From assembly GCA_963555995.3 (NCBI GenBank), contig OY821641.1:3712001-3776000 (forward strand): DNA of 64,000 nucleotides, in the 5' to 3' direction. Shown here one piece after another: positions 1-64,000 of this stretch (positions are counted from its first letter, which is position 1; every line of letters starts with the position of its first letter). Under the pieces are notes generated by a model. It ran no database searches. It was given only the letters and a program-made list of their open reading frames with translations, and had not been told where the DNA came from. The position numbers and the translations under genes were made by a program. This stretch comes from Vicinamibacteria bacterium. Its GTDB lineage: Bacteria; Acidobacteriota; Vicinamibacteria; Marinacidobacterales; Marinacidobacteraceae.

Positions 1-537
1 GCCGTCTCCGTGCTGACCGACCCGGATGCCTTCGGGGGGGCCCTCGCGGACCTGCAGGCGGCTTCGGCGGCCTCCGGCCTCCCCGTCCTCATGAAGGACT
101 TCATCGTGCACCCGGCGCAGGTCCGGGCGGGGTGGGCGGCGGGAGCGTCCGCGGTGCTGCTGATCGTCCGCTGCCTGGACGACGCCCGGCTTCGCCGTCT
201 CCATCGGGAGGTGCGGTCGCTGGGGCTCGACGCCCTGGTCGAGGTGCACGATGCGGCGGAACTGGATCGCGCCCTGGCGCTCGACGACGCGATCGTGGGG
301 ATCAACAACCGGGACCTGGACACGCTCCGGACGGATCGCCGCCGCGCCCGGGACCTCCTTCCCCGGGTTCCCTCCGGACGGATCGCCGTCGCCGAGAGCG
401 GGTATCTCGAGCCGGAACACCTGGTGGAGTTGCGGGGGCGGGCGGACGCGGTGCTCATCGGGACCGCGTTGATGCGCGCCGCCGACCCGTCGGCGTTTCT
501 CCGGGCTGCAACGGAACCCGTACCGGCCGGCGTCTGA
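1..537 (+). CDS. trpC: Indole-3-glycerol phosphate synthase (5' end outside window)
   Basis: Motifs SVLTD, PVLMKDFI, LVEVH, GINNRDL, VAESG; first gene of a trpC-F-B-A run. Confidence 0.93.
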   Translation, partial: AVSVLTDPDAFGGALADLQAASAASGLPVLMKDFIVHPAQVRAGWAAGASAVLLIVRCLDDARLRRLHREVRSLGLDALVEVHDAAELDRALALDDAIVGINNRDLDTLRTDRRRARDLLPRVPSGRIAVAESGYLEPEHLVELRGRADAVLIGTALMRAADPSAFLRAATEPVPAGV

Positions 538-549
538 CCGGCGCGCGTC

Positions 550-1173
550 GTGGAGATCAAGATCTGCGGCCTCCGGAGGCCGGAGGACGCCCGTCTGGCC
601 GTGCGGCTCGGCGCCCGGTGGATCGGCGTGGTCCGCGCTCCGGACTCCCCGCGCTCGGCATCGCTCGAAGAGGCCCGGCAGGTCATCGCGGCCGCCAGGG
701 AGGTCAATCCGGAGGTGCGGCCCGTGCTCGCGACCGGGAGGCGCACCCGCGACGAGGTCGCCTCGGACGCGCTCGCGCTGGGAGTGGAGCGGGTCCAGCC
801 CCACGGCCTCTCGGAAGCCGGCGTCCGCACCCTCACCCAGGCGGGCCTCGTCGTTCACCGGGTCGTGACCGTGCCCGAGACCGCGGCTCGACTTCCGGAT
901 TTCGAGCCCCCCGCGGGGAAGGACGGTCCGCTCGTCTTCGACGTGGGAGGCGGCGGCAGCGGCCGGGCCTTCGATTGGCGCATTCTGGGCGAGCGGGCGC
1001 CGGGGCGGGCGTTCATCGCCGGCGGGCTGCGGCCCGAGAACATCGGGCGGCTCCTTCCCTACCGGCCCTGGGGCGTGGATGTCTCGAGCGGGATCGAGTC
1101 GTCGCCCGGGGTCAAGGATCCCGAGCGGATGCGGCGGTTCTTCGACCTGCTCCGGCCGCCTGCGGTCTCATGA
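550..1173 (+). CDS. trpF: Phosphoribosylanthranilate isomerase
   Basis: IKICGL, GGSGRAFDW, AGGLRPENI, GVDVSSGIE. Confidence 0.93.
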   Translation: MEIKICGLRRPEDARLAVRLGARWIGVVRAPDSPRSASLEEARQVIAAAREVNPEVRPVLATGRRTRDEVASDALALGVERVQPHGLSEAGVRTLTQAGLVVHRVVTVPETAARLPDFEPPAGKDGPLVFDVGGGGSGRAFDWRILGERAPGRAFIAGGLRPENIGRLLPYRPWGVDVSSGIESSPGVKDPERMRRFFDLLRPPAVS

Positions 1174-2366
1174 AGTCCTCACTCCGTCCCCGCCAGGGCG
1201 CGTTCGGCTCCTTCGGCGGGCGTTTCGCTCCGGAACTTCTCATCCCCGCGCTCGAGGAACTGGAGTCGGCCCGGCGGGAGATCGTCCCCACGAAGGCGTT
1301 CCGGGACGAACTGGACTGCGAGGCGCGCGCCTGGGTGGGGCGGCCGACTCCCCTCACCAGCGTCCCCCGGTTCTCGGATCGGGCCGGCCTCGAAACGGTC
1401 TTCAAGCGCGAGGACCTGCTCCACGGCGGCGCCCACAAGGCGAACAACGTCCTGGGGCAGGCGCTCCTGGCCCGGCACATGGGCAAGTCCCGGCTGATCG
1501 CGGAGACCGGCGCCGGGCAGCACGGGACCGCGACCGCGATGATCGCCGCGCGCTTCGGAATGCAGGCGGTGGTCTACATGGGGGAGAAGGACATGGAGCG
1601 CCAGGCCCCCAACGTGAAGCGGATGGAGCTCTGCGGCGCCGAAGTCATCCCCGTGACCGCGGGCGCGCGCACGCTCAAGGACGCCATCAACGAGGCGCTT
1701 CGCGACTGGACGGCGAGCCTGTCCACGACCCACTACCTGCTCGGGACGGCCGCGGGCCCCCATCCCTTTCCGCGGCTGGTGCGGGACTTCCAGGCGGTCA
1801 TCGGCCGCGAGGCGAAGCGGCAGTGGCGGCGGGAGTTCGGCGGTCTCCCCGACGTGGTGGTGGCGTGCGTCGGCGGCGGCAGCAACGCCATCGGCATCTT
1901 CCACGCCTTCGTTCCCGAGGAGCCGGTGCGGCTCGTCGGCGTCGAACCCGGCGGAGCGGGACTCGACAGCGGCCGTCACGGCGCCACCCTTGTCCGGGGC
2001 ACGCCCGGCCTGCTCCACGGAGCCCGGACGATGATCCTGCAGGACGACGACGGGCAGATCCTCGAACCGCACAGCGTCTCGGCCGGGCTCGACTACCCCG
2101 GCGTGGGCCCCGAGCATGCCCACCTCCAGGAGACCGGCCGGGCCGGCTACGTGGCCGCCACCGACGAGGAAGCGCTGGCGGCCTTCGAGGTGCTGTCGGC
2201 CACCGAGGGGATCGTCCCCGCCTTCGAGCCCTCGCACGCGCTCGCGTTCGTGCTGCGCGCCCGGGAGTCGGGAGAGCTTCCCGCCGGGGCGCGGGTGCTC
2301 CTGAACCTCTGCGGGCGCGGCGACAAGGACCTCGAGACCTACTTCGCGCTCGACCGCTCCCGATGA
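1170..2366 (+). CDS. trpB: Tryptophan synthase beta chain
   Basis: KREDLLHGGAHK (PLP lysine), AETGAGQHG, GGGSNA, SAGLDYPGVGPEH; ATGA overlap with trpF. Confidence 0.97.
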   Translation: MKSSLRPRQGAFGSFGGRFAPELLIPALEELESARREIVPTKAFRDELDCEARAWVGRPTPLTSVPRFSDRAGLETVFKREDLLHGGAHKANNVLGQALLARHMGKSRLIAETGAGQHGTATAMIAARFGMQAVVYMGEKDMERQAPNVKRMELCGAEVIPVTAGARTLKDAINEALRDWTASLSTTHYLLGTAAGPHPFPRLVRDFQAVIGREAKRQWRREFGGLPDVVVACVGGGSNAIGIFHAFVPEEPVRLVGVEPGGAGLDSGRHGATLVRGTPGLLHGARTMILQDDDGQILEPHSVSAGLDYPGVGPEHAHLQETGRAGYVAATDEEALAAFEVLSATEGIVPAFEPSHALAFVLRARESGELPAGARVLLNLCGRGDKDLETYFALDRSR

Positions 2367-3160
2367 GCCTCCGGTCGCTCCGCTCCGCACTCGGCCACGG
2401 TCCGGTGGTCTCGCCGTTTCTCGTCCTCGGGGACCCGACTCCCGAACTTTCCGTCGAGCTGGCGCGGGCCGCGGTCTCCGCGGGAGCGGGCATGCTCGAG
2501 ATCGGATTCCCGTACAGCGATCCGGTGGCTGACGGACCGGCGATCCAGGCGGCCGCTCAGCGCGCGCTCGCCGGGGGGACTTCGACCCGCACCGCGTTCG
2601 ACGTGCTGGGCCGGATCGCGTCGGCCTGTCCCGGCGTACCGCTGAACCTGCTGGTGTATGGCAATCTCGTGCATCGCACCGGATACGAGCGATTCACGGG
2701 TGCGGCAACGGACGCCGGTGCTTCCACGCTCCTGGTACCCGACATCCCCATTGATGAGGCGACTCCGCTGCGCCGGGCGTGCCAGGGCTCCGGTCTCGGC
2801 CACGTCGAGCTGGCGGGTCCCCTGACCCCGGCGGCGCGTCTCCGACGGCTCGCCGCCGCTTCGCGTTTTCTGTATCTGGCCGGCTTCCAGGGCGTCACCG
2901 GGGTGCGCGCGGCCGGTTTCGGCGGCGTCCTCGACCGGGTCGCCGAGGTTCGAGAGATCACCGACGTTCCGGTATGTCTCGGTTTCGGGCTTTCCAGCCG
3001 GGATCAGATCGTCCGCGCCTTCGGGGCCGGCGCGGAGATCGCGGTCGTCGGAAGCCACCTCGCGCGGGTCGTGGGAACCCTCTATGGCGCTCCCGCGGAC
3101 GCGGGTCGCCTCGTCGCCGGTTACCGTTCCGCCGTGCGCGGGCTCACCTCGAACGGGTAG
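2363..3160 (+). CDS. trpA: Tryptophan synthase alpha chain
   Basis: LEIGFPYSDPVADGPAIQ, GVTG, GFG; ATGA overlap with trpB. Confidence 0.95.
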   Translation: MSLRSLRSALGHGPVVSPFLVLGDPTPELSVELARAAVSAGAGMLEIGFPYSDPVADGPAIQAAAQRALAGGTSTRTAFDVLGRIASACPGVPLNLLVYGNLVHRTGYERFTGAATDAGASTLLVPDIPIDEATPLRRACQGSGLGHVELAGPLTPAARLRRLAAASRFLYLAGFQGVTGVRAAGFGGVLDRVAEVREITDVPVCLGFGLSSRDQIVRAFGAGAEIAVVGSHLARVVGTLYGAPADAGRLVAGYRSAVRGLTSNG

Positions 3161-3179
3161 GGAGGAGAAGGGACAGACC

Positions 3180-4184
3180 ATGCTGGTCATCATGCGGACG
3201 AACCCCACCGAGGAACAATGCGGACGGGTGGAGACTGCGATCCGCGACATGGGTTTCACCCCGCTCCGGGTGCCGGGCGCCGACCGGACCGCGATCTGCG
3301 TCACCGGGAACCGGGGTCCGGTGGACCCCTCGTTCCTGATCCGGCTCCCCGGGGTCGCCCGCTGTATTCCCGTCACCAAGCCGTTCAAGCTGGTCAGCCG
3401 CGAGGTCCACCCGGCGGAGACGATTGTGGAGATCGGCGGGGTGCCGGTGGGAGGTCCGGAGCCCATCGTGATCGCCGGTCCGGGCAGCGTCGAGACCGAG
3501 GCCAGGACCCTGGACATCGCCCGCGCGGTGAAGAAGGCGGGCGCCCACGCATTCCGCGCGCGCCTGTGGGCGGAGCGGGTCGGTCCGTACCACTTCGGCG
3601 GGGTCGGCGACGAAGGGGTGCACACCCTGGACCGCGTGCGCGAGGAGACGGGGCTCCCGGTGATCACCGAGGTCATTGATCCGCGGTCGGCGGAGCAGGT
3701 GGCGGAACGCGTCGACTGCGTCCAGATCGCGGCCCGGCACATGGAGAACGAGGCGCTCCTGGACGTGGCGTGCGGCCTCGGGAAGCCCGTGATCGTGGAA
3801 CGCGCGCCGTCCGCGAGCGTGGAGGAGTGGCTGATGGCGGCGGAGTCGCTGCTGGCCCGGGAGAAGCGGGACGTGATCCTGTGCGAACGGGGAATCCGCA
3901 CCGGCGGCCAGCGGCGGACGCTGCTGGACCTCCACGTCGTGCCGGTGGTGCGGCGCATGACCCATCTGCCGGTGCTGGTGGACCCGTCGCGCGCCGTCGC
4001 GGAACGGGACCGCGTCCGTCCGCTGGCCCGCGCCGCCCTGGGCGCCGGCGCTTCGGGCCTGCTGCTTGAGGTGCACACCCACCCGGACACCGCCTACACC
4101 GACCCGATGCAGACCGTGGATATCCCGACCTTCGAGGGCATCCAGCGCGACCTCGTCAAGATCGGCGAGTTCGAGGCGCTATAA
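3180..4184 (+). CDS. Type I-beta DAHP synthase homologue with N-terminal ACT-like regulatory domain; active-site motifs degenerate
   Basis: Family motifs PFKLVSRE, IAGPxSVE, LCERGIRT, EVH recognisable; GGAGGA RBS upstream; Cys, KPRT, KRG and DPSH motifs are substituted. Confidence 0.85.
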   Translation: MLVIMRTNPTEEQCGRVETAIRDMGFTPLRVPGADRTAICVTGNRGPVDPSFLIRLPGVARCIPVTKPFKLVSREVHPAETIVEIGGVPVGGPEPIVIAGPGSVETEARTLDIARAVKKAGAHAFRARLWAERVGPYHFGGVGDEGVHTLDRVREETGLPVITEVIDPRSAEQVAERVDCVQIAARHMENEALLDVACGLGKPVIVERAPSASVEEWLMAAESLLAREKRDVILCERGIRTGGQRRTLLDLHVVPVVRRMTHLPVLVDPSRAVAERDRVRPLARAALGAGASGLLLEVHTHPDTAYTDPMQTVDIPTFEGIQRDLVKIGEFEAL

Positions 4185-4205
4185 CAGCCTGCTGGCGCCA
4201 TCCCC

Positions 4206-5093
4206 GTGACCGAACCAACTCCGCCGCCACCCGAAGCGGGCGACGTCTCGTTCGGGCGGACCCTGCTCCAGTTCTTCGTGATCCCCATGCTGGTGGTGAT
4301 CCTGGGCGTCGGGATCTTCCTGGGGTTCGCGTGGCTCGTCTCCGACGACACGACCGCCGAGGAACAGCTCCAGCGGATCCGCTCCGGAGGGCACCGCGAG
4401 GCGCGGCAGGCCGCGTTTGAACTCGCGAACCGCATCCAGCACGGCGATCCCGCAGAGTTCCGGGCTCTGGGTCCCGATCTGGTGCGGGCCTTCGAGGAAG
4501 CGGGAGCGCCGGCGGACCCGTGGGTGCGCCAGTACCTCGCGCTCGCCCTCGGAACCCTCTCCGAAGCGACGGCGGTTCCGGTGCTCGCCGCGGCGCTTGC
4601 CGATCCGGACGAGACGGTGCGGGTCTATGCGGCCTGGGCGCTCGGCTCCATCGGGGGCGGCGCCGCGGTTTCCGCGCTCAGCGAAGCCAGCCGCGCCGAT
4701 GACGCGGGACTCCGCACGATGGCGGTCTACGGGCTCGGGGCGATCGGCGATCCCGCGGGCGCCGACGCGCTCCGGCGAGCGGTTGACGATCCGGTGCTGG
4801 ACGTTTCCGTGAACGCGGTGGTGGCGCTCGCCCGCATCGGCGACGACGCGGCCGCCGCCCGGTTGCTCGGCATGATGGAGCCGGATTACTGGGCGAACGT
4901 GCCGGGCATGCTGGAGGGCGAGCGGACGCTCGCCCGGCTGAGCGCCGTGCAGGCGGCCGGCGTGCTGGAGACCCCGATGGTGCGGGCCCGGCTCGAGGAG
5001 GTCGGCGCGAACGATCCGGATCTCCGGGTTCGGGAGGCCGCACTCTCGGCCCTCGCGGGCGGGGGGCGGACGAAACCGCCGGCGCCTCCCTGA
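4206..5093 (+). CDS. Membrane-anchored HEAT-repeat protein
   Basis: N-terminal TM helix; repeated VRxxAAxALG units. Confidence 0.8.
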   Translation: MTEPTPPPPEAGDVSFGRTLLQFFVIPMLVVILGVGIFLGFAWLVSDDTTAEEQLQRIRSGGHREARQAAFELANRIQHGDPAEFRALGPDLVRAFEEAGAPADPWVRQYLALALGTLSEATAVPVLAAALADPDETVRVYAAWALGSIGGGAAVSALSEASRADDAGLRTMAVYGLGAIGDPAGADALRRAVDDPVLDVSVNAVVALARIGDDAAAARLLGMMEPDYWANVPGMLEGERTLARLSAVQAAGVLETPMVRARLEEVGANDPDLRVREAALSALAGGGRTKPPAPP

Positions 5094-5194
5094 CGCGCGG
5101 CCGGAACGGTCCGGAGGCGAACAAACCCATAGCTCGATTCGGGGGGCTTCCGTTAGAATCCCGCGCCGATCCACAATTCCTCCAACTGCAAGCG

Positions 5195-5749
5195 ATGCCT
5201 GACCCCCCGGCCCCACCGGCAGCCCCCAAACCGGCTCCCCGGCGGGCCGCCGGCGCCGCGAAGAAGGTCACCCGCCGGGAGTTCCCGTTCCTCGCCATCG
5301 GCTGGGGAATGTTCACGGCCGCGATGGCGGCCGGCCTCACCGCGGCGGGCCGTTTCATGTTCCCGAACGTGCTCACCGAGCCGCCCTCGACCTTCACGGC
5401 CGGCTTCCCGGATGACTTCGCCATCGGGGTGGTGGACACCCGCTTCAAGGAGCGCTACCAGGTCTGGATCGTCCGGGACGAGGAGGGGATTTACGCCCTC
5501 TCCACGATCTGCACCCACCTGGGATGCACCCCGAACTGGCTGGAGGCCGAGAGCAAGTTCAAGTGCCCCTGCCACGGCAGCGGGTTCTACGCCTCCGGGA
5601 TCAACTTCGAGGGACCGGCGCCCCGGCCGCTGGAGCGGGTGGGGGTGAGTCTCGCGGAGGACGGCCAGGTCCTCATAGACAAGTCGCGCCTCTTCAAGTT
5701 CGAAGCGGGTCAGTGGTCCGACCCCGCTTCCTTCCTGTCGCTCACGTAA
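5195..5749 (+). CDS. Rieske 2Fe-2S subunit of a cytochrome bc complex
   Basis: Tat-like TRREF, CTHLGC and CPCHGS boxes, GPAPRPL. Confidence 0.95.
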
Positions 5750-5768
5750 GGCTGGAGAGGCGAGCGTC

Positions 5769-6569
5769 ATGTTGAACCGCATCCTCGCCCCTCTCTCCGC
5801 CGCTTGGAAGGAGGCGACGGACTCGCAGGTCTGGACCTCGATCTTCCGTCACGGCAAGCCGGTCAGCAACCGGAACCGGGCGCTCGTGATGATGAGCAAC
5901 GTGTTCCTGCACCTGCATCCGGTCAAGTCCCGGAAGGCGGGCATCAAGCTCCGCTACACCTGGTGCATGGGAGGCATCACGTTCTTCCTCTTCCTGGTGC
6001 TCACCTTCACCGGGCTGCTCCTGATGTTCTACTACCGGCCCACGGTGGAATACGCCTACGCGGACATCGTGGACCTGCAGGAGCACGTGCCGCTCGGCAT
6101 CATGCGGGAACTCCACCGCTGGGGCGCCCACGCGATGGTCATCACCGTGTGGCTGCACATGCTGCGCGTCTTCATGACCGGTTCCTACAAGCCGCCGCGG
6201 GAGTTCAACTGGGGCATCGGGGTGGTCCTGCTGGTGCTCACCCTGCTCCTGTCTTTCACCGGCTACCTGCTCCCTTGGGACCAGCTCGCGATCTGGGCCA
6301 TCGCGGTCGGCTCCAACATGGCGCGCGCGACACCCCTGCTCGGAACGGAAGGGCCGTTATCGGCGTCCCTCACCCTGGGGGACATCAGTCTCATCAACGC
6401 GGGGAACGACGCGCGCTTCGCGTTGCTGGGCGCCCGTTCGGTCGGCCAGCCGACGCTTCTCCGCTTCTATGTCCTCCACTGCGTCGGGCTGCCCCTGGCC
6501 GCCGCCTTCCTGATGGCGGTGCATTTCTGGCGGGTCCGCAAGGACGGGGGCATCTCGGGGCCGATGTAG
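5769..6569 (+). CDS. Cytochrome b N-terminal (b6-like) subunit
   Basis: [37 protein letters not shown]. Confidence 0.95.
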
Positions 6570-6627
6570 GTCCGTGTTCCGAATCCACGTTTGAGACAAG
6601 ACGCTTCCGCCGCGACCCGCTGAGACG

Positions 6628-7749
6628 GTGATAGACCTCTTCAAGGACCTCGTCAACTGGGCTTCGGGGCCCACGGTCCTGTTCACGATCGCGACGCTCG
6701 GCCTCCTGGCTGCCTTTCGCTTCACCCAGGTCTGGAGCAAGACCTCGGCGAAGGTGTTCTTCGTGGTCCTCGCGGTGTTCTACACCGCGAGCATGTGGGA
6801 CCCCGACTTCTTCCTGATCGTCGCGAAGCCCGACAACATCCCGATCACCGGGGTCATCTTCCTGGTCTTCTTCTTCACCTGGTACGCGATGCACCAGGGG
6901 ATCCAGAACGACCGGCGGAGCGCGGGCGAGGAAGAGGTCCTCGAGAAACAGGAGTCCGAAAAGGTCTGGGTGTGGCCCGATCTCGTCTACACCGAGATGC
7001 TCGCGATGGTGCTGCTCAGCATCGTGCTGCTGGTGTGGTCCATCCTGCTGGCGGCGCCGCTGGAGCAGCCGGCGAACCCGGCCGACTCTCCCAATCCCTC
7101 GAAGGCGCCCTGGTACTTCCTCGGGCTCCAGGAGATGCTGGTCTATTTCGACCCCTGGCTCGCCGGCGTGGTCTTCCCCACGCTGATCATCGTGGGGCTG
7201 ATGGCGATTCCCTACATCGACACGAACCCGAAGGGGAACGGCTACTTCACCTTCAGGGAGCGGAAGGCCGAGATCGTCATCTTCCTGTTCGGCTTCCTGA
7301 TCCTCTGGTGCCTGCTGGTGGTCTCGGGCACCTTCCTGCGGGGGCCCAACTGGAACTTCTTCGGCCCCTACGAGTACTGGGACGTCCACCGGGTGGAGCC
7401 GCTGCTGAACGTCAACGTCTCCGACTTCTTCTGGGTGAAGCTGCTCGGGCGTCCGCTGCCCACGGGCGGGTTCTTCGCCGCGCTCATGCGGGAATGGCTC
7501 GGCATCCTGATGGTGGGGGCCTACCTGTTCGTGCTTCCGGTGGTCATGTCGTGGCCGAGGGACCGGTTCCCCACCGGGTTCAAGTGGCTGAGCTGCCACC
7601 ACTACTTCGAAAAGATGGGCGCCACCCGCTACTACATCGGCGTCAGCCTCTTCCTGATGATGATGAGCCTGCCGATCAAGATGTACCTGCGGTGGGCTTT
7701 CAACCTGAAGTACATCGTCGCCTTCCCCGAAATTTTCTTCAACATCTAG
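6628..7749 (+). CDS. Cytochrome b C-terminal / subunit IV-like membrane protein
   Basis: PANPxxxPNPSKAPWYF (PEWY-equivalent), PYID; multiple TM helices. Confidence 0.85.
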   Translation: MIDLFKDLVNWASGPTVLFTIATLGLLAAFRFTQVWSKTSAKVFFVVLAVFYTASMWDPDFFLIVAKPDNIPITGVIFLVFFFTWYAMHQGIQNDRRSAGEEEVLEKQESEKVWVWPDLVYTEMLAMVLLSIVLLVWSILLAAPLEQPANPADSPNPSKAPWYFLGLQEMLVYFDPWLAGVVFPTLIIVGLMAIPYIDTNPKGNGYFTFRERKAEIVIFLFGFLILWCLLVVSGTFLRGPNWNFFGPYEYWDVHRVEPLLNVNVSDFFWVKLLGRPLPTGGFFAALMREWLGILMVGAYLFVLPVVMSWPRDRFPTGFKWLSCHHYFEKMGATRYYIGVSLFLMMMSLPIKMYLRWAFNLKYIVAFPEIFFNI

Positions 7750-7759
7750 GCAACCACCC

Positions 7760-10567
7760 GTGTCCAAAGTCGCTCCCGGTCACGCCCACAACATCTCGAA
7801 GCTGAATGTCATCTTCGCGGTTTCGAGCGTCTTCCTCCTGTTCTCGACGCTCTGGATGATCTGGTTCGACTACTCGCGCGAGTGGAAGGGTTTCCAGCGG
7901 CAGTTCGTCCAGATGGAGCGCGACCTCACCGCGCGGCAGATCCAGGAGGCGCAGCAGGGGATCAACCAGGCGGACCTGCAGCGCGTTCAAGGCGAACTCC
8001 AGCAGGCCCGGACCGCCCTCGCCGCCGAGCAGGCCGCGCTCGAAGCCCTCGAAACGGAGATCGCGGACCTCGACACCCGCCGGACGCTGGCGGACATCCG
8101 CGAGCGCGAGATCAAGGCGGTTTACGACTCCGACAAGTTCTACTACGAGGAGACCCGCGAGCGCGGCACGCCGCTCGGCAGGGCGGTCAGCGACGACGAG
8201 TTCCAGGCGCTCGAAGCGAGCTTCTTCGCCGCGCGCGACGTCCGGGTGGCCCTCGACTTCGACCTCACCGAGAAGCGGGCGGAACTGCGCGGCCGGCGAT
8301 CCAGCGTGACGGAACTGGCCGGAACCATGGAGGAGTTGACCCAGGCGGTGACGCTCGCCCGCAACAAGCTCGACAGCCTGGCTCCCAGCTTCCCGAACAC
8401 CTTCCGCAACCTTCCCGTCGTGGACTTCATTGACCCCTCCATCGAGGTCCGGCAGGTGCTCGTGCGGAACGTCACCGAGGAACTCAACTTCGCCCAGGTG
8501 CCGCGGATTGATCGCTGCCAGACCTGTCACCTTGGGATTGACAACCCCGACTACGCGGACGCGCCCCAGCCCTTCACCACGCACCCGAACCTGGACATCT
8601 TCGTCAGTCGCGAGTCCAACCACCCGGTGGACGACTTCGGTTGCACCTCCTGCCACCTCGGACGGGGACGCAAGCTGAGTTTCAGCGGGGCGACCCACAT
8701 GCCCGAGTCGGTCGAGGAAGAACACGCGTGGATGGAGCAGTACGGCTGGAAGGAAGACCACTACTGGGACAACCCGATGTACCAGGCGAACCTCACGGAA
8801 GCGGGCTGCATCAAGTGTCACCGCGACCAGGTCTTCATTCCCGGAGCGCAGCAGCTCAACCAGAGCCGGATGACCTATGAACTCTCCGGCTGCTGGGGAT
8901 GTCACAACACGGCCGGTTACGAGGACAAGCGGAACCGGGGACCGTCGCTCAAGCGGATCGCCCACAAGACCGACCGCGACTTCGTGGCGCGCTGGGTACG
9001 GGATCCGAAGGCGTTCCGGCAGTCCACCTGGATGCCGACCTTCTGGAATCTGGAGAACAACCCGGACTCCGAACTCCGGGCTCGCAACGACACCGAGGTC
9101 GCGGCGATCGTGGAGTACGTCTTCGAGCATTCGACCGACGACGCCGACTACCCCGCGCCCCCGCGCGGGAACGCGGAACGCGGCGAGGCGCTGGTGAACG
9201 AGATCGGCTGCCTCGGGTGCCACCTCACCGACGAGAACGGGTACGACCAGGCGAGCATCTATCGGCGCCGGGGCCCGGCGCTCGTCGGTACCGGCACCAA
9301 GCTCGACGCGGGCTTCGTCTTCGAGTGGGTACGGAACCCGCGGCACTACTGGGAAGAGACCTACATGCCGGACCTCCGGCTCACCGACCAGGAGGCTGCC
9401 GACATCACCGCCTGGCTCATGGGGCTCGAAGCGAACGAGTTCGCTTCGGCGGCGGTTCCGCAGGCGGACGCCGGCGAACTCGACGAGCTGACCCGCGAGT
9501 TCCTGCGTACCAGCCTCCCGGATGCGATGGCCGCCGAGCGTCTCGCCGGGATGTCGGAGCGGGACAAGCTGCTCTTCTCGGGTGAATGGCTGATTCGCCG
9601 CCACGGCTGCTTCGGCTGCCACGAGATCGGCGGCTTCGAGGACGCCCAGAAGATCGGCGTGGACCTCTCGACGTGGGGATCCAAGATGGTCACCCGGCTG
9701 GACTTCGGCTACATCGACATCCCGCACACGCGCCAGGCCTGGCTGGAGCAGAAGCTCGCCCACCCCCGCAGCTACGACCGGGGGAAGGTGAAGAGCCCGG
9801 CCGAGAAACTGCGCATGCCGCAGTTCGGTTTCAGCGACGGTGACCGGCAGCACATCGTGCGGAACGTGCTGGGCCTCGTGCGCGACGAGTTCCCGCAGGA
9901 GGGCACCAAGACGCTCTCCGCGGCCGAGGCGGTCGCCGAGCAGGCCCGCCACCTCATCCACAACTACAACTGCCGCGGCTGCCACCTCATTGACGGCGTC
10001 GGCGGCGGGATCTACGAAACCATCGAAGACACCGGAATGCGCCCGCCCAACCTGAACACCCAAGGCAGCCGGACGCAGGCGGACTGGCTCTACCACTTCC
10101 TCGCGGACCCCACCGAGGTGCGGTTCTGGATGAACGTCCGGATGCCGAGCTTCAACTTCACCAACGAGGAATCCAACACCCTGATCTCCGGGTTCCTCGC
10201 CATGGACGGCGCCCAGCCCTTCGACGAGGAGCAGGAACGGGTGTACGACCGCGCCGAACTGCGGGTGGGCGCCCAGCTCCTCGACCAGCTCCAGTGCGAG
10301 CGCTGTCACATCGCCGCCGCCGCCGGCACCATGGAGGCGTCGCAGCTCGCCCCGTCCTTCCGCCTCTCGGGGGAACGGCTCACCCACGACTGGATCGTGG
10401 ACTGGATGCTCGATCCGCAGGCGATCACCCCGGGAACCCAGATGCCGCAGTTCTGGCCGACCGATCAGCAGGGCAACCGGCTGACGCCGCTGCCGGACGT
10501 GCTGGACGGCGACCCGATGGCGCAGATGCGCGCGGTGGCGTCGTACCTGATGAACTACGACCGCTGA
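7760..10567 (+). CDS. Membrane-anchored octaheme c-type cytochrome
   Basis: Eight CxxCH motifs (CQTCH, CTSCH, CIKCH, CWGCH, CLGCH, CFGCH, CRGCH, CERCH); N-terminal TM helix then coiled coil. Confidence 0.92.
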   Translation: MSKVAPGHAHNISKLNVIFAVSSVFLLFSTLWMIWFDYSREWKGFQRQFVQMERDLTARQIQEAQQGINQADLQRVQGELQQARTALAAEQAALEALETEIADLDTRRTLADIREREIKAVYDSDKFYYEETRERGTPLGRAVSDDEFQALEASFFAARDVRVALDFDLTEKRAELRGRRSSVTELAGTMEELTQAVTLARNKLDSLAPSFPNTFRNLPVVDFIDPSIEVRQVLVRNVTEELNFAQVPRIDRCQTCHLGIDNPDYADAPQPFTTHPNLDIFVSRESNHPVDDFGCTSCHLGRGRKLSFSGATHMPESVEEEHAWMEQYGWKEDHYWDNPMYQANLTEAGCIKCHRDQVFIPGAQQLNQSRMTYELSGCWGCHNTAGYEDKRNRGPSLKRIAHKTDRDFVARWVRDPKAFRQSTWMPTFWNLENNPDSELRARNDTEVAAIVEYVFEHSTDDADYPAPPRGNAERGEALVNEIGCLGCHLTDENGYDQASIYRRRGPALVGTGTKLDAGFVFEWVRNPRHYWEETYMPDLRLTDQEAADITAWLMGLEANEFASAAVPQADAGELDELTREFLRTSLPDAMAAERLAGMSERDKLLFSGEWLIRRHGCFGCHEIGGFEDAQKIGVDLSTWGSKMVTRLDFGYIDIPHTRQAWLEQKLAHPRSYDRGKVKSPAEKLRMPQFGFSDGDRQHIVRNVLGLVRDEFPQEGTKTLSAAEAVAEQARHLIHNYNCRGCHLIDGVGGGIYETIEDTGMRPPNLNTQGSRTQADWLYHFLADPTEVRFWMNVRMPSFNFTNEESNTLISGFLAMDGAQPFDEEQERVYDRAELRVGAQLLDQLQCERCHIAAAAGTMEASQLAPSFRLSGERLTHDWIVDWMLDPQAITPGTQMPQFWPTDQQGNRLTPLPDVLDGDPMAQMRAVASYLMNYDR

Positions 10568-10650
10568 TCGCTTGGGATCCCTGATCGAAGCCGCACCGGA
10601 ACGCCTCAGCCTCGGCGCGTTCCGCCAGTAAACCCCAGGAGAAACACCAG

Positions 10651-11520
10651 ATGGCCGATGAACCGAAGGGAAGCCGCGGAAGTCTTCAGGGGATCGCCAT
10701 GGCGGTCGTCATCTGGGCCATCGTGGTGCTCTCGTCGCTCTACTACGTTCGCTACGGGGTGCCCGAACTGGCGTCTGATCGCGGCTATCTGGACAGCCTC
10801 TACTACGTGATCCTCGGGATCACCGGGGCCGCCTACATCCTGTACCAGCTCGCGCTCGGCTACGTCATCTACCGGTACCGCGGCGACCGGCCCGGCGCCG
10901 AGTCGAGCTACTGGCACGAGAGCCACAAGCTCGAGCTCACCTGGACGATCGGAACCGCGGCCATCATGATCCCGATCGTCTTCACCGGCCTGATCTACTG
11001 GGACCGGGTGAAGGGCCCGGCGCCGGAGGATGCGGTGACCGTGATGGCCGTCGGGGCGCAGTTCCAGTGGGACTTCCACTATCCGGGGGCGGATGGCGAG
11101 TTCGGCCGCTTCGACCCCACGCTCTACGCCATTGACAACCAGATCGGGCTCGACGAGACGGATCCGGCGGCGGCGGACGACTGGGTGCTCACCAACCAAC
11201 TGGTCATCCCGGTGAATCGTCCGACGCGCATCCTGATGCGGTCGAAGGACGTCCAGCACGCCATCTTCCTTCCCAACTTCCGCGTGAAGCAGGACCTGGT
11301 CCCGGGCATGACCACCGAGGTCTGGTTCACCCCGGTCAAGACCGGGAGCTACGAGGTGGCGTGCGCCGAGCTCTGCGGACTCGGTCACTACCGGATGCGC
11401 GCCTTCCTCGAGGTGATGGAAGAGGCCGACTACCGGCAGTGGCTGAGCGACAACGCGCCGGCCGCGGTGGCCGATGCGGCGGACCCGGCGCCGGAGGCCC
11501 CGTCCGCCTCGGCGGAATAG
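10651..11520 (+). CDS. coxB: Cytochrome c oxidase subunit II (CuA)
   Basis: DVQH and CAELCGLGHYRM CuA motif; two TM helices; AGGAG RBS. Confidence 0.95.
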   Translation: MADEPKGSRGSLQGIAMAVVIWAIVVLSSLYYVRYGVPELASDRGYLDSLYYVILGITGAAYILYQLALGYVIYRYRGDRPGAESSYWHESHKLELTWTIGTAAIMIPIVFTGLIYWDRVKGPAPEDAVTVMAVGAQFQWDFHYPGADGEFGRFDPTLYAIDNQIGLDETDPAAADDWVLTNQLVIPVNRPTRILMRSKDVQHAIFLPNFRVKQDLVPGMTTEVWFTPVKTGSYEVACAELCGLGHYRMRAFLEVMEEADYRQWLSDNAPAAVADAADPAPEAPSASAE

Positions 11521-11580
11521 GCGAAGCGGCGAGCAGGCGAACGAAGAAGCGGATCCCCCCAAGCACTACGGAGTAAAGCG

Positions 11581-13305
11581 ATGGAGCACGAAAAGCAAGG
11601 CTTCGTGAGCAAGTACATCTTCAGCTTCGATCACAAGATGATCGGCAAGCAGTACTTCACGCTCGCGATGAGCATGGGGTTCATCGGCGGGATCCTGGCG
11701 GTGCTGATCCGCCTCCAGCTCGGCTTCCCGTCGCAACCCTGGCCCTTCCTCGAGAACCTGTTTCCCGTCGGCATGGCCAGCGGGATCATGACCCCGGAGT
11801 TCTACGTCTCGCTGTTCACCATGCACGGGACGATCATGGTGTTCTTCCTGCTCTCGCTGCTCCCCGTCAGCGGTTTCGGGAACTTCCTGATTCCCCTCCA
11901 GATCGGGGCGCGGGACATGGCGTTCCCGTTCCTGAACATGCTGTCGTTCTGGACCGTGGTGCCCGGGGCGATCATCATCATCATCTCCTTCTTCGTGGAG
12001 GGCGGCGCCGCGGCCTCGGGCTGGACGGCCTACCCACCGCTCTCGGCGATCCGCAGCGCCATCCCAGGATCGGACGCCGGTCAGACCCTGTGGCTGGTCG
12101 GGATGATTTTCTTCGTGGCCTCGTTCACCATGGGCGGCCTCAACTTCGTGGTGACGATCCTGAACCTCAGGACGAAGGGGCTCCGGATGATGCGGATGCC
12201 GCTCACCACCTGGGCCCAGTTCGTGGTCGGCATCCTGGGCCTGCTGTCCTTCCCCGCGCTCGCCGCGGGCGCCCTGCTGCTGACCTTCGACCGTTCGCTC
12301 GGGACCAGCTTCTTCCTCCCGGCGGGCATCTTCATCGGCGACACGCTGATGCCCCACGAGGGCGGCACGCCGCTGCTCTGGCAGCACCTCTTCTGGTTCC
12401 TCGGCCACCCCGAGGTCTACATCATCATGCTGCCGGCCATGGGGTTCACCTCGGACATCCTGGCCACCTTCTGCCGCCGGCCCATCTTCGGCTACCGCTC
12501 GATGGTGTACGCCATCATGGCGATCGGCACCCTCAGCTTCCTCGTCTGGGGCCACCACATGTTCGTGAGCGGGATGAGCCCGTTCCTCGGCAGCCTCTTC
12601 GTGGTGACGACGCTCGCGATCGCCATCCCCTCGGCGGTGAAGGCGTTCAATTGGCTGTTCACGATCGCGCGAGCGAGGATTCAGTTCACGAGCGCCTCCC
12701 TGTTCGGGCTGGGCGTGGTGTCGCTGTTCGTGACCGGCGGCCTGACCGGCATCTTTCTGGGCACGAACGCCGTTGACATCCAGTTGCACGACACCTACTT
12801 CGTCGTCGGGCACTTTCACTTCATCATGGCGGGCGCCGGGCTCTTCGGCGCCTTCGGGGCGGTCTACTACTGGTATCCCAAGATGTTCGGGAGGATGTTG
12901 AGCGAGCGTCTCGGGAAGATCCACTTCTGGATCACGTTCGTCGCCTACTACGCGGTGTTCTTCCCGATGCACTACCTCGGCGTCTCGGGAATGATGCGCC
13001 GCATCTACGACCCGAACGTCTATGAGTACCTGCAGCCGCTCCAGCCGGTGAACCTCTTCATCACGATCTCCGCCTTCGTGCTGTTCGCCGGGCAGTTGAT
13101 CTTCATCTACAACTACTTCGCCAGCATGCGGACCGGCGCCCCGGCCACCGCCAACCCGTGGAACGCGGCCGGGCTCGAGTGGTCCACGCCGCCCCATCCC
13201 GGACACGGCAACTGGGAGGGCGAGATCCCGCCGGCCCACCGCTGGCCCTACGACTATTCCGAACCCGGCAAGAAGCGCGACTTCACGCCGCAGTGGGAGG
13301 CCTGA
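11581..13305 (+). CDS. coxA: Cytochrome c oxidase subunit I, type A1
   Basis: DHKMIG, TMHG, WFLGHPEVY, WGHHM, HDTYFVVGHFH. Confidence 0.97.
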   Translation: MEHEKQGFVSKYIFSFDHKMIGKQYFTLAMSMGFIGGILAVLIRLQLGFPSQPWPFLENLFPVGMASGIMTPEFYVSLFTMHGTIMVFFLLSLLPVSGFGNFLIPLQIGARDMAFPFLNMLSFWTVVPGAIIIIISFFVEGGAAASGWTAYPPLSAIRSAIPGSDAGQTLWLVGMIFFVASFTMGGLNFVVTILNLRTKGLRMMRMPLTTWAQFVVGILGLLSFPALAAGALLLTFDRSLGTSFFLPAGIFIGDTLMPHEGGTPLLWQHLFWFLGHPEVYIIMLPAMGFTSDILATFCRRPIFGYRSMVYAIMAIGTLSFLVWGHHMFVSGMSPFLGSLFVVTTLAIAIPSAVKAFNWLFTIARARIQFTSASLFGLGVVSLFVTGGLTGIFLGTNAVDIQLHDTYFVVGHFHFIMAGAGLFGAFGAVYYWYPKMFGRMLSERLGKIHFWITFVAYYAVFFPMHYLGVSGMMRRIYDPNVYEYLQPLQPVNLFITISAFVLFAGQLIFIYNYFASMRTGAPATANPWNAAGLEWSTPPHPGHGNWEGEIPPAHRWPYDYSEPGKKRDFTPQWEA

Positions 13306-13321
13306 TCCGGCTTCCCGGAGG

Positions 13322-13927
13322 ATGACCAAGGTGAGTTCCTGGACGGCCGGAGCCGCGGCGCCCATAGACGCGGCGCGGACCTCGTCCGACCGCCGCCACA
13401 TCAACCGGCTCGGTCTGCTCGTGGGCCTCGGCGGGATCACGATGCTGTTCGCGGCCTTCACCTCGGCCTACATCGTGCGGAGCGGGGGCGGGGACTGGGC
13501 GGCCCTCGAACTCCCTCCGGTCCTCTGGATGAGCACGGCGCTGATCGCCGCCAGCTCGCTCACGCTCGAGTTGGCCCGCCGGGCCTTCCAGCGCGGCAGC
13601 CTCCCGTCCTTCCGGTCGTGGAGCGCCGCGACCGCGGCGCTCGGGACCGGTTTCCTGGCCAGCCAGTACGCCGCCTGGCTGTCGCTGAACGCAGCCGGGA
13701 TCTACCTCCAGAGCCACCCGAAGAGTTCCTTCTTCTTCGTGTTGACCGGGGTCCACGCCGTCCACCTGCTCGCCGGTGTCGTGGCGCTGCTCGCGCTGTT
13801 CGGGCTGGCCGCCGCCGGCCGGCTCGTCCCCGGGCGTTCGGACGCGCCCACCCTGACCGCCATCTACTGGCATTTCGTAGGCGGCCTGTGGATCTATCTG
13901 CTGGCCGTACTGTCTCTTCTCGGCTGA
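13322..13927 (+). CDS. Cytochrome c oxidase subunit III-like protein (first copy)
   Basis: MLFAAFTSAY, LTGVHAVH, YWHFV. Confidence 0.88.
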   Translation: MTKVSSWTAGAAAPIDAARTSSDRRHINRLGLLVGLGGITMLFAAFTSAYIVRSGGGDWAALELPPVLWMSTALIAASSLTLELARRAFQRGSLPSFRSWSAATAALGTGFLASQYAAWLSLNAAGIYLQSHPKSSFFFVLTGVHAVHLLAGVVALLALFGLAAAGRLVPGRSDAPTLTAIYWHFVGGLWIYLLAVLSLLG

Positions 13928-13988
13928 TGTCCCCACTCGGATTTCCTGTTCGGAAACGTGACGTGAGCCGACAAGGAGAGGAGGACGC

Positions 13989-14594
13989 ATGAGCCAGACC
14001 GCGATTGCCCAGGCGGACTGGGGGGGCGGCGCCAGCCCCTTCGGTGTGACCTGGCAGAAGATGATGATGTGGTTCTTCATCGTCACCGATGCGCTGCTGT
14101 TCGCGGGCCTGCTGGTCAGCTACGGCGTGGTGCGGATTGCCACCGGCGACTGGCCGACGCAGAGCGAGGTCTTCAGCCTCACCTACATCGCGATCATGAC
14201 GTTCGTGCTGATCACCTCGTCGGCGACCATGGCGTGCGGGGTGAAGGCGGCCGAGCTCGGGCGCCCGGCGCGGGCCGCCCAGTTCGTCTGGCTCACCATC
14301 CTCGGCGGGTTCATCTTCCTCGGGATGCAGGCCTACGAGTGGTCCGTGTTCATCCACGAGGGCGGCGGCATCACCGGCAACCCGTGGGGCTCGCCCACCT
14401 TCAGCCAGTTCTTCTTCATCATCACCGGCTTCCACGGTTTCCACGTCCTCACCGGCGTGACCGTGCTGCTGGTGGTGGCGGTCCGCGCCGCCATGGGCCG
14501 CTATTCCCCCGCCGGCGTGGAGAACGCCGGCCTCTACTGGCACTTCGTGGACCTGGTCTGGGTCTTCGTCTTCGCCCTCTTCTACCTGGTCTAG
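13989..14594 (+). CDS. coxC: Cytochrome c oxidase subunit III (second copy)
   Basis: MMWFFIVTD, TGFHGFHV, GLYWHFVDLVW. Confidence 0.9.
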   Translation: MSQTAIAQADWGGGASPFGVTWQKMMMWFFIVTDALLFAGLLVSYGVVRIATGDWPTQSEVFSLTYIAIMTFVLITSSATMACGVKAAELGRPARAAQFVWLTILGGFIFLGMQAYEWSVFIHEGGGITGNPWGSPTFSQFFFIITGFHGFHVLTGVTVLLVVAVRAAMGRYSPAGVENAGLYWHFVDLVWVFVFALFYLV

Positions 14595-14604
14595 GAGAAG
14601 CCAA

Positions 14605-14922
14605 GTGTCCAGCGACGCCCATCCCTACCGCTTCTACTGGCTCCTCTGGGTCGTGCTCCTCGCCGTCACCCTCCTCATGATCGCCATCGAGGGAGCCAAC
14701 CTCCCCGCCGCCCTGGCGGTCCTCGTCCTGCTCTTCGGATCGGCGATCAAGGCGACCCTCATCATCTTCTACTACATGCACCTGAAGTTCGAGCACATGG
14801 GTCTGATCATGACGGTGCTGGTCGGCCTGTTCGTCACCGCCATCCTGATGTTCGTGCTCCCGGCCTACGACGGCGGCCACATTCTCGAATCGTGGCAAAG
14901 CCTCAAGGAGTACTCGGGCTGA
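14605..14922 (+). CDS. Cytochrome c oxidase subunit IV family protein
   Basis: Three TM helices, KATLIIFYYMHLKFE. Confidence 0.85.
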   Translation: MSSDAHPYRFYWLLWVVLLAVTLLMIAIEGANLPAALAVLVLLFGSAIKATLIIFYYMHLKFEHMGLIMTVLVGLFVTAILMFVLPAYDGGHILESWQSLKEYSG

Positions 14923-14927
14923 CCGCG

Positions 14928-15227
14928 ATGTCCCGTTCCGGTCTCCTCGTCCTGATCGCGGTGGCGCTGCTCGCGCTGTTGTCCTCCGACGCGGCCGCCC
15001 AATGCTCCATGTGCCGGACCGCGCTCGAGCAGAACGAGGAGGCGGCGGCCGGCTTCAACCGGGCCATCCTGTTCCTGCTGGTGATGCCCTACGCGGTCTT
15101 CGCCTCCGGCGCCGGCTACGTGCTGGTGACGCGCCGGAGACGCGCGCGGCAGTCCGCCGCCACGGCAGCTCCGGAAGTCCGCGCCGAACTGCTTCCCGCT
15201 GACGATCCGATCGGCGCCACGTCCTGA
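14928..15227 (+). CDS. Small membrane protein with QCxMC motif, possibly oxidase-associated
   Basis: Signal-like N-terminus, AQCSMCR, one TM helix; last gene of the cox run. Confidence 0.6.
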   Translation: MSRSGLLVLIAVALLALLSSDAAAQCSMCRTALEQNEEAAAGFNRAILFLLVMPYAVFASGAGYVLVTRRRRARQSAATAAPEVRAELLPADDPIGATS

Positions 15228-15237
15228 CCACGCCGAG

Positions 15238-15303
15238 TCACTCCTCGCCCGGGATCGCGTAGTAGCCGTTCCGGGTCCGGGTCGTCAGGTCCCGGCGCCC
15301 GCG
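15238..15303 (-). repeat. Diverged duplicate of the last 22 codons of the VWA gene
   Basis: Gap-free match to 15456-15521, 53/66 nt; RGRRDLTTRTRNGYYAIPGEE* versus RGRRDLLARTRNGYYAFPSEE*. Confidence 0.92.
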
Positions 15304-15305
15304 GC

Positions 15306-15355
15306 TTGGAACGCCGGTCTCCAGACCGGCACGCGCGGCGCTCCGCGCCGCGCAC
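15306..15355 (+). repeat. REP-like double-hairpin element
   Basis: TTGGAAC-GCCGGTCT-CC-AGACCGGC followed by GCGCGGCGC-TCC-GCGCCGCGC; recurs throughout the window. Confidence 0.9.
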
Positions 15356-15455
15356 AGCGCAGCCCCACCCACCCCAAGAGCTTGCATGGTTTGGCCCGGA
15401 TGCCCCCGGGCCGGCACCCGGCCCGCTCTCAAGCCCGGGTATCGCGGGCTTTCGG

Positions 15456-16505
15456 CTACTCCTCGCTCGGGAATGCGTAGTAGCCGTTCCGGGTTCTAGC
15501 CAGCAGGTCGCGGCGCCCCCGGACCGACACCTCGATCTCGCGCCACTCGCCCTCCCGCTCCGCCTCTCGCGGGACGTAGCCCAGCCGGTACTGGGCGTGC
15601 ATGTCCGCCTCGATCCGGGCGAAGCTGCCGATGAGATCGCCGGTCCGCTCCGGGAAGAGCGCCTGACCGCCGGTTTCTTCCGTGAGCCGGCGCAGGAACC
15701 GCTTGTTGACCCGGGCGCCGTTTCCTTCGAACCCGATGGCGTAGACGACGGCGTCCGTGAGCCGGGCGGCCTCGATGGCGTCCCCGGCGCCCATCTCGCT
15801 CCCGAAGCCCATGCTCCGCGAGTCGTCGCCGTCGGTGAAGATCAGGAGCGCCTTCCGGTCCCCGTCGGCGAAATGGAGCCGCTCGAGGGCCATGATCGAG
15901 GCGTCGTAGAGCGCGGTCGGCCCAAGCGGGTTGAGGGCCATGATGTTGGCAGTGAGCCGGAAGCGGTCGTCAGTGAACTCGCCCCCGAACCGGACCCGGT
16001 CGTTGAACTCGCCGATCATCGCGACGTCGCCCTCCCACAACCGGTCCACGAAGGTGGCGGCGGCTTCCTTCACGTAGTCGAGGCTCACCCTCATGCTCAG
16101 GGAGGCGTCGAGCAGCACCAGGATCGTGAGCGGGGCCGCCTCGGCCGCGAAGAAGCTGATCTGCTGGGGAACTCCGTCCTCGCGAACCACGAAATCGTCG
16201 GCGGTCAGACCGGAGACGAAGCGCCCGCGCTCGTCGCTGACCGCCACCCCCAGGTTGACCGCCTCCACCTGCACCTGGATGCGGAAGGGGTCCTGAGTCT
16301 GACGGACCGCCGCGGCCGCGAGAGTCCCCAGGATGGCCGCGGAGAGAGCCGCGGCCAGACCTGGCGCCGCGTTTCGGCGTATCCACCGGGACGTTCGCAA
16401 AGTTCCCCTCGACTCCGGGTATTTTGTCTCGCGGAAGGGGTCCGTGGTTGATGGACCCCGTGGGCCGTCTGTTTGGTCCGGATTCGAGATCAAGACAGGC
16501 TCCAA
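15456..16505 (-). CDS. VWA-domain protein of acidobacterial type (start uncertain)
   Basis: MIDAS DASLS, TALYDA, FTDGDD, ETGG, C-terminal RxGYY. Confidence 0.88.
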   Translation of the reverse strand: MEPVLISNPDQTDGPRGPSTTDPFRETKYPESRGTLRTSRWIRRNAAPGLAAALSAAILGTLAAAAVRQTQDPFRIQVQVEAVNLGVAVSDERGRFVSGLTADDFVVREDGVPQQISFFAAEAAPLTILVLLDASLSMRVSLDYVKEAAATFVDRLWEGDVAMIGEFNDRVRFGGEFTDDRFRLTANIMALNPLGPTALYDASIMALERLHFADGDRKALLIFTDGDDSRSMGFGSEMGAGDAIEAARLTDAVVYAIGFEGNGARVNKRFLRRLTEETGGQALFPERTGDLIGSFARIEADMHAQYRLGYVPREAEREGEWREIEVSVRGRRDLLARTRNGYYAFPSEE

Positions 16506-16660
16506 GACCCGCGGGCTGCTACAATTCCCGGCTCGAATCGGGGCGAAACCGCCCCACCGAGTCGGTTTCCCGGCTGTCAGTTGCGGCCCGAGTCTGTCAG
16601 GCCCACCGGTTGCGGACCGCGGTTCATTCCCCTGCCCACGGAACGGAGGTTCCCCGCAAG

Positions 16661-17449
16661 ATGCTTCAAAGAGCCCCTCGCACGCTCATTCTGCTCGCGA
16701 TTCCCCTTGCCGCCGCCCTGATGGTCGGCTGCGGCGGTGGCGGCGAATCGGACACCGCGATGGAGGCCGTTCCGGCCGCCTCCATGACCACCGTGGACCC
16801 GGCGACCGCCGGGACCATCAACGGCAAGATCATGCTGGACGGCGAGGCCCCGCCGGCCGACACCATCCAGATGGCCGCGGACCCGAACTGCGCCCGCATG
16901 CACGACAGCCCGGTGATGACCGAGTTCGTGATCACCGACATGGAGGGCGGCCTCCAGAACGCCTTCGTGTACATCAAGGGCGGCCTCGAAGGCATGAGTT
17001 TCCCCACCCCGACCGAGCCGGTCACCCTGAACCAGGAGGGCTGCGTCTATGTGCCGCACGTGCTGGGCCTACAGGTCGGACAGGAACTGAACATCCTGAA
17101 CAGCGACGCGACGCTCCACAACATCCACGCCACCCCGACGGCGAACCAGGAGTTCAACATCGGCCAGCCGGTGGCCAACATGAGCACCACCCGGACCTTC
17201 GACACCGTCGAGATCATGGTCCCCTTCAAGTGCGACGTGCACCGCTGGATGAACAGCTACGCGGGCGTCCTCGACCATCCCTACTTCGCGGTCAGCGGCG
17301 CGGACGGCGCCTTCAGCATCGGGAACGTGCCTCCGGGCGACTACACGGTCGGCGTCTGGCACGAGCGCCTCGGTGAGATGGAGATGGCGGTGACGGTCGG
17401 CGAGTCGGCCACCGCGGACGCCAGCTTCACCTACAGCGCCGCCGAGTAG
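16661..17449 (+). CDS. Lipoprotein with cupredoxin-like and carboxypeptidase-regulatory-like domains
   Basis: Lipobox MVGC; HNIH and KCDVHRWM; GGAGG RBS. Confidence 0.75.
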   Translation: MLQRAPRTLILLAIPLAAALMVGCGGGGESDTAMEAVPAASMTTVDPATAGTINGKIMLDGEAPPADTIQMAADPNCARMHDSPVMTEFVITDMEGGLQNAFVYIKGGLEGMSFPTPTEPVTLNQEGCVYVPHVLGLQVGQELNILNSDATLHNIHATPTANQEFNIGQPVANMSTTRTFDTVEIMVPFKCDVHRWMNSYAGVLDHPYFAVSGADGAFSIGNVPPGDYTVGVWHERLGEMEMAVTVGESATADASFTYSAAE

Positions 17450-17491
17450 GACAACCATTCGCATCGTGGCGGGCGACACCCGCCGGGATGC

Positions 17492-17522
17492 GGGAATCAC
17501 CGCCCTCGGGGCGGTGATTCCC
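17492..17522. terminator. Perfect 14-bp stem-loop between convergent genes
   Basis: GGGAATCACCGCCC-TCG-GGGCGGTGATTCCC; no U-tract. Confidence 0.6.
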
Positions 17523-17524
17523 CC

Positions 17525-18823
17525 TCAGTGGTGGGGGTGGGATTCCTCTCCCTCCGGATGCGGCCGGGATCCCTCGGGGGCGCCTTCGGGCCAGGGCCGC
17601 TTGCGCAGGGCCTTGGCCCAGCCTTCGGCCACCTTGTCCCCACCGAGCTGCCGGACCCGGTTGTAGTCGAAGAGCGCTGGCTGGCGCTGACCCAGGCCGT
17701 CGCGGGCATTGCCGCGGCGGAAGTGCAGCATCACCCGGACGTCGGGAGGCGGGGAGGACTGGAGACCGCGTGAGAACGCGGTCTCCGCCGCCTCCCAGTT
17801 CTCTTCGAACAGCCAGGTCTCGCCCAGCCGGAGTTCGGCGAGACCGCCCGGGGACAGGTGGAAGTTCCCGAAACCGGCATCCCGCCGTTCGATGAAGGCG
17901 AGCACCTCCTCGCGCGCCTCGGCGGTTTCGCCATGATGCAGGTGAATTCCAACTTCTTCGAGGGCGAAGTCCGGGTTCCTGGGGAAGTTCTCGCGAAGCC
18001 GCCTGACGGCGTCGAGGGCTTCGTCCAGCCGATCCTCGCGCTGCATGAAGAGCGCGAGCGACCAGAGCGCGCCCCAGCGGGAGCGCTCGCCTTCGTTTGC
18101 GGTCCGGGCCACCCACTCCAGTCCCCGCTCCTTGTCGCCCCGCATGCCGAACAGCCTCGCGAGAAAACGGAGCGCCCGGGGCAGCGTCGCGATCCCGTAT
18201 TCATAGACCCCCGGCACCTGATAGGCATCGTCGTACTCGGGATCGATTTCCAGGACCCTGCGGTGGTGCTTGACCGCCCGCCGCATGGCCCCGGTTCCGC
18301 CCCAGTAGGACCGGAGGATCGTCATGTCCCAGGCAGCCTTGAGGGCTTCGCTGGCCCCCAGGTAGTAAAGGGCCAGCGGGTCGTCGGGATCGCGCGCGAG
18401 GACTCGCTCGCAGCGAGCCACCGATTCGGCGTACGAGCGGTCGAAGAGTTCCCGTTCTTCGGGGCTCAGCTCCGGCTTCGCGGTCTGGTCCCAGAATCGG
18501 TCCCCCCGGTGCGACGATCCGCGCATGGCCCCGATCGGCTGGGCGAAGCGCATGTACAGGGTGCTGGCGCGCCCGTAGGGTCCGGCGGCGAAGTCGGAAA
18601 ACTGTTGGTCGAGGCGCTGGAACACCTGATCGGCTTCCTCGTAGTCGTAGTTGAAGACGTGCTGGTACCCCTCTGCCTCAAGGGGCAGCGCTTCGGAACC
18701 GTCGAACCGCGCGGTTCCCTCGACGAGGTCCCGCGGCTGTCCGTGGACGAGGCCGGCCGCGAACAGAACAAGCGCGGCCAGGAAGCCGACTCGGGCGGTT
18801 GCGGTTGGCGAAGACTCCATCAT
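17525..18823 (-). CDS. Secreted TPR-repeat protein
   Basis: Signal peptide; TPR-like helices (ALYYLG, VLEIDPEYDDA). Confidence 0.75.
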   Translation of the reverse strand: MMESSPTATARVGFLAALVLFAAGLVHGQPRDLVEGTARFDGSEALPLEAEGYQHVFNYDYEEADQVFQRLDQQFSDFAAGPYGRASTLYMRFAQPIGAMRGSSHRGDRFWDQTAKPELSPEERELFDRSYAESVARCERVLARDPDDPLALYYLGASEALKAAWDMTILRSYWGGTGAMRRAVKHHRRVLEIDPEYDDAYQVPGVYEYGIATLPRALRFLARLFGMRGDKERGLEWVARTANEGERSRWGALWSLALFMQREDRLDEALDAVRRLRENFPRNPDFALEEVGIHLHHGETAEAREEVLAFIERRDAGFGNFHLSPGGLAELRLGETWLFEENWEAAETAFSRGLQSSPPPDVRVMLHFRRGNARDGLGQRQPALFDYNRVRQLGGDKVAEGWAKALRKRPWPEGAPEGSRPHPEGEESHPHH

Positions 18824-18866
18824 GCCGCGTATTTTTCCACGCTGGCCCACTTACACTGCCGGTCTG

Positions 18867-19439
18867 ATGCCCGACCCGTCCAGCGCCGTTTCCGCCCAAC
18901 TGATCGCCCGCAGCGTCCCGTTCTCCGGGCGGCTGCTGCGCGTGGAACTCGATCGGGCGAAGGAGCCCACGGGACCGGACGCATACGGTCCGGAGGTCCG
19001 CCGGGAGGTGGTCCGGCACCCCGGCGCGGTGGCGGTCGTCGCCGTGACCCCGGAACACAAGCTGGTGCTGGTGCGGCAATACCGCTATGCCGCCGGCAGG
19101 TTCCTGCTGGAGATTCCCGCCGGAACGCTGGAACCCGGCGAGACTCCCGAAGAGACGGCCCGCCGCGAGCTGCGCGAGGAAACGGGCTACACCGCGGAGC
19201 GCCTGCGCCCGCTCGGGTCGTTCTTCAGCGCGCCGGGTTTCTGCGACGAGGTGATTCACCTGTTCCGGGCGGAGGGCCTCACCCCCGGCGAACAGGACAC
19301 GGATTTCGGAGAGGACATCGCCCTGGTCGAGATCCCCGTCGAAGAGGGGCGTCGCCGGCTGGCGGCGGGCGATTTCGAGGACGCGAAGACGCTCGCCGGG
19401 CTCGGGCTCTTCTTCCTGGAGGAACGCGGCCCCTCCTGA
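18867..19439 (+). CDS. NUDIX hydrolase (ADP-ribose pyrophosphatase-like)
   Basis: Nudix box GTLEPGETPEETARRELREETG; RQYRY; DAKT. Confidence 0.92.
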   Translation: MPDPSSAVSAQLIARSVPFSGRLLRVELDRAKEPTGPDAYGPEVRREVVRHPGAVAVVAVTPEHKLVLVRQYRYAAGRFLLEIPAGTLEPGETPEETARRELREETGYTAERLRPLGSFFSAPGFCDEVIHLFRAEGLTPGEQDTDFGEDIALVEIPVEEGRRRLAAGDFEDAKTLAGLGLFFLEERGPS

Positions 19440-19453
19440 GGCTGCCGACTCCG

Positions 19454-19984
19454 ATGGGATTCCACGGCGACACCGCGAAGCGGCCAGCCTGGCGGGGCAT
19501 CGCGCCCTTCCTGGTGGTGGCGGCACTCGCCGGCGCCTGCGCCGAGAAGCCGGATGCCCCCACGCCGGACGCCCCAGCGCCTCCCTTTGAGCTGCTGGAC
19601 CTCGACGGGCGCACCCACCACCTCTCGGACTTCGCGGGTCAGGTGGTGGTGCTCAACTTCTGGGCCACCTGGTGCCCGCCGTGCGTGGAGGAGATGCCGT
19701 CGCTCCAACGCCTTCAGGACCTCCTGGGAGACGACGGTCTCGAGGTGGTCGCGGTGTCCGTGGACGAGCGGTACTCCGACATCCCGCCGTTCGTCGCCGA
19801 ACACGGCCTGCGCTTCCTGGTTCTCCACGACCTCGGGAAACGGGTCTCCCGGCGCTATGAGGTGTTCCAGTTTCCGGAGACCTGGATCATCCGCCGCGAC
19901 GGGACGCTCGCCTCCCACATCATCGGCGCCCGCGACTGGGCCGCTCCCGGCTCGCTCGAGATTTTCCGGGACCTTCTCGAGTAG
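19454..19984 (+). CDS. TlpA/ResA-family thiol-disulfide oxidoreductase lipoprotein
   Basis: LNFWATWCPPCVEEMP; lipobox AGAC. Confidence 0.92.
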   Translation: MGFHGDTAKRPAWRGIAPFLVVAALAGACAEKPDAPTPDAPAPPFELLDLDGRTHHLSDFAGQVVVLNFWATWCPPCVEEMPSLQRLQDLLGDDGLEVVAVSVDERYSDIPPFVAEHGLRFLVLHDLGKRVSRRYEVFQFPETWIIRRDGTLASHIIGARDWAAPGSLEIFRDLLE

Positions 19985-20014
19985 GCGCTAGAATCCGCCG
20001 CTCGACCGGAGGGG

Positions 20015-20452
20015 ATGCCGGTCCCGTGTGAGGCGATCCACTTGAAGATTGAAGAATCGAGTCAGTTCCTGCAGGCGAACGCCGTGGCGCAGCGGGTGCG
20101 CCAGTTGATCCTGGGGGCGGCGCCCAAGGTGAAGACCCCGTCCCGACGGCCGACCGCGATCGCGCTCGCCGAGTTGAAAGCGGGCAAGCTCGAGGTCTAT
20201 GACCCGCGGGAAGCCGCCGAGCTGCTCGCCGAGGACAGCGAGGACTTCAGCGAGGAAGAGCGGGCCGCCGCCGAAGCGGCGCGGGCCAGCTTCGAGCAGA
20301 TGTTCGCCGAGGCGGCGGGTGGTGACGCGGACCTCGACGCCTCCCCCGAGGAAGCGGCCGAGCCCGCGCCGGAACCGGAAGCCGGCCCCGGCGAGACCGC
20401 GGCGGTAGAGGCGAACGGGACCGAAGCTCCGGCCGAAGCTCCGGCCGAATAA
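20015..20452 (+). CDS. rpoZ: RNA polymerase omega subunit with acidic C-terminal tail (start may be TTG 20042)
   Basis: AQRVRQL and PTAIALAELKAGK omega pattern; TAGAAT upstream at 19989. Confidence 0.75.
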   Translation: MPVPCEAIHLKIEESSQFLQANAVAQRVRQLILGAAPKVKTPSRRPTAIALAELKAGKLEVYDPREAAELLAEDSEDFSEEERAAAEAARASFEQMFAEAAGGDADLDASPEEAAEPAPEPEAGPGETAAVEANGTEAPAEAPAE

Positions 20453-20502
20453 CACTGGCGCTTGCGCGCCTCTCGCGTACCCTTTGGCGCGGGAGGATTT
20501 GC

Positions 20503-21822
20503 ATGAGTTCCCGTTTCCTTCGTGGCGCCGCCCTTGCGGTGCTCGCTCTCCTGTTCGTCCCGGCCGAAGCCGACGCCAAGACCGAAGCCCGCGTCCGCTG
20601 GGAGCGGATGTGCCAGATCCGCGCTGACAAGTTCGATCTCATCCTCCCCGAAGCCATGCGCGGGAACGGGATCGACATGTGGATCACGGTCATGAAGGAG
20701 GGACTCAGGGATCCCCTCTGGCCGGACCTCGGCCACGGCTACGTGGGGAGCACCGGCTACATCATCTTCACCGACCGGGGAGGCGACCGCATCGAGCGGG
20801 TGGCCATCGGAGCCACCGGCTACAAGATCGAGCGCTGCGGGGTCTATGACCAGGTGACCGGCAGCGCCGATCTCGCCGCGTTCGTGCGGGAGCGCGATCC
20901 CGAACGGATCGGCGTGAACATGTCCCGCAGCATCGGGGCGGCGGACGGGCTCTCGCACACGAGCTGGCTGCATCTCCGGGAGACGCTCGGCGAGCCCTAC
21001 GCGGACCGCCTGGTCTCGGCCGAGAAGCTGATCTCGGACTTCCGTTCCCGGCGGGTGGCGAGCGAGATCGTCGCCTTCGGCGAGGCCGGCGAGTGGTCGC
21101 GGAGGATCGCCGAGCGCGCCTTCTCGAACGAGGTCATCACCCCGGGCGTCACCGCGCTCGAGGACGTCGGCTGGTGGATCGAACAGCAACTGCTGGAGAA
21201 CGGCCTCGACAGCTCGTTCGGCATGCCGTCCATCTACATCACCGGTCCGACCGGCATCGAGGCCACCTCCAACGAGCGCATCATCCAGCGCGGCGACCTG
21301 CTGATGATTGACTGGGGGGTCGGCTACCTGAACTTCTATACCGACATGAAGCGGATCGCCTACGTGCTGAAGGACGGCGAGGTCGCCGCGCCGCCGGGCA
21401 TCCAGAACGCCTTCGACCGGGGCCGCGCCGCCCGCGACGTGATCCGGCGGACCATCAAGCCGGGCCCGACCGCGGGAGCGATGCTGGAACAACTCGGCGC
21501 CGAGCTGACCGCCGCCGGCTTCCAGATGATCGAGTTCAACCAGCCCACCGATGACGACACCACCGACGTCGTGATCGGCTGCCACTCGGTCGGGAACCTC
21601 GGCCACGGGATCGGCCCCTCCATCGCCTGGTTCAATCCCACCCGGCTGGAGTACGAGATCGTGCCCTCGAACATGTTTTCCATCGAACTCTTCGCCTACA
21701 CGAAGGCCGACGAGTTCGGCGGCGCCAAGGTCCGCATCCCGCTCGAGGACGACGCCATCGTCACCGAGCGGGGCGTGGAGTGGTTCTATCCCGCCAACGA
21801 CCGGATCCTGCTGATCCGCTAA
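20503..21822 (+). CDS. M24-family (Xaa-Pro) peptidase, secreted
   Basis: IDWGV..YTD, HSVGNLGHG, SIE, EDD metal ligands. Confidence 0.82.
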   Translation: MSSRFLRGAALAVLALLFVPAEADAKTEARVRWERMCQIRADKFDLILPEAMRGNGIDMWITVMKEGLRDPLWPDLGHGYVGSTGYIIFTDRGGDRIERVAIGATGYKIERCGVYDQVTGSADLAAFVRERDPERIGVNMSRSIGAADGLSHTSWLHLRETLGEPYADRLVSAEKLISDFRSRRVASEIVAFGEAGEWSRRIAERAFSNEVITPGVTALEDVGWWIEQQLLENGLDSSFGMPSIYITGPTGIEATSNERIIQRGDLLMIDWGVGYLNFYTDMKRIAYVLKDGEVAAPPGIQNAFDRGRAARDVIRRTIKPGPTAGAMLEQLGAELTAAGFQMIEFNQPTDDDTTDVVIGCHSVGNLGHGIGPSIAWFNPTRLEYEIVPSNMFSIELFAYTKADEFGGAKVRIPLEDDAIVTERGVEWFYPANDRILLIR

Positions 21823-21832
21823 GGAGGCCGAC

Positions 21833-24259
21833 ATGCGGCCGATTTCCGCCACTACCAAAGCCATCCTCTTCCTCATCCTGCCGGCGCTCGCGGGCGCGCA
21901 GCTCCGCTCGCAGTCGGAACTCACCGCCGCCGACGCCGATCCCGGCTTCCGCCTGACCCTCGATCATCTCGGCGGCGGCAACCGCGTCTTCGGCCTGGCT
22001 CCGCGCGACCTGCGCTGGGCCCCGGACGGTTCCGAGGTCTATTTCCGCTGGCGCGAGGATCCGAAACCCGACCAGCTCGCCGACGACGATCCGTGGTTTG
22101 CGGTGGACCGGGCGGGAGGAGCCCTGCGGGAGTTGAGCGAGGACGAGGTCGGCCTCGTCCCGGGATCGAACGCGGTCCGGACCGTCTCGGGAGACACGGC
22201 CGCCTGGAGCCGGCAGGGCTCGCTCTACGTCTGGACGGAGGACGGGGGAACGCGTCCGGTCTTCGCGGTCGCCGGCCAGATCGGACAGCTCCGGCTCCGT
22301 CCCGACGGCAGCAGGGTCCTCTTCGCCACCAAGGGTCTCTCGGCGAACGCGCCCGAGAGCGGAGATCTTTGGGAACACGACGTCGCCTCCGGCGCCACCC
22401 GCCAGCTCGCGGTGGTGGTCCCCGCGAAGGAGGAGGAGACCGACCAGCAGACCTGGCTCAAGGCGCAGCAGAACGAACTCGTCCAGGTCGTCCGCGAACG
22501 CAAGGAACGGGACGAACGCCGCGACCAGCTCCGCCGGGACCAGAACGGCCTCCTGCCCCAGGAGATTCCGGTCCCCAAGGGTGAGAAGGCGGTGGACATC
22601 CGCGTGTCACCGGACGGCAAGCACCTCGTCTTCCGGTCGCGCAAGGACCCCTCGGACCCGAAGCGCACCAGCTTCATGGAGTTCGTGAACGAGAGCGGGC
22701 AGGCCACCGAGAAGGACGCCCGTCCGAAGGTCGGCGAAACCCTCCCGTCGTGGCGCCTCGGCATCGTGGCGGTGGACCGCGCCGTCCGCACCGAGGACAT
22801 CGAGATCCGTTGGGTCGAGGACGGCATCGAGAAGGACACCGTGATGCACGGCCCCTGGTGGAGCCCGGACGGGAAGCACGGGGCGGTGCAGGTGCTCTCC
22901 ATGGACCACAAGGAGCGCTGGATCTCGCTGCTCGATGTCGAGTCCGGAACGCTGCGCCACGTGGACCACCAGCAGGAGGAAGCCTGGATCGGCGGGCCGC
23001 TGGTGACCGGCCGCTGGTCGCCGGGGTACCTGGAGTGGCTGCCGGACAGCCAGGCGTTCGCCTTCGGGTCGGTGGCGAGCGGCTGGGCGATGCTGATGCT
23101 CGCGAACCTCGAGGGAGAGGTCACGGCGCTTACCGAGGGCCAGTTCGAGGTGCGGCGCGCCGAGCTCGCGCCGGGCGGCGACTCGTTCCTCGTCACCACC
23201 AGCCGCGAGCATCCCGGCGAGGAGCACCTCTACCGGCTGCCGGCGCGCGGCGGCGCCCTCGAGCAGATCACCGGGGGCGAGGGAATGCACTCCTGGGCCG
23301 TCGCTCCCGACGGTGGGCGGGTCGCTGCGATCAGCCAGTCGCTCACCGAGATGGGCGATCTCTACCTGATGGACCCGGTGGCCGCTGCCGAGCCGGTACG
23401 GATCACGAAGAGCGGCACCGACGCCTTCTACCGGACCGCCTGGGCCGGCAGCGAGATCGTCGAGTACGACCTGCCCGACGGCACGACGGCGTGGGCCCGG
23501 ATCTGGGACACGCCTGCCGGGGCCACCCCCGGTGCGACGCCCGCCGTGGTCTATGCCCACGGCTGCGGCGAGTGCGCCCAGGCGGTGGTCAAGGGCTGGG
23601 CGCGCTCGGGCAGCATCGTCTATGCGAACTACCTGATCCAGCGCGGCTACGCGGCGGCCTCGGTGGACTACCGGGGAAGCTCCGGCTACGGACACCGGAA
23701 CCGCACCTACGCCTACCGCCAGATGGGGGTCTCGGACATCGACAGCGCGCTGCCGCTGCTGGACATCCTGGCGGACCGCCACGGCGTCGCGCGCGATCGC
23801 ATCGGGGTCTACGGCGGCTCCTACGGCGGCTTCTTCACCCTCATGTCCCTCTTCCGGAATCCGGGCAGCTACGCCGCGGGCGTCGCCCTCTACCCGGTCA
23901 CCGACTGGGTCCACTACAACCAGGGCTACACGAGCCGGATCCTGAACGGCGACCAGCTCGACGACGAGGAGGCCTATCGGGTCTCGAGCCCGGTCTACTA
24001 CGCGGACGGGTTACAGGACGCGCTCCAGATCCAGCACGGCCTCGTGGACGGCAACGTCCAGATCCAGGACTCCTTCCGCCTCGCCCAGATCCTCATCGAG
24101 AAGCAGAAGGACTTCGACCTGGTCGTCTATCCGGTCGAGGACCACGGCTGGGACGAGATCCCCACGCGCCGCGACAGCTACCGCCGCATGACCGACTTCT
24201 TCGACCGCTACCTCAGCGGCGGCTCCGGAGGCACACCCCCGACCACGGACCCACGATAG
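21833..24259 (+). CDS. S9-family prolyl oligopeptidase / dipeptidyl peptidase
   Basis: Beta-propeller repeats; DYRGSSGYG, GGSYGG, HGLVDGNV, EDH. Confidence 0.92.
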   Translation: MRPISATTKAILFLILPALAGAQLRSQSELTAADADPGFRLTLDHLGGGNRVFGLAPRDLRWAPDGSEVYFRWREDPKPDQLADDDPWFAVDRAGGALRELSEDEVGLVPGSNAVRTVSGDTAAWSRQGSLYVWTEDGGTRPVFAVAGQIGQLRLRPDGSRVLFATKGLSANAPESGDLWEHDVASGATRQLAVVVPAKEEETDQQTWLKAQQNELVQVVRERKERDERRDQLRRDQNGLLPQEIPVPKGEKAVDIRVSPDGKHLVFRSRKDPSDPKRTSFMEFVNESGQATEKDARPKVGETLPSWRLGIVAVDRAVRTEDIEIRWVEDGIEKDTVMHGPWWSPDGKHGAVQVLSMDHKERWISLLDVESGTLRHVDHQQEEAWIGGPLVTGRWSPGYLEWLPDSQAFAFGSVASGWAMLMLANLEGEVTALTEGQFEVRRAELAPGGDSFLVTTSREHPGEEHLYRLPARGGALEQITGGEGMHSWAVAPDGGRVAAISQSLTEMGDLYLMDPVAAAEPVRITKSGTDAFYRTAWAGSEIVEYDLPDGTTAWARIWDTPAGATPGATPAVVYAHGCGECAQAVVKGWARSGSIVYANYLIQRGYAAASVDYRGSSGYGHRNRTYAYRQMGVSDIDSALPLLDILADRHGVARDRIGVYGGSYGGFFTLMSLFRNPGSYAAGVALYPVTDWVHYNQGYTSRILNGDQLDDEEAYRVSSPVYYADGLQDALQIQHGLVDGNVQIQDSFRLAQILIEKQKDFDLVVYPVEDHGWDEIPTRRDSYRRMTDFFDRYLSGGSGGTPPTTDPR

Positions 24260-24269
24260 CGCACCGGCA

Positions 24270-24703
24270 TGGAACGCCGCCTTCAGCCGGCACAGCCCGC
24301 CCAAGGCGGGCGGACCGCGTAACGCCGTCGCGCGCAAAACACGGAAACGGCTTGGAACGCCGGTCTCCAGACCGGCACGCGCGGCGCTCCGCGCGGCGCA
24401 CGTCCCAACCTCAACGGGCCAAGGTGGCCCCCGCCTCGACGCGGCGTTCCAGAGCGGAGGCAACAGGTACGGCTTGGAACGCCGCCTTCAGCCGGTACAG
24501 CCCGCCCAAGGCGGGCGGACCGCGTAACGCCGTCGCGCGCAAAACACGGAAACGGCTTGGAACGCCGGTCTCCAGACCGGCACGCGCGGCGCTCCGCGCG
24601 GCGCACGTCCCAACCCCACCGGGCCAAAGCGGCCCCCGCCTCGACGTGGAGTTCCAGAGCGCAGGCAGCAGGTACGGGTTGGAGCGCCGGCTTCAGCCGG
24701 CAC
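24270..24703 (+). repeat. Tandem 205-bp units (2 full, 1 partial), each with two REP-like hairpin variants
   Basis: Units start at 24270, 24475, 24680; inner GCCGGTCTCCAGACCGGC elements start at 24353 and 24558. Confidence 0.92.
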
Positions 24704-24720
24704 CGCGGTCCGCAGGGCCG

Positions 24721-24846
24721 CGAGGCTGCGGACCCTCAAAACTCAGCACAGCCCCGTGGACGGGCACGTCCAGACCAAGGACTCCTTCCGGCTGGCCCAG
24801 ATCCTCATCGAGAGGCAGAAACCTCGACCTGTCGGCTACCGGCGAG
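24721..24846 (+). pseudogene. Decayed duplicate of the near-3' part of the S9 peptidase gene
   Basis: QHSPVDGHVQTKDSFRLAQILIERQK versus QHGLVDGNVQIQDSFRLAQILIEKQK (about 24007-24140); small deletions distally. Confidence 0.9.
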
Positions 24847-24914
24847 TCCTGTCGTCGGGCCGTAGAATCCTGTCAGCGCGCTCCCAGAGTGCCAGGACGA
24901 GCCCTCCGCAGCCC

Positions 24915-25061
24915 ATGAAGCCGGAACTGACCGTGAACGACCTGATCCGGGAGGCGGACCGCTTCGCAACGGGCTTGGCGAAAGAGTGGACATCGAGAGG
25001 GAAGCCGCGCGGTGCGACGGAGACATTCCGAACCGTCCGCATACGGGCCTCCCGTGATTGA
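24915..25061 (+). pseudogene. Short ORF, possibly an N-terminal remnant of a type II restriction endonuclease
   Basis: MKPELTVNDLIREADRFA resembles, from memory, N-termini of some restriction endonucleases; TAGAAT at 24863. Confidence 0.3.
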
Positions 25062-25121
25062 ATTGGCCACTGGCAGGGCCGGGCGGGGAGACGATGTGAC
25101 GGCGTTTGAGCGAGGAGCGAG

Positions 25122-25967
25122 ATGATCGACATCAACGAGATCGGGGCGACCGCGTTTGTCATCGCGTCCATCCGCGCGTTGGAGGACGAAAAGCCGGAGC
25201 CCCTGTTCAGCGACCAGTACGCCAGGTGGTTCTCCAACGAGCGCGCGCGTGGCGCCGCGCGGCAACTGGACGTCGCCTTTCCGCCATCGACCACCATGGT
25301 CCGTTTCCGCACCCGCTACTTCAACGGCTTCGTCGAGCGCGGGATCGCGGCCGGCGCCCGGCAGGTCGTGCTGCTCGGCGGCGGCTTCGACATGCGCGCC
25401 CACCAATACGGCAATCAGGACGTCGCTTTCTTCGAGGTGGACCAGAAGGCCGTCCTCGAATTCAAGCGGGTGGTCGTGGAGCGGGGCGGACTCGCTCAGC
25501 CTCCCTCGCTCCTCGCCAACTACCTCGACACCGATGTCTCCGCCGGTCTCGCGGAACTCGGCTTCGACCCGGCGGCTTCCACGCTGCTCGTCTGGGAAGG
25601 GAACACCATGTACTTGCCTCCCGAGAGCATCATGCCCTTCCTCAATCGCCTCGCCGGTTCGATGCGGTCGTTCCGCATCGCCTTCGACTACTTCTCGCTC
25701 GACCTGCAGGACCGCGAATCCGTGGACCCCGTGGACCGCAAACGCCTTGAGGGGGTGGAGCGAGCGATGGGCGCCTCGTTCCCCACCGGCTTTGCCGACC
25801 TGGCCGTGTTCGAGAGCGAGACGGCGCTCAGAGTCGCCGAGTCGGGCTCGTTCGCGGGGCTGGCCGAGGAATACGGATACACGGACACGGTGGCCGCCTA
25901 CCCCGAGGACTGGCGCGAGACGCTGAAGCTCTATCGGTACTGTGTCTTGGAGAGGGCGCGGCGGTAA
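25122..25967 (+). CDS. SAM-dependent methyltransferase (LCM-like family)
   Basis: RTRYF, QVVLLGGGFDMRA, FEVD, WEG; GAGGAG RBS. Confidence 0.88.
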   Translation: MIDINEIGATAFVIASIRALEDEKPEPLFSDQYARWFSNERARGAARQLDVAFPPSTTMVRFRTRYFNGFVERGIAAGARQVVLLGGGFDMRAHQYGNQDVAFFEVDQKAVLEFKRVVVERGGLAQPPSLLANYLDTDVSAGLAELGFDPAASTLLVWEGNTMYLPPESIMPFLNRLAGSMRSFRIAFDYFSLDLQDRESVDPVDRKRLEGVERAMGASFPTGFADLAVFESETALRVAESGSFAGLAEEYGYTDTVAAYPEDWRETLKLYRYCVLERARR

Positions 25968-25976
25968 CCGGGGACG

Positions 25977-26336
25977 CTACGGAAGCGCGCGGGCCATCGC
26001 CTGAGCCTCGCGGCACGACTTCGTGCGCCGGTAGCCGATCCACGTCGAGATGGCGGCCGCCGCTGCCGTGAGGCTGCCGTCAATCCGGTCGTCCCGGTTG
26101 TCGTAGTTCACCGTGAGCGCGAAGACCCACAGCATGAGCCCCAGATCTACGAGCGGCCACATCCGGCTGCTGGTGCACGGGACGCCGTCCGGGTAGGCGC
26201 CGGTCGCGTCGTAGTCGCTCTCGCCGGGCTTGGGTGGCCCCTGAGTGAGGACGATGGAACAGCCGCTCGCGAGGACCGCGAACATGAGGCCACCCGCCAC
26301 GAGGCGTAGGAGGTGGGGATTTCGGATGCGCAGCAT
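25977..26336 (-). CDS. Small putative lipoprotein / membrane protein
   Basis: Lipobox ASGC; two hydrophobic segments. Confidence 0.55.
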   Translation of the reverse strand: MLRIRNPHLLRLVAGGLMFAVLASGCSIVLTQGPPKPGESDYDATGAYPDGVPCTSSRMWPLVDLGLMLWVFALTVNYDNRDDRIDGSLTAAAAAISTWIGYRRTKSCREAQAMARALP

Positions 26337-26343
26337 GGGGTCG

Positions 26344-28062
26344 TCAAGTGGACCGGCGGAGCACGCAGCCGGGAAGCGCGCCGGTGAAGCGGCCGTCATG
26401 GATCACGGGCTGTCCGTTCACGAAGGTGGCCCGGATGCCGGTGGCCCGGGCGCGGGGTTGTTCGAGGGTGGCGTGGTCCGTCACTTCGCCTCTGTCGAAC
26501 AGAACGAGATCCGCGGGGAATCCGTTCGAGATTCGCCCCCGGTCCTCGAGTCCGACGATGTCGGCAGGCAGCGAGGTCATCCGCCGGATCGCCTCTTCCA
26601 GAGGGAGAAGCCCCTCCTCCCGGACGTAGCGCCGGAGCACCCGCGGGAACGCGCCGTAGGCCGCCGGATGGGGCGAGCCCTTCCCGTAGTCGTTCGCGTC
26701 GGTGATGAAGGCCACCTCGGGATCGCCAGCGAGTTCGCGGAGGCCGTCCTCGCCGCTGATGTCGAGCACGAACTGCCCGACGGCTCCGTCCTCGGCCAGC
26801 ATGAGGTCCGAGATGGCCTCGAACGGTTCCCTCCCCGCCGCGCTTCCGAGTTCGGCGAGCGAGCGTCCGAGCGCGTCGCGGCCGGCCTCGCTCCCCACGC
26901 TGGACACCCGGATCCGGTCCCAACCCACCGCCGAGACCAGGTTGTGCGGCCAGCCTCCGGGTTCCCAGGGCGGCCACTCGGGAGTGCGCTCCTCGATGTC
27001 CTTCCCGATCCGGGCCCGCGTCTCCGGGTCGCGCAGGCGGGCGAGCAACTCGTCCGGGCCGCCTTCGAGAGCCCACGGCGGATAGATCGCGTACATCATG
27101 GTTGCCGCCACCGGGTAGGGAAACATGTCCGCGGAGACTCGCACGCCGTCCCGGCGGGCTTCGCGCTCCACGTCGAGGAACGTGGCGAGCTTCGCCCAGT
27201 GGTCCCGGCCGACCGCTTCCGCGTGGCTGTGATGGACCCGGACCTCCGCGTCCCGGCCGATCCCGATCAGTTCCTCCACCGCCGGGAGCAGCGTTTCGCT
27301 CGATCCCCGCACGTGGGCGGTGAACACGCCGTCCGAGGCTCGCAGCGAACCCGCCAGTTCGAGTAGCTCCTCCGTCGCGCTGAACATTCCCGGCGGATAG
27401 ATGAGCCCGCAGGAGAGGCCGCAGGCGCCCTCTTCGAGGCTCTGTTCCAGCCCGCCGGCCATCGCCGCGCGTTCCCCGGCGTCGGGCGCTCCGGGCCGCA
27501 GACCCATCGCGCCGAGCCGCAGCAGGCCGTGGGGAACGAGGGCGGCCACGTTGAGCGGAAGGCCGCGCGTCTCCAACGCGGAGAAGTAGTCGGCGAGCGA
27601 TTCCCAACGCCAGTCGGCTCCCTCGGGTGTCATCCAGGCGTGCACGGCGGGAGCGAGGTCATGCGCCTCGCCGAACAGCGGCGCCGCCCCCAGCCCGCAG
27701 TTCCCGATCACCTCGGTGGTGATGCCTTGGGCCAGCCGGCCGGCGATGAGTGTTTCGCGGTCGGGCCGGCTGCTGGCGAGCACCAGGTCGCCGTGCGAGT
27801 GGATGTCCACGAAGCCGGGAGCCGCGACCAGGCCCTCAGCGTCCACTACATAGAGCGCCTCGCCCTCGGCCGGGACGAAGCGGCCGTCCCGGATTCCGAG
27901 GTCCCCGCGCCGCGCGGGAGCGCCCGTCCCGTCCACCACCAGAGCGTTGCGGATCCGGTAGTCGAGGGAGGCGGGGTGGGAGGGGCGCTCCGGGCCGCAC
28001 GCGACGCCGAAGAGGCCGGCGGCAAGCGCGCCGCCGAACTCGCGCCGGTTCAGGTCAGCCAT
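26344..28062 (-). CDS. D-aminoacylase (N-acyl-D-amino-acid deacylase) family, Tat-exported
   Basis: NRREF Tat motif; APGFVDIHSH, GNCG, HPAAYGAFPRVL. Confidence 0.9.
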   Translation of the reverse strand: MADLNRREFGGALAAGLFGVACGPERPSHPASLDYRIRNALVVDGTGAPARRGDLGIRDGRFVPAEGEALYVVDAEGLVAAPGFVDIHSHGDLVLASSRPDRETLIAGRLAQGITTEVIGNCGLGAAPLFGEAHDLAPAVHAWMTPEGADWRWESLADYFSALETRGLPLNVAALVPHGLLRLGAMGLRPGAPDAGERAAMAGGLEQSLEEGACGLSCGLIYPPGMFSATEELLELAGSLRASDGVFTAHVRGSSETLLPAVEELIGIGRDAEVRVHHSHAEAVGRDHWAKLATFLDVEREARRDGVRVSADMFPYPVAATMMYAIYPPWALEGGPDELLARLRDPETRARIGKDIEERTPEWPPWEPGGWPHNLVSAVGWDRIRVSSVGSEAGRDALGRSLAELGSAAGREPFEAISDLMLAEDGAVGQFVLDISGEDGLRELAGDPEVAFITDANDYGKGSPHPAAYGAFPRVLRRYVREEGLLPLEEAIRRMTSLPADIVGLEDRGRISNGFPADLVLFDRGEVTDHATLEQPRARATGIRATFVNGQPVIHDGRFTGALPGCVLRRST

Positions 28063-28077
28063 CGGGCGAATCAAGGG

Positions 28078-28330
28078 ACTTCCTAGTGCCCACCTCGCGG
28101 CGGTCAGATCCGTCGAGTTCGTCCTTCGGCCTTGAGCCAATCAAGGTGATATTTCACCCCATCCTCGGTATACCGGCCAGCGCGGTCGCGATCTCGCCGC
28201 GGCCTGCGGTCGGATTCCCGCGCAGAATCCGGAGGATTCCCTGAGCGGCGTTCCGAGTCGGCCGGTGTGTTCTTGGGTAGTTGTTTTGGGTAGTTCTGGC
28301 CGTTTCCGGATAGCGCTCTCCAAGTTCGCA
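28078..28330 (-). pseudogene. Remnant of a C-terminal winged-HTH domain (Fic/RecG-like proteins)
   Basis: ILRILRGNP..EIATALAG / TEDGVKYHLDWLKAEG..RI*PPRGGH*EV, with a frameshift and two in-frame stops. Confidence 0.65.
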
Positions 28331-28445
28331 CCGACCTCCATGCTGACGCTCTGATCCTCCCAATCTACAGCTTGGCTCACACGGCTGAGCGATCGGTTCG
28401 CCGAGTCACTTCTTTGGCCGCCAAGTGCACGTTCATTGCGGCCAC

Positions 28446-29183
28446 CTACTCGCGGTCACGCTGATCGAGGATACACCTCAGTGCGTGCCAGTCACCTTCC
28501 GTCGGCGACTGCGACCATGTGAGCTCCTGCGACATCGGGTATCCCAATCCTTTGTCGTAATCCGCGTGGTGGAAGCCGAACAAATGAAACATTTCGTGCA
28601 GGACCATCTCGTCGGTTCGTTCTCCACCCTTGCCGTATAGGGTCCCGTTCCAGTACTGGATACGCGCGCATTTGGCAGACGCCGTAAGCTGCACATCTGG
28701 AAGCACGGGATTCGGTTCTTGTTGATCGCTCACAAAGACGGTGATCCTGCCCTCCTCCCAGCCGCCCAAACGAGGGCAAGAACGCTCTTCCTCGAGTCGG
28801 ATCCCCTCTCGAATCATCCGGCGCTCGAGGCCTCTGTTGAACTTGTCGATCACCCGTCGCCGGACCTCCTGAGCGTGCTCCCATTCATCGTCCGCAACCC
28901 GAGCCCAATCGAAGTACAGCACGGAAGAGGGCTCCTCCAGAATCACCACGGGTTCGCCCCCAGAGTAGTAGTTCCGAGCTTGATCGTACTCGTACCCTGA
29001 GCACTGCGCAGGCTCTGGGGCAGGTTCCGGTTCGGGGGAGGGCTCCGGAGCAGACGGGGGAGGAGTTGGCGTCGTCCGAGTCAAGTCTCCGGAGTCAGCT
29101 CCACAAGCGGTGAGAACGGTGAGTACTGCAAGGATGAGAGGCCGTGTGATGCTGTCGAGCATGTGCGCCCGTGTGCAAATCAT
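28446..29183 (-). CDS. Putative lipoprotein with zincin-type HExxHxxGxxH motif
   Basis: Lipobox LTAC, Pro-rich linker, VLHEMFHLFGFHH; lower-GC codon usage. Confidence 0.65.
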   Translation of the reverse strand: MICTRAHMLDSITRPLILAVLTVLTACGADSGDLTRTTPTPPPSAPEPSPEPEPAPEPAQCSGYEYDQARNYYSGGEPVVILEEPSSVLYFDWARVADDEWEHAQEVRRRVIDKFNRGLERRMIREGIRLEEERSCPRLGGWEEGRITVFVSDQQEPNPVLPDVQLTASAKCARIQYWNGTLYGKGGERTDEMVLHEMFHLFGFHHADYDKGLGYPMSQELTWSQSPTEGDWHALRCILDQRDRE

Positions 29184-29771
29184 GATGTGCTCCTTCCCGG
29201 GAACCCTTGCCGAAGTTTGGGCTTGCCCGTTTTTTGTGGACACGATTGAGTCTGGGACCCGGCTCGGAAGGCGTGTGAATCGGAGGCCGGCACTCGGTTG
29301 AGCGTAGCGTTTCTGTGGCTCGGCAAGACGAGTGAGTTGGCTGGCTTGGGGCCCCTGCTGCCGCCGGTGGGTGAGAAGAATGGGAGTGGGCTCGCGCTGG
29401 GTGCCGAGGTGCTTGAACAGCGCTTGGTGTGGGTCAGCTTCAGCGTAGCGCGCAAGGCCGGACCGGGAGAGGATGGAGTTGGCGGGGCACCTGCAGGATC
29501 GGGGCACCGTTGTCGTCGTTGGCGGTATCCAAGTGGACCGGCTGTGTGCTGTCGCGGGATAGGACGGTCTTTGTGGGAAGGTCAACGGCCGAAGTCCGGG
29601 GGGTCGCGCAGCGTTTGCCATTCCGTGAACGCGCGGCCTCCGACGGCGACGCACGAGTCCGAGCGGCGGCGCTACCCGACTCGCGACCGGAGCCAGAACA
29701 GCCTGGCGCCTGCGTTGCTCACGCTCGGCGACGACTGGCACCGCAACCACCACCGCCACCCCATGGGGCGT

Positions 29772-31742
29772 CTAGCCGGAAGTTTCGGGCCTGATTTCGT
29801 GTAAGGCCCGTATTTTGAGTGAGTTGTGGGATTTGGGTGTTGTCGTGTAGTGGCTACATTCGGTGTGAGACGTGGAGTAGATCGAGGGAACGTTGCTGGA
29901 CGGGGGTGGGGTTGGCGTAGAGGGTGAAGGTGGTTTCGGCGTCGTTGAGTTGCATGGTGTTTCGGGTGAGGGTGCCGAGATCGGCGAGGAGGGACCGGAA
30001 GGATTGGACGGGGAGGCCGTCGTGAGTGCGCTTGGTGGCGGCCTTCTTCTGGGCGGCGGGCGAGCGCTGGGCGGGCTGGACGACGGAGTCCCGGAGTGAT
30101 TCGGCGGCTTCGGGGTGGTGGTCGTCGAAGAGGAGGGTTGCGAGGTCGTTTCGCATGTGCCACTCGACGTAGTAGGCGAGCATGCAGAGGAAGACGTGGG
30201 CGCGGACGCGGTCGGAGCGTCGGTGGTGGATCGGTCTGACCTTGAGGTCGACGGATTTGAGGGAGCGGAAGGCGCGCTCGACGCGGGAGAGGTTCTTGTA
30301 GGCGCGGACGGTTTGGGGGGCGTCGAGGCGCTCGGGCTCGACGTTGGAGCGGATGACGTAGAGGCCGTCGAGTTGTTCTTCGGTGGCGATCTGTTCGCAG
30401 AGCCGTTCGAAGGAGAAGGAGTCGTCGGTGATGTCGGTCTGGAAGTGCTTGGCGACCTTGTAGCGGTCGATGACCTTGCCGACGCGGACGCCGATGTGAT
30501 CCTTTCCGCGGAGGGGGCGCCGTTCGCGTTGGGTGGCCGCCTGGATGGGTTCGAGAAGAGCTTCGGTGGCGCCGAGGAGTTCGTTGCGCTTACGGCGGCG
30601 CTCGGCGGCGAGGCGGGGGTTGCGGCAGACGATGAGGCGCTCGCCGGGGAAGTCGTCGGAGGTGACCTCGGCGAGATCCCGTTGGTCGAAGAGGGAGGGG
30701 TTCACGGTCCCGTCGGCGAGGAGTTTCTTGATGGTGGGGGCGCGGAGGGCGGTGATCCAGCGCAGCCCCTCGACACCGGCGAGGTCCTCGCGGATGCGGG
30801 CGGAGGTGAGCATGCCGCGATCGCCGACCAGGACGACGCGGGCGAGGCCGAAGCGGGTGCGGAGCTTTTGCACCTGGGAGGCGACGGTCCTGGGGTCGCT
30901 GGTCGAGCCCTCGAAGACCTCGACGGCGATGGGGCAGCCCTCGGGGGAGCAGAGCAGTCCGAAGACGATCTGGAGCTTGTTCTTCTTTCCGTCGCGGGAG
31001 TAGCCGCGCTGTGCGAGGGGGCAGTGGGTTCCTTCCACGTAGGTGGAGGTGAGGTCGTAGAGGACGAGGGTGTTGTCTTCGAGGTGCCGGCGGGCGAGAC
31101 GCTGTTCGATGCCGGGCTGGCGTCGGAGGAGCCAGTCCATGGCGTCGTAGAGCTCGTGCTGGTCGACGTCGCCGAGTTGGAGCATTTCTCCGAGGGAGGA
31201 GACGGCGGTTTGTGGGTTGAGGGCGCGTGCGGTGGCGAGCTTGGAGCGGGGGTCGATGACGCGGGCGACGATGAGGGCGACGGCGAGATCGCGGAGCCGG
31301 CTGGGGGCGCGGGCGATGAGGGAGTGGAGTCCGAGGCGTCGGAGGGATCCGAGGGTGGCGGCGACGTGTCCGTGGGGGAGGCTGCGCTGGCAGTCGAAGG
31401 CGTCGTCGGGTGCGACGAGGGTTTCGCCCTTGAGTCCTCTGCGGATGAGAGTGATGACCGGATCGGGCAGGTGGGAGAGGTTGCCGAGGGTCTGGTGTTT
31501 GACCTTCCCGTTTTCGCGGAAGGTTCGGCGCAGGAGGTGGGATCGGTAGGTCTTGCCCTTGTAGTGTCGTTGTGTTGTGGCTACGTGGACGGCGTATTTT
31601 CGCGGCGGCATACCTCGTAGCATTAGGGACACGGCGACTCATGTCAAGTCATATTAGTGGCTGCATATTACATCCCGAAACACCCCTAACTCCATGACAC
31701 TCGGTCGCTTGGCCCGATTCAGGGCCCGAAACTTCCGTCTAG
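29772..31742 (-). mobile_element. IS1634-like insertion sequence
   Basis: Ends CTAGCCGGAAGTTTCGGGCC and GGCCCGAAACTTCCGTCTAG form inverted repeats, with CTAG at both boundaries. Confidence 0.88.
29854..31611 (-). CDS. IS1634-family DDE transposase
   Basis: YDLTSTY, GYSRDGK, VGDRGM, VERAFRSLK, RVRAHVFLCMLAY. Confidence 0.92.
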   Translation of the reverse strand: MPPRKYAVHVATTQRHYKGKTYRSHLLRRTFRENGKVKHQTLGNLSHLPDPVITLIRRGLKGETLVAPDDAFDCQRSLPHGHVAATLGSLRRLGLHSLIARAPSRLRDLAVALIVARVIDPRSKLATARALNPQTAVSSLGEMLQLGDVDQHELYDAMDWLLRRQPGIEQRLARRHLEDNTLVLYDLTSTYVEGTHCPLAQRGYSRDGKKNKLQIVFGLLCSPEGCPIAVEVFEGSTSDPRTVASQVQKLRTRFGLARVVLVGDRGMLTSARIREDLAGVEGLRWITALRAPTIKKLLADGTVNPSLFDQRDLAEVTSDDFPGERLIVCRNPRLAAERRRKRNELLGATEALLEPIQAATQRERRPLRGKDHIGVRVGKVIDRYKVAKHFQTDITDDSFSFERLCEQIATEEQLDGLYVIRSNVEPERLDAPQTVRAYKNLSRVERAFRSLKSVDLKVRPIHHRRSDRVRAHVFLCMLAYYVEWHMRNDLATLLFDDHHPEAAESLRDSVVQPAQRSPAAQKKAATKRTHDGLPVQSFRSLLADLGTLTRNTMQLNDAETTFTLYANPTPVQQRSLDLLHVSHRM

Positions 31743-31874
31743 CTAGCGATAGACTGACTTGACCCTACTATCTGCTGGCCACCGTGTCGCGGCGTGGCCT
31801 CGTCCGGAACCGCCATCCGGTGCTGGCGCAGGTCAAACTTGAAGCTGGCGCTGCGCCGAACGACGCGACCCGAC

Positions 31875-34800
31875 TCATCGAGTTGTGGCGGTAAGGCGTG
31901 AGAGGAGGCTTTCGATGCCGAATCCGGTTTTCCAGACCGCGCATCGGATGCGGATGCGTGGCGAACCAGTATCGAGTTCCAGTTGGAATCCCGCCGCGTC
32001 TTCGGCAGTGGCTATGTCTCGAAGGTCCTCGATTTCGTCCAGATCGGCACAGATCGCCGCCAAGCGCCTGCCGATTCCTTGAATGAATCGCATCTGCCGG
32101 CGTACGGCGTCAACGCCTAGATCCTCAGATCCAGCGCTGATCGGAACGACGCAGAGAAGATAATCGGAATCGTGCTGTACGGCAGTTCGAGCCTGGACGG
32201 CCGTCATCCTCACGCTGTCGTCGCGGGCGGACTTGATCTCCACCAGCCAAGTCCGTCCCTCTCGTACGAGCTCGAGCCCGATTGATTCGCCTTCCGTCAC
32301 CGGGTCGGGCCGAATCGCGAAGTCCGAGCCGACGCCTGTGCGCCTGACTTCGAAGCCCTTCTCCTCCAGATTCTCTTTGACCAGATCCTCGACGAGTCCC
32401 CCGAGCCTCTGGTTTTCATGCACCATACGACGGCGCGTTCGACGTTCGTCCAGGTGGTCGAAGAGTCCCTTGTCCTCTTGGATCTCGTCGGCGAGCGTCT
32501 GTAACCGGTCCCCATCGCCGTTGACGGAGGTCAGTAGCCGTGCGAGGGTGCCATCTAGAGTTTCGCGCTCCTCCTCGTCCTCCGCGAAGAGTGTGCGGAG
32601 GAAATCGGACCCGCCAACTCCCAACGCTCGCAGAATGGCGATTACATGCGGACTATCCTGCAGGTCCTGTGGGTGCCAGTCGCTATCCCGGACGAGCTGC
32701 GCGAGCGAATATGCGTTTGCTTGATCGGTGCTCCCCTTCGGCAGCGGAACCCACTTGTTGTGTTTGACTGGGACGAGCCAGATGGCCGGATAGTAGCGAT
32801 GGGACGATCCGCAAGCACAGTTGGACTGCTGGGCCTGTAGCCCCTGGGCGTCTTCAACCGCAAGCCATCCAACCAGGAAATCCCAAAAGAGTCGTGCCTG
32901 CTTCCGGCTTTTGCGGACCCTAGGAAGAACTCCGACGTCGGTCGCTACCAGAAAGGCGATCTGCGTGACTTCGACATCTTGATCCACCTCGTGGTCGACT
33001 TCTCCGGACAGGGGCTCGTCTGGAAGGAATCCGAACTCTTCCTTCCGCGTGTAGAGGACGCGTGTACGGTACAGGACACTCGTTCGGAGGAAGCCACGCT
33101 CGTCGAGTTCGGACCACACTGAATGGTCGTCAAGTTCCTTGGCGAAATTGTCCGCCAGAATGCGCCCCTTAGGGAACAGGCCTGAGTAACGCTGAAGGGT
33201 CTCCGGCCACACTCTCACTGGTGCAAGAGGTCGCTCGGGGTCGTCCTCATCGTGAAGGCGCAGCCTTATGGGGGTGCTCGATACACCGTCGTCCGACGGC
33301 ACCGGGAATCCCGCGAGGTGGTCCCATTGACCTTCCCGCGCCAAGTAACCGAAGAGCTGAACACTCGCGTTCCGGGAATCCTCGTCGAGCGCCTTGTCCA
33401 TGCGCTCGCGTAGGCGGTCTATCAACTCATGGATCACGGATTTGCAATCTAGGTCCCCAGCTCCGGGTTCATCGTCGAGTGTTGAGAGATGCGGATGCCT
33501 AAGTTCCGCCCGGAGATTCCAGCCCACGAGTGACGCGATTTCCTTGAGCTCGGGGGGGATGTCCACGTCGCGATGCAGCCTCTGAAGCGTACGGAACTGC
33601 CCGTCCTGATCCGGGATGATGCTTAGGCTCCGTAGCGCGTCGCTAAAGCCGTTGGCGGACAAGAAGTCGTGCAACTCGTCCAGCCAACTTACTGCACTCC
33701 GGTCCTTCAGTTGGTGTTGCAACTTCTCGACCGATCCAGCTGCTTCGACGCGTACGGCGAGATCATGTCCATTCATCGTTTCCTTGAGCTCGCTGACAGA
33801 ACGACCGTACAAAGTTGCCCAACTCTGTGCAGCTCCACACCAGCCCGGAGCAGCCACTCTTGTGGGGAGTGTGTCCGTCAGATCCTTTACGGGTTGGGCC
33901 AGAGACCACAGTTTGTGCACTGCCTCCAGCGTCTTGCCCATTGGTAGGGTGGAAGCGGTCGGCGCGACGGCGCCCCCCGACTCTGTCAGAACTACCGGCG
34001 TGGCGCGTATCGGGTCGACCAATTTGGCCTTGAGGCTATTGCGAAGCCAGTCGTCGTTCAACCAGCGTCGCGCGCGAACCGGCGGGAGGTCGGCAAGCAG
34101 ATGACCGTCGCTCCATCTCTCCTTTGCCGCGAATTCAGCGATCGAGAGTAGTAGCCGGCAGGCCTCCTCGAGAACGGCTTGATTCTCGCTGTTGACCGGA
34201 TCGTCGCTCTGCCCGAGATAGACACCGTCGCGGTCCTCGGTCGGCGAGAATCGCAGGCTGTGAACTACAGCAGGGAAGCTGAAGTCCTCTGTGCCAATCA
34301 GGGGAAATCCCAGCAGAAGCTTGGGAGCGTTTGTTGGCGGCACCAAGACCACGGAAAGGTCTTGGCGCTTGATGGGGACTACGACGCTTACCCCATCGGA
34401 TTCGGCGGCGATGAAACCTTGTCGCTTGGGTGCCGCGCCGTCGCTCGTTGTGACAGTCACTTCCACTTCCCTGATGCATGCGGCGAGGTCCCGCCTTTCC
34501 GTAAGCTCGATGGTGGTTCCAGAATTCGGCGTTCGGACTTCAATGCGTTGGAATTCTTGATTGACCACGGCCACCAAGGGCCCGCTTTGCTCCAAGGCCG
34601 TCACACCCTTCCGAACAGCCTCTGAAGCGCGCTCATCAATCGGATATCGAAACTCGGTGGACGTCTTGGGAAGTCTGCCGTTGCCGCGAGGCGTCAGCGA
34701 GGATACGAACTCCTCGAACGAGGCATCCATACGGTCCTTGAGATCGGCAACGGAGTCTCCGCCCCGGTCGATCTGGAATTCGAATGTCTGGCCTTCGGTT

Positions 34801-35162
34801 AGGTGCCCTGACACATGGATGGTTGGGGACAGCAGATGCGTAGTCAGGAAGCCGCTGCCGAATTGGCCAAGCGTGTCGTCGCCCTCGAGTTTCGTTGAAC
34901 CGTAGTAAATGAGATGCGTGATCTCATTGGACCTAAATCCGCGGCCGTTGTGGCAAAAGGTGAGTTCAGTGTCGCTTACCTCCACGGAGGCAACAAGACT
35001 CTCTCGTCCACGCGAGGTGTCTCGGGCGTTTTGGAGGAGTTCCCATATCCAACGCGGAAGGACACGCGACCGGTTGGATTCCAGGCCCCGAAGGTGCCTA
35101 TACACACCCTGCGCAGTGTTAGCTGTCAGTACCTTGGTCCTAGTATCGTTCCAGTCGGTCAT
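31875..35162 (-). CDS. Sacsin-like GHKL ATPase fused to a C-terminal DUF3883-like PD-(D/E)xK nuclease domain
   Basis: WELLQNARD, HNG, GQFGSGF at N-terminus; E..V, SDF, VEIKS, MTAVQ at C-terminus; lower GC than flanks. Confidence 0.75.
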   Translation of the reverse strand: MTDWNDTRTKVLTANTAQGVYRHLRGLESNRSRVLPRWIWELLQNARDTSRGRESLVASVEVSDTELTFCHNGRGFRSNEITHLIYYGSTKLEGDDTLGQFGSGFLTTHLLSPTIHVSGHLTEGQTFEFQIDRGGDSVADLKDRMDASFEEFVSSLTPRGNGRLPKTSTEFRYPIDERASEAVRKGVTALEQSGPLVAVVNQEFQRIEVRTPNSGTTIELTERRDLAACIREVEVTVTTSDGAAPKRQGFIAAESDGVSVVVPIKRQDLSVVLVPPTNAPKLLLGFPLIGTEDFSFPAVVHSLRFSPTEDRDGVYLGQSDDPVNSENQAVLEEACRLLLSIAEFAAKERWSDGHLLADLPPVRARRWLNDDWLRNSLKAKLVDPIRATPVVLTESGGAVAPTASTLPMGKTLEAVHKLWSLAQPVKDLTDTLPTRVAAPGWCGAAQSWATLYGRSVSELKETMNGHDLAVRVEAAGSVEKLQHQLKDRSAVSWLDELHDFLSANGFSDALRSLSIIPDQDGQFRTLQRLHRDVDIPPELKEIASLVGWNLRAELRHPHLSTLDDEPGAGDLDCKSVIHELIDRLRERMDKALDEDSRNASVQLFGYLAREGQWDHLAGFPVPSDDGVSSTPIRLRLHDEDDPERPLAPVRVWPETLQRYSGLFPKGRILADNFAKELDDHSVWSELDERGFLRTSVLYRTRVLYTRKEEFGFLPDEPLSGEVDHEVDQDVEVTQIAFLVATDVGVLPRVRKSRKQARLFWDFLVGWLAVEDAQGLQAQQSNCACGSSHRYYPAIWLVPVKHNKWVPLPKGSTDQANAYSLAQLVRDSDWHPQDLQDSPHVIAILRALGVGGSDFLRTLFAEDEEERETLDGTLARLLTSVNGDGDRLQTLADEIQEDKGLFDHLDERRTRRRMVHENQRLGGLVEDLVKENLEEKGFEVRRTGVGSDFAIRPDPVTEGESIGLELVREGRTWLVEIKSARDDSVRMTAVQARTAVQHDSDYLLCVVPISAGSEDLGVDAVRRQMRFIQGIGRRLAAICADLDEIEDLRDIATAEDAAGFQLELDTGSPRIRIRCAVWKTGFGIESLLSRLTATTR

Positions 35163-35438
35163 GCGGTATGGATCAGTAGAGTGTGCACTACGTCGCTCCG
35201 TAGAGGCAAAAGTCGCCGTCGGTTGGCCCCGACGTTTCGCGCGACATAGTCGGCTACCCGCTGCGCGACCGTCCAGCGAGTAGCGGCGAGGCCTCGACGG
35301 CGTCGCTGAGAAAACCGGGAGTTGCTGGCGCGGGAAGCGTATCCGCCGCGAACGGGATCGGGAAGTAACGTACGGACCGTGACACATTCACCCGCAGAAG
35401 CCCTGCCTCCATCCGTTGTGGCTCGTTCTCAACTCCTC

Positions 35439-35491
35439 GCTGACGACCTCGTCGAGGGGGAGGTGCCGGATGTTCGGGAGCTGGGCGCCGG
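35439..35491 (-). repeat. Diverged duplicate of the nitroreductase 3' end
   Basis: Gap-free match to 35694-35746, 45/53 nt; GAQLPNIRHLPLDEVVS versus GARVPDIERLPLDQVVS. Confidence 0.9.
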
Positions 35492-35625
35492 TGAACTGGC
35501 GGCGGGTGGGCGGACCGGGTCCGGGTTTCGTCAAGTGGTCGAAGAGATTCTGGCCGATGCCGGGTAGGAACATGCGGCGGTAGCGCGGTTGGCGTACGCG
35601 TCGTGAGGGTGGGTGGGGTTGTGCG

Positions 35626-35675
35626 GTGCGCGGCGCGGAGCGCCGCGCGTGTCGGTCTGGAGACCGGCGTTCCAA
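35626..35675 (-). repeat. REP-like double-hairpin element
   Basis: Same family as 15306; starts 9 nt after the nitroreductase stop. Confidence 0.88.
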
Positions 35676-35684
35676 TCCGGGGTG

Positions 35685-36356
35685 TTACTTCGTGCTGACG
35701 ACCTGGTCGAGGGGGAGGCGCTCGATGTCCGGGACGCGGGCGCCGGGTTTGGGGTAGCCGGCCACCAGGAGGAGGAAGGGGACTTCGTTCGCGGGGCGGT
35801 CGAGGAGGTCGTTCAGGAATCCCATCGGGCTCGGCGTGTGGGTGAGGGTCGCGAGCCCGGCGTGATGGAGCGCCGCGATCAGGAACCCGGCGGCGATTCC
35901 CACCGATTCGGAGTGGTAGTAGTTCCGCACCCGCTTCCCGTCGGCACGGGCGATGTAGCGCTGCATGAAGACGGCGATCAGCACCGGCGCCTCGACGAGG
36001 AACGGCTTGTTGGTGTCGGTGCCCAGGGGTGCGAGGGCGGCGAGCCATTCCGGCGGCGCCTTGCCGCCGTAGAACTCCCGCTCCTCGGCCTCGGCCGCCT
36101 CGCGGAGCCGCGCCCGGATCGCGGGGTCCCGCACCACCACGAAACGCCACGGCTGCAGGTTCGCCCCGCTCGGGGCCGAGGCAGCGGTGCGGAGCGCCGC
36201 CTCGATCACCCGCTCGGGCACCAGGCGGGAGTCGAAGTCCCGGACCGTCCGGCGCCGGACCATGTGCTCGGCGAACCGCCGGGCCCGGGCGACCATCTCC
36301 TCCGGCGGGAACCCCGGAAAGTCCAGCTCGACGGCGCTCCACGGGTTGTCCGGCAC
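35685..36356 (-). CDS. Nitroreductase superfamily, iodotyrosine deiodinase-like
   Basis: RRTVRDF, APSGANLQPW, AAEAEEREFY, LAPLGTDTNKPFL, THTPSPM. Confidence 0.85.
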   Translation of the reverse strand: MPDNPWSAVELDFPGFPPEEMVARARRFAEHMVRRRTVRDFDSRLVPERVIEAALRTAASAPSGANLQPWRFVVVRDPAIRARLREAAEAEEREFYGGKAPPEWLAALAPLGTDTNKPFLVEAPVLIAVFMQRYIARADGKRVRNYYHSESVGIAAGFLIAALHHAGLATLTHTPSPMGFLNDLLDRPANEVPFLLLVAGYPKPGARVPDIERLPLDQVVSTK

Positions 36357-36363
36357 GCCCGCC

Positions 36364-37374
36364 TCAACGCGTCGCGCAGATGTGGCGGACGATGGCTTCC
36401 CCGTGGAAGCGGCCGTTCTCGATGAAGACCATGTTGGTGCGGCGGCCGGCGACCACCCCGCCGGCGAGGTAGAGCCCGGGCACCTCGGTGGCGAACGTCT
36501 CCGGATCGGTGATGGGCCTACCGTCCACTCCCTCGCTCCGGACCCCGAGCGATTCCAGGAACCGGTAGGGCGGCCGGTAGCCGAGGAGCGCCAGCACGAA
36601 GTCGTTCGGGATCTCGCGCCTCGCACCGCCTGAGTCCCGCAGGGTCAGGGACGCCATCCGGATCTCCTCGACCACCGAACCGAGCCAGCCGGCGATCTCG
36701 CGCCGCGCCAGCCGGTTCTCGATGTCCGGCCGCACCCAGTACTTCAGGTGCGAGGAGAGCGTCTCGCCCCGGTGGATGAGGGTGACCTCGACCCCCGCCC
36801 GGAACAGTTCGAGCGCGGCCTCGGCCGCCGAGTTGCCGCCCCCGATGACCGCGACCTTCGATCCGAAGTAGGGATGCGTCTCCACGTAGCGGCAGGAGAC
36901 CTTGTCGAGCTCCGCCCCCGGGACGTCGAGCCGGTTCGGGTTCTCGAAATAGCCGACCGCCAGCACCACGTTCCGGGCCTGCACCGGACCCGGGTCGGGG
37001 ATCCCCTCCCGCTCGCTCCTCAGGTGGAGCGTGAAGATGTTCTCATCGGAAGTCCCGTCGCGCTCCACCCGCTCGACCCGCGTGAAGAGCCGCGGATGCA
37101 GGTCGTAGTGCTGGGCGACCTTCCGGTAATAGACCAGCGCCTCGTAGCGCGACGGTTTCTCGCGGTGGCAGACGAGCGGGAGGCCGCCGATCTCGAGGAG
37201 TTCCGGGGTGGTGAAGAAGATCATGTTCACCGGGAAGCGGCGGATCGAGTCCACGAGCCCGCCCTTCTCGATGACCTCGTAAGTGAGCCCCGCGCGCTGG
37301 CACTCGATGGCGGTGGCGAGACCGGACGGCCCTCCCCCGACGATGGCTACGTCGAGGACGCCGCCGGCGCTCAT
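36364..37374 (-). CDS. YpdA-family FAD-dependent (putative bacillithiol) disulfide reductase
   Basis: GGGPSG, FFTTPELLEIG, GGGNSA, FIENGRFH. Confidence 0.88.
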   Translation of the reverse strand: MSAGGVLDVAIVGGGPSGLATAIECQRAGLTYEVIEKGGLVDSIRRFPVNMIFFTTPELLEIGGLPLVCHREKPSRYEALVYYRKVAQHYDLHPRLFTRVERVERDGTSDENIFTLHLRSEREGIPDPGPVQARNVVLAVGYFENPNRLDVPGAELDKVSCRYVETHPYFGSKVAVIGGGNSAAEAALELFRAGVEVTLIHRGETLSSHLKYWVRPDIENRLARREIAGWLGSVVEEIRMASLTLRDSGGARREIPNDFVLALLGYRPPYRFLESLGVRSEGVDGRPITDPETFATEVPGLYLAGGVVAGRRTNMVFIENGRFHGEAIVRHICATR

Positions 37375-38534
37375 GGGATCGTTTCCACGCGGGCGCGGAG
37401 GATCTCCACGCGCTCGAGGGGCGCCTCGTCCTCGCCGGCGGGCAGAGCCTCGATCGTCTCCACGACGTCGTATCCGGAAACGACCCGCCCGAACACCGAG
37501 TACTCGCCGTCGAGTTCCGAAGCCCGTCCGGTCACGATGAAGAAGGAGGTCATGGCGCTGTGGAGCGCCGCCAGCCGCGCCATCGAGACGATGCCGGGTT
37601 CGTGGGGAATGGCGCTGAACTCCGGCGCCAGGTTCGTGATGTGCTGCTCGATGCTCTCCGGCACCGGAGGGTCGCGGGTCTCCATCCAGCCGGTCTGGAT
37701 GACGAAGCCGGGGACGACCCGGTGGAACGCGGTGCCGTCGTAGGCCCCGAGCACCGAGAGGCGCAGGAAGTTCCGCACGTGGTTGGGAGCGGTCTCCGGC
37801 AGCATCTCGATCCCGATCTCCCCGTGCAGGGTCTCGAGGACGACCCGGAAGTTGGCGAGCTCCGCGTCGCTCTCCTCGGAGAACGGGGGCGGCAGTTCCG
37901 GGGGGCGGTCGCGGACGGTGGCGCGGAGCACCTCCACCCGCTCGAGCGGCATCCCGCGCTCGTTCGCCGGGAGCTCGGAGATCACCGTGACTTCGTGGAT
38001 CCCCTCGACCACCCGGGCGAACACGGTGTACGCGCCGTCGAGCGACGGCTGGTCGGTCACCACGAGGAAGAACTGGGAACCGGCGCTGTCCGGCCGGCCG
38101 GGGACCTGGACCGCGGAGACGGCGCCCCGGACGTGGCGCTCGTCGTTCGGCTCGCGGGCGAGCCGCAACAGGCCCCCGGTCCCGTAGGCCTCGGTCGCCT
38201 CCGGGTCCCGCGACAGCGGGTCGCCGCCCTGAACGATCCCGCGCGCGATGACCCGGTGGAACGCGGTGCCGTCGTAGTTGCCCTCCTCGGCCTGCAGCAG
38301 GAAGAACGCGGCGTGGTTCGGGGCCTTCTCGGGCAGGACCTCGATGACGAAGCTCCCGTGGGTGGTCTCGAAGACGACCTGCTTGCCCATCATCTCTTCG
38401 ACGGGGCGGTCGGCGGTGAAGAGGTCCTCGGGCTGCGCGGCCGCTCCGCACGCCAGGCCAAGGCCCAGAACGAGGACGGCAGCCGTCCCGCGGAACGGGA
38501 GGCTTCGAGGGTTCACGCGCCGGGCTATCCGCAA
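37371..38534 (-). CDS. Secreted peptidyl-prolyl isomerase with two cyclophilin domains (start uncertain)
   Basis: Two YDGTAFHRV motifs; YTVFARV and YSVFGRV. Confidence 0.9.
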   Translation of the reverse strand: MRIARRVNPRSLPFRGTAAVLVLGLGLACGAAAQPEDLFTADRPVEEMMGKQVVFETTHGSFVIEVLPEKAPNHAAFFLLQAEEGNYDGTAFHRVIARGIVQGGDPLSRDPEATEAYGTGGLLRLAREPNDERHVRGAVSAVQVPGRPDSAGSQFFLVVTDQPSLDGAYTVFARVVEGIHEVTVISELPANERGMPLERVEVLRATVRDRPPELPPPFSEESDAELANFRVVLETLHGEIGIEMLPETAPNHVRNFLRLSVLGAYDGTAFHRVVPGFVIQTGWMETRDPPVPESIEQHITNLAPEFSAIPHEPGIVSMARLAALHSAMTSFFIVTGRASELDGEYSVFGRVVSGYDVVETIEALPAGEDEAPLERVEILRARVETIP

Positions 38535-38584
38535 GAAATGAAACGCGGTGTCAGACAGGAGGGGCAGTATATTCCCGGCCCTTC

Positions 38585-41500
38585 GTGCCTGATCCGACGT
38601 CCTTTGCAGCCTCCAGCGGGCCGGCTGCCGCCGAAATGGCCCGCGACATCTCGGTCCCCGTCAAGACGCGGACCCTCGGGAACGGACTTCGGGTGCTGCT
38701 CCACGAGGACCGCCGCCTGCCGGTCGTCCACGTGGCGCTCTGGTACCACGTCGGGTCCAAGAACGAGCAGCCCTGGCGGACCGGTTTCGCCCACCTCTTC
38801 GAGCACCTTATGTTCGAGGGCTCCCGCCACAACGACAGCCACTTCATCCGGCTCATGGAGCGGGCGGGCGCCAGCCTGTCGGCGGGCGGGGTGAACGGCA
38901 CCACGAGCCACGACCGGACGAACTACTACGAGACGGTTCCCCGGGAGGCGCTCGGCCTCGCGCTCTGGGCCGAGTCGGACCGGATGGCGTACCTCCTCGA
39001 CGTCCTCGATCAGACAAAGCTGGATACCCAGCGCGAAGTGGTCCGGAACGAGCGCTTCCAGCGCATGGACAACGTGCCCTACGGGACGGCGTGGGAAAAG
39101 ATGTTCCACGCGCTGTTCCCGCCCGGACACCCCTATTCGTGGGACGTGATCGGGGACATGGCGCACCTGGCCGCGTCCGATCTCGGCGAGGTGCACGACT
39201 TCTTCCGTACCTGGTACGCGCCGAACAACGCGGTGCTCGTGGTCGCCGGGGACTACGACGAGCGCCGCGCCATGGAACTCGTGCGCCGCTACTTCGGGCC
39301 CATCCCGCCCGGCAGGGTCCCGGGCCGGCCGTCGTTCCCGCCGGAGGCGCGGACTTCCCACCGGCGCATCGTGGTCCCGGAGGAGGTGCCGCACGCGCGC
39401 CTCTACTGCGGCTGGTCCACCGTCCCGTTCTTCCACGAGGACGAACCGGCCCTCGACATGCTGTCGGAGATCCTCTCCGACGGGCTGAACTCGCGGCTCT
39501 ATCGCCGCCTGGTCTACGAGGACCGGACGGCGTCCGAAGTCAGCGCCTTTCACTATTCGCTCGAGTCCGGCGGCCTCACCGGGGTGGTGGCGACCGCCCG
39601 CCCGCAGGTCCCCCTGTCCCGGCTGCGCGAGCAGATGGACGAGGAACTCGTCCGGATGGCGGACGAGGGACCGACCGAGGAGGAGTTGCAGCGGGTGAAG
39701 GCGGCGACCCAGGTCGCCTTCCTCGGCGCGCTCGAGCGGCTCGGGACCAAGGCCGACCTGCTCGCGCGCTACGCGACCTTCGCGGGGGACCCCCGGAAGC
39801 TGTCGGAGCACTGGGTCCGCTACCGGGGAGTGACCCGGGACGACCTGCAGCGGGCGGCGCGGCAGTACCTGCTGGCGCCCCGCGTCGAACTGCTCTACGG
39901 GGACCCCGAAGCCGAAGGGGAACCGCCGGTCGTCCCGGCGCCCGTCGGTCCCGGCGACTGGCACGCGCCTGCCGCCTCGCCGGCCCCCGAGGGTCCGCGG
40001 TTGTCCCCGGAACCGGACCGGTCGCGGGTGCCGCGGCGCGGCCGACGGGGACACTTCGATCCCCCGCTGCCCGAGACCCGCGAACTCGGAAACGGCGTGG
40101 CGCTGTACGTGCTGCCGCGCCGCGACCTTCCGAAGATCGTCGGCACGATCCTGATGACGGGCGGCCAGCAGGAGGAACCGCGGGAGCTGGCGGGACTCGC
40201 CAGCCTCACCGCGGAGATGCTGAACCGGGGAACGAAACACCGGACCGCCCGCGAGTTCGAGGCCGAGGCCGACCGGATCGGCGCGGACATCGGGGCGCGG
40301 GCCGGCACGGCGTTCTCCTCCGTCTCCTTTTCGAGCCTCACCGAACACCTCCATCCCACCCTGGAACTGACGGCCGACCTCCTCCTGAACCCGGCGTTCC
40401 CGGACGCGGAGCTCGAACGGATCGTCCCCATCCGGCTCGACGCGCTGAAGGAGTCCCGCGCCGAGCCGACCTCGGTGCTGCGCCGGATCGTCCGCCGGAC
40501 GGCGTACTCCGACCGGCACCCCTATGGCTGGCGGGGGGACGAACGAACGCTCCCGGGCATCACGACTTCCGATCTCACCGACTTCCACCGGGCGCATTAC
40601 CGGCCCGACGGTTGCCGGATCGTCCTGTGCGGCGATCTGGACCCCGACCGGGCGGTGGAGGTCATGGAGGAGTTCTTTGGCACCTGGGAAGCGGGGCGCT
40701 CGGTCGAACACCGGCCGCCGGCCGATCCCCCCCCGGCGGAGACCGGGGTGCTGCTCCACCCGACCGGCAAGGAGAGCCCCCAGGCGGTCGTTGCCTGGCG
40801 GAAGCAGGGACCGCCGCGCGACGCCGACGACCGCCTCGCCCTGCGCCTCGCGCTCCAGATCCTGGGCGGCGGGTTCTCCAGCCGGCTCAACCTGAACCTC
40901 CGCGAGCGGATGGGGGCCACCTACGGGGCCTTCGCGGCCGTGCGGCAGCTCCCGCGCCGCTCCATCCTCTCGGCCTCCGCGTCGCTGAACATGGACCAGG
41001 CGGCGCCCGCGATCCGCGAACTCCTGTCCGAGGTGGACGGCCTCGCCTCCGGGAGGCGTCCCGTCCGCCTGCGGGAACTCCGGGAGGCGCAGCTCGCCCT
41101 CTCGCGGACCCACGCCCAGCGCTTCGAGACCCTCGCCGGGGTCGGCGCGGTCATCACCGCCGTCCTCCAGCGCGGCGGCCCGCTATCCGATATCCAGGAC
41201 TACCCGGACCGGATCGAAGCGGTGACCCGCGACCAGGTCGCGGAAGCCGCCGCCCGCCACCTGGGAAGCGACGGCAGCGCCCTCGTCGCGGTCGGCGACG
41301 AGAACCGTCTCGCGCCCGCGCTTGAGGGTCTCGGCGAGATCCGCCGCGTGGACGCCGACGGCGCACCGGTGGGAGCGGGCGACGGCTCCGAGACGTTGTC
41401 GCGGCAACCGGGCCGCGTGGCTCGCGCCACCGGCGGTCGAGTACAGATTTCCCGGGTCTCGCCGGGACTCCGGGGCACGCCGGCCGCGTTGCTACCCTAG
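38585..41500 (+). CDS. M16-family zinc peptidase
   Basis: HLFEHLMF inverzincin motif; second half without the motif; start and C-terminal tail uncertain. Confidence 0.92.
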   Translation: MPDPTSFAASSGPAAAEMARDISVPVKTRTLGNGLRVLLHEDRRLPVVHVALWYHVGSKNEQPWRTGFAHLFEHLMFEGSRHNDSHFIRLMERAGASLSAGGVNGTTSHDRTNYYETVPREALGLALWAESDRMAYLLDVLDQTKLDTQREVVRNERFQRMDNVPYGTAWEKMFHALFPPGHPYSWDVIGDMAHLAASDLGEVHDFFRTWYAPNNAVLVVAGDYDERRAMELVRRYFGPIPPGRVPGRPSFPPEARTSHRRIVVPEEVPHARLYCGWSTVPFFHEDEPALDMLSEILSDGLNSRLYRRLVYEDRTASEVSAFHYSLESGGLTGVVATARPQVPLSRLREQMDEELVRMADEGPTEEELQRVKAATQVAFLGALERLGTKADLLARYATFAGDPRKLSEHWVRYRGVTRDDLQRAARQYLLAPRVELLYGDPEAEGEPPVVPAPVGPGDWHAPAASPAPEGPRLSPEPDRSRVPRRGRRGHFDPPLPETRELGNGVALYVLPRRDLPKIVGTILMTGGQQEEPRELAGLASLTAEMLNRGTKHRTAREFEAEADRIGADIGARAGTAFSSVSFSSLTEHLHPTLELTADLLLNPAFPDAELERIVPIRLDALKESRAEPTSVLRRIVRRTAYSDRHPYGWRGDERTLPGITTSDLTDFHRAHYRPDGCRIVLCGDLDPDRAVEVMEEFFGTWEAGRSVEHRPPADPPPAETGVLLHPTGKESPQAVVAWRKQGPPRDADDRLALRLALQILGGGFSSRLNLNLRERMGATYGAFAAVRQLPRRSILSASASLNMDQAAPAIRELLSEVDGLASGRRPVRLRELREAQLALSRTHAQRFETLAGVGAVITAVLQRGGPLSDIQDYPDRIEAVTRDQVAEAAARHLGSDGSALVAVGDENRLAPALEGLGEIRRVDADGAPVGAGDGSETLSRQPGRVARATGGRVQISRVSPGLRGTPAALLP

Positions 41501-41504
41501 TGCG

Positions 41505-41732
41505 GTGTTTGACCGCCTGAGAGCGCTGGTGCGGCGACGCGCCTCCGGCGCCGGCGGCAGGAAGGCCCACGTTCACGTCACCTGGGATGGCGGCTTCTAC
41601 GTGGACGCGGCGGAACTCCTCGCCGACCCGGAAGTCCAGGATCGCATCCGGGAGTTGAGCCGCGCGCTCCAGGGAACGATCGTTCCGGAGCCGCGCCGTC
41701 CCGCGGGAACCCCGGAGACGGAGCCGGGCTGA
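41505..41732 (+). CDS. Small hypothetical protein
   Basis: GTG 6 nt after a TACCCT -10-like box; ends 2 nt before the next ATG. Confidence 0.55.
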   Translation: MFDRLRALVRRRASGAGGRKAHVHVTWDGGFYVDAAELLADPEVQDRIRELSRALQGTIVPEPRRPAGTPETEPG

Positions 41733-41734
41733 GC

Positions 41735-42439
41735 ATGGGACTCGGGCTCGCACTGTGGCCGGCGCTGGCCGGCTTTCTGCTCCTGACCCTGGCCCGGTCC
41801 TCCCGCTACTGGGCGATGCGCCGGTCGGGCCACCACCTGGTGTTCGCGTCCGCCATCGCGGGCATGATGCTCCTCGTGCTGGCGCGGTTGCTGGTGGTCC
41901 TGCTGACTGGGATGTTCCCGGAGACCGAGACCTTCTGGATGTCCTTCGCTCCGTTCGAATACTCCGGCGCGGTAGGCCTCAGCTTCGTCCTGGCGGCCAC
42001 GCTCGGCATCGGCTGGAATCTGTTCGTCGCCCGCGACGCGCACCAGGCCGCCAAGCAGGCCGCCCTGAGGGCCGGCGACATGGTGGAGTGGGTCCTGCAT
42101 CACTCGGCGGGCAGCCGGAAGTTCGTCGAGGTCTCCCTCAAGTCGGGAAAGTCCTACATCGGTCTGGCGCGCGAGAGCGGGGTCTCCCGGCGGCAGGTGG
42201 AGCCGGACATCACCCTGATTCCCCTGATGAGCGGCTATCGCGACGGCAAGACCCGCCGGTTGAGAATCACCGCCGACCACACGAACCGCATCTTCGCGTT
42301 CCTGGACGCGCGCCCGGAGTTCGCGGGGCTGACCACCGAGGACCTGCGCGTCGTGGTCCCCATGTCCGAGGTTTCCTCCGCCCGGGTCTTCGATCCGCAG
42401 ATCTTCCGGCTTTCCGCCGCTTCGGACGAACCGGCATAG
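41735..42439 (+). CDS. Membrane protein, three N-terminal TM helices and a soluble C-terminal domain
   Basis: Hydrophobic N-half; VSLKSGKSYIG and PLMSGYRD motifs. Confidence 0.7.
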   Translation: MGLGLALWPALAGFLLLTLARSSRYWAMRRSGHHLVFASAIAGMMLLVLARLLVVLLTGMFPETETFWMSFAPFEYSGAVGLSFVLAATLGIGWNLFVARDAHQAAKQAALRAGDMVEWVLHHSAGSRKFVEVSLKSGKSYIGLARESGVSRRQVEPDITLIPLMSGYRDGKTRRLRITADHTNRIFAFLDARPEFAGLTTEDLRVVVPMSEVSSARVFDPQIFRLSAASDEPA

Positions 42440-42488
42440 CGGGCGGAACCCGCGGTCGCCGCCGCGTTCCTGCCTGCCGGAACCCTCC

Positions 42489-42674
42489 TCACGGCGAGGA
42501 AGCGAGCCTGCGCCCCTGATGTTCGACTTCCTGCCGGACCATTGCGACGACGTTCCGGAGGTTGGCGCGCCATTCCTCATCCCCCTGGCGGTGCGTGCCC
42601 GGGAATCGGGGAACGTGGCCGACCTGCAAGCCGGTGTCCGGGCGCTGCTCCACGACGGCGGCGCAGGGATTCAT
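42489..42674 (-). pseudogene. Degenerate HicB-family antitoxin
   Basis: AVVEQRPDTGLQVGHVPRFPGTHRQG..RANLRNVV matches the HicB pattern; no hicA adjacent. Confidence 0.6.
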
Positions 42675-42706
42675 GCCGCGAACCTGCGGCATCGTTTCGG
42701 GAGCCC

Positions 42707-44467
42707 TCAGTACCCGAGCGCCATCGCCCCCGGCCGGCGCGGATCGCCGTAGCCGTAGAACAGCCCGCCTGTGAACATCACCGTCTGCAGGCTCCCCATG
42801 CCGGCGCTGAACTGCACATCGTGGCCGCGGGCCCGCAGCGCGCGGATCACGTCGGGGCTGAAGCCGCTCTCCACCTCCAGCCGGTCCGGGAACCACTGGT
42901 GGTGCATCCGGGGCCGCGCGGTGGCGTCGGCGATGTTCATGCCGTGCTCGAGCACGTTCACCAGCAGTTGCAGGTTCGTGGTGATGATGCGGCTGCCGCC
43001 CGGGCTTCCGGTGAGCAGGAACGGCCGGCCCTCGCGCAGCACGATGATCGGCGTCATCGAACTGACCGGGCGCCGGCCCGCCGCGATCTGGTTGTCCGCG
43101 CTTCCCATCAGCCCGAAGGCGTCGGGGATGTCGGGCCTCAGCGTGAAGTTGCCGAGGTTGTTGTTCATGAGGATGCCGGTGCCGTCAATCACGACCCCCG
43201 AGCCGTAGGAGAACATCAGCGTGTAGGTGTTGACGAGCGCGTTGCCCTCGCTGTCGAGGACCGAATAGTGGGTGGTCTCCGGGCTCTCGTAGGGCGCGAG
43301 GTCGCCGGGGCCGACCTCGGCTGACGGCCGGGCGCGGTTGAGGGAGATGCCCCGCGCGAGCTCCGCCGCGTACTCCTTGCTGGTGAGCGCGGCGACCGGG
43401 AGGTCGAGGTGGTCCGGGTCGCCGAGGTACTTGCTGCGGTCGGCGTAGGCGAGCCGCATCGCCTCGGCCATGACGTGCATCGCGTCCGCGCTGCCGTAGC
43501 CCATTTCCTTGAGCGGGAAGTTCTCGAAGATGTTCAGCATCTGGACGATGTGCATCCCGCCCGAGCTGGGCGCCGACATGGCCGCGATGTCGTAATCCCG
43601 GAAGGTGCCGCGCACCGGCTCGCGCTCGACGACGTGGTAGCCGGCCAGGTCTTCCATCGTGATCAGGCCGTTGTGCTTCGCCATGTCGCCCGCGATGCGG
43701 CGCGCGATCTCGCCCCGGTAGAAGGCGTCGGCGCCTCCCTCGGCGATCTGCTCCAGCGTCCAGGCCAGGTCCGGCTGCCGGAAGACGTCGCCCACCTCGT
43801 AGTTCGAGCCGTCGGGCTTGTAGAACTTGGCCCGCGAGGCGGGGTTGGCGCTGAGCCGCGCCTTGCTGCGGGCGAGGTTGACGGCCAGGTCCTCCCACAC
43901 TGGCATGCCGCCCTTCGCCAGCTCGATGGCCGGCGCGGCCACTTCCCGCCAGCTCATCGTGCCGTAGTTCCGCAGCAGGTGATCGAAGCCGGCCACCGAC
44001 GCGGGGGTCGCGGACGACTTGTGGCTGAAGCGGTACTCGTCCTCGTCCACCTCGCCGTCCTCCCCGAAGAACATGTCGGCGTGCGCGGCCGCGGGAGCGG
44101 TCTCGCGGAAGTCCACCGCGACCGTGCGGTTCTCCTCGGCCAGGTGCAGCAGGATGAAGCCGCCGCCCCCCACGTTGCCCGCGCGCGGCAGGGTCACCGC
44201 GAGCGCCAGCCCCACGGCCACCCCCGCGTCAATCGCGTTGCCGCCCTGGCGCAGGATGTCCACGCCGACCCGGGTGGCGAGGAAGTTCTGGCTGGCCACC
44301 ATCCCGTTCCGCCCCACGACCGGGTGGTGGATGGCGCTGTAGGTGTTGATCGGGGCCTGGGCCGGCGCCGCCTGGGCGAGGGCTCCCTGGGGAACCGCGA
44401 GGATTCCCAGGGCGAGGGTCGCCACCAGGGCGAACGGAACCAGGATCCGTGTGATGCGTCTGCTCAT
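42707..44467 (-). CDS. ggt: Gamma-glutamyltransferase
   Basis: GGNAIDA, DFRETAP, ETTHYS nucleophile, SSMTP, GSPGGSRI, DPRR. Confidence 0.95.
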   Translation of the reverse strand: MSRRITRILVPFALVATLALGILAVPQGALAQAAPAQAPINTYSAIHHPVVGRNGMVASQNFLATRVGVDILRQGGNAIDAGVAVGLALAVTLPRAGNVGGGGFILLHLAEENRTVAVDFRETAPAAAHADMFFGEDGEVDEDEYRFSHKSSATPASVAGFDHLLRNYGTMSWREVAAPAIELAKGGMPVWEDLAVNLARSKARLSANPASRAKFYKPDGSNYEVGDVFRQPDLAWTLEQIAEGGADAFYRGEIARRIAGDMAKHNGLITMEDLAGYHVVEREPVRGTFRDYDIAAMSAPSSGGMHIVQMLNIFENFPLKEMGYGSADAMHVMAEAMRLAYADRSKYLGDPDHLDLPVAALTSKEYAAELARGISLNRARPSAEVGPGDLAPYESPETTHYSVLDSEGNALVNTYTLMFSYGSGVVIDGTGILMNNNLGNFTLRPDIPDAFGLMGSADNQIAAGRRPVSSMTPIIVLREGRPFLLTGSPGGSRIITTNLQLLVNVLEHGMNIADATARPRMHHQWFPDRLEVESGFSPDVIRALRARGHDVQFSAGMGSLQTVMFTGGLFYGYGDPRRPGAMALGY

Positions 44468-44550
44468 CGGTTTGCTGCCTCTTCGATCTGCGAGTCGCAG
44501 GATGTCGCCCGGGCTACCCATTGCGGAAGGGTCACTCGCGAGGATGGTGG

Positions 44551-44601
44551 TCAATGGACGGCCATGTCCTGGAGTGCGCCGCGGTCATTCCGCCGACTCA
44601 T
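44551..44601 (-). pseudogene. Truncated HEPN (DUF86-like) toxin remnant
   Basis: MSRRNDRGALQDMAVH* overlaps the MNT stop where a HepT gene would start. Confidence 0.5.
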
Positions 44602-44890
44602 AGAACAGCTCCGCCGACGCCTCGACTTCCTCCCTCATCCACGGACGCAGCCAGGAAGGGGCGTACATCTCCACCGGCCGTCCCACGACGCCCGCCAGTT
44701 CCTCCTGCATCGCCATGAGTCCCAGGTACCCGAACCGGACACCGGACGCGAACTCGACGAGCACGTCCACGTCGCTGTCCGGGCCGAAATCGTCGCGCAG
44801 CACCGAACCGAAAAGGGAGAGACGCCGTATGCCGTTCCGCTGGCAAAACGCGGCTACCTGATCTCTCTGAATCGGCAGTCGTGGGCTCAT
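44585..44890 (-). CDS. MNT-family nucleotidyltransferase antitoxin
   Basis: LFGSVLRDDFGPDSDVDVLVEF. Confidence 0.88.
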   Translation of the reverse strand: MSPRLPIQRDQVAAFCQRNGIRRLSLFGSVLRDDFGPDSDVDVLVEFASGVRFGYLGLMAMQEELAGVVGRPVEMYAPSWLRPWMREEVEASAELFYESAE

Positions 44891-44919
44891 GGCGACTCCT
44901 GCATGCGGCCGGGACCGGC

Positions 44920-46383
<1,464 letters not shown>

Positions 46384-46392
46384 CCGCGCATC

Positions 46393-46413
46393 CTACCCGG
46401 CGGCGATTCGTTC
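46393..46413 (-). repeat. Duplicate of the last 7 codons of purL, adjacent to purF
   Basis: GAA CGA ATC GCC GCC GGG TAG versus GAC CGG ATG GCC GCC GGA TAG (46933-46953); all four mismatches at codon position 3. Confidence 0.75.
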
Positions 46414-46435
46414 ATTTGTTGTAGTAACATAAATT

Positions 46436-46705
46436 GTGCAGATCGAGTTCGATGGCGCGAAACGCCGAGCGACGATCGAAGCCCGGGGACTCGACATGGC
46501 TCGGGCGGCGGAGGTGTTCGGCGGCCGGACGCTGACCGTGGAGGACGATCGGCAGGAATATGGCGAATCGCGCTTCATCACGATCGGCTTCCTGGACGGT
46601 GCGATGGTGGTGCTCGTCTGGACGTCCCGCGGCGACGCGAGCCGGATTATTAGTATGAGGAAAGCCAATGAACGAGAACGACGACTCTACGGCCCGAGGT
46701 TTTGA
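46436..46705 (+). CDS. brnT: BrnT-family toxin
   Basis: EFDGAK, DDRQEYGESRFITIG, RIISMRKANERE. Confidence 0.92.
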   Translation: MQIEFDGAKRRATIEARGLDMARAAEVFGGRTLTVEDDRQEYGESRFITIGFLDGAMVVLVWTSRGDASRIISMRKANERERRLYGPRF

Positions 46706-46925
46706 TCCCGACACCGCTCCCGACCTCTCCACCGGCGGGTGGCCCGAGCGGTTTGCGAAGGCGCCCGTAAGGCGGGGAAGGCCCCCGAAGGCGCGGCCGA
46801 AGGTGTCCACCACCATCCGGTTGTCGCCGGAGGTCATGGCCCATTTTCGGGCTGGCGGGCGCGGCTGGCAGACACGGATAGACGACGCTCTCCGCGACTG
46901 GATCCAGCGCAACGACGTTTCCTGA
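46668..46925 (+). CDS. brnA: BrnA-family antitoxin
   Basis: RGRP, TIRLSPEV..FRAGGRGWQTRIDDALR. Confidence 0.92.
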   Translation: MNENDDSTARGFDPDTAPDLSTGGWPERFAKAPVRRGRPPKARPKVSTTIRLSPEVMAHFRAGGRGWQTRIDDALRDWIQRNDVS

Positions 46926-46932
46926 GCGGGAC

Positions 46933-49155
46933 CTATCCGGCGGCCATCCGGTCGAGGCTGTTCCGGAAGGTGTCCGCGAGGCCCTCGAGATCGAGGGAGA
47001 CCGCCGGACTTCCGTTCACCCGGATCCGGAGCGCGTTCCCGCCCACGGACCCGACTTCGGTCAGCGGGACACCCTCGCGGGCAGCGAGTCCGGCGAGGGC
47101 CTCGGCATCGCCGGGCCGCACGCTGAGGAGCGCGCGGGCCGGTCCCTCCCCGAAGAGCGGTCCTTCGAGCCGGTCCGCACACTCGACCCGTAGCTCGGCG
47201 CCGAGCCGGGAGCCGTCCGGCGCGAAGAGGCTTTCGATCGCCGCCGCCGCCAGGCCCCCCTCGGAGAGGTCGCGCGCCGAGGCGGTGCGTCCCGCCGCTC
47301 CCGCCGCGCGGAGGAAGGCCCCGAGCCGCACCTCGGCGTCCAGGTCCGGCTTCGGTGGCCGCCCGTCGGTGCGGCCGTGGTGCTCCTTCAGGAAGGCGCT
47401 GGCGCCGAGCGCATCGCCCCCCTCGGGTCCCGCCAGGAAGAGGAGGTCCCCCGCCGCCGCAAAGTGCTGCGGGATGCGCCTCGTCGCCTTGTCGAGCACC
47501 CCCACCACGCCGACCACCGGGGTGGGGAAGATGTTCGCCCCCTCGGTCTCGTTGTAGAAGCTGACGTTGCCGCCGGTGATGGGAACGCCCAGCGCTTTCA
47601 GCGCCTCGGTCATCCCGGCGATGGCCTCGGTGAACTCCCACATGACCTCGGGCCGCTCCGGGTTTCCGAAGTTGAGGCAGTTGGTGGCCCCGACCGGGGT
47701 GGCCCCCACCGCGGCCAGGTTCCGGCAGGCTTCGGCGACGGCCAGCGCACCGCCCCGGTGGGGGTCGCGGGCCGTGTAGCGGCCGTTGCCGTCGAGGGTC
47801 ATCGCGATCCCGAGTTCCCGGCCCTTGATCCGGACCACGCCGGCGTCGCCGCCCGGCCGCACCACCGTATCGCTGCGCACCATGTGGTCGTACTGCTCGT
47901 ACACGAAGCGGCGGCTCGCCAGCTCCGGGGACCCGGCCAGCTCCCGGACCACGGCGTTCCAGTCGGAGGGTTCCGTCAGGTCGGCCGCGGTGACCTCGGG
48001 GGAGGGCCACCACGACGGTCGCGCGGCCGGGCGATCGAACGCCGGCGCGTCGTCGGTGAGCGCCCGGCAGGGCACTTCGGCGGCGAGGCGTCCCCGATGC
48101 CGGACCCGCAGGAGGCCGTCGCCGCTCACCGTCCCGATGGGGGCCGCGTCGAGGTCCCACTTGTCGAAGATCCGGGTCACCTCCGCCTCGCGGCCGCTCC
48201 GCACCACGAGGAGCATCCGCTCCTGCGACTCCGAGAGCATGATCTCGTAGGCGTTCATGCCGGTCTCGCGCTGGGCGACGTGGTCGAGGTTGATCTCCAC
48301 CCCCGCGCCGCCCCGAGACGCCACCTCCGCCGTCGAGCAGGTGAGCCCCGCCGCCCCCATGTCCTGGACCGCGATCAGCGCGTCCCCCTGCATGAGTTCG
48401 AGACACGCCTCCATCAGGAGCTTCTCGAGGAAGGGGTCGCCGACCTGCACCGTGGGCCGCTTCGCCTCGGCCTCCTCGTCGAAGGCCGCCGACGCCATGG
48501 ACGCGCCGTGGATGCCGTCACGCCCGGTCTTGCTCCCGACGCACCAGACCGGGCTCCCCGGCGCCTCCGCGCGGGCGCGGAAGATGCGGTCCGCGGGCGC
48601 GATCCCGAGGGCGAAGGCGTTGACCAGCGGATTCAGCGAGTAGCAGTCCTCGAAGAAGACCTCCCCCCCGACCGTCGGGATCCCCATGCTGTTCCCGTAG
48701 TTGGCGATCCCGGCGACCGCCCCGGTGAAGAGCGCCCGGTTCTTCGGCACGCTCAGGGGACCGAAACGGAGCGAGTTCATGAGCGCCACCGGCCGGGCGC
48801 CCATCGTGAAGATGTCCCGCAGGATGCCGCCCACGCCGGTGGCGGCGCCCTGGAACGGCTCGATGAAGGTCGGGTGGTTGTGCGATTCCACCTTGAAGAC
48901 GGCGGCGAGGCCGTGGCCGATGTCCACCGCGCCGGCGTTCTCCCCCGGTCCCTCGATGACCCGGGGCGACTCGGTGGGGAAGCGGGCGAGGTGGCGGCGC
49001 GAGGACTTGTAGGAGCAGTGCTCCGACCACATCGCGGAGAACATCCCGAGTTCGGTCGGGTTGGGGGCTCGCCCGAGCCGTTCCCCGATCTGGCGGAACT
49101 CGTCGGCGGAGAGTCCGGAGGCGAGCGCCGCTTCGAGGGTGGCGACCGGCTTCAC
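46933..49155 (-). CDS. purL: FGAM synthase subunit PurL
   Basis: [37 protein letters not shown]. Confidence 0.97.
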
Positions 49156-49165
49156 GGGATTGGGC

Positions 49166-49861
49166 TCACGCTTCGGTGAACCGGTGGAGGCTCTCGAACA
49201 GCGGCCGTCCGTCCACGCCTCCGAGCGCCTCCTCGTAGGCCCGGTCGGGGTGGGGCATGAGGGCGGCGACGTTCCCCCGGCGGTTGCGGACTCCGGCGAT
49301 GTTGTTCCGGGAACCGTTCGGGTTCGCCGCGTCGGTGATCTCGCCCTCGTCGTCGCAGTAGCGGAAGATCACCTGTTCGTCGGTTTCGAGCGTCTCCAGC
49401 ACCTCGTCGGCAGCGCGGAAGTTCCCCTCCGCGTGCCCGACCGGCATCCGGAGCGTGGTCCCCAGTTCGAGTCCGCAGGTCAGGGGCGACGAATCCGCCT
49501 CCACGCGCAGCCGCACGTCGCGGCACACGTAGGAGAGCGATCGGTTGCGCAGCATGGCTCCCGGCAGCAACCCCGCTTCCTGGAGGATCTGGAAGCCGTT
49601 GCAGATCCCCACCACGGCCCGTCCGCTCGCCGCCATCCGCGCGAGCGGTTCCATCACCGGCGAGAAGCGGGCCAGCCCGCCCGCCCGCAGGTAGTCGCCG
49701 TGGGCGAAGCCCCCCGGCACCACCGCCGCGTCGAACCCGTCGAGCGAACCCTGCTTGTGCCAGACCAGCTCGGTGGGCTGGCCGGTCACGGCTCGGATGG
49801 CGTGGAGCACGTCGCCTTCGCAGTTCGTCCCCGGGAAGACGAGGACCGCGAAGCGGGCCAT
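49166..49861 (-). CDS. purQ: FGAM synthase glutaminase subunit
   Basis: [30 protein letters not shown]. Confidence 0.96.
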
Positions 49862-50112
49862 CAGTCGAGCAGCACCTGGACGCTGAAGTCCTCGAGCACC
49901 GGGTTGGCGAGCACCTTCGAGGCGATCTCCTCGGCGCGGGTCTTCGCCTCGCTGGGCGACTCGGCCTTCACGACCAGGTCGAACATCTTCCCCTGGCGCA
50001 CCGTTTCCGCGCTCAGGCGCGGGTCGGCCGCGATGGCGCGCCGGATGGCCTCGCCCTGCGGGTCGTACACCGATGGCCGCAGGCGGACCAGCACCCGGAC
50101 CCGGAACGTCAA
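49861..50112 (-). CDS. purS: FGAM synthase subunit PurS
   Basis: DPQG, VRQGK, LANPVLE; TTG start overlaps the purB stop. Confidence 0.93.
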   Translation of the reverse strand: MTFRVRVLVRLRPSVYDPQGEAIRRAIAADPRLSAETVRQGKMFDLVVKAESPSEAKTRAEEIASKVLANPVLEDFSVQVLLD

Positions 50113-51416
50113 TTCCCTTCCTCCGCGAAGACCCGCTCGAACACCGCGTCGAGGTGGCGGAGCTGGACGTCGAGATCGAAGGCGGCGTCGAGTTCCTCGC
50201 GGCTCAGGCGGGACGTGATCCCCTCGTCCTCGTCGAGCCGCTCCCGGAGCGTCCCGCCGCCCTCCCAGAGGCGCATGGCCGCGCCCTGCACCATCCGGTA
50301 GGCGTCCTCGCGCGAGATCCCCTTGGCGGCGAGGTCGAGCAGCACCTGGCCGCTGAAGACCATCCCGTTCATCCGGTTCAGGTTCTCCCGCATGGAGTCG
50401 GCGCGGACCACCAGCCCGTCGAGGATCCGGGTCATGCGCAGGAGGATGTGGTCGGTGAGCAGGAAACTCTGCGGAATCGCCATCCGCTCCGCGGACGAAT
50501 GGGAGATGTCCCGCTCGTTCCAGAGCGCGATGTTCTCGATGGCGGGCAGGGTGTTGGCGCGGATGATCCGGGCGAGGCCGCAGACCTGTTCGCAGCCCAC
50601 CGGGTTCCGCTTGTGGGGCATCGCCGAGGAGCCCTTCTGACCGCGCCCGAAGGGTTCCTCCAGTTCCCGGATCTCGGTGCGCTGGAGGTTCCGGATCTCG
50701 GTGGCGACCTTCTCCAGCGTGCCGGCGAGGATGGCGAGCGCGGCGGCCAGCTCGGCGTGGCGGTCGCGCTGGACGACCTGGGTGGAGATCGCGGCGGGAC
50801 GGAGCCCGAGCGCGTCGCAGACCCGCTTCTCGACGCTCGGCGGCAGGTGGGCGAAGGTGCCGACGGCGCCGCTGAGCTTGCCCACCCGGACGGCTTCCCG
50901 CGCCGCGCTGAGGCGGTGGTGGTTGCGTCCCATCTCCGCCCACCACAGCGCCAGCTTCATCCCGAAGGTCATCGGCTCGGCGTGGACGCCGTGGGTCCGC
51001 CCCACCATCACGGTCCGGCGGTGCTCCTCCGCCCGGCGCTTCAGGACCTCGCGGATCCCCTCGACCCGCCGCAGGATCAGGTCCGCGGAGCGGACGAGGC
51101 GGGTGGCGAGCGCGGTGTCCACCACGTCGGAGCTGGTGAGTCCGAAGTGGATCCAGCGTCCCTCGGCCCCCACGTGCTCCGCCATGGACTGGGTGAAGGC
51201 CACCACGTCGTGCTGGACGGTCTTCTCGATCTCGTGGATGCGGGCGATGTCGAAGCCGGCCCGCTCCCGGATCGCGGCGGCCGCCTCCGCCGGGACGATC
51301 CCCTCGGCCGCCATCGCCTCGGCGGCGGCGACCTCCACCGCCATCCACGAGGTGAACTGGGCCTCGTCGGTCCAGATCGCCCCCATCTCGGGGCGGACGT
51401 ACCGGTCGGTGAGCAC
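50109..51416 (-). CDS. purB: Adenylosuccinate lyase
   Basis: RYVRPEM, HDVVAF, GRTHG, GSSAMPHKRNP. Confidence 0.96.
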   Translation of the reverse strand: MLTDRYVRPEMGAIWTDEAQFTSWMAVEVAAAEAMAAEGIVPAEAAAAIRERAGFDIARIHEIEKTVQHDVVAFTQSMAEHVGAEGRWIHFGLTSSDVVDTALATRLVRSADLILRRVEGIREVLKRRAEEHRRTVMVGRTHGVHAEPMTFGMKLALWWAEMGRNHHRLSAAREAVRVGKLSGAVGTFAHLPPSVEKRVCDALGLRPAAISTQVVQRDRHAELAAALAILAGTLEKVATEIRNLQRTEIRELEEPFGRGQKGSSAMPHKRNPVGCEQVCGLARIIRANTLPAIENIALWNERDISHSSAERMAIPQSFLLTDHILLRMTRILDGLVVRADSMRENLNRMNGMVFSGQVLLDLAAKGISREDAYRMVQGAAMRLWEGGGTLRERLDEDEGITSRLSREELDAAFDLDVQLRHLDAVFERVFAEEGN

Positions 51417-51420
51417 CGGG

Positions 51421-51710
51421 CTAACAGCCTGTGGTGGAACTGGCGCGAGCACCGAGAGCGGCGAGGCGCCCGGCTGACAAGGCGCGTGAGGGAGGAATAC
51501 CGGGTGTATTCCGACCGAAACGCAACGATGAGGGCCGCGCAGCGGCCCGGTTCAGCCGGGATGCACCGTCCCGTTCGCTTCCGAAGCGGGGCGAGAGTTC
51601 GAGCCCCGCGGAGACCCCTTGAGCACGAAGCATGGCGGCCGGCGGTAACCGTCGGCCGGCATGTTTCGTAGCTCGGGAATGCCGCGCGAGTTTCACTACA
51701 GGCTGTTTAG
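51421..51710. mobile_element. MITE-like non-autonomous element
   Basis: Ends CTAACAGCCTGTGGTGGAACT and AGTTTCACTACAGGCTGTTTAG are imperfect inverted repeats; internal hairpins; second copy at 63909. Confidence 0.8.
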
Positions 51711-51711
51711 G

Positions 51712-52566
51712 CTAGACGGGCCGGAAGAGCGGCGCCGCGTACCCGACGTAGTACCGATCGTTCGTCACCAGCGGTTCCGCCGGCTCGGCGCGGACCTCGC
51801 CGGTGACCTGGTGCCGCTCGGCGACCACGAGCCGGACATGGGCGCGCCCCCCGGCATCCAGCGCGTTCCGGGCGGTCTGGACCGCCAGCGGGCGGGAGTT
51901 CGTGTTCTCGGACAGATGGGCCAGGACGACCGTTCGCACCGTGCCCGGCAGCCGCCGCCGCAGGTAGAGCGCCAGCGCCCCGTTCGAGAGATGGCCCCGG
52001 GTCGAGGCGATCCGCTGGCGGATGGAGAAGGGGTACCGGCTCTCGAAGAGTTGCTGTTCGTCGTAGTTGGACTCGATCAGCAGGACCGAAGCCCCCTCGA
52101 CGGCCGCTTCGATCTCGCGGGACAGATGGCCGAAGTCCGTCACGTGGACCAGGGCCGTGCTCCCGCGCTCGAAGCGGAACCCGATGGGCTCGAGGGCATC
52201 GTGGGGTGTCCGGAAGGGATGCACGGTCAGGGTCCCGATGCGGCGCGGCTCGCCCGGAACCAAGGGGATCCACGCGGGCGGCTCCGTCCCGTTCCGCGCC
52301 GGGAGGCGGCTCCACGTTCCCTCGGTGCAGGCCACCGGGAGGTGATGACGGCCCGCGAACGCGAGGGCGCTCCGGCAGTGGTCGCCGTGCTCGTGCGAGA
52401 CCAACACCGCCGCGAGGTCCGCCGGCGTCCGCCCGGCCGCCGCGATCCGCTTCTCCAGCTCCCGGCAGGAGAGCCCCGCCTCGACGAGCAGCGTCGTCGG
52501 CCCCGACGAGACGAGGGAAGCGTTGCCGGAACTACCGGATCCGAGGACGCGCAGGCTGATTTCCAT
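51712..52566 (-). CDS. MBL-fold metallo-hydrolase (YycJ/WalJ-like)
   Basis: SGSSGN, SHEHGDH, PHDA, ESNYD, GHLSN, HLSENTN. Confidence 0.9.
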   Translation of the reverse strand: MEISLRVLGSGSSGNASLVSSGPTTLLVEAGLSCRELEKRIAAAGRTPADLAAVLVSHEHGDHCRSALAFAGRHHLPVACTEGTWSRLPARNGTEPPAWIPLVPGEPRRIGTLTVHPFRTPHDALEPIGFRFERGSTALVHVTDFGHLSREIEAAVEGASVLLIESNYDEQQLFESRYPFSIRQRIASTRGHLSNGALALYLRRRLPGTVRTVVLAHLSENTNSRPLAVQTARNALDAGGRAHVRLVVAERHQVTGEVRAEPAEPLVTNDRYYVGYAAPLFRPV

Positions 52567-52709
52567 GGGGGAGACCGAGTCAGGAAAGGGCGGCGAAAAC
52601 CGCCAATCGGAAGCGCCGAGCGTAGCACCCGCCGCCGTTCCCGGTCAACGCCCCAACCCCAACATCTTGGGGGTCCGACAAACCCCGACCACAACCCGTT
52701 GTGGCGCAC

Positions 52710-52897
52710 CGGCCCGGACCGCCGGTCTCCAGACCGGCACACGCGGCGCTCCGCACCGCACCCGTCCCACCCCCCCATGCCCTCACGACGCGCCGGCCTG
52801 GACCGCCGGTCTCCAGACCGGCACCGCGCAGCGCTCCGCGCCGCGCCCGTCCCACACCCCTCCATGCCCTCACGACGCGCCGGCTTGGACCGCCGGT
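52710..52897 (+). repeat. REP-like tandem array (84-87 bp units), left part
   Basis: GGACCGCCGGT cores at 52716, 52800, 52887; third unit interrupted by IS21. Confidence 0.9.
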
Positions 52898-52996
52898 TGT
52901 CAAACGACAGGTAAAGATCGGGCTTAAACGACACGAACTTTGTCACCTGTTTGCGTCGTTGGCTGAGGCTTCGGTTCTCGCTTCAGGGGGACCGCC

Positions 52997-54205
52997 ATGG
53001 CACTCAGCAAGGAGCTTCGGATGACGATCAGGGCGCTTTCGGAGCGTGGTTGTTCCCGGCGTGAGATCGCGCGGGCGGCGCGGGTGAGCGAGCGTCAGGT
53101 TCGCTACGAGCTGGGTCGCGAGGAGGGTAGGCGCGACGGTCGCGGGAAGGTTGAGCGCGCTTCGAGGCTTGGGGAGGAGATCCGGGAGTGGTGCGCGGAC
53201 TTTGCGGGGGGTCAGCCCTTGAACGCGACGGCGCTGCACGAGCATTTGGTGGCGGAGCACGGGTATGTGGGGAGCCTGCGGTCGGTGCAGCGGTATCTGC
53301 GTCGTCGGTTGGGTCCGGGCCGGGTACGGGCGCGGCGTCGGGTGGAGACGCCGCCGGGGGCGCAGGCGCAGGCGGACTGGGCGGAGGCGCCGGGGATGCT
53401 GGTTGGAGGCCGGCGGGGGGTAAGTGCGTTTGCGCTGCGGTTGAGCTTTTCGCGGAAGAGCGCGGTGGTGTGGTCCCCGTTGAAGGACACGCTGTCGTGG
53501 TTGTGGGTTCACGGGCAGGCGTTTGTGCGTCTGAAGGGGGTGACGGCGACGGTACGGATGGACAACGTGAAGACGGCGATAGTGCGCGGCGCGGGGGTCT
53601 GGGGGGAGGTGAACCGGGCCTATTTGCGGTATGCGGAGGAGGCGCGGTTTCACATCGATCCCTGTCCGCCGCGGTCTCCGGAGGCGAAGGGGAAGGTGGA
53701 GCGAGGGATCCTGGACCTGCGGGGTTGGGGTCCGGGGCCGACGAGCGAGTGGTCGAGCCTGGAGGAGTTGCAGGCGTGGACGGACGCTCGGTTGCTGGAG
53801 TGGGAGTCGCGCCGGACGAGCCCGGCGACGGGGCGCGGGGTGTTGGAGAGTTGGGAGGAGGAGCAGGGGTATTTGGGGGACTGCACGGGGTTGCCGGAGC
53901 CGTTCGACCTGGTGGGGCTGCGGCCGGTGCCGTTCCGTCTGGTGGGGACCCGGGTGGAGGTGCGCCGGTGCGCGCGCCGGGTGCAGGTGTTGGATCGCGG
54001 GGAGGTGGTGGCGGAGCATCCCCGAGAGGGCAACTCCTTGCTTGTGCGCGACTTGTCGCATTACGAGGGGGCTTCGACGGGTCGGGTGATCGCGCCGGCG
54101 CCGCTGGGGCGGATGGGGCGTCGGCTGGAGGAGATCGGGGCGATGGCTCCGGAGGAACGTCCCCTGGATCTGTATGCGGCGCTGGCGGAGGTAGCGCGAT
54201 GGTGA
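52997..54205 (+). CDS. istA: IS21 transposase IstA
   Basis: N-terminal HTH, ETPPGAQAQADW, DNVK, KGKVER. Confidence 0.93.
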   Translation: MALSKELRMTIRALSERGCSRREIARAARVSERQVRYELGREEGRRDGRGKVERASRLGEEIREWCADFAGGQPLNATALHEHLVAEHGYVGSLRSVQRYLRRRLGPGRVRARRRVETPPGAQAQADWAEAPGMLVGGRRGVSAFALRLSFSRKSAVVWSPLKDTLSWLWVHGQAFVRLKGVTATVRMDNVKTAIVRGAGVWGEVNRAYLRYAEEARFHIDPCPPRSPEAKGKVERGILDLRGWGPGPTSEWSSLEELQAWTDARLLEWESRRTSPATGRGVLESWEEEQGYLGDCTGLPEPFDLVGLRPVPFRLVGTRVEVRRCARRVQVLDRGEVVAEHPREGNSLLVRDLSHYEGASTGRVIAPAPLGRMGRRLEEIGAMAPEERPLDLYAALAEVARW

Positions 54206-55056
54206 GTATGGATGTGGACCTGGACCTGGACCGGACGCGGCGGATCCTGGGAGAGCTCGGGATGCGGGAGGCATCGGCTCGGTTGTCCGAGTTGCTGACC
54301 GAGTGTGCGCGGGAGGAGCTGCCGGCGCATCGCCTGTTGGTTCGGGTCCTGGAGACGGAGAGGGAGTTCCGCCGGCAGCGGCGGCTGGAGATGGGGCTGC
54401 GGATGGCGGGGTTGCCTCTGGGACGGACCCTGGGGAACTTCGACTTCGGCTTCCAGCCGACGCTGGACCGGACGCGGGTGGAACTGTTGGGCACCTGCGG
54501 TTGGATCCGGGAGCGGCAGAACGTTCTGCTGCAGGGCCCGCCGGGGGTGGGGAAGACGCACCTGGCGGCGGGTCTGGGGATGCGGGCGCTGGAGAACGGG
54601 TTCCGGGTGGCGTTCTACCGGCTGGACGAGTTGCTGCGGACCCTGAAGCGGCATGAGGGGTCGACGACGCCACGGGGGAACCGGCGGTATCTGTCGGCGT
54701 CGCTGTTGATCATCGACGAGATGGGCTACGAAGCCCTGGACGCGAAGGAAGCGAGTCAACTGTTCCGGTTGATCAACGACCGGCATGAGCGGGGGAGCGT
54801 GCTGGTCACGACGAACAAGGCGATCCGGGAATGGCCGGAGGTGCTGGCGGGGGACGCGGTGCTGGCGAGCGCGATCCTGGACCGGTTCCTGCACCGCTGC
54901 GTGGTCCTCGACATCCGTGGCCGCAGCTATCGGCTGCGGGATCTGGAGCAGAGCTTCCGGGAGCGCCAGGAGACGATCGCTCGATCCTTCCTCCTCCCGG
55001 AAGAGGCGGCCTCATCCCCCGCCGCGGCGCCGGCGGGGAAGGAGGGACGTCGGTGA
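54199..55056 (+). CDS. istB: IS21 helper AAA+ ATPase IstB
   Basis: GPPGVGKT, LIIDEMGY, TTN, AILDR, GRSYR. Confidence 0.95.
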   Translation: MVSMDVDLDLDRTRRILGELGMREASARLSELLTECAREELPAHRLLVRVLETEREFRRQRRLEMGLRMAGLPLGRTLGNFDFGFQPTLDRTRVELLGTCGWIRERQNVLLQGPPGVGKTHLAAGLGMRALENGFRVAFYRLDELLRTLKRHEGSTTPRGNRRYLSASLLIIDEMGYEALDAKEASQLFRLINDRHERGSVLVTTNKAIREWPEVLAGDAVLASAILDRFLHRCVVLDIRGRSYRLRDLEQSFRERQETIARSFLLPEEAASSPAAAPAGKEGRR

Positions 55057-55181
55057 GCGCTCTGGTCGCCCTCCGGGCTCCCGCCGCGCTCCCCAACGTC
55101 CCTCCTTCCCCGCCGAAACAGGCTCTCCAGGGTGACAAAGTAGGTGTCGTTTATCTGGGCCAAACTAGGTGTCGCTTGACA

Positions 55182-55325
55182 CCGGTCTCCAGACCGGCAC
55201 CGCGGCGCTCCGCGCCGCGCACGTCCCCCCATGCCCTCACGACGCGCGGGCCTGGACCGCCGGTCTCCAGACCGGCACCGCGGCGCTCCGCGCCGCGCAC
55301 GCCCCAACCCCACGTGCCCTCACGG
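55182..55325 (+). repeat. REP-like tandem array, right part
   Basis: Completes the unit split by IS21; a fourth unit has its core at 55254. Confidence 0.9.
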
Positions 55326-55352
55326 CACCCCCGGGCGCTATGGTGATCCCCA

Positions 55353-56459
55353 GTGCAAAACCTCTACGGCCTCTCCCGCGCGGAACTGACCCAGGCGGCG
55401 GCGGACCTCGATCTCCCACCCTACCGCGCCCGCCAGCTCTTCCGCCACCTCTACCGACACGCCCAGGCCGACTTCCGCGAGATGACCGACTTCTCGGCAG
55501 TCCTCCGCGACGAACTCGCCGCCCGCTTCCGCATCGCGCACCCCCGCATCGTGGAGTCGTCGCAGTCCGGCGACGGCGCCGTCAAGCTGCTGATCGAACT
55601 CGAAGACGGCCTCCTGACGGAGACCGTCGCCATCGGTAGCCGGCGCGACGCGGCGGGCGGCCGGTCGGGCCGGGCGCAGGGCACGGACGGAGACGCCTCC
55701 GACCTGACGGTCTGCGTCTCCACCCAGGTCGGCTGCCCCCTCGCGTGCACCTTCTGCCGCTCCGGCGCCATCCCGTTCCGCCGGAACCTGACCCCCGGCG
55801 AGATCGCCGCCCAGGTGCTGCTCGCCGAACGCACCGCGCCGGAGGCCGCGAGGGGCCGCCGGAACGTCGTTTACATGGGGATGGGCGAACCGCTCCTCAA
55901 CACCGACGCCGTGATCGCGTCCCTCGACCTCCTCACCGACCCGGACGGCTTCGCCATCCCGCCCCGCCGCATCACGGTCTCCACGGTGGGCCTGCCGGAG
56001 GAGATCGGCCGCTTGGGCGCCGCCGCGCCGCAAGTCGGCATCGCCATTAGCCTCCACGCCGGCGACGACGAGACGCGCGGGAAGTTCATGCCCATCGGCC
56101 GCCGCCACCGCACGCCCGAGATCTTCGCGGCGCTGGAGAACCTGCCCCCCTCGAACCGCCGCATCACCATCGAGTACGTCCTCCTCGGCGGCGAGAACGA
56201 CCGCCCGGAAGACGCCCGCGAACTGATCCGCCAGTTGCGCCGCCTCACCGCATCGGGCATCCGGCCCCACGTCAACCTCATCGCCTTCAACCCGTGGGAC
56301 AACCCCGCCCCCGGCCCGCCACATCGGCCTGGCACGGAGGAGGATGCCGAACGTTTCCTCGCGACCGTGTCGGCCGTCGGCTTCGTCACCACCCTCCGCC
56401 GCAGCCGCGGCCGGGACGTCCTCGCGGCCTGCGGCCAATTGGCGGCAACGCCGTCTTGA
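55353..56459 (+). CDS. rlmN: 23S rRNA m2A2503 / tRNA methyltransferase (radical SAM)
   Basis: STQVGCPLACTFC, MGMGEP, ISLHA, AACGQL. Confidence 0.93.
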   Translation: MQNLYGLSRAELTQAAADLDLPPYRARQLFRHLYRHAQADFREMTDFSAVLRDELAARFRIAHPRIVESSQSGDGAVKLLIELEDGLLTETVAIGSRRDAAGGRSGRAQGTDGDASDLTVCVSTQVGCPLACTFCRSGAIPFRRNLTPGEIAAQVLLAERTAPEAARGRRNVVYMGMGEPLLNTDAVIASLDLLTDPDGFAIPPRRITVSTVGLPEEIGRLGAAAPQVGIAISLHAGDDETRGKFMPIGRRHRTPEIFAALENLPPSNRRITIEYVLLGGENDRPEDARELIRQLRRLTASGIRPHVNLIAFNPWDNPAPGPPHRPGTEEDAERFLATVSAVGFVTTLRRSRGRDVLAACGQLAATPS

Positions 56460-56470
56460 AGCCCGCGAGC

Positions 56471-56565
56471 GCCGACCCCGGTTATTGAGGGGAGCTCCCG
56501 CCGCCGGCCCCGGATATCGAGGGGAGCTCCTGCTGCCGACCTCCGTTATCGAAGGGAGGTCCTCC
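56471..56565 (+). repeat. Three degenerate tandem units of about 32 bp
   Basis: Units at 56471, 56503, 56535; consensus GCCGACCCCGGTTATCGAGGGGAGCTCC. Confidence 0.8.
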
Positions 56566-56791
56566 GCCGAAACGTGGAGACCGCCGGCCTGGGTTTGGTT
56601 AGCTCCGTCGCGATCGAAGGGTCGCGAATCCCAAGACTGCGGCTTCGCGCGGTCGAGACGGGATCGGGCCACAGCCCGTGGTCCACGCGCTCCCGCTGAC
56701 GCCCGCCGTCTACTGCCGGCCAGGGTTGGTGGACGAGCGGCTCGTTCGTTTCGCGGGGCGCCATCAACGCGGATTTCGCACTCCCGCGCGA

Positions 56792-56815
56792 TGCCGACTG
56801 GAGGTCGGCGCTCCG
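56792..56815 (-). repeat. REP-like hairpin variant
   Basis: Minus strand reads GGAGC-GCCGAC-CTCCA-GTCGGC; about 25 nt after the TonB receptor stop. Confidence 0.75.
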
Positions 56816-56840
56816 AGCCGTCGGTACGGTCCGCCCCCGC

Positions 56841-59453
56841 TCAGAACGACGCCGTGACGTTCAGGGAGACGGTGCGGGGGGCGCCGAGGAAGGCGGCCTG
56901 GCCGGTGATGGTGGCGAGGTAGGGGCGGTCGAGGAGGTTGTTGCCGACGAGGGCCACTTCGAGGCCGCTGAGTCGCGGGCTGATGCGGCCCGCCGACCAG
57001 CGGAAGTAGGCGTCCAGCAGCCAGTAGGGATCGCTGGTCCAGGAGCCGTCGAGGGTGACGTTGCGGGCCGCGGTGTACTTCGCGGAGATCCCGGCGGCGA
57101 CCGGGTCGCCGGTGTGGTCGGCGGAGAACACGATCAGGGTGCGCGGAACGCCGACGACGGGGCTGCCGGGGGTGATGCCCTGGGCGGCGGCGACCAGCGG
57201 GTCGCCGGTCCCGACGTAGGTGGCGTCGTTCCGGGTCCAGGCGGTGTAGAGGGAAGTGGCCTCGGTGACGCGCAGGGTGGCCGAGAGCTCCACGCCCTCG
57301 GATTCGATGCCGCCCGCGTTGAAGTAGGAACCGCCTCCCGCCACGAGGTAGTTCGGGCCGGTGGCGGTCTGGGGGGAGAGGAAGAAGATCCGGTTCTGGA
57401 AGTCAATCCGGTAGAACGTCGCGGTGGCCGCCACCCGCTCGCCGGTGTAGCGGAGGCCGGCGTCCAGGTTGGCGGCGGTTTCGGGTTCGAGTCCGGCGAG
57501 GCTCCGGCCCGGGACTTCGAGGAGGCGGTCGGAGAGGGACTTGAAGTTCTCGGCGTAGCCGGCGAAGAGTTCCAGACCCTCGACCGGCGCGGTGTAGGTG
57601 AGCCCGCCGGAGAGGAGCAGGTCCGAATCCGAGGACACCGACAGCTCGGCGGTGTCGCCGAAGAGGTCCCTCCGGCTCACGTCCACGAGGTACTGCCGGA
57701 CACCGGCGTTGATCGCCAGCGGGCCGGCGAAGAGGGTGTCCTCGAGGTACCACTTGACGATGGTCTGCGGGAACTCCCAGTCGTACTGGCGCCAGTAGGG
57801 GGTGTCGTCGAACCCGAAGGACACCCGCGCGTCGGTGATCTTGTGCCAGTCGCGGCCGAGGTCGCGGCGGCCGTCTTCCGCCCAGAGCCCGGCGCGGAGC
57901 CGGTTCCCGCCGATGGCGAGCTCCCTGAACCAGTCGCCGTCGAGGGTCACGCCGACGCGGTCCTTGCCGTAGTGGCTGTGCCGGTAGGAGTGCAGCGGAA
58001 TGGCGCCCTCGGGATGGCACGCGGGGTCGTACTCCGGGCCCGCGCCGCCGTAGGGGAACTGGATGGAGGAGACGCAGCCGGGCCGCGGCGCGAGCGGGAC
58101 GCCCGCCGGGTCCACGAAATAGAGCCGGCCGAGCGGGGTCCCGCCCTGCGCGGTCTGTCCGGAGACCAGTTCGGACTCCGGGCCGCCGCCGTCGTCGGTC
58201 ACGTCCACGAGGTAGGGCGGCAGCCAGTCGCCGCGGCCCCGCTGCCGGTGGAAATACGCGCCGCCCGTGATCGAGAGCGCGCCGGTGGCGGCGAACTCGG
58301 CCTTCAGGTAGCCGAAGGTGTTCTCGCGCGGGATGGCCCAGCCGGGCCGGTACAACTGGTTCACCCACGGCGTGTCCGTCCAGGTGTCGGTGAGCCGGTC
58401 CCAGCGGGGGTCGGCGCGGAACTCCGCGTCCGACGAAAGCCGCTGGTAGGAGGCGTTGTGGGCGTCGTCGTGGGAGAGATAGGCCGTCAGGTCGAGCCGG
58501 CCCGCCGTCGCCCGGACCTTTCCGGCGAGGTGGTCCCGTTCGATCCGCGCGAACTGCTGCATCCAGTCGCGGCCCTCCTGGCGCACCGCGGACACCCAGG
58601 CGCGGATCTCCCGGCTGAACAGGTGCCCCGTGTCCATCCGCAGGTAGAAGCGCTGGCTGTCGTGCGCGCCGAGTCCGAGCGACGCCGTGAACTTCCGCTC
58701 GTGCTCCGGTTCGTCGGTGGTGAAGTCGAGGGTGCCGCCGAGCGCCTCGATGGAGCGGGAGGCGATGTCCGCCGTTCCCTGGGAGACGGTGACGCCGCCC
58801 ATGTTCGCCGGGTCCACGAACCGGTTGGCCTTGGAGCCGGTCCAGTAGTCCGAGGTGCCGTTCGGCATCCCGTCAATCGTGGTGCCGATCTGGGCTTCGT
58901 CGAGGTTCACCTGGAAGCCGCGCATGGAGATGCTGGTGGACCAGTCGTCGGTCCCGTAGCTGTCGCCTTCCTGGATCGAGACGCCGGGGAGGTTGTCCAC
59001 CACCGCCAGCACGCTGGTGATCGGCGTCTGCTGGGCGACCATCGGTTCCGCGACGATGTTCGTGGCGAAGCTGCGCGGCTCCTCGGCGACGACGGTGATG
59101 GCCTCCATCACCCGGCTGAGCTCGAGGACGAGGTCGAGCCGCGTCACTGTGTCGGCCTCGACGGAGGCCGGCTCGCTGCGGGTCTCGAAGCCGGACAGGG
59201 TTGCTTCGATGCGGTAGTCCCCGGGGGGGAGGTTCTCGAAGGTGAAGCGGCCGTTGGCTGCCGTGACCTGCGGTCCCGCGGGGATTGCCGCGCCGACCAG
59301 CGTCACGGTGACCCCGGGGAGGGCGCTGCCGGTCGAGTCCAGCACGCGGCCCTCGATGGAGCCGGGGGGCTGGGCCGCGACCAGCGAAGGGAGGAGCGCC
59401 AGCAGCACCGCCGCTCCGGGGGCACGCCGGCGCCGCGGGGGTTCCTTGGACAT
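56841..59453 (-). CDS. TonB-dependent outer-membrane receptor with N-terminal carboxypeptidase-regulatory-like domain
   Basis: Signal peptide, LPGV and RGF plug motifs, NNLLD..Y, GAPRT, C-terminal Phe. Confidence 0.92.
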   Translation of the reverse strand: MSKEPPRRRRAPGAAVLLALLPSLVAAQPPGSIEGRVLDSTGSALPGVTVTLVGAAIPAGPQVTAANGRFTFENLPPGDYRIEATLSGFETRSEPASVEADTVTRLDLVLELSRVMEAITVVAEEPRSFATNIVAEPMVAQQTPITSVLAVVDNLPGVSIQEGDSYGTDDWSTSISMRGFQVNLDEAQIGTTIDGMPNGTSDYWTGSKANRFVDPANMGGVTVSQGTADIASRSIEALGGTLDFTTDEPEHERKFTASLGLGAHDSQRFYLRMDTGHLFSREIRAWVSAVRQEGRDWMQQFARIERDHLAGKVRATAGRLDLTAYLSHDDAHNASYQRLSSDAEFRADPRWDRLTDTWTDTPWVNQLYRPGWAIPRENTFGYLKAEFAATGALSITGGAYFHRQRGRGDWLPPYLVDVTDDGGGPESELVSGQTAQGGTPLGRLYFVDPAGVPLAPRPGCVSSIQFPYGGAGPEYDPACHPEGAIPLHSYRHSHYGKDRVGVTLDGDWFRELAIGGNRLRAGLWAEDGRRDLGRDWHKITDARVSFGFDDTPYWRQYDWEFPQTIVKWYLEDTLFAGPLAINAGVRQYLVDVSRRDLFGDTAELSVSSDSDLLLSGGLTYTAPVEGLELFAGYAENFKSLSDRLLEVPGRSLAGLEPETAANLDAGLRYTGERVAATATFYRIDFQNRIFFLSPQTATGPNYLVAGGGSYFNAGGIESEGVELSATLRVTEATSLYTAWTRNDATYVGTGDPLVAAAQGITPGSPVVGVPRTLIVFSADHTGDPVAAGISAKYTAARNVTLDGSWTSDPYWLLDAYFRWSAGRISPRLSGLEVALVGNNLLDRPYLATITGQAAFLGAPRTVSLNVTASF

Positions 59454-59736
59454 GGGTTTCATTCCTCCGGCCAATGGCGGGCGAGGAGCTGGGGGATTTG
59501 ATGGACGGGGACGGCGGAGAGCCGGTCGTCCAGCGGGTACGGGACAGTACCCGGATAGACCACCCCGAGGTGCACCAGTTGCAGATCGCTGAGCGGCACG
59601 CGCACAGGAAATATCCCTGAAAACCGGGTACTCAACAACCGATCTTCAGGGGTAAGCAGTTCTTTTGATGGGACCTCGCTGCCGCCGCAGTTCAGGAATT
59701 CCGGCATACGCAACTCCGCCCGCCTGCGGCGGGCGT

Positions 59737-60002
59737 TGCCGACCGGAGGTCGGCGTTCCAAGCGGGGGCGACATCCGGGCTGTTGAACCTCGCGCCGAGG
59801 TGGGAGCCGCTTTGTCCGGGTGGGGTTGGGACGTGCGCGGTGCGGAGCACCGCGCGTGCCGGTCTGGAGACCGGCGTTCCAGGCCGTTGCGACCTGCGGG
59901 CTGTTGGACTTTGCGCCGAGGTGGGAGCCGCCTTTTTGGGGTGGGGTTGTGATGTGCGCGGTGCGGAGCGCCGCGGGTGCCGGTCTGGAGACCGGCGTTC
60001 CA
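59737..60002 (-). repeat. REP-like tandem array with 121-bp period
   Basis: TGGAACGCC-led hairpins starting (minus strand) at 60002, 59881, 59760; begins 5 nt after the purE stop. Confidence 0.9.
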
Positions 60003-60007
60003 GGCCC

Positions 60008-60514
60008 TCAGTCTTCGGCTTCGAGTTCGTCGGAGGCGGCTTCGGCGGCGGCGGCCTTGGCGTGGCGCCAGGCGGTGATCTTGTCGGCGACCTCCGGATC
60101 GCTGAGCGCGACGATCTGGGCCGCGAAGTGGGCGGCGTTCTGGGCGCCGGCCTTGCCGACCGCGACGGTTCCGACCGGGAAACCGGGGGGCATCTGGACG
60201 GTGGCGAGCAGGGCGTCGAGCCCGCTGAGGGACGCCGCCAGCGGCACGCCGATGACCGGCAGGATGGTCCGGGCGGCCATCGCCCCCGCGAGGTGGGCGG
60301 CCATCCCGGCCCCCGCGATGATCGCGACGACGCCGTTGTCGCGCGCGCTCTCGGCGAGCGCGGCGGCGCGGGCGGGCGTGCGGTGGGCCGAGTAGATCCC
60401 CATGCGGCAGGGAACGCCGAGCGACTGGAGGACCTTCTTGGCCTCCCGCATGACGTCGGTGTCGGAGGGGCTGCCCATCACGATGAGGACTTTGGGGTTG
60501 CCGGTGGAACTCAT
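60008..60514 (-). CDS. purE: N5-CAIR mutase / AIR carboxylase
   Basis: MGSPSD, SAHRTP, AGMAAHL, QMPPG; AGGAG RBS. Confidence 0.95.
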
Positions 60515-60522
60515 GTTGTCTC

Positions 60523-61791
60523 CTAGATTGCGGTGACGGCGATATCCGTACGGAACGCCTTTTTCTCCCAGGTAATCGAATCGGCGCACCGGTAGGCCGC
60601 GCTCCGCGCGCCCGCCCAGTCGGCGCCGAGTCCGGTGACGGCGATCACGCGGCCTCCGGCGGTCTCGATCCCGTCCTCGCCGGCGCGGGTGCCGGCGTGG
60701 AACACGAAGCCGTCGCCGGTCTCGACCGCGCCCGGCAGACCCCGGATCGGGACACCCTTCCGGTACGCGCCGGGATACCCGTCCGAGGCCAGGATCACGG
60801 TGACCGCCCGCTCGGGCCGGAACCGGACCGCTCCCTCCGGAAGCCGGCCGCTGGCCGCGCCGAAGAACAGCGGCAGCAGGTCGCAGTCGAGCCGCGGCAT
60901 GAGGGTCTGCGCCTCCGGATCGCCGAAGCGCACGTTGAACTCGAGGACCTTCGGTCCGGCGGCGGTCAGCATCAGGCCGGCGTAGAGCACGCCCCGGTAC
61001 TCGCGCCCCTCGGCGCGGAGTCCGGCGATCGTGGGCTCCACGATCTCGCGGCGTACGCGCTCCATCGTGGCATCGGTATCCCCGAGACCGGGGCTCAGGC
61101 TCCCCATGCCGCCGGTGTTGGGTCCCTCGTCGTTCTCGAAGCGCCGCTTGTAGTCCTGGGCGGTCCCGCAGGCGGCTACCCGGGTTCCGTCGCTGATCGC
61201 GAAGACGCTCAACTCCGGTCCGCTCAGCCGTTCCTCGATGACCACCGCCTTGCCGGCGTCGCCGAGGCCGCCTTCGAGCAATCTCGTTGCGTCCCGTTCG
61301 GCCGCGTCGAGATTTCCCGGCAGGAAGACGCCCTTGCCGGCGGCGAGGCCGCTCGCCTTGATGACCGGCTGCTCGCCGTAGTCCCCGGAGCGAAGGGCTG
61401 TCCGCGCCGCCTCCGCGTTCCGGACCACCGTGTGACGGGCCGTGGGAATCCCGTGTCGGCCCATGAAGTCCTTGGCGAACTCCTTCGAGGCCTCGAGGAG
61501 CGCGGCGTCCCGCCGCGGCCCGAAGCACGGAATGTTCCGCTCGGCGAGCCGGTCGGCCAGGCCCGCGGCGAGGGGCGCCTCCGGGCCGGCGACCACCAGG
61601 TCCACCGCCTCGTCGCCGGCGAGGTCGGCCAATCCGCCCACGTCCTCCGCGCCCACCGGCGCGAGGCGGGCCAGCCGGCCCATCCCGGGGTTCCCGGGCG
61701 CCGCGATCAACTCGTCGAGTTCAGGACTCCGCGAGATCGCCCACGCCAGCGCGTGTTCGCGTCCGCCGCCGCCGACCAGCAGGACCCGCAC
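60523..61791 (-). CDS. purD: Phosphoribosylamine-glycine ligase
   Basis: GGREHA, GLAAGKGV, GPNTGGMG, EFNVRFGDPE. Confidence 0.97.
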   Translation of the reverse strand: MRVLLVGGGGREHALAWAISRSPELDELIAAPGNPGMGRLARLAPVGAEDVGGLADLAGDEAVDLVVAGPEAPLAAGLADRLAERNIPCFGPRRDAALLEASKEFAKDFMGRHGIPTARHTVVRNAEAARTALRSGDYGEQPVIKASGLAAGKGVFLPGNLDAAERDATRLLEGGLGDAGKAVVIEERLSGPELSVFAISDGTRVAACGTAQDYKRRFENDEGPNTGGMGSLSPGLGDTDATMERVRREIVEPTIAGLRAEGREYRGVLYAGLMLTAAGPKVLEFNVRFGDPEAQTLMPRLDCDLLPLFFGAASGRLPEGAVRFRPERAVTVILASDGYPGAYRKGVPIRGLPGAVETGDGFVFHAGTRAGEDGIETAGGRVIAVTGLGADWAGARSAAYRCADSITWEKKAFRTDIAVTAI

Positions 61792-61806
61792 GGCCGGCCG
61801 AACTGC

Positions 61807-62001
61807 CTACCGGGTGCGACGCCGACGCTTGCGGGCCCGCTTGCGCGCGGCGGCCCGCTTGGCGCGCAGCTTGTCGCCGGGCTTCACATAGAAGGAATGG
61901 CGCTTGATTTCCTTGATGATGTCCTCGGCCTGGACCCGCCGCTTGAAGCGGCGGAGGGCCACATCGATCGTTTCGCCTTCCTGGACGACGATTTCCGCCA
62001 A
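61807..62001 (-). CDS. rpsU: 30S ribosomal protein bS21
   Basis: ALRRFKR, FYVKP, basic C-terminus; GAGG RBS. Confidence 0.92.
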   Translation of the reverse strand: MAEIVVQEGETIDVALRRFKRRVQAEDIIKEIKRHSFYVKPGDKLRAKRAAARKRARKRRRRTR

Positions 62002-62148
62002 GGGATCCTCAGTTGTGACTGCCGGTGTGTCTGCTCTATCGAATTGGGAAAACCCGGGCGCTTCCGGCCCGGGGAGAAGCGGGAACGCTAGTCCCCACCG
62101 TCCCCCGTGTCAAGATGGCCGAGGATTCCGGAAGGCGCGGGCCAGGGT

Positions 62149-63804
62149 TTACTCGTCCAGCAGGCCGGCGTAGGAGTAGAGCACGGTCGCCACCGACTTC
62201 GCGCCGCCGATCATGCCGTAGACCTCGCCCGCTCCCTCGATCACCCAGAACTCGTTGGCGGCATGGGCGCCGCCGCCGTGGCCGACCGCGCCGCCCACGA
62301 TGGGCATCGCGAGGTCGGTTCCGTCCGCGAAGTCTCCGTCGCGGCCGCTGAACAGGTACGCCGGCCAGTAGCCGCCGCCCAGGATGGAATCCTCCGCGAC
62401 CGGCTCCCGGTAACGGACGCCGAAGATGGAGAACATCTCCCGCACCGAGTCCGCGAGCGCGTTGTTGTAGTTGCTCTTCGACCAGGGCACGTCGCCGATG
62501 ATCGTCATCTCGACGTCCTCGTAGCCCTGCTCGTCGAGGTAGTCGCGGATCTTCTGGACCATCTCGAGCCCATCCATGTTCGGGACGTAGCGCATGTTGT
62601 GCTTCGAGGTGACCCGGTTCGGCAGGATGGCGCCCGCGCCGCCCGGATACATGTTGCCGGACCAGATGCCGTCCATGTTGAAGGAGATCCCGTAGCGGGC
62701 GTTCATCAGGTGCTGGAGCGGATCGTCGGTCATGAAGCGCGCCACCCCGATGTTCTCGGCGGCGATCGCGAGGTCGAGGTTCTCCGCCGAACTGCGGAAC
62801 ATCTCCTCTTCCGCGGGGGAGAGCGGCGCCGCGCCGTCGTAGAAACCAGGCACCAGCACCCGGTTCCCGTCGTCGGTGATCAGCGAATCAATCATCTTCA
62901 TGTGCCGCAGCACCGGGGAATCGGTCGAACGCTTGTGGATGCCGTGGATATTCGACGGGACGGGTCCGCGCCCCCAGCTCTCACCGCTGGTGGTCAGTTC
63001 GATGTAGACGCAGCCCTCGGAGCCGCCGGAGAAGCCCGCCGCCCCGCTCCGCGCCTGGCGTCCGGTGCGGTACATCGCGTCGGCGTGCCGGAAGAGTTCC
63101 GGGTTCTCGCGGACGAACTGGCGCAGGCCGATGGACATCCGCTCCTCGTCGCCCTCGGCGATGAAGATCAGGTTCACCGGCATGGACCCCGTGACCTCGT
63201 AGATCGCGTGCATGCCGTTCCACATCGTCATCTGGGGGCCCTTGGAGTTCGTGGTGCCGCGCCCGATCATCACCTTCTTGAAGGGGCCGAACTCGGTGAA
63301 CTCGCCGTCGAACGGCGGGAAGACCCAAGCCTCCGGTTGAGTGATCGGCATGGTGTCGTACATCCAGTAGATGAGGAGGGTCTGTTCCTTGCCGTAGTCG
63401 CAGTCGGCGTACACCACCGGGTTGCCGGGCTGCCCCCACTCGGTCATCGGCACCTCGTACACCTGCGAGTGCTGGCAGCCGAGCTGGTCGAAGAAGCCCT
63501 TCACCATCTGGGCGGACTCCGGGATGCCCTCGCCGGAGTTGGAGATGCTCGGCTGCTGGATCCAGCGGCGCAGGTTCATCACGTGCTCGTCGGCGTTGTC
63601 GTCAATGTGCTGGAACACCCGCTGGAGCTCCTCGGGAACCCGGGACATGTCCGGACTCAGCGTGGTGTCTCCCGCGGGGCGGATGCCGAGGTCCGCGGTG
63701 GTCGGGACCGGGTTCTCTCCCATGTCCGATCCACCGCCGCAGGCGGTCAGCAACAGCCCCGCGAGAAGCAGCGGGAACAGGGCCAGGACTCTCCGGTTGC
63801 GCAT
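62149..63804 (-). CDS. M20-family metallopeptidase lipoprotein
   Basis: Lipobox LTAC; YDTMP, GRG..SKG, EGDEE, HAANE. Confidence 0.85.
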   Translation of the reverse strand: MRNRRVLALFPLLLAGLLLTACGGGSDMGENPVPTTADLGIRPAGDTTLSPDMSRVPEELQRVFQHIDDNADEHVMNLRRWIQQPSISNSGEGIPESAQMVKGFFDQLGCQHSQVYEVPMTEWGQPGNPVVYADCDYGKEQTLLIYWMYDTMPITQPEAWVFPPFDGEFTEFGPFKKVMIGRGTTNSKGPQMTMWNGMHAIYEVTGSMPVNLIFIAEGDEERMSIGLRQFVRENPELFRHADAMYRTGRQARSGAAGFSGGSEGCVYIELTTSGESWGRGPVPSNIHGIHKRSTDSPVLRHMKMIDSLITDDGNRVLVPGFYDGAAPLSPAEEEMFRSSAENLDLAIAAENIGVARFMTDDPLQHLMNARYGISFNMDGIWSGNMYPGGAGAILPNRVTSKHNMRYVPNMDGLEMVQKIRDYLDEQGYEDVEMTIIGDVPWSKSNYNNALADSVREMFSIFGVRYREPVAEDSILGGGYWPAYLFSGRDGDFADGTDLAMPIVGGAVGHGGGAHAANEFWVIEGAGEVYGMIGGAKSVATVLYSYAGLLDE

Positions 63805-63908
63805 CACCTTCGTCTCCTTCGCCGTCGTCGGGGGCCGACCGGGGAGGTCCCCCGCCGGGACAGCATTCGGAACATACGCGCCCGGCTCGGGCACTGTCAA
63901 AGGGTGGG

Positions 63909-64000
63909 CAGCCTGTGGTGGAACTGGCGTGAGCACCGAGACGCCCGCTGGGCCTCGCTGACAAGGCGCGCGAGGGAGGAATACCGGGCGTATTCCGACC
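63909..64000. mobile_element. Second copy of the MITE-like element (truncated by window edge)
   Basis: CAGCCTGTGGTGGAACTGGCG...GGAGGAATACCGGGCGTATTCCGACC matches 51425-51516. Confidence 0.8.

What the first reader, a model, noticed from the sequence alone, without database searches (positions are those of the whole stretch)
15238..15521. VWA gene: displaced 3' end abuts the REP element and has the more host-like codons
Seen: 66-nt gap-free duplicate with 13 mismatches, its own stop (TGA vs TAG) and 17/21 identical residues. Similarity stops 2 nt from the TTGGAAC start of the REP-like hairpin. The orphan copy uses CGG, GCG, ACC where the active end uses AGA, GCA, GCT. Inference: the orphan is the original terminus, the active end is incoming DNA, and the REP marks the junction.
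Basis: partly seen in the sequence, partly recalled or inferred. Interest (0 to 1): 0.7.

Follow-up and report, generated by a model that had tools for sequence, protein, structure and literature searches.

The report
Repeat-anchored swapping of gene ends
A bacterial gene carries a leftover second copy of its last 21 codons that butts against one fixed end of a common hairpin repeat, a pattern that recurs at several other genes (gyrB among them) in this genome and its relatives, and that likely records incoming DNA being joined at the repeat, possibly by the repeat's own transposase.

Summary
The duplicate is real: 66 nt, 13 mismatches, 17/21 residues, ending 3 nt before the GGAA tag of a RAYT-associated REP (1,112 strict copies).

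It is not a one-off. Duplicated gene ends abut the tag (5') side of this REP at 9 loci of this genome (gyrB, proS, citrate synthase among them) and at 3 further loci in 1.6 Mb of a sister genome. An unbiased scan gave 6 of 37 without the index case, against about 2% background (P about 1e-4). At all 6 other loci that could be polarised, the orphan is the resident end.

At the VWA locus, sister genomes show the ancestral layout, decayed orphan remnants and a hydantoinase-like cargo gene. This favours "orphan = original" (about 75%), but flank divergence is not decisive. The codon argument is weak.

Best model: incoming DNA is joined at the REP's 5' side and recombines homologously at its other end. 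The polarity fits HUH (RAYT) strand transfer, but RAYT involvement is inferred and no common cut motif was found. Earlier scan notes described this REP family, not this pattern; seven literature searches found no description of it.

The parts
14928..15227 (+). Small CxxC membrane protein gene closing the Rieske/cytochrome b/oxidase operon; clade-A type up to its stop
   Evidence: ORF; no Pfam hit; 84-88% nt to the nine closest congeners
15228..15237 (.). 10-nt spacer between the two convergent stops; similar spacer next to remnants or stops in G006, G004, G013
   Evidence: read by eye
15238..15304 (-). Orphan 3' end of the VWA gene (RGRRDLTTRTRNGYYAIPGEE*), intact frame, no start; likely the displaced resident end
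15302..15304 (+). CGG shared by the gene (15520-15522) and by the usual REP 5' flank (CGGCT[TG]GGA): possible microhomology, so the exact joint is uncertain by about 3 nt
15305..15375 (+). REP unit: CTT, GGAA tag 15308-15311, hairpin 15313-15330, second hairpin 15333-15353, 3' extension
15376..15455 (.). Spacer X between the REP and the active stop; the 20-30 nt next to the stop match the sequence after the VWA stop in G002, G005, G006 and G012
15456..15522 (-). Active 3' end of the VWA gene (RGRRDLLARTRNGYYAFPSEE*); likely incoming. The insert unit is 15305-15522 (218 bp)
15456..16388 (-). Acidobacterial VWA-domain gene (start uncertain: 16274 by my gene caller; frame open to 16505)
   Evidence: PF13519; TIGR03436 177 bits, cut-off 81

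Best explanation
The 218-bp insert is likely the scar of a one-ended gene-end replacement, in which DNA from a related lineage was likely joined at the 5' (tag) side of its REP to a point 66 nt inside the resident VWA gene and likely recombined homologously further up the gene, so that the incoming tail now ends the gene and the resident tail is stranded beyond the REP. Read on the REP strand the product is always [resident piece] | REP - X - [homologous incoming piece]. Shown: the anatomy, its recurrence and polarity, and resident identity of the orphan at six other loci. Inferred: the direction at this locus, uptake as single-stranded DNA, and the catalyst. The most likely catalyst is the genome's RAYT, because HUH cleavage leaves the enzyme on the 5' end of the REP-bearing fragment and a 3'-OH from the chromosome can resolve it. 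Whatever lies between the REP and the homologous gene would ride along as cargo.
For: Recurrence. Unbiased end-duplicate scan: 5 of 21 hits in G000, 2 of 14 in G014 and 0 of 3 in G008 have the tag within -2..6 nt of the joint, against about 2% of non-coding positions; 6 of 37 without the index case, P 1.1e-4 (proS counted). Polarity. Strict REP-anchored scan in G000: 5' flank with partner 3' of the REP 7 of 863; 5' flank with partner 5' of it 0 of 879. Independent events at one other gene in G010, G009/G008 and G006 all end 1-4 nt from the tag. Direction. gyrB: 6 clade-A genomes are uninterrupted with the orphan's upstream context, 4 carry the insert, and the active start's upstream resembles G001/G002/G013. 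The same holds for the dienelactone-hydrolase-like gene, C1:3439040, proS, G014:333960 and C1:174825. At this locus: short direct VWA-to-small-gene spacers in G009, G016 and G019; remnants in 5 of 10 clade-A genomes; orphan versus G008/G009/G013 is 7 synonymous to 2 non-synonymous, so it was coding for most of its history. Machinery: RAYT over the NF047646 cut-off (97.7 against 80), flanked by arrays of this REP, homologue in 12 of 15 congeners; ComEC and DprA present. Chemistry: passages of PMC8266576 and PMC3333891.
Against: No RAYT activity was tested. Joints lie 0-5 nt from the tag with no common cut dinucleotide (by-eye comparison). In vitro, E. coli TnpA-REP cuts both 5' and 3' of the REP, which does not by itself predict a one-sided pattern. 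Most end-duplicates have no REP at the joint (31 of 38, many of them paralogue or tandem arrays), and G014:16651 is a clean cargo insertion with a displaced tail and no recognisable REP. Two gene fragments lie 30-50 nt past the 3' side of a REP (window 24744; C1:923385). Flank divergence does not fix the direction here. The orphan's intactness is only moderate evidence of recent use: the chance of at most one amino-acid change under neutrality is 0.06-0.34. The orphan's Thr-Thr and Ile are shared with clade B and could be derived states. Five of the 11 other loci could not be polarised.
Confidence: 0.6

Rival explanations
1. Ordinary homology-facilitated illegitimate recombination without RAYT catalysis: incoming single-stranded DNA is trimmed back to a hairpin (or to a protein bound on it) and joined through microhomology such as CGG/CCGG.
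For: CGG or CCG(G) microhomology at the VWA, C1:3439040, proS and gyrB joints. Spread of 0-5 nt. REP-free displaced tails exist. The mechanism was proposed for displaced orphans in Vibrio (PMC5361080 passages).
Against: A bare hairpin forms on both strands and predicts orphans on both sides. Tightly abutting cases were seen only on the tag side.
Confidence: 0.17
2. Two steps: a REP first inserts inside the gene near its end, then an intact allele that has a REP beside the gene rescues it by two homologous crossovers, one in the gene and one in the REP.
For: Needs only REP insertion plus RecA. Relatives have same-orientation REPs about 85-105 nt after the VWA stop. It could explain the fragments on the 3' side.
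Against: Predicts both polarities about equally, against 12 loci on the tag side and at most 2 loose ones on the 3' side. Needs a transiently broken gyrB or proS, which are essential genes (established knowledge).
Confidence: 0.1
3. The reverse or an older history at this locus: G000 once had the cargo allele, and either lost the cargo by recombination between its two same-orientation REPs or received the small gene plus the orphan from a lineage with the ancestral layout.
For: The more basal G002 already has the active tail type and the cargo. The REPs on both sides of the cargo share orientation in G012. G000's small gene is slightly more divergent than its neighbours.
Against: G000's orphan is intact while relatives' remnants are heavily decayed. 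The small gene is clade-A type to its stop. All 6 polarised sister loci have a resident orphan. Cargo loss alone would still leave the REP-orphan joint to be explained.
Confidence: 0.1
4. A target-site or tandem duplication within one chromosome, followed by drift; or an assembly artefact.
For: Some loci do show secondary tandem copies (proS, G014:887204).
Against: Homology stops at the stop or start codon and the far flanks differ even where the coding copies are 24 of 24 identical. Both tail types exist as functional ends in other species. Contigs of public runs carry each side with no differences and equal depth.
Confidence: 0.03

Closest known systems
REP/BIME/REPIN elements with RAYT (TnpA-REP) HUH transposases (passages read: PMC8266576, PMC3333891, PMC6006769, 10.1101/2021.07.10.451892)
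   Same: High-copy intergenic hairpins with a 5' tag and a single RAYT flanked by them; 5'-phosphotyrosine / 3'-OH strand transfer fits the product's polarity.
   Different: The tag is GGA[AG], not GTAG. The passages read describe REP or BIME amplification and vertical inheritance, and call the dissemination mechanism unresolved. They do not describe replacement of neighbouring gene ends or cargo entry from other lineages.
Homology-facilitated illegitimate recombination, e.g. displaced effector/immunity and Rhs orphans (PMC5361080, passages)
   Same: One homologous anchor, one illegitimate joint, and the resident sequence shifted downstream as an orphan.
   Different: Here the illegitimate joint is pinned to the tag side of one repeat family, and housekeeping genes (5' and 3' ends) are hit.
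e14 prophage in icd, leaving icdC (PMC13626634, passages)
   Same: A diverged replacement 3' end, with a C-terminal fragment on the far side of the insert.
   Different: No integrase or prophage; 218 bp; many unrelated target genes.
   Same: Long diverged direct repeats flank the cargo; in the ISCR case an HUH enzyme makes one end.
   Different: No restriction-modification genes or transposase in the insert; the duplicated part stops at gene boundaries.

Membership tests
REP/RAYT system | High-copy, mostly intergenic short palindrome | tested here: met
   1,112 strict copies against 10 in the reversed control; 1,121 of 1,311 cores intergenic
REP/RAYT system | Conserved tag 5' of the hairpin foot | tested here: met
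   GGA[AG]C precedes the stem; the flank is CGGCT[TG]. The search pattern included the tag, but the unbiased 16-mer count shows it too
REP/RAYT system | Canonical GTAG/GTGG tag | tested here: not met
   The tag is GGAA or GGAG
REP/RAYT system | RAYT gene with HUH and Tyr motifs flanked by the same repeat | tested here: met
   C1:751165-751821, NHVH and YVRNNP, NF047646 97.7 against cut-off 80, REP arrays on both sides
REP/RAYT system | RAYT cleaves and transfers this REP | not testable with these tools
   needs an in vitro assay
Homology-facilitated illegitimate recombination | One homologous and one non-homologous joint, resident DNA kept or shifted | tested here: met
   anatomy and uninterrupted sister alleles
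Homology-facilitated illegitimate recombination | Microhomology at the joint | tested here: inconclusive
   CGG/CCG(G) at 4 joints, none evident at others; donor flanks are unknown
Homology-facilitated illegitimate recombination | Joint not tied to a dedicated cis element (recalled feature) | tested here: not met
   about 9-fold enrichment at the REP tag
Homology-facilitated illegitimate recombination | Natural competence | tested here: inconclusive
   ComEC and DprA genes present; uptake not shown
Integrase-mediated insertion restoring a gene's 3' end (e14/icd type) | Integrase-bearing element between the two copies, one fixed att site | tested here: not met
   no gene called between the copies; at least 9 unrelated target genes
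Transposon target-site duplication | Initially identical short repeats independent of gene boundaries | tested here: not met
   copies end at start or stop codons with different far flanks

The most novel reading that the evidence does not exclude
RAYT catalyses one-ended integration of incoming chromosomal DNA at REP 5' ends. REPs then act as portable integration ends that move themselves, new gene ends and cargo genes (a hydantoinase-like gene, an HTH protein, a channel-like gene) between species, while homologous recombination keeps even essential genes intact. This would be an in vivo function and a spreading route for REP-RAYT systems.
Probability: 0.4. Interest if true: 0.87.

Novelty: new variant of a known kind. 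Interest (0 to 1): 0.7.

Why it matters
[quoted passage not shown] Displaced gene ends are datable, polarised footprints. They give a cut-site window (0-5 nt 5' of GGA[AG]), a strand, and a donor/recipient assignment. That makes 'RAYT joins incoming DNA' directly testable in vitro and by the same scan in E. coli, Pseudomonas or Stenotrophomonas. It would also be a route for gene gain and for swapping starts, ends and ribosome-binding sites of core genes that needs homology on one side only.

Tried and rejected
1. Codon bias as a donor marker: rejected as weak.
2. Origin from another VWA paralogue: rejected.
3. Sliding-window identity across window 11.6-17.4 kb did not fix the direction at this locus. 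The rpoBC tree places G000 basal in clade A with 0.95 local support; G002, G013 and G015 were not in it.
4. An allele lacking the insert: none in four runs' contigs. These are one study and probably include the source sample. Contigs drop rare variants, none spans the REP, and the orphan-REP contig has only 27 letters on the REP side (under the tool's 31), so this shows neither absence nor a formal bridge.
6. No Rfam match and no sigma-70 promoter or intrinsic terminator pattern in 15150-15600.
7. A single cut motif (C|T, C|C, T|T) fitting all joints: not found by eye.
8. The loose REP pattern gave 2,701 matches, many by chance; it was replaced by a strict one. The strand label was wrong for minus-strand genes and was corrected.
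9. In one search, 10 of the 14 G000 hits on the 3' side are REP-array or gene-calling artefacts, 1 is weak, 1 is the C1:698475 case (which abuts a degenerate tag) and 2 are real fragments. One of the 4 G014 tag-side hits is a REP-extension artefact. The 2 G014 hits with the partner on the 5' side come from a tandem paralogue array.
10. G008 was sampled at only 0.4 of 4.2 Mb and G014 at 1.6 of 3.6 Mb; G008 gave no tag-abutting case, with only about 25 strict REPs testable.
11. Literature searches found no description of REP-tag-anchored gene-end displacement; the library lacks most subscription papers. No supplements were read.

Full report
**Observation.** The window is C1:3712001-3776000 of a 3.8-Mb, 70% GC genome. 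The gene is an acidobacterial VWA-domain gene (TIGR03436, 177 bits against a cut-off of 81) that converges on the last gene of a Rieske/cytochrome b/oxidase operon. The 66-nt duplicate, 13 mismatches, two stops and 17 of 21 residues are as reported. It is far beyond chance (E 2e-12; best of 2000 shuffles 27 mismatches). The match ends at 15304, three bases before the GGAA tag.

**The repeat.** It has 1,112 strict copies against 10 in the reversed genome. The same family forms arrays on both sides of a single RAYT gene that passes the NCBIfam cut-off. A homologue was found in 12 of 15 congeners. Earlier scan notes on this genome had reached the REP/RAYT reading; I had tested it before seeing them.

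**Orthologues.** Of 15 congeneric VWA orthologues, 10 end in the active type (LLAR...FP) and 5 in the orphan type (LTTR); 4 from other genera have LTAR. G000 belongs with the first group on both flanks (91-92% against 84-86%) and is basal in it by rpoBC. In G009, G016 and G019 the VWA stop lies close to the small operon gene, which is the ancestral layout. In 9 of the 10 active-type genomes the end of an amidohydrolase gene follows the VWA stop. The G014 copy scores 384.9 on the dihydropyrimidinase model, just under its 393 cut-off, and G000 has no orthologue (best 36%). G010 carries a different 226-aa channel-like gene (named by eye). Decayed remnants of an orphan tail follow the small gene in 5 of the 10: weak blast hits in G007, G011 and G010, by eye only in G006 and G003. 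In G007 and G011 the remnant again abuts a REP tag, at other positions. G000's orphan differs from G008, G009 and G013 by 7 synonymous and 2 non-synonymous changes, so it was coding for most of its history. Its intactness argues only moderately for recent use (P 0.06-0.34). Sliding-window divergence is not decisive. I put 'orphan = resident' here at about 75%.

**Codons.** AGA, GCA and GCT are rare (0.6% of Arg; 2.1% and 2.8% of Ala). But the active tail's CAI of 0.57 is at the 18th percentile of 2,301 tails, and 7 of 10 relatives with the same tail type score 0.86-0.93. The bias marks G000's copy (AGA and TAG are shared with G011), not the tail type.

**A genome-wide pattern.** A scan of 2,747 gene tails against their downstream 4 kb found 20 hits of at least 22 bits against 0 of 2,636 controls, several abutting the REP tag. 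An unbiased scan of both gene ends gave 21 hits in G000, 14 in 1.6 of 3.6 Mb of G014 and 3 in 0.4 of 4.2 Mb of G008, with no rows dropped. Seven have the tag within -2..6 nt of the joint, against about 2% of non-coding positions (P 1.3e-5; 6 of 37 without this locus, P 1.1e-4), and none lies in the window 3' of a REP (proS placed; one hit at 7 nt not counted). A strict REP-anchored scan in G000 gave 7 of 863 for '5' flank, partner 3' of the REP' and 0 of 879 for the opposite direction. Of 14 hits on the 3' side, 2 are real gene fragments 30-50 nt from the hairpin.

Pooling the scans, G000 has 9 tag-abutting loci: VWA, a dienelactone-hydrolase-like gene (C1:2738819), C1:3439040, citrate synthase, proS, gyrB, C1:1053449, C1:174825 and a degenerate case at C1:698475. 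G014 adds 333960, 887204 and 1366573. Gene names other than VWA are read from translations, not from HMM searches. Tails always have the REP on the opposite strand and heads on the same strand, so the joint is always on the tag side. At C1:3439040, G010 (249 nt, 89%), G009 (246 nt, 96%), G008 (25 nt) and G006 (139 nt, 93%) carry their own versions, 1-4 nt from the tag. Those of G008, G009 and G010 share a position and may be one event.

**Direction elsewhere.** Six of the 11 other loci could be polarised, and all six make the orphan the resident end. The hydrolase orphan equals G014's uninterrupted tail and G007's flank, while the active tail occurs in none of 14 relatives. C1:3439040, proS, G014:333960 and C1:174825 keep the native flank on the orphan. 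For gyrB, 6 clade-A genomes are uninterrupted with the orphan's context, 4 have the insert, and the new start's upstream resembles G001, G002 and G013. Because homology stops at start or stop codons even where the copies are 24 of 24 identical, these are two alleles, not target duplications.

**Mechanism (inferred).** On the REP strand the product is resident piece | REP - X - homologous incoming piece. HUH enzymes leave a 5'-phosphotyrosine on the downstream fragment, which a 3'-OH resolves (PMC8266576, PMC3333891; passages). A cut just 5' of the tag gives exactly this joint, and RecA would finish the other end. ComEC and DprA are present. A donor of the common clade-A type has such a REP about 85-105 nt past the VWA stop: a cut there brings the tail without the cargo (G000), and a cut at the far REP brings the cargo too (G007, G011). 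Against this: no activity test, no common cut motif, in vitro cutting on both sides of the E. coli REP, REP-free displaced tails and two loose fragments on the 3' side. The rivals are hairpin-trimmed illegitimate recombination, REP insertion followed by rescue, and cargo loss or the reverse direction at this locus.

**Reads.** Contigs of X21 and X22 cover 14600-15330 and the stretch from inside the REP onward with no differences and equal depth, and no joint skips the insert. They come from one study, probably include the source sample, and do not span the REP.

**Comparison and novelty.** It works like homology-facilitated illegitimate recombination (PMC5361080, passages) and looks like icd/icdC (PMC13626634, passages). 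It differs from the first in a joint pinned to a repeat's tag and from the second in having no integrase or att site. PMC6006769 (passages) lists RAYT classes, but I did not place this protein in one. Seven searches found no paper on this pattern in an open-access library, and a word search of earlier scan notes found none. Verdict: a new variant of a known kind, interest 0.7.

Noticed in passing
window 24744-24846 (+): A decayed copy of part of the 3' region of the S9 peptidase gene (21833-24259), 85% over 108 nt, lies after a REP array, 30-50 nt past the 3' side of a hairpin. No such copy was seen in the 14 relative loci examined, several of them short. A possible counter-example to the polarity.
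   Followed up: partly
G000 C1:3474400-3474600 (L261); L253, L254, L256: The gyrB start is duplicated around a REP in 4 of 16 congeneric genomes; the new start has a different upstream sequence, resembling other lineages.
   Followed up: yes
G000 C1:2765900-2766310 (L075): The proS start is present three times: a native-flank orphan plus a 158-bp tandem unit of REP, spacer and start.
   Followed up: yes
G000 C1:371800-372830 (L074): The citrate synthase tail is displaced by about 1 kb carrying an HTH-like gene, with a second short tail remnant about 260 nt after the stop, suggesting successive events.
   Followed up: partly
L153 (G014 C1 about 15800-16650): A ribbon-helix-helix / PIN-like toxin-antitoxin pair (named by eye) is inserted with a displaced 42-nt peptidase tail and no recognisable REP; G000 has the uninterrupted allele.
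   Followed up: partly
G000 C1:177800-179100: A 254-nt, 94% duplicate of the 3' end of a large gene flanks two small low-GC ORFs, with no REP at the joint.
   Followed up: no
window 13300-16300 across L021-L040: Strong mosaicism among sister species: G007 and G011 are 98% identical in rpoBC but 85% in the small operon gene.
   Followed up: partly
L036-L038, L233-L252: Clade-B genomes carry a second, longer repeat family, often inside the 3' end of the small operon gene; in G001 a 101-nt citrate synthase orphan abuts a different hairpin.
   Followed up: no
window 5195-15227: A respiratory operon with Rieske protein, split cytochrome b, multihaem cytochrome c and oxidase subunits; an earlier scan note covers it in another genome.
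   Followed up: no
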